From an uncultured Dehalococcoidia bacterium (GTDB lineage: Bacteria; Chloroflexota; Dehalococcoidia; Lucifugimonadales; UBA3495), in assembly GCA_950072105.1 (NCBI GenBank), contig CATMOE010000092.1:1-10607 (forward strand): a stretch of 10,607 nucleotides of DNA, given 5' to 3'. The position numbers were made by a program, and so were the translations under genes. Of the stretch, positions 1-10,607 are shown piece after piece. Within the stretch, counting starts at the first letter, position 1, and the number at the start of each line of letters is the position of its first letter. The notes below the pieces were generated by a model. The model made no database searches. It was not told the DNA's origin and worked only from the letters and a program-made list of their open reading frames with translations.

Positions 1-1
1 C

Positions 2-1129
2 CACGAAGCAGGGCGTCTCCTTTCCCGCTACGGCGGGATTCTTGGGGCCGCGGACCGTGACTATGAAGGGGCTCAACAGGCGCTGGGGCGGGCGATCGCC
101 ATCGCCAGGAGAGAGGAGGATGTGCCGCTGGAGATTCAGGCCTTAACCTATGCGGCCGATGTGAGCGGGCAACACCTCCACTGGCAAGAAAGCGTGGACA
201 ATGGGCTGCGGGCCATCGAACTGGCCGCGAGCATTGAAACTCCCCAGTCTGAGCTCCATTCCCGTTATTGGACGTCGATAAGTCTGCTTCACATGGGTGA
301 TCTGAACGCCGCCCGCCCCCACACGACCGTCATGCGAGACCTGGCTCAGAGTCGAAGGACGCCCAGAGAGCTTGCCGGCATCGGCTTTGCGCCGATCACA
401 ACCCTGTCGTGCCTTGAAGGCGACTGGAAAGCAGGCCGTGAATACAGCGACCAGGGCCTGGAGGTTTCACCCTTAAATCCGATACTCCTATCACCCCGAG
501 TTCTGTTGGAGCATCAAACGGGGGAGTCCGGGCAAGGCGAAATCTACCTGGAGCGGCTCCTGGAGACGATGCGCCTGGCCGGTCCAGATCAATCCCAGGC
601 GTCCGTCAGGGCGTCCATGGCCATCGCCGCGATAGCCCGAATCACCGGTGTCTCCTACCGATTGGAGATAGCCGAGGCAGCCGCCGAGGCAGTGCTCTCA
701 AACCAATCTGTCGCACCCCTTAACGTCATGTACGCCAGAGCCGGGTTGGCATTTCTTGCCGTGCAGAAAGGCGATCAGCCCGCGATAGAGGAGCAGTATA
801 GCTATTTTTCGAGCCATCAAGGCACGATGATATGGACGTTTGCGTCGGTAGACCGGCTGCTGGGTATCCTTTCCTAAGCGATGGGTCACTTGGACCAGTC
901 TGCCGGGCACTTTCAGGACGCGCTGGCGTTCTGCCGCAAAGCCAAGTACCAGCCCGAACTGGCCTGGACTTGCTTCGACTACGCCGATTCTCTTCGTGAG
1001 CGTCGTGGCGAAGGCGACCGGGCTAAGGCCATCACGCTACTGGACGAGTCCCTGACCATCTCCAGTGACCTGAGCATGCGTCCTCTGATGGAGCGGGTGC
1101 TGTCCCGGTGAGAGATACTGAAGGCGTAA
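2..1129 (+). pseudogene. 3' part (TPR-like helical region and conserved tail) of a kinase/AAA ATPase/TPR STAND-like gene, interrupted by in-frame TAA (875-877) and TGA (1109-1111); 5' end lies outside the window
   Basis: The frame is open from nt 2 (HEAGRLLSRYGGILG...AQQALGRAIAIARREED), matching HAAGRLLFRYGYVLG...AQKAVEAALAIAEREGD of the minus-strand paralogue. ORFs 122..877 and 881..1111 share this frame. Read through, it gives LLGILS*AMGHLDQSAGHF and MRPLMERVLSR*EILKA*, versus LLGLLAHTIGDLDQAAAHF and MRPLMERVLSRREILKA* in the paralogue. Confidence 0.85.
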
Positions 1130-1219
1130 GCCAACCTCGTGGTCCGAAAAGTACGGAAACAGCTGACCCATCCGTTCTACGTGTTACGATTGTCGAGATC
1201 ACACCAAAGTAGAGAGCAG

Positions 1220-3352
1220 ATGAACATGCAATCAACCATCATCGGTGCGCCGGTTCCTCAGATCGAGGGACCGGCAAAAGTCACGGGACGAACGCGCTAC
1301 GCCGCCGACGTGGATCTACCCGGAATGCTGTGGGGCAAGATTCTGCGCAGTCCCCATCCCCACGCGCGCATCCTTAGCATCGATGCCTCCGCAGCCTGGA
1401 GCGTCCCCGGCGTAAAGGCCGTGGTGACGGGACAGGACGCCCCCGGTCACTTGATGGGCAAGGTCCTTCGGGACATGCCCGTTCTTTGTTGGGATAAGGT
1501 TCGCTACATCGGCGACCGTGTGGCGGCGGTGGCCGCGGAGACCCTTGAAGCCGCCGAAGAAGCGATATTATTGATTGAGGTCGACTACGAGTTGCTGCCG
1601 GCGGTCTTCGACCCCATGGAGGCCATGAAACCGGATGCTCCCCTCATCCATGACGATATCGCGTCCTACCACGGCGCGCCTCTTGACGTTCTCGCAACGG
1701 ACGTGCACAACGGCCAAACCCGCCTCGCCTGGGAAAAAGGCGATCTGGCCGAGGGGTTCCGCCAGGCCGATGTCGTCTTGGAACACTCCTTTTCCGTCCC
1801 CAGCCGTCACCAGGGCTACCTTGAGCCCTTCGCCAGCGTCATATACATCGACGATGACGGCCGAATCCAAGCCTGGAGTTCCAGCAAAGCCCCATTCCGG
1901 GCGCGATTGCAACTGGCTCAGGCGATGGGCTTGCAGGACGAGGATATCCGGGTGAACGTCGTCTCGGTGGGGGGAGACTTTGGCGGAAAGGGAGACACTC
2001 GCGACCTTCCCGTCGCCTACCTGCTGGCGAAGATGACCGAGCGTCCGGTGAAGATCGTGATGAGCTATTGGGAAGAACTCACCGCCAGCAATCCCACCCA
2101 TCCCACCTTCGTAACGATTCGCTCGGGAATGACCAGGGATGGGCATCTGACCGCCCGTGAAGTCCGAACGGTCCACGCCAGCGGAGCCTATGGAGCCATG
2201 AAGCCCCGGTCGTTTCTCTCCACATCCCATTACGTCGGCGGAGGATACCGGATACCCAATACGTCCTTCGAATTTCTGCAGGTGTGCACCAATACCACGC
2301 CTGGTGGATACTTCAGAGCGCCGGGGGCTCACCAATACACCTTCGCCCTGGAATGTCACACCGACCTGCTGGCCCAGGAATTGGGGATGGACCCGGCTGA
2401 GTTCCGGCGGATAAACCTCGTCGATCCGGGCGATGAGGACGCCGTGGGCCGGCCCTTGCGCGTGGCGGACGTCCGTCCAGTATTGGAAGCCGCCCTGGAA
2501 GCGAGCCGTTGGGGAGAGCCAAATGGTGGACCGGGCCGCGGCAAGGGAGTCGCCATCTTCGGCCGTCAGATAGGCGGCGGCGCAGCGGGGGCCGTATTGA
2601 CCGCCGAGGCCGACGGCGCATTCACCGTCCTCAGTCCCACGGTGGACGTCGGCACGGGTACTCACACCATCGAGCAGCAGATGGTCGCCAACGAGATGGG
2701 GGTGCCGCTGTCCCAGGTGCGCGTGAGCCAGGGCGACACCGACAGCACGCCATTCGACGAAGGCCCCCGGGCCAGCAGAGTTACCTACACCGAAGGTCAA
2801 GCGGTGATGAAGGCCTGTGAGCAGATGCGGCAGGCGATCCAAGACGGAGCCAACCTCCCCCTGACGATCACCGTCGAGCACGATGCCCCGCAGCCGGAAG
2901 ATGTCATGTACTTCAGCGCTCAGGTAGCCGAGGTGGAAGTGGACCGGGAAACCGGTCAGGTAAAAGTGATCCGAGTGGTCACCGCCCATGACGTGGGCAC
3001 CATCATCAACCCGCTGGCGCATCAGGGACAGATCGACGGCGGATTCGTAACGGGTCTCGGCCTGGCAGTGACTGAGGAGTTAGTGACCGAGGATGGTCAG
3101 GTCCTTAACGGCAGTCTAGGAGATTATAAGCTGCCCACGATGTCGGACATCCCGCCCCTGGAGACGGTTCTGGTGCATACCGGCGGCGGAGAGGGACCGT
3201 ATCAAGCGAAGGCCATCGGAGAATTGGCTAACAATGCCACGGCAGCCGCCATCGCCAACGCAGTCGCCGATGCTGCAGGTGTCCACTTGTTCGAACTACC
3301 CATCACGGCGGAGAAAGTTTACGCGGCACTGGTTTCAAGCCGCGACAACTGA
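1220..3352 (+). CDS. Xanthine dehydrogenase/aldehyde oxidase family molybdopterin-binding (large) subunit
   Basis: Family motifs: KVTGRTRYAAD, LRSPHPHARI, DKVRYIGDRVAAVAA, YLEP, VGGDFGGK, FRAPG, DVGTGTHT, AHDVGTIINP, GQIDGG, DYKLPT, AKAIGE (catalytic Glu). Start is probably ATG 1220 or 1226 after AGAGAG (1211-1216), not GTG 1139. Confidence 0.95.
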   Translation: MNMQSTIIGAPVPQIEGPAKVTGRTRYAADVDLPGMLWGKILRSPHPHARILSIDASAAWSVPGVKAVVTGQDAPGHLMGKVLRDMPVLCWDKVRYIGDRVAAVAAETLEAAEEAILLIEVDYELLPAVFDPMEAMKPDAPLIHDDIASYHGAPLDVLATDVHNGQTRLAWEKGDLAEGFRQADVVLEHSFSVPSRHQGYLEPFASVIYIDDDGRIQAWSSSKAPFRARLQLAQAMGLQDEDIRVNVVSVGGDFGGKGDTRDLPVAYLLAKMTERPVKIVMSYWEELTASNPTHPTFVTIRSGMTRDGHLTAREVRTVHASGAYGAMKPRSFLSTSHYVGGGYRIPNTSFEFLQVCTNTTPGGYFRAPGAHQYTFALECHTDLLAQELGMDPAEFRRINLVDPGDEDAVGRPLRVADVRPVLEAALEASRWGEPNGGPGRGKGVAIFGRQIGGGAAGAVLTAEADGAFTVLSPTVDVGTGTHTIEQQMVANEMGVPLSQVRVSQGDTDSTPFDEGPRASRVTYTEGQAVMKACEQMRQAIQDGANLPLTITVEHDAPQPEDVMYFSAQVAEVEVDRETGQVKVIRVVTAHDVGTIINPLAHQGQIDGGFVTGLGLAVTEELVTEDGQVLNGSLGDYKLPTMSDIPPLETVLVHTGGGEGPYQAKAIGELANNATAAAIANAVADAAGVHLFELPITAEKVYAALVSSRDN

Positions 3353-3389
3353 AATATTCGGATATAAAACAACAGGAGAGAGGTTTCGT

Positions 3390-3722
3390 ATGAGCATATA
3401 CCGTGTCTACCCCACAGATGATGGGGAAAGTCATATCGAAGAAGTCGATCTGGCCAATTATCCCGAGTTGAAAGCATTGATGCATGTCGCCCAGGTTGGA
3501 ATACACGAGTTTCCCGAACTGCGATTGATGGATTTCCATCCGCTGACCGAGCGAAGGCTAATCATCCATTTGCGGGGTGAGGTGGAGTTAGAGTTGAGCG
3601 ACGGGAGCAAACAGATATTCGGCCCCGGAGACGCCCGCCTCATGGAAGACATCCACGGCAAGGGACACCACCATCGAGATCTGAGCCCGGTGATACAAGC
3701 CGTGGTGGTGCTCGAAGACTGA
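3390..3722 (+). CDS. Small cupin-fold protein (110 aa)
   Basis: ATG at 3390 preceded by AGGAGAGAGG. Motifs DDGESH, FHP, LRGEVELELSDG, FGPGD..LMED..GKGH fit small cupin-barrel proteins. The ORF-track start at 3234 overlaps the upstream gene and is unlikely. Confidence 0.8.
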   Translation: MSIYRVYPTDDGESHIEEVDLANYPELKALMHVAQVGIHEFPELRLMDFHPLTERRLIIHLRGEVELELSDGSKQIFGPGDARLMEDIHGKGHHHRDLSPVIQAVVVLED

Positions 3723-3732
3723 ACTTAGTGGG

Positions 3733-4749
3733 CTAAACGTCGATCGAATAAACCCGCTTGGCGGTATCGTGGAACATAGCGGCTCGTTCCGAGGCTGAGT
3801 ATCCTTGGGACAGCCGCTTGAAGGCGTTAAAAATGACGTTGTACGAGTAGGATATCTTGTCCACCGGGAAGTTGCTCTCGAACATGCAACGGTCCGCGCC
3901 GAACTGTTCGATGCAGTGATTCATGAGGGGCGCCAGCGTACCGGCCAGCTCCTCCGACCCGACTGGGACATCTCGACCCGCCCAATCGTACCCGTACCGC
4001 GCCTGTCCCACGCCGCCCAGCTTCATGATTATGTTGGGACATTTGGCTGCGGTTGCCACTCCCCTGCGCCACTCGGCGAGCACCTCGTCATCCCGGTTGG
4101 CGTAAGGACCCACCCGTAGCAGCCCGCCGACATGGTTCAGCACAATGGTTAGATCCGGCACGGCGTTGGCGAAATCGGCCAACTCATCCAATTGGGGGAA
4201 GTACAGGGAGTTTTCCAGCACTAACCCCATCTGGGCCATGACTCTGGCGCCGGCGCGGTAACCGTCGGAGCCCAGGACGCCCCGTATCTCCCGGTCCACC
4301 ACGTCGGGGCTGGAGTCCCAACCCACCGAGTGGCGGACGCCTCGAAAACGGTTGGGGCTGGCGGCCTGGAGCGCTTCGAGGACCGGCCGCACTCCCTCGC
4401 CCATCTTCAAGTCGGCCTTGCCGATGATTGCGGCGGCGGCCCGGCCCGGTCCGTGGGCGCCACTGGCGCTTTCATCGGCGATCTTCTGAACAAACTCCAC
4501 CTCGCCCACCGGCCGCATCTCCTCGGGACCGTCCGTCCGGTATTCGGCCCTGACTTCGATAAACACCGTGGAGCGGACGTTGTGGCCGCTGTTGATGTCC
4601 GCCGCCAACTCCGGCAACAGGTATTCCTGGTACGCCAGCGGCTCGGGCCGGTGCGTCCACAGGTGGTGGTGCGGGTCGCAGATGGGCAACTCCGGCTCCA
4701 AAGTGGCTTCCTGAGTCTGCGCCAGCCAGGCGGCGTCTCCTATGGGCAT
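3733..4749 (-). CDS. Amidohydrolase family protein (Amidohydro_2 / lactonase-like TIM barrel)
   Basis: ICDPHHHLW metal-binding motif, RFRGVRH, IVLNHVG, PNIIMKLGG, FGADRCMFESNFPVDK and C-terminal FHDTAKRVY. GGAGG RBS lies upstream of ATG 4749. Confidence 0.93.
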   Translation of the reverse strand: MPIGDAAWLAQTQEATLEPELPICDPHHHLWTHRPEPLAYQEYLLPELAADINSGHNVRSTVFIEVRAEYRTDGPEEMRPVGEVEFVQKIADESASGAHGPGRAAAAIIGKADLKMGEGVRPVLEALQAASPNRFRGVRHSVGWDSSPDVVDREIRGVLGSDGYRAGARVMAQMGLVLENSLYFPQLDELADFANAVPDLTIVLNHVGGLLRVGPYANRDDEVLAEWRRGVATAAKCPNIIMKLGGVGQARYGYDWAGRDVPVGSEELAGTLAPLMNHCIEQFGADRCMFESNFPVDKISYSYNVIFNAFKRLSQGYSASERAAMFHDTAKRVYSIDV

Positions 4750-4878
4750 GGTTGATCCTCCGTTGTGATGGTCCTCGGTCAGGCGAGGCGGCGGGGAATT
4801 TATAGTCTACAGGCGTTTTTCTGTGCGCTTCTTACTTCAATTTGACACAGCATCTAGTTAATTGTGACCGATAAAAAT

Positions 4879-4959
4879 CACCCCCATCCTAACCTCCCCC
4901 CGTAAAGGGGGAAGGGATTTGTCCTCGATCCCTTTACGGGGGAGAGTTAGAGAGGGGTG
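4879..4959. repeat. Inverted doublet of REP-like palindromic units (REPIN/BIME-like), intergenic
   Basis: Unit 1 (4879-4917) is CACCCCCATCCTAACCTCCCCCCGTAAAGGGGGAAGGGA. The reverse complement of 4921-4959 is CACCCCTCTCTAACTCTCCCCCGTAAAGGGATCGAGGAC. Both share CACCCC..CTAAC..CCCCCGTAAAGGG, and unit 1 has an internal CCCCC/GGGGG hairpin. Confidence 0.8.
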
Positions 4960-4997
4960 CAGGTTGATTCATCAAAATTATCTAGTAACAGTACTAA

Positions 4998-6722
4998 CTA
5001 AACGTCTTCCACCGCCACCGTAGCTATCCCATAAGTACCGTAGAAGAAGTGGGCGTAGTGGGTTGAACCGCCGGTGACGAAGAGCAGGTATTGCTCCGGG
5101 CTTTCCAACGCGGGGATGGTCGCCTTGGGGTCTTCCTCCAGGTGTTGAAGCTCGGGATGGTTCAGCCACTTGCCGTCGGCGTCCTTGGGAACTCCTCGGG
5201 CGCCGATGGCGTCTTGTACGGAAATACGGCACTTTTCGTGGAGCCAGGCTTGGGCGTCCTGCTTGCTCATCCCGGCCTCGGCCATGATGACGGCGCGAGA
5301 CGGGCTGAGGATGATGGGATGGTAGGGGCCCTGATAGGGCACTCTCTTGTTGGTGTGGCCGACCTGGGCGGACTGCCAACCCCTAATCCAGCCTCCGGCG
5401 CCGGCGTTCTTGTAGAACATCATCGAGGCGATGTTATTCAGGGTGTCCTCATGGGACCGGGAAGTGGAATCGATGACCGTCGTCGGACCGGTGACGGTGA
5501 CAACGGTGACCGCGCTCTCGTCTCGCTGGAACCCCATATCCATATGGTAGGGCTGCCAGGGACTGACCTCTTCGTTCTCGGCGATGCACATCCCGAACTT
5601 GGACGGCAGGCCGACGAAGTTGGGGTCTCCCGCCCCGGCGTTGCAGTAGCCGATATTGATCAGGCACAGCCGCAGCGCCCGGCCGATGGCCGTGTTCGCG
5701 CTGTTGATGACACCCGGGCCCATGGCCGTAGTCCCAAAGTTTAGACCAGCTTTCTTGGCGATGGGGCCGTTCACCAGGATTATGGGCGCTTCCGTGTGGC
5801 CGGAGACCTGCATGTCCCGGTGGTTCATCTCCGGTTTGGCCAGGCAGTCGATGGCGGCAAGGAGAACCGGGAATTGCTCCGGCCGGCAGCCTGCCATGAC
5901 GGCGTTGATGGCGATCTTCTCGACCGTCGCCAGCCCAAAGCCGGGCTCCATGACCAACACCACGTCCTGAGGGGCTCGTTTGGTCCCCTTGAGCATCTGC
6001 TCGACGGCGGCCGGAGTGGGCGGCATTACCGGGATGCCGTCGCTCCAGTCCCGTTCCGCTAAGAAACGGTTCACTGCGTCCAGACCCTCCGGTGTTTCGT
6101 CCATCTCCACGGTGAAGGTCTCGGTGGCTTGGCCACCGGCCCTGGCCTTCCGGACATTCCCTGACGTAGCGGGAATCGTGGTGAGACCACGGATGATGTC
6201 GTCGATCTGCTCGTCCACCATCTTGTTTATGAAGTCCGCCTGCTGACCGGTGGTGGCGTGGGGAATGGTGACGAAGGCGGTATTGGGCTGTCCCCATCCG
6301 TCAACGCAGGATTGCCAAGCTCTAGCAAAGCTTCGGGCGGCGATGGCTACGGCGGGAACGCCTGCCTTCTCGACGGCAACCATGTCGTGGGCAAGCCACG
6401 ACGTGCAGCCCCCTCAATGAGCGGTTGCGCCGACCATGGCGTCGATCTCCTTGGCGATCAGCGCCCCTTCCTCATCATCGATATGATTCCCCCGGCTTAG
6501 GGCGGGACGGCCGGACCTGAGGTCGCCGCCGTACCTCTCGAACTTGACGTTGGGGAAGCGCTCGCTGATGCGCATGGCCACCCGTTCAACGGCGATATCC
6601 GCGCCGCCGGTCATGTTGTTGTACAGGCCGATGGTCTTGCCCTCAAGGCTGGCCAGGCGAGGGGCTGGCGGGACCTTGAAATCGACTCTGTCCGCCGCCG
6701 GGGACATGATCTGCAACTTCAT
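4998..6722 (-). CDS. Probable selenoprotein, 574 aa with Sec103: UGSC-family-like N-terminal domain (UGGC motif) fused to a large conserved domain of unknown function
   Basis: ORF 6414..6722 (AGGAG RBS) ends in TGA at 6416-6414, in frame with ATG 6383 (33 nt apart, no other stop). Read-through gives GATAH-U-GGCTSWLAHDMVAVEKAGVPAV. A hairpin follows the UGA, and ATG 6383 has no RBS. C-terminal motifs include WSDGIPVMPPT, TVEKIAINAVMAGC, ANTAIGRALRL and AENEEVSPW. Confidence 0.88.
6375..6413 (-). promoter_or_regulatory. Putative bacterial SECIS element immediately 3' of the in-frame UGA
   Basis: mRNA reads UGA-GGG-GGCUG-CAC-GUCGUGG-CUUGC-CCACGAC-AUG-GUUGCC. GUCGUGG/CCACGAC (6402-6396 / 6390-6384) is a perfect 7-bp stem, extendable by CA/UG and GGC/GCC. 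The apical loop begins 17-18 nt after the UGA. Confidence 0.7.
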
Positions 6723-6738
6723 CCTGTTTCTCCTATCG

Positions 6739-7170
6739 CTACCAGGTTAGGTTGGGGACTCTTTCCTGTAAAACCTCGCCGAACAGCGTCAACACCTGGT
6801 CTATCCTGAGAACAACTATGGCCACTTCTATATCCGGCGGTGGCATCCCGGACTCGGCCAACCGCCCCATCACTTCGTCATAAATCGGACCATCTCGATG
6901 TACGGTTGCGGTGCAGCGAAACTTCCACCCCACTTCCTGTCCCGAGTCACGGAACAGGACAACTACCTTGGGATCCGTTTCGATGTGATCCAAGGGCCGG
7001 CGGCCGCTGCGATCGCGGTACGCCAGCGACGCATCGTCGTACGCCAACACGGTGCCGATGAATCCGGCGTTGGGAGTGCCATCGGGCGAGGCCGTAGCGA
7101 CGATGCATGGATTCCCGCTGGCTCGGGCGCCGTTGACGAGTTCGCGCATTTCATCAGTCAAATGAATCAT
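6739..7170 (-). CDS. Pyridoxamine 5'-phosphate oxidase-like split-barrel flavin/deazaflavin-binding protein
   Basis: 143 aa with CIVATASPDGTPN, DHIETDPKVVVLF and WKFRCTATVH, the typical beta-strand pattern of PNPOx-like proteins. Its stop is 16 nt before the selenoprotein start. Confidence 0.82.
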   Translation of the reverse strand: MIHLTDEMRELVNGARASGNPCIVATASPDGTPNAGFIGTVLAYDDASLAYRDRSGRRPLDHIETDPKVVVLFRDSGQEVGWKFRCTATVHRDGPIYDEVMGRLAESGMPPPDIEVAIVVLRIDQVLTLFGEVLQERVPNLTW

Positions 7171-7213
7171 CGTTTCAACCTTGTTTCCATATCAGACGGG
7201 TGTCTCGAACCGG

Positions 7214-7408
7214 CTATGGGAGATTCAACGGCTCCCATTTGTCGTCGTCCGGTTCGTAGTAATACAGTTCATTGGTGCCGGGCTTGGTGGCTACCAGCGT
7301 GTGGACTATCCGGGACTCTTCATCGTAACTAAATATGTAGGGCTTCTCCCATTCCTCACGCGGCAATGAGTCGAGGATACTCTGCAACTGCTGTTTTGTT
7401 GGATTCAT
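7214..7408 (-). CDS. Small hypothetical protein (64 aa, acidic and aromatic)
   Basis: ATG-started ORF that fills the gap between two same-strand genes without overlap. Composition is protein-like, unlike the Arg/Pro/Gly-rich shadow ORFs. RBS is weak and I recognise no family. Confidence 0.55.
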   Translation of the reverse strand: MNPTKQQLQSILDSLPREEWEKPYIFSYDEESRIVHTLVATKPGTNELYYYEPDDDKWEPLNLP

Positions 7409-7415
7409 ACTATTA

Positions 7416-10400
7416 TTACGCCTTAAGTATTTCCCGCCGGGACAGCACCCGCTCCATCAGGGGCCGCATACCAAGTTCGCTGGAGATGGCCAGGGACTCG
7501 TCCAGCAGGGACATGGCCTTGGCCCGGTCCCCCTCACCGTTACGCTGGAGGAGGGTGTCAGCATAGTCGCAGCAAGTCCAGGCCAGTTCGACGCGGTAAC
7601 CAGCGCGGCAGAACGACAAAGCGTCTTCAAAGTGGGCCGCCGCTTGGTCCAAGTCGCCGATTGTGTGGGCGAGAAGGCCCAGCAGCCTCTCGAAGCACAT
7701 TATGCCTTGAACCGGCATCCCCCGATGCCCGGGTTCTAGGAAATCGTACAGATCTGCAGCGGTCTTAGCATCTTGCCGGTTTACAGCCATTAGTGCCAGA
7801 CTGATTCGGATCGCATGGGTTATTACCGGGGCAGCAGTTGAGTCTGATAGAACGGCTTCCCCTGCTCTCTGAGCTATCGGAACCCGGCCAACGTCGCCGG
7901 TAATGCGGGCTACGTAGGGAATAATCAAGGCGGCGAACGAGTGGGCCGTAGGGGCGGAGCCCATAAAATCCAAAAGTTCACCCAGGTAATGGTCTCCTTG
8001 GTCGATGTTCCCTAGCTCGCGCTCCAGTGCCGTAAAGCGGTCGAGAAGTCCAGAAAATCCCGGAGATACCGCTAAGCCTCGTTCACCGAGGTGCCGAGCG
8101 TTCTGCCAGTCCCCCATCGAATGGTGCACGATCATGTTGTAGTGAAACGCCATGGCCTGGGAGTTCCCGCCGCGGAGCCGTTCCGACCCAATTAGCATGG
8201 CGGCGGCATGTTGCTGGGCGCCCTCCAGGTCCCCTTTGCAATAAAGGGCTAACGTAATGTCACCTTTGGCCCTTACTTGGACCATGAGGTCATCGGACGC
8301 CGTGGCTAGCTCCAAAGCCCGCTGGCTTTTCTTAAGCCATTCGTCAAAATTGAGATTGTACCGGTCGACCCTGGCGGCATCGGCCAAGATTCTCATCTCT
8401 AGGCCTAGATCTCCCTCCCGCTCCGCGATGGCCAATGCCGCTTCTACCGCCTTCTGAGCGCCGTTGAAATCGCCTGCCTCCAAGCCCAAGACGTAACCAT
8501 AGCGGAAGAGCAGCCGGCCCGCAGCGTGGGAATCGGGTGGCACCAGGGATAAGGCTCGGGAAATCAAGTTGGAAATCCCGGTGTCACCACCAGAAACCGA
8601 TTCGTATGGGTATTCCGCAACGGATACAGCCTTCTCCACATCCCCAGCGGCAACGAAGTAGTCGAAAGCCCGCCTCAAAGAAACCACCGGTTCATGAAAT
8701 TCAAGCCTGTCGACGGTGGACAACATGGCGCGCCCTTGCCCAAACAATAGGGCTGCGGCCTCTTTATCCGCCGCAGGCTCAGAACCGGTCAGCGCGACGC
8801 CTTTGGCCGTCAGCCCCCGCTGGAAATGAGTCTGCGCCTCTTCCCAGGCAAACGCGGCCAGGGCACGGTCCCCTGCCAGCAACGAATACCGGACCAGCCG
8901 GTCTGACCCTAAAACGGTTTGGGCTTCGGCAAAGTGGAAAGCCAGCTCTGCGGCATGGCATTCGGCCTCCTCGCCATAAGCCTCTTCAAGGGATTCGGCG
9001 ATTCGGGCGTGAAGCCGCACCTTCCTGGTGGTGGACAGTTCCCCGGCCAGGGTCTCCTTAATCAGGGCATGGGTGAACTGATAGCGCCCCACCGTGCTTG
9101 TCATCTCTTCGATGACCCGCGACGCCAGCGCCTCCTCCAGCACCTCCAGCAGCCGGTCGTCACTTACGTCTTCGATTAAGGGCCGTAGGTGTTCCAGAGT
9201 GAATTCCCGGCCAATGACCGACGCAATGGTCAGGGTTTCGTTGCAACGCTCCGACAACCGGTCCAGCCGCCGTCCAATGACCTCTCTCACGCCTTCGGGG
9301 ATGCGGACGCTCCAAGAATCCCGCTGACCGGCCTTCTCCGGGGTCAGTTCCCCTTCCTGCACCAGCAGCCGCACCACTTCGGTGACGAACAGTGGGTTTC
9401 CTTCGGTCTGCCGATGCACCGCTTCCACCATGCCCTGGGGTGGTGCGATGCCCGAGACCAACTCGATGAACCGGCCCACGTCTTCCTGAGTCAGTCCCCT
9501 TAACAACACCCGCTGGAATAGCCTATCCCGGTTCAGCTCTCCCAAGGTCAGGGAAAGGGGATGCCTACGGGACAGTTCCATATCCCGATAGGTCCCAATG
9601 ACCAAAAGACGGCTGCCAGGTAGCTCACGAGCCACAAACTCCAACAACAGCAGCGATGGATGGTCCGCCCAGTGAAGATCGTCCAGCACCAACACCAAAG
9701 GTTGGCGTTGCGAGGCGCTTTTCAGAAAGGCGGTCATGGAGTCGAATAATCTGAACCGGGCTTGCTCCGGTTCCAATTCCGGCGGCGCCGCTAGACCTGG
9801 CAGTTTTTCCGAGACGTCGGACACTATCCCGGCGATGTTCGCCGCTCCGGCGCCCATCTCCGATCTCAGCTCCTCCGGGTCTTTGTCCCGCACATAGGAC
9901 CGGATCGCCTGGACCCAAGGCCAGTAGGGAGGCGCGCCCTCTCCTTCGTAGCAGCGGCCCCACAAAACCTGGGCATGGCGCAGTCCAGCGTAGGTTGCTA
10001 ACTCCTGGGCGGTTCGGGATTTCCCGATACCCGGTTCACCAACCAGGGTCAGCAAACGACCCCGGCCAGAAAGAGCGTCTTCCAACGCGGCTTTTAGATC
10101 GCCCATCTCCTGTTGCCGCCCGACGAAAACGCCCCCGGCCAGGCTGTCCACGGCGTGGGCTTCGTTGTCCCGTAGGGGCGCATGGCCATGCGCCCCTACG
10201 TCCGCGTCTGCCAGGTCTATGGCGTCTAGGGCGGACAGTACGTCGGTGGCCGACTCGGGGCGTTCGGACGGGTCCTTGGCGAGTAACCGCAGGATGAGGG
10301 CATCCAAGGCCCGTGGACACTGCCCGTTGTGCCAGGTGGGGGCTACCGGCGGGGTGTTGATGTGCTGGCCGATGATTGCTACCGAATCGTCTCCCAGGAA

Positions 10401-10517
10401 GGGAGGTCTGCCCGTCACCATCTCGTAGAGCATGGCCCCCAAGGAGTACAGGTCGGACCGGGGCGTTACCTCTCCGCCCATGGCTTGCTCGGGCGGCATG
10501 TAGGACACGGTAGTCAT
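7416..10517 (-). CDS. STAND-like protein: truncated Ser/Thr kinase C-lobe, AAA_16-type ATPase and TPR-like helical region (possibly a 5'-truncated pseudogene)
   Basis: Kinase subdomains VIII-XI are present (TVSYMPPEQ, RSDLYSLGAMLYEMVTGRPPF, LLAKDPSERP). Also FVGRQQE, Walker A GEPGIGKS (10040-10017), Walker B LVLVLDDLHWAD, TEGNPLFVTE and YQFTHALI. No GxGxxG, AxK, HRD or DFG upstream. Start uncertain: ATG 10517, ATG 10499 or GTG 10592. Confidence 0.85.
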   Translation of the reverse strand: MTTVSYMPPEQAMGGEVTPRSDLYSLGAMLYEMVTGRPPFLGDDSVAIIGQHINTPPVAPTWHNGQCPRALDALILRLLAKDPSERPESATDVLSALDAIDLADADVGAHGHAPLRDNEAHAVDSLAGGVFVGRQQEMGDLKAALEDALSGRGRLLTLVGEPGIGKSRTAQELATYAGLRHAQVLWGRCYEGEGAPPYWPWVQAIRSYVRDKDPEELRSEMGAGAANIAGIVSDVSEKLPGLAAPPELEPEQARFRLFDSMTAFLKSASQRQPLVLVLDDLHWADHPSLLLLEFVARELPGSRLLVIGTYRDMELSRRHPLSLTLGELNRDRLFQRVLLRGLTQEDVGRFIELVSGIAPPQGMVEAVHRQTEGNPLFVTEVVRLLVQEGELTPEKAGQRDSWSVRIPEGVREVIGRRLDRLSERCNETLTIASVIGREFTLEHLRPLIEDVSDDRLLEVLEEALASRVIEEMTSTVGRYQFTHALIKETLAGELSTTRKVRLHARIAESLEEAYGEEAECHAAELAFHFAEAQTVLGSDRLVRYSLLAGDRALAAFAWEEAQTHFQRGLTAKGVALTGSEPAADKEAAALLFGQGRAMLSTVDRLEFHEPVVSLRRAFDYFVAAGDVEKAVSVAEYPYESVSGGDTGISNLISRALSLVPPDSHAAGRLLFRYGYVLGLEAGDFNGAQKAVEAALAIAEREGDLGLEMRILADAARVDRYNLNFDEWLKKSQRALELATASDDLMVQVRAKGDITLALYCKGDLEGAQQHAAAMLIGSERLRGGNSQAMAFHYNMIVHHSMGDWQNARHLGERGLAVSPGFSGLLDRFTALERELGNIDQGDHYLGELLDFMGSAPTAHSFAALIIPYVARITGDVGRVPIAQRAGEAVLSDSTAAPVITHAIRISLALMAVNRQDAKTAADLYDFLEPGHRGMPVQGIMCFERLLGLLAHTIGDLDQAAAHFEDALSFCRAGYRVELAWTCCDYADTLLQRNGEGDRAKAMSLLDESLAISSELGMRPLMERVLSRREILKA
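10171..10200. repeat. Perfect 30-bp palindrome, GTAG-type REP-like element inside a coding region
   Basis: CGTAGGGGCGCATGGCCATGCGCCCCTACG is identical to its own reverse complement and has GTAG/CTAC ends. It lies in the kinase-ATPase linker and translates as (D)VGAHGHAPL(R). Confidence 0.85.
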
Positions 10518-10607
10518 ATTGATATTAGACACACAAAAAACTGGATTGAGCGTTCGGGGATGCGGTGAGGCTGCGTACCGCCCACCGCCCACTCATGTTG
10601 CACCATT

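What the first reader, a model, noticed from the sequence alone, without database searches (positions are those of the whole stretch)
6340..6430. Sec segment has the spacing of glycine/proline reductase selenoprotein B (GrdB/PrdB)
Seen: U-G-G-C-T-S-W-L-A-H-D-M-V-A-V-E-K-A-G-V-P-A-V, with TIPH further on. Known (from memory): the GrdB active-site region reads approximately U-G-T-C-T-R-C-G-A-T-M-V-K-E-I-E-R-A-G-I-P-V-V and later IPHP. UxxCT and E-x-A-G-[IV]-P align without gaps (E at position 16, P at 21, counting Sec as 1). Inference: this is not a thioredoxin fold but a distant GrdB/PrdB-like catalytic module. It may use a selenolate for reductive bond cleavage of an unknown substrate, with the fused domain as partner subunit.
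Basis: partly seen in the sequence, partly recalled or inferred. Interest (0 to 1): 0.75.

Follow-up and report, generated by a model that had tools for sequence, protein, structure and literature searches.

The report
UGSC selenoprotein resembles glycine reductase GrdB
This marine bacterial gene belongs to a catalogued selenium-protein family of unknown function that papers describe as thioredoxin-like; its selenium domain is instead predicted to be a distant relative of the reactive domain of glycine and proline reductases, capped by a fused unnamed partner domain, so it is likely a selenium-dependent reductase whose substrate is still unidentified.

Summary
The motif lies in a 574-aa gene (6722-4998, minus strand) with one in-frame UGA at residue 103, a conserved SECIS-like hairpin, and selA/B/C/D in the genome. 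Residues 5-181 are the known UGSC family (PF24696). Residues ~200-574 are the unnamed 'Unknown_1' domain reported fused to UGSC in 2008.

The GrdB link holds. HHalign of UGSC against the GrdB Sec domain gives 97.5% (95% against GrdB+PrdB with UxxCT masked; unrelated controls 0.2-9.6%). Genome-wide profile searches find each other first. AlphaFold models of both show the same five strand-helix order, with Sec capping helix 3; this is not a thioredoxin order. A Cys homologue modelled as two chains docks the partner over the Sec site (score 0.89, controls 0.00).

It is not a GrdB/PrdB member: it scores far below the family cut-offs, and its partner is unrelated to GrdE/PrdA.

Best reading: a selenol/thiol reductase recharged by thioredoxin reductase. 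The chemistry is inferred and the substrate is unknown. The genome has 12 paralogous modules. I did not find the GrdB link in the papers searched; this scan noted it before in other genomes and on other pieces of this one.

The parts
4998..6722 (-). Full gene, 574 aa with UGA read as Sec at residue 103; UGSC domain fused to partner domain
   Evidence: 24 of 25 matches at E<=1e-100 in 60 genomes carry one TGA and the remaining match is a C-terminal fragment
6730..6734 (-). Shine-Dalgarno-like AGGAG, 7 nt before the ATG at 6722
   Evidence: sequence
6180..6710 (-). UGSC domain (residues 5-181); predicted five-stranded alternating strand-helix (flavodoxin/Rossmann-like) fold; remote relative of the GrdB/PrdB Sec domain
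   Evidence: PF24696 99.1 bits vs cut-off 25; model; HHalign
6414..6416 (-). In-frame UGA, predicted Sec103, at the end of strand 3 and start of helix 3
   Evidence: Cys at this column in 25 of 36 stop-free homologues
6405..6407 (-). Cys106 of the UxxC motif, predicted resolving cysteine
   Evidence: sequence; Cys in 23 of 36 stop-free homologues
6384..6402 (-). SECIS-like hairpin: 7-bp stem with a G-containing 5-nt loop, starting 11 nt after UGA
   Evidence: each pair kept in 22-23 of 23 full-length fused homologues, one compensatory change
6348..6416 (-).
6258..6269 (-). TIPH (152-155), aligned with GrdB's AIPH after strand 5
5001..6125 (-). Partner domain ('Unknown_1', residues ~200-574); no Pfam or NCBIfam family; invariant AVMAGC motif (Cys279); predicted to dock over the Sec site
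5358..5417 (-). Insertion of up to ~20 residues (436-455 region), longer than in the 10 other partner paralogues aligned; the equivalent stretch in the Cys homologue lies in the predicted interface (possible lid)

Best explanation
The gene encodes, by predicted UGA read-through, a two-domain selenoprotein whose UGSC domain is likely a distant relative of the GrdB/PrdB selenocysteine domain and whose fused partner domain is predicted to cap that site, so that it likely works as a selenol/thiol-dependent reductase of a small organic substrate that is not yet identified. Steps: (1) Sec is inserted at codon 103 through the hairpin (strongly inferred). (2) The domain folds as five alternating strands and helices, with Sec at the N-cap of helix 3 as in GrdB (predicted). 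(3) The partner closes over Sec103 and selects and polarises the substrate, taking the place of the pyruvoyl subunit GrdE/PrdA, to which it is unrelated (docking predicted, role inferred). (4) The selenolate attacks the substrate, and Cys106 releases the product, leaving a Se-S bond as proposed for PrdB (inferred by analogy, untested). (5) A thioredoxin / thioredoxin-reductase system re-reduces the site (inferred from gene fusions in distant relatives). The 12 paralogues would serve different substrates (inferred).
For: Sec: one TGA at the same motif in 24 of 25 related loci and in 12 of 12 genome paralogues. Cys in 25 of 36 stop-free homologues. Hairpin kept, with Ser TCG in 21 of 23 vs 13% elsewhere and Thr ACG in 22 of 23 vs 22%. 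tRNA-Sec, selA, selB and selD are present. GrdB kinship: 7 of 12 UGSC domains list TIGR01917, best E 1.2e-5 over profile positions 333-410. HHalign gives 96.5-97.5% over 95-151 columns, and 95.1% with UxxCT masked. Controls: reversed GrdB 7.8%, GrdB N-domain 1.9%, GrdE 9.6%, HGD-D 2.5%. In 16,213 genome segments the top 3 non-family hits of the UGSC profile are the 3 GrdB-like genes, and the top 4 of the GrdB profile are UGSC. The two models have the same element order and both carry a 16-residue helix right after Sec. Docking: full-length model pTM 0.93. A Cys homologue split in two scores 0.89 vs best control 0.00; the mark was reached by 116 of 157 solved complexes and 2 of 215 mismatched pairs; runs agree in at least 88% of contacts; partner pLDDT at least 87; the Sec-equivalent Cys is in the interface list. 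All 12 UGSC genes have a partner gene fused or within ~0.6 kb, one cut by a contig end. Electron supply: 6 of 15 longer homologues of the partner carry a pyridine-nucleotide disulfide reductase domain, and all 4 of those scanned hit TIGR01292 best. The PrdB cycle is taken from passages of PMC3091704.
Against: No activity or substrate is known. Ortholog neighbourhoods are not conserved and paralogue neighbours are miscellaneous. The single-profile signal falls to E 0.08 and 0.42 when the motif is masked, and other proteins then outrank UGSC in the GrdB search. With the whole 21-residue segment masked HHalign drops to 62%, the level GrdB reaches against the non-selenium HGD-D family (61%), so much of the signal sits in one helix of a very common fold. 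The window's own domain hits TIGR01917 only at E 0.03, and 5 of 12 paralogues do not list it. No GrdB structure was found in the PDB by sequence and the two models could not be superposed directly. The reductase fusions are in relatives only 34-36% identical; this window has no such gene and only 2 of the 11 other loci have one nearby. Ser replaces Sec/Cys in 5 of 36 stop-free homologues.
Confidence: 0.5

Rival explanations
1. Same fold and docking, but the enzyme is a general selenol oxidoreductase (peroxide, sulfoxide, disulfide or persulfide reduction) with no carbon-heteroatom cleavage; the partner only selects the oxidised substrate.
For: UxxC motif; thioredoxin-reductase fusions; a thioredoxin-like N-terminal region on partner homologue P0258, judged by eye; a cited paper title reports peroxidase activity of GrdB (reference list of PMC3091704; paper not read); no pyruvoyl-type partner to activate an amine.
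Against: Twelve divergent paralogues per genome with variable interface loops suggest many specific substrates. A 370-residue cap over the Sec is more than peroxidases usually need (general knowledge).
Confidence: 0.27
2. U103/C106 (plus the third Cys in some paralogues) ligate a metal or Fe-S cluster at the domain interface, and catalysis is metal-based.
Against: UGSC itself scores 2.5% against HGD-D. The third Cys is Trp or Gly in 7 of 12 paralogues, including this one. The partner's invariant Cys279 is not in the interface list (an unlisted residue is uncertain).
Confidence: 0.12
3. The resemblance to GrdB is convergent: a UxxC placed at the same helix start of a common Rossmann/flavodoxin-like fold, with unrelated function.
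Against: Reciprocal top ranking in a whole genome; 95% with the redox motif masked; collinear match from helix 2 to helix 5 including the IPH after strand 5; same-fold controls score 2-10%.
Confidence: 0.08
4. UGSC is a thioredoxin-fold redox protein, as stated in print, or the TGA is a true stop between two genes.
For: [quoted passage not shown] All 120 listed database homologues are called as 447-462-aa proteins that lack the N-terminal part. The hairpin has no unusual folding energy over 97 nt (z -0.11).
Against: A confident model (pLDDT 93.9) with strictly alternating strands and helices, and Sec after the third strand. Continuous Cys homologues. A stop would cut the Pfam domain in half. 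Synonymous-site conservation of the stem.
Confidence: 0.03

Closest known systems
UGSC family (seleno)protein, Pfam PF24696 / NCBIfam NF041046; 'UGSC/Unknown_1' fusion of Zhang & Gladyshev 2008 (PMC2398784, Fig. S1A)
   Same: Whole domain matched (PF24696 positions 2-171 of 172, 99.1 bits); UxxC; fused to a domain with the AVMAGC motif shown in the Unknown_1 alignment.
   Different: Motif reads UGGC; scores 86-89 bits against the NF041046 cut-off of 125; the partner has a longer loop at the predicted interface. The paper assigns a likely thioredoxin fold, which the model contradicts.
Glycine/sarcosine/betaine reductase selenoprotein B (GrdB, GrdF, GrdH; TIGR01917/TIGR01918) with GrdE/G/I
   Same: Same predicted element order, Sec position, UxxC[T], E-x-x-G-[IV]-P spacing and IPH; HHalign 97.5%.
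   Different: No ~215-residue N-terminal GrdB region and no insertion after strand 1; third Cys is Trp; partner unrelated to GrdE; no grdE-like gene on any contig carrying a UGSC gene; GrdB and PrdB-like profiles match each other at 99.9%, far closer than either matches UGSC.
D-proline reductase PrdB (TIGR04483) with pyruvoyl PrdA and PrdC
   Same: Single Sec domain with UxxC only; proposed internal Se-S resolution (PMC3091704 passages); HHalign 89.4% to a 34-sequence set that is mostly PrdB-like.
   Different: No PrdA-type partner; no prd-type neighbours seen; the window's domain does not list TIGR04483.
Fluoroacetate reductase FarB/FarE (PMC10838667)
   Same: Precedent that a GrdB-type Sec subunit is predicted to cleave a non-amine bond (C-F) with a partner lacking the pyruvoyl-forming cysteines (passages).
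   Different: FarB and FarE are direct GrdB and GrdE homologues; this partner is not.

Membership tests
UGSC family (PF24696) | Score above the Pfam gathering threshold over the whole domain | tested here: met
   99.1 bits vs 25, positions 2-171 of 172
UGSC family (NF041046 equivalog) | Score above the curated cut-off of 125 bits | tested here: not met
   86 bits, 89 bits for the domain alone; 8 of the 11 other paralogues pass. A divergent subfamily.
Bacterial selenoprotein | Conserved in-frame UGA, Cys homologues, downstream hairpin with G in the loop, Sec machinery in the genome | tested here: met
   loop-G criterion from PMC1088965 passage
Bacterial selenoprotein | Selenium shown in the protein | not testable with these tools
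   needs 75Se labelling or mass spectrometry
GrdB/GrdF/GrdH | Family HMM score above cut-off (TIGR01918 65.45, TIGR01917 602.2, PF07355 22) | tested here: not met
   TIGR01917 13.2 bits; TIGR01918 and PF07355 not listed for the window domain
GrdB/GrdF/GrdH | UxxCxxC motif | tested here: not met
   UxxCxxW here; UxxCxxC in 5 of 12 paralogues
GrdB/PrdB | GrdE/PrdA-type (PF09338) partner subunit | tested here: not met
   partner vs 24 GrdE-like sequences 0.2%; the 3 PF09338 genes of this genome sit beside the 3 GrdB-like genes
GrdB/PrdB Sec-domain superfamily (works-like claim) | Profile similarity beyond same-fold controls, with Sec in register | tested here: met
GrdB/PrdB Sec-domain superfamily (works-like claim) | Same three-dimensional fold | tested here: inconclusive
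   Same element order in two confident models and 14 of the top-50 PDB entries shared (counted by hand), but no direct superposition was possible and the fold is common
GrdB/PrdB Sec-domain superfamily (works-like claim) | Selenoether intermediate and reductive C-N cleavage | not testable with these tools
   needs enzymology
Thioredoxin fold | beta-alpha-beta plus beta-beta-alpha order, with the redox motif after the first core strand (definition recalled) | tested here: not met
   DSSP on the model gives strict strand-helix alternation over residues 30-181, with Sec after the third strand; a prediction, not a solved structure
Thioredoxin fold | Structural match to solved thioredoxins | tested here: inconclusive
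   lists are filled by flavodoxin/Rossmann-like chains; an unlisted family is not excluded

The most novel reading that the evidence does not exclude
UGSC plus its partner is a third, unrecognised branch of the GrdB/PrdB selenoenzyme superfamily. A domain with no catalogued family replaces the pyruvoyl subunit. The branch is expanded up to 22-fold in SAR202-type marine Chloroflexota, where it would be a thioredoxin-driven, selenium-dependent toolkit for reductively cleaving carbon-heteroatom bonds in dissolved organic matter.
Probability: 0.35. Interest if true: 0.82.

Novelty: new variant of a known kind. Interest (0 to 1): 0.58.

Why it matters
[quoted passage not shown] Re-filing it from 'thioredoxin-like' to the GrdB/PrdB superfamily, and identifying the partner as the cap over the Sec site, changes what to assay: covalent Se-substrate intermediates with a thioredoxin system, using the two-domain protein. 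This naturally fused gene is a convenient single-chain test case. The family is in 35 of 35 same-family genomes searched, at 1-22 copies, and the 120 closest database entries all lack the Sec-containing part, so a major enzyme family of these ocean bacteria is hidden from standard annotation.

Tried and rejected
PDB sequence searches gave nothing significant for the protein, its profile (one designed protein at E 0.03) or GrdB.

Partner vs GrdE: 0.2%, rejected. The first attempt used a loosely extracted GrdE set and was redone by coordinates. Partner vs GrdB Sec domain 1.4%; UGSC vs partner 0.3%.

Neighbourhood as a substrate clue led nowhere. The upstream PNPOx-like gene recurs in 2, and the downstream amidohydrolase in 2, of 24 other loci with 1.5-kb flanks. 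Among 81 flanking ORFs the largest cluster has 4 members.

Folding energy of the 97 nt after UGA is unremarkable; only the conserved 7-bp stem counts.

Expression is not shown. Six RNA runs hold 55-77% of the gene's words. Three laid RNA runs have contigs across the UGA, but also across the flanking genes, and DNA carry-over is not excluded.

Rows dropped: L040 (truncated) and L043 (fragment) from the hairpin count; L061 (broken) from the first GrdB/PrdB profile; L165 (no hit) and 52 of 122 extracted sequences, thinned canonical GrdB, from the larger profile; L050 from the alignment used for folding.

Literature searches: 'UGSC'+'selenoprotein' (9 papers); 'UGSC'/'PF24696'/'NF041046' since 2019 (11); 'GrdB'+'selenoprotein'+'AlphaFold'+'fold' (2); 'SAR202'+'selenocysteine' (3). 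None of the passages read links UGSC to GrdB/PrdB. The Pfam/InterPro entry text and subscription journals were not available.

Full report
Observation. With TGA read as Sec, the two minus-strand ORFs 6722-6414 and 6383-4998 become one 574-residue ORF with a single recoded codon at residue 103. The recalled GrdB motif is correct: locus L057 shows it in full, and 80 of 80 GTDB loci fetched with a GrdB alignment read U-G-T-C-T. A strict spacing pattern has 9 hits in 16,213 genome segments (8 UGSC, 1 PrdB-like), against 0.05 expected from shuffles.

It is a selenoprotein gene (strong inference). In 60 genomes searched, the window's own included, 23 hold a match at E<=1e-100. Of the 25 matches, 24 have one TGA at the same motif and the other is a fragment. 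Among 36 stop-free homologues of 520-600 aa, the column holds Cys in 25, Ser in 5 and something else in 6. A 7-bp hairpin begins 11 nt after UGA. In 23 full-length fused homologues each pair is kept in 22-23, one pair varies G-C 15 / G-U 6 / A-U 2, and the Ser and Thr codons in the stem are TCG in 21 of 23 and ACG in 22 of 23, against 13% and 22% elsewhere in the same genes. These genomes are kin and not independent, and the folding energy alone is unremarkable. The genome has tRNA-Sec, selA, selB and selD. Names on homologues point to Chloroflexota/SAR202, and the runs that hold the gene are marine, vent or subsurface metagenomes.

What it is. Residues 5-181 match Pfam PF24696 UGSC (99.1 bits vs 25) and NF041046 below its cut-off (86 vs 125). 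Residues ~200-574 match no family in either library. [quoted passage not shown] The 2026 review (PMC13188914, passages) still gives no function. The genome has 12 UGSC genes, all with the TGA, each fused to or within ~0.6 kb of a partner gene, in either order. UGSC is in 48 of 60 genomes searched and in 35 of 35 same-family genomes, at 1-22 copies. All 120 listed close database homologues are called without the Sec-containing part.

Testing the GrdB link by sequence. Seven of the 12 UGSC domains list the GrdB model TIGR01917 (best E 1.2e-5, profile positions 333-410; window domain E 0.03), and five do not. A profile of 63 UGSC domains against 21 GrdB/PrdB Sec domains gives HHalign 96.5% over 151 columns, and 85.9% with UxxCT masked. 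With 70 sequences it gives 96.8% over 95 columns, 95.1% masked, 97.5% against GrdB-type alone and 89.4% against PrdB-like alone. Controls give 7.8% (reversed GrdB), 1.9% (GrdB N-domain), 9.6% (GrdE) and 2.5% (HGD-D). In a genome-wide search the two profiles find each other first among non-members (E 1.7e-4 to 3.3e-3, and 1.2e-5 to 1.1e-3).

Against the link: those single-profile hits fall to E 0.08 and 0.42 when the motif is masked. Masking the whole 21-residue segment leaves 62%, equal to GrdB vs HGD-D (61%). The signal is therefore specific but concentrated around the active-site helix. GrdB-type and PrdB-like profiles match each other at 99.9%, so UGSC lies outside both.

The partner. A natural Cys homologue (P0129, 39% identical) modelled as two chains scored 0.89 against a best control of 0.00. 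The mark was reached by 116 of 157 solved and 2 of 215 mismatched pairs (counts approximate with my own alignment); runs agree in at least 88% of contacts; partner pLDDT is at least 87. The interface includes the N-terminal strand and the Sec-equivalent Cys with the start of helix 3. This supports docking but does not show it, and two halves of a fused protein are expected to pair. The partner is unrelated to GrdE/PrdA (0.2%), and the genome's 3 GrdE-like genes lie beside its 3 GrdB-like genes. Interface-side loops vary among paralogues, and this subfamily has a longer loop at 436-455. Among 15 longer homologues of the partner, 6 carry a disulfide-reductase domain, and the 4 scanned hit thioredoxin reductase best, below cut-off. 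The partner's fold is left open because it was not folded alone.

Mechanism. Shown by sequence: the gene, motif, family, paralogue pairing and Sec machinery. Predicted: the fold, the Sec position and the capping. Inferred: the catalytic cycle. By analogy with the PrdB cycle described in PMC3091704 (passages), the selenolate attacks a substrate held by the partner, Cys106 releases the product with formation of a Se-S bond, and a thioredoxin system resets it. FarB/FarE (PMC10838667, passages) is precedent for a GrdB-type subunit predicted to act on a non-amine without a pyruvoyl group. I put this reading at 0.5, a general peroxide/sulfoxide/disulfide reductase at 0.27, metal or Fe-S ligation at 0.12, convergence at 0.08, and thioredoxin fold or true stop at 0.03. 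Neighbourhoods give no substrate.

Novelty. The family and the fusion are in print. The GrdB kinship, the non-thioredoxin fold and the capping by the partner were not found in the searches, nor in passages of PMC1976440, PMC9312934, PMC9908766, PMC1088965 and bioRxiv 10.1101/2022.07.06.499078. The main text of a SAR202 pangenome paper has no word starting 'seleno' (PMC6946804). The Pfam entry text was not seen and may comment on the fold. This scan's notes had reached the same reading in at least 10 genomes and on other pieces of this one. They are not independent support; they prompted my search for reductase fusions.

Verdict: a real, divergent fused UGSC selenoprotein that likely shares ancestry and active-site design with GrdB/PrdB but is not a member of either family. 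New variant of a known kind; interest 0.58.

Noticed in passing
window 4876-4960: Palindromic intergenic repeat just downstream of the gene (predicted -51 kcal/mol hairpin); 60 blastn hits in the genome; REP-like dispersed element.
   Followed up: partly
window 122-1111 (+): TPR-type ORF interrupted by an in-frame TAA at 875-877; 41% identical over 328 aa to the C-terminal part of the kinase-AAA-TPR gene at 7416-10592. That gene has 26 tblastn hits in the genome.
   Followed up: partly
window 7416-10592 (-): Ser/Thr kinase-AAA-TPR gene whose kinase match starts mid-domain (Pfam positions 158-257 of 263) near the end of the window; truncated, or an assembly edge.
   Followed up: no
window 1223-3352 (+), 3390-3722 (+), 3733-4749 (-), 6739-7170 (-): Neighbours: xanthine-dehydrogenase-family Mo subunit, small cupin/pirin-like protein (weak hit), Amidohydro_2 enzyme, PNPOx-like protein that ends 16 nt before the start codon. 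Not conserved beside most orthologues.
   Followed up: yes
L001, L002, L003 (G000 C45, C78, C13); L216 (C28): The genome also has three GrdB-like selenoproteins (two with UxxS in place of UxxC), each beside a GrdE-like gene, and one GrdA.
   Followed up: partly
L004-L007 (G000 C105, C140, C31, C25); L155-L184: PrdB-like selenoproteins (U-P-x-C), some with a long C-terminal extension; common in relatives (TIGR04483 hits in 37 of 60 genomes, GrdB domains included), while GrdE/PrdA-type genes are in only 15 of 60. The C140 copy looks frameshifted.
   Followed up: partly
L077 vs L217-L246: The GrdB Sec domain aligns to the C-terminal domain of HGD-D (2-hydroxyacyl-CoA dehydratase) proteins at 61%, with their conserved Cys next to GrdB's Sec; a possible deeper link between the families.
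   Followed up: partly
P0273-P0287, P0258: The partner domain also occurs fused to thioredoxin reductase (6 of 15), to an AMP-binding ligase (1 of 15) and to a thioredoxin-like N-terminal region (P0258).
   Followed up: partly
L214 (G000 C60:2148-3071): The genome's selD itself has an in-frame TGA, so it is likely a Sec-type SelD.
   Followed up: no

Follow-up and report, generated by a model that had tools for sequence, protein, structure and literature searches.

A UGSC-family gene of a Dehalococcoidia bacterium, split at an in-frame UGA: a very probable fused selenoprotein with probable remote kinship to GrdB and PrdB

Does the TGA at positions 6414..6416 of this DNA end one gene ahead of another, or does it encode selenocysteine (Sec, U) inside a single longer gene? 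The window, that is the whole analysed stretch of 10,607 nucleotides, yields two pieces on its minus strand under standard ORF calling, at 6414-6722 (102 aa) and 4998-6383 (461 aa). With TGA read as U, the minus strand from 6722 to 4998 forms a single frame of 574 aa, with one internal TGA and a terminal TAG (5000-4998); the plus strand of 4998..6722 has several stops. The codon falls at residue 103, in the context T-A-H-U-G-G-C-T-S-W, and is followed by GGG GGC TGC, where TGC (6405..6407) encodes Cys106, the candidate resolving cysteine.

The start of the gene is preceded by an AGGAGA (6729..6734, minus strand), 6 nt 5' of the ATG at 6722, and purine-rich motifs also lie upstream of the orthologue starts. 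No AGGAGA-like motif is found upstream of the ATG at 6383 (6381..6383, Met114), in agreement with an earlier note on this DNA that placed a ribosome-binding site solely at the upstream start. This internal ATG is the gene callers' false start of the 461-aa fragment. The same note had predicted that gene calling splits the gene and drops its catalytic motif; indeed, the best 120 database protein matches are all fragments of 447-462 aa covering 78-80% of the query, so split annotation is the rule in databases. Upstream on the minus strand, a PPOX/pyridoxamine-oxidase-like gene (6739..7170; PF01243) ends 16 nt before the start. It is possibly co-transcribed with the selenoprotein gene; present at 2 of 80 orthologous loci, it is not a conserved partner. 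Neither a sigma-70 promoter nor a terminator was found on the gene's strand, no tRNA was found in the window, and an Rfam search gave no match.

A GC-rich palindromic intergenic repeat (4877-4957) lies 40 nt 3' of the gene's stop. Copies of it are spread over 47 contigs of the genome, about 71 in all; it folds at -51 kcal/mol and has no Rfam match, and a repeat finder did not pick it up; RNA-library contigs from other loci pile up on it in numbers. The palindrome is REP-like, and may terminate or stabilise the transcript.

We followed the codon across relatives of the gene. A collection of species genomes gave 112 matches, the best 80 of which serve here as orthologous loci (77-96% identical, with titles mostly of Dehalococcoidia or SAR202). 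All 80 carry TGA at this column, with no further stop within the match, and all 80 read UGGC, so that UxxC is kept; Cys106 is invariant in the 80 aligned sequences. Two orthologues, 82-83% identical, stand in records titled Gammaproteobacteria and Entotheonellaceae (L076 and L085), which indicates transfer or misbinning. In a sample of the same bacterial family, 36 of 60 genomes hold an orthologue of at least 67% identity, each with one TGA (one copy is in two pieces), and selA is detected alongside it in 34; the two genomes in which selA was missed are 67% and 88% complete.

Further away, the column is mostly cysteine. Among 150 distant representatives 41 span it, and the 36 fused homologues that are left once five proteins of 709-741 aa without a UGSC match are set aside show Cys (29), Ser (3), Ile (2), Thr (1) and Gly (1), with neither Trp nor Arg. 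Cys106 is kept in only 49 of 80 distant fused homologues and missing in 31. At metagenome loci with UGSC (n = 70) the column is U in 62, C in 7 and D in 1. The UGSC-bearing haloarchaeal plasmid copies have Cys in 7/7; selenocysteine is not known from haloarchaea.

The genome (4.08 Mb, 92% complete, 6% contamination) carries selA, selB and selD, all over their cut-offs, together with tRNA-Sec (selC), and selD itself has an in-frame TGA. Both the sel genes and homologues aligning across the TGA had been proposed as checks in the earlier note, and both are found. TGA terminates 227 of the 820 long ORFs of the genome; the codon is thus not reassigned and serves there as an ordinary stop. Contigs from the RNA libraries of two studies, which may hold DNA and carry no information on strand, level or co-transcription, cross the Sec codon with 0 and 1 differences.

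Positioned 12-30 nt 3' of the UGA is the hairpin GUCGUGG-CUUGC-CCACGAC (6402-6384, minus strand), a candidate bacterial SECIS with a 7-bp stem and a folding energy of -9.6 kcal/mol. Its geometry fits a bacterial SECIS model of 4-16 bp in the stem, 3-9 nt in the loop, 16-37 nt from UGA to loop and at most -7.5 kcal/mol (PMC13188914): the loop here has 5 nt and lies 18 nt from the UGA. The earlier note had seen this hairpin; conservation bears it out, stability alone does not, as it is no better than that of shuffles (z -0.11 to -1.68, with 13 to 82 of 200 shuffles as good). Support for the hairpin lies in conservation. When synonymous variation is measured over 461 ten-codon windows (the window's sequence plus 79 loci), the nine lowest all start at codons 99-108 and the lowest reaches 0.44 against a median of 1.00, which makes the hairpin behind the Sec codon the most synonymously constrained stretch of the gene. 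Leu110 is CTT in 80/80 loci and Ser108 is TCG in 79/80; six hairpin pairs are kept in 80/80, and one of these six alternates between G-C and G-U. Across the genome's 12 paralogues, one stem pair reads C-G in 7 copies and G-C in the other 5; the covariation score, which kinship may inflate, is reached by 0 of 500 shuffles, and the encoded W, H and D constrain part of the stem. The predicted loop, CUUGC (54/80) or CUUAG (26/80), contains no consensus G unless the two top G-C pairs open into a 9-nt loop; at the matching loop position, 10 of 11 paralogues have G.

Altogether, the gene almost certainly encodes one selenoprotein, in which SelB would read the hairpin behind UGA103 and Sec would be inserted. 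The central claim of the earlier note, that the two called ORFs are one 574-aa UxxC protein, is upheld, with the minus strand now added to it. That the TGA instead simply terminates translation (between two genes or in a pseudogene), arises from a sequencing error or has been reassigned throughout the genome is very improbable. Such readings gain from a hairpin that is not unusually stable by itself and from a predicted loop without the G of the bacterial SECIS consensus; they are opposed by the uniform TGA of the orthologous loci at their 77-96% identity, the Cys of homologues at the column, the many long ORFs that TGA does end, the RNA-library contigs of two studies that span the codon, and a 461-aa piece that would begin inside the UGSC domain without a ribosome-binding site.

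What, then, is this protein? Residues 5-181 (6180..6710, minus strand) match the Pfam family UGSC (PF24696) with 99.1 bits against a gathering threshold of 25 (E 4e-28, model positions 2-171 of 172), the family to which the earlier note had likened the N-terminal region. The NCBIfam model NF041046 scores 86, below its cut-off of 125 bits. By these profile scores the product is a divergent Pfam UGSC member, outside NCBI's equivalog; the literal UGSC motif is absent, replaced by UGGC throughout the best 80 of 112 orthologues. Zhang and Gladyshev presented UGSC in 2008 as a major selenoprotein family of the ocean, guessed a Trx-like fold for it and already showed a 'UGSC/Unknown_1' fusion (PMC2398784). 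The Unknown_1 block in Figure S1A of that paper, A-x-N-x-V-M-A-G-C-x-P, matches residues 271-320 here, including C279. NCBI, for its part, already names a fused 580-aa protein UGSC family. With the 2008 fusion in print and this protein named, both the family and the fusion are known, and our gene is a further member of a known, functionally uncharacterised family and no new kind of system. The variant motif and the fusion stressed in the earlier note are present; their novelty was overstated, as the fusion appears in the 2008 paper and UGGC also occurs outside the gene's subfamily. In a quick tree of fused forms, the window's gene falls in a distinct long-stemmed clade (SH-aLRT 100).

The genome has 11 other UGSC genes, all with TGA and UGSx motifs, each adjoining a separate partner gene in either order (one pair is truncated at the edge of a contig, and a small ORF separates the members of another). 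The adjacent pairs of unfused homologues foreseen in the earlier note are thus the arrangement of 11/11 other paralogues. In the bacterial family, PF24696 occurs in 60/60 genomes with 405 matches (1-28 each, median 6), and each of the 150 matches listed contains one TGA. In a phylum-wide sample, which includes the unpublished genome G097, it occurs in 13/151 genomes, with 1-2 matches each except in the window's genome. The SAR202 pangenome paper (PMC6946804) does not contain 'seleno' in its main text, and among the literature found on SAR202 and selenocysteine no title concerns the UGSC module.

The UGSC domain is joined to its partner by a variable linker, TTIPATSGNVRKARAGGQATET (residues 181-202; 6117..6182), the least conserved part across orthologues, with a pLDDT lower than the rest of the full-length model. 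The partner domain, Unknown_1 (residues 200-574; 5001..6125), matched no Pfam or NCBIfam family. Its conserved residues are D228, C279, N343, R348, N356, D366, C379 and E382: C279 is kept in 121/132 sequences and C379 in 104/132, and the D, N, R and E are near-invariant. Modelled alone, it reaches a pLDDT of 93.8. The best fold match has a Z of 5.0 among 48,161 chains, an absence of match that is not the same as a new fold; in Foldseek, neither PDB nor viral models gave a row with an E of 0.001 or lower (the top row is fumarase, E 5.6e-3), and PDB sequence searches with the protein and with a profile gave nothing below E 0.5. Two candidate relatives of the partner were rejected at the sequence level: GrdE/PrdA, with an HHalign probability of 0.1 against 9 GrdE-like loci and no PF09338 match, and class I fumarase, with a probability of 0.7 for fumarase alpha.

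UGSC and partner travel together. At 79 metagenome partner loci, UGSC is fused in 30, present in the same locus in 40 (70/79 in all) and not found in 9, of which 7 have a short flank; both gene orders exist among unfused pairs. Five proteins of 709-741 aa (P0164, P0169, P0212, P0239, P0241) have two query-matching stretches and no UGSC Pfam match, and are probably tandem partner domains. The module is also seen fused to AhpC/TSA (P0257), ferredoxin-thioredoxin reductase beta (P0242), faint NifU-like (P0194) and copper amine oxidase N-terminal (P0262) domains.

In the full-length model (pLDDT 93.7, pTM 0.94), the N-terminal domain is a doubly wound sandwich of repeated beta-alpha units. Searched as part of that full-length model, it has flavodoxin/Rossmann-like entries as its best fold rows, none of which stands out (Z up to 10.9, rmsd 3.0, 124 aligned); the rows listed include no thioredoxin-named entry, and no Trx-type Pfam family matches.

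Sequence profiles point to another relationship. The 70-column alignment of a UGSC profile (64 rows) with a PrdB/GrdB-like profile (28 of 33 matches, with G097 and locus-less ones left out) places Sec on Sec and has an HHalign probability of 94.8 and a pairwise E of 4.9e-8. As a control, both profiles were searched against the genome in 42,672 six-frame segments. The UGSC profile has the three GrdB-like genes as its top three non-self hits (E 8e-4, 1.1e-3 and 0.015), and the PrdB/GrdB profile has UGSC paralogues as its top four (E 2.5e-4 to 0.0098); the window's gene itself scores E 1.5 in the latter test. The UGSC domain is accordingly a probable remote homologue of the GrdB/PrdB Sec domain, by a weak signal over about 70 residues. 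The literature covered, which leaves most subscription journals outside, contains neither a link of UGSC to GrdB/PrdB nor a structure of PrdB.

The same genome encodes three pairs of GrdE and a GrdB-like selenoprotein (C45:8259-10874, C78:4137-6840 and C13:59994-62700; L129-L131, L183, L188, L190). Two of the three GrdB-like proteins have UGTS, not UxxC. Two PrdB-like selenoproteins with UPxC (C105:1560-2798 and C31:33556-34800; L132 and L134) continue for 254 residues beyond Sec and are longer than clostridial PrdB.

A natural Cys homologue was divided into its two halves, and these were modelled as a complex. The model scores 0.88, against 0.00 for the best of 3 controls, on a scale whose mark is reached by 116/157 solved complexes and 2/215 mismatches; the runs share at least 90% of contacts and the partner has a pLDDT of at least 90. 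As the inputs are halves of a naturally fused protein, with an alignment that we built ourselves, the score supports domain packing more than binding of free subunits. The Sec-equivalent Cys lies at the modelled interface, with the equivalents of the conserved T308 column, N356 and P260; the list of named interface residues does not include the counterparts of C279 and C379, unnamed ones being uncertain. If UGSC packs on the partner with Sec at the interface, as modelled, the fused protein would be the single-chain form of a two-subunit enzyme. The two-component redox enzyme on one chain that the earlier note had suggested is thus borne out in its two-part design, by gene pairs and models, and its redox role is still something we infer.

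The genomic surroundings of the module may offer clues to its substrate. No conserved operon was found for the subfamily of the window's gene, whose top neighbour cluster occurs at 26 of the 80 loci (best 80 of 112). In the window, a molybdopterin xanthine-dehydrogenase-family large subunit (1139-3352), a cupin-like ORF (3390-3722) and an amidohydrolase_2 (3733-4749) each occur several times in the genome (23, 14 and 6 tblastn rows, respectively) and are not conserved next to the selenoprotein gene. The gene cluster of the window is flanked by paralogous kinase/AAA/TPR-type genes at 122-1111 (plus strand) and 7416-10592 (minus strand); the first is 41% identical to the tail of the second and is broken by a TAA at 875-877. 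Of 24 plasmid records found for the partner 19 were opened, and in the 17 annotated regions trxB lies near the pair in 3, CoA transferases in 6 and TRAP/tripartite tricarboxylate transporters in 8; one region has the order trxB-trxA-partner-UGSC. Around the metagenome loci (n = 79), TctC is the commonest neighbour (8/79), MmgE/PrpD occurs at 4/79, and 1 of 97 scanned neighbours (97 of 245 ORFs) is TrxB-like. These neighbours point to catabolism of small organic acids, as raw counts with no background control. Possible substrate leads come from Natrinema and Arthrobacter, where phosphosulfolactate synthase genes lie close to the pair (L288, L294), and from Sporomusa and Vibrio, where aconitase X with DUF126 adjoins motif-less fused forms (L292, L301).

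Our best guess at the chemistry, to which we give slightly less than an even chance, is that the enzyme uses Sec to cleave a bond reductively in some small organic compound and is recharged by thioredoxin. The mechanism proposed for D-proline reductase has the PrdB Sec attacking the alpha-carbon, a Cys resolving the selenoether and a redox partner restoring the enzyme (PMC3091704). From the homology to GrdB/PrdB and the interfacial Sec we infer a similar logic for UGSC, with a different partner. The fused protein would work like protein B of glycine or D-proline reductase. The small organic substrate, probably a carboxylate that carries a heteroatom as its leaving group, would be bound and activated by the partner domain; attack of the selenolate on carbon would break a C-N, C-S or C-O bond; Cys106, or a partner Cys, would free the product as an Se-S bond forms; and thioredoxin with thioredoxin reductase would restore the enzyme. 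The partner would take the place of the pyruvoyl subunit GrdE/PrdA, to which it has no similarity, and the paralogues would each serve different substrates. Clues to the reductant are trxB near the pair in 3/17 plasmid regions and the partner's fusions to AhpC/TSA or ferredoxin-thioredoxin reductase beta. Reductive cleavage is weakened by the loss of the resolving Cys in 31/80 distant fused homologues, by the short and weak GrdB similarity with a partner that has no GrdE/PrdA link, and by a subfamily without a conserved neighbour and so few TrxB-like genes among those scanned.

Other chemistries were weighed against this. Sec might instead act in redox-neutral covalent or acid-base catalysis, adding to an activated double bond or taking an alpha-proton, in an organic-acid isomerase, epimerase or lyase that needs no reductant. 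Fused homologues that do without the second Cys would suit such an enzyme, as would the neighbours TctC, MmgE/PrpD, PrpF, lactate racemase, aconitase X, isocitrate lyase/PEP mutase and CoA transferases. Yet these neighbour counts are low and have no control, the genome's own GrdB-like proteins also lack the second Cys in two of three cases, the nearest detectable relatives are reductases, and trxB/trxA genes and redoxin fusions accompany the module; we hold this chemistry to be unlikely. To about the same degree we doubt that UGSC is an electron relay only, with catalysis at C279 and C379 of the partner, in the manner of a thiol-dependent reductase or peroxidase that the Sec module recharges. 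The conservation of both cysteines and of the near-invariant D, N, R and E would fit such a relay, and so would the AhpC/TSA fusion (P0257), the 709-741 aa proteins without a UGSC Pfam match and the 2/79 loci where UGSC is missing although either side has 1 kb of flank or more. It is the Sec-equivalent Cys, however, that touches the partner in the model, the equivalents of C279 and C379 being absent from the named interface residues (unnamed ones are uncertain), and the homology is to substrate-attacking GrdB/PrdB, not to relay proteins.

A metal or Fe-S centre bound by Sec103, Cys106, Cys279 and Cys379, as in Fe-S hydro-lyases, seems improbable. All four positions are Cys in 38/80 fused homologues and at least one of the four is absent in 42/80. 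Class I fumarase (Z 4.3, with an rmsd of 5.1 over 186 aligned residues), serine dehydratase and CyuA do appear among the weak fold rows, and a fumarase tops the Foldseek rows; these fold scores, however, lie within common background and find no echo in sequence, given the HHalign result for fumarase alpha.

Returning to reductive cleavage, we can sketch what it would mean. The recoding itself is ordinary, and family and fusion are already in print; added here are the GrdB/PrdB kinship, the flavodoxin-like model, a partner domain that finds no clear PDB match, the position of Sec at the modelled interface and the presence in 60/60 family genomes. It is conceivable, though we would not call it probable, that UGSC and its partner form an undescribed class of selenium-dependent bond-cleaving reductases, in which a GrdB/PrdB-derived Sec module sits on a domain of new fold, which binds the substrate and takes the place of the pyruvoyl subunit. 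SAR202-type Chloroflexota would then harbour a paralogue expansion (the 405 matches in 60 genomes, up to 28 each) that was missed as every copy is split at the UGA, and with it a means of attacking recalcitrant dissolved organic matter by reduction, alongside the monooxygenase and enolase expansions already known in them. Since the best 120 database matches lack the catalytic residue and UGSC is in all 60 genomes, surveys of SAR202 enzyme expansions would have missed it. Kinship with GrdB/PrdB, a two-domain model of high confidence and a form on one chain together offer a concrete protein and mechanism for testing.

Finally, we compare the protein with known systems. With the UGSC family and the 2008 fusion it shares Sec at the family column and a C-terminal domain with the Unknown_1 motif block (PMC2398784); it differs in H-U-G-G-C where the family has D-U-G-S-C, in a predicted SECIS loop without the usual G, and in a model with flavodoxin/Rossmann-like best fold rows where that paper guessed a Trx-like fold. 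Thioredoxin-fold UxxC selenoproteins (Trx, Grx and Prx-like) likewise have their UxxC after a strand, at the point where a helix begins, whereas the model here is built of repeating beta-alpha units with flavodoxin/Rossmann-like rows. With selenoprotein B of glycine, sarcosine and betaine reductase (GrdB/F/H, PF07355) and with PrdB of D-proline reductase (TIGR04483) it has in common, by remote homology with Sec on Sec, a strand-UxxC-helix-strand unit, and also a larger partner. In contrast to them, it matches neither PF07355 nor TIGR04483, its gene has no grd/prd operon nearby, and its partner is unrelated to the pyruvoyl proprotein GrdE/PrdA.
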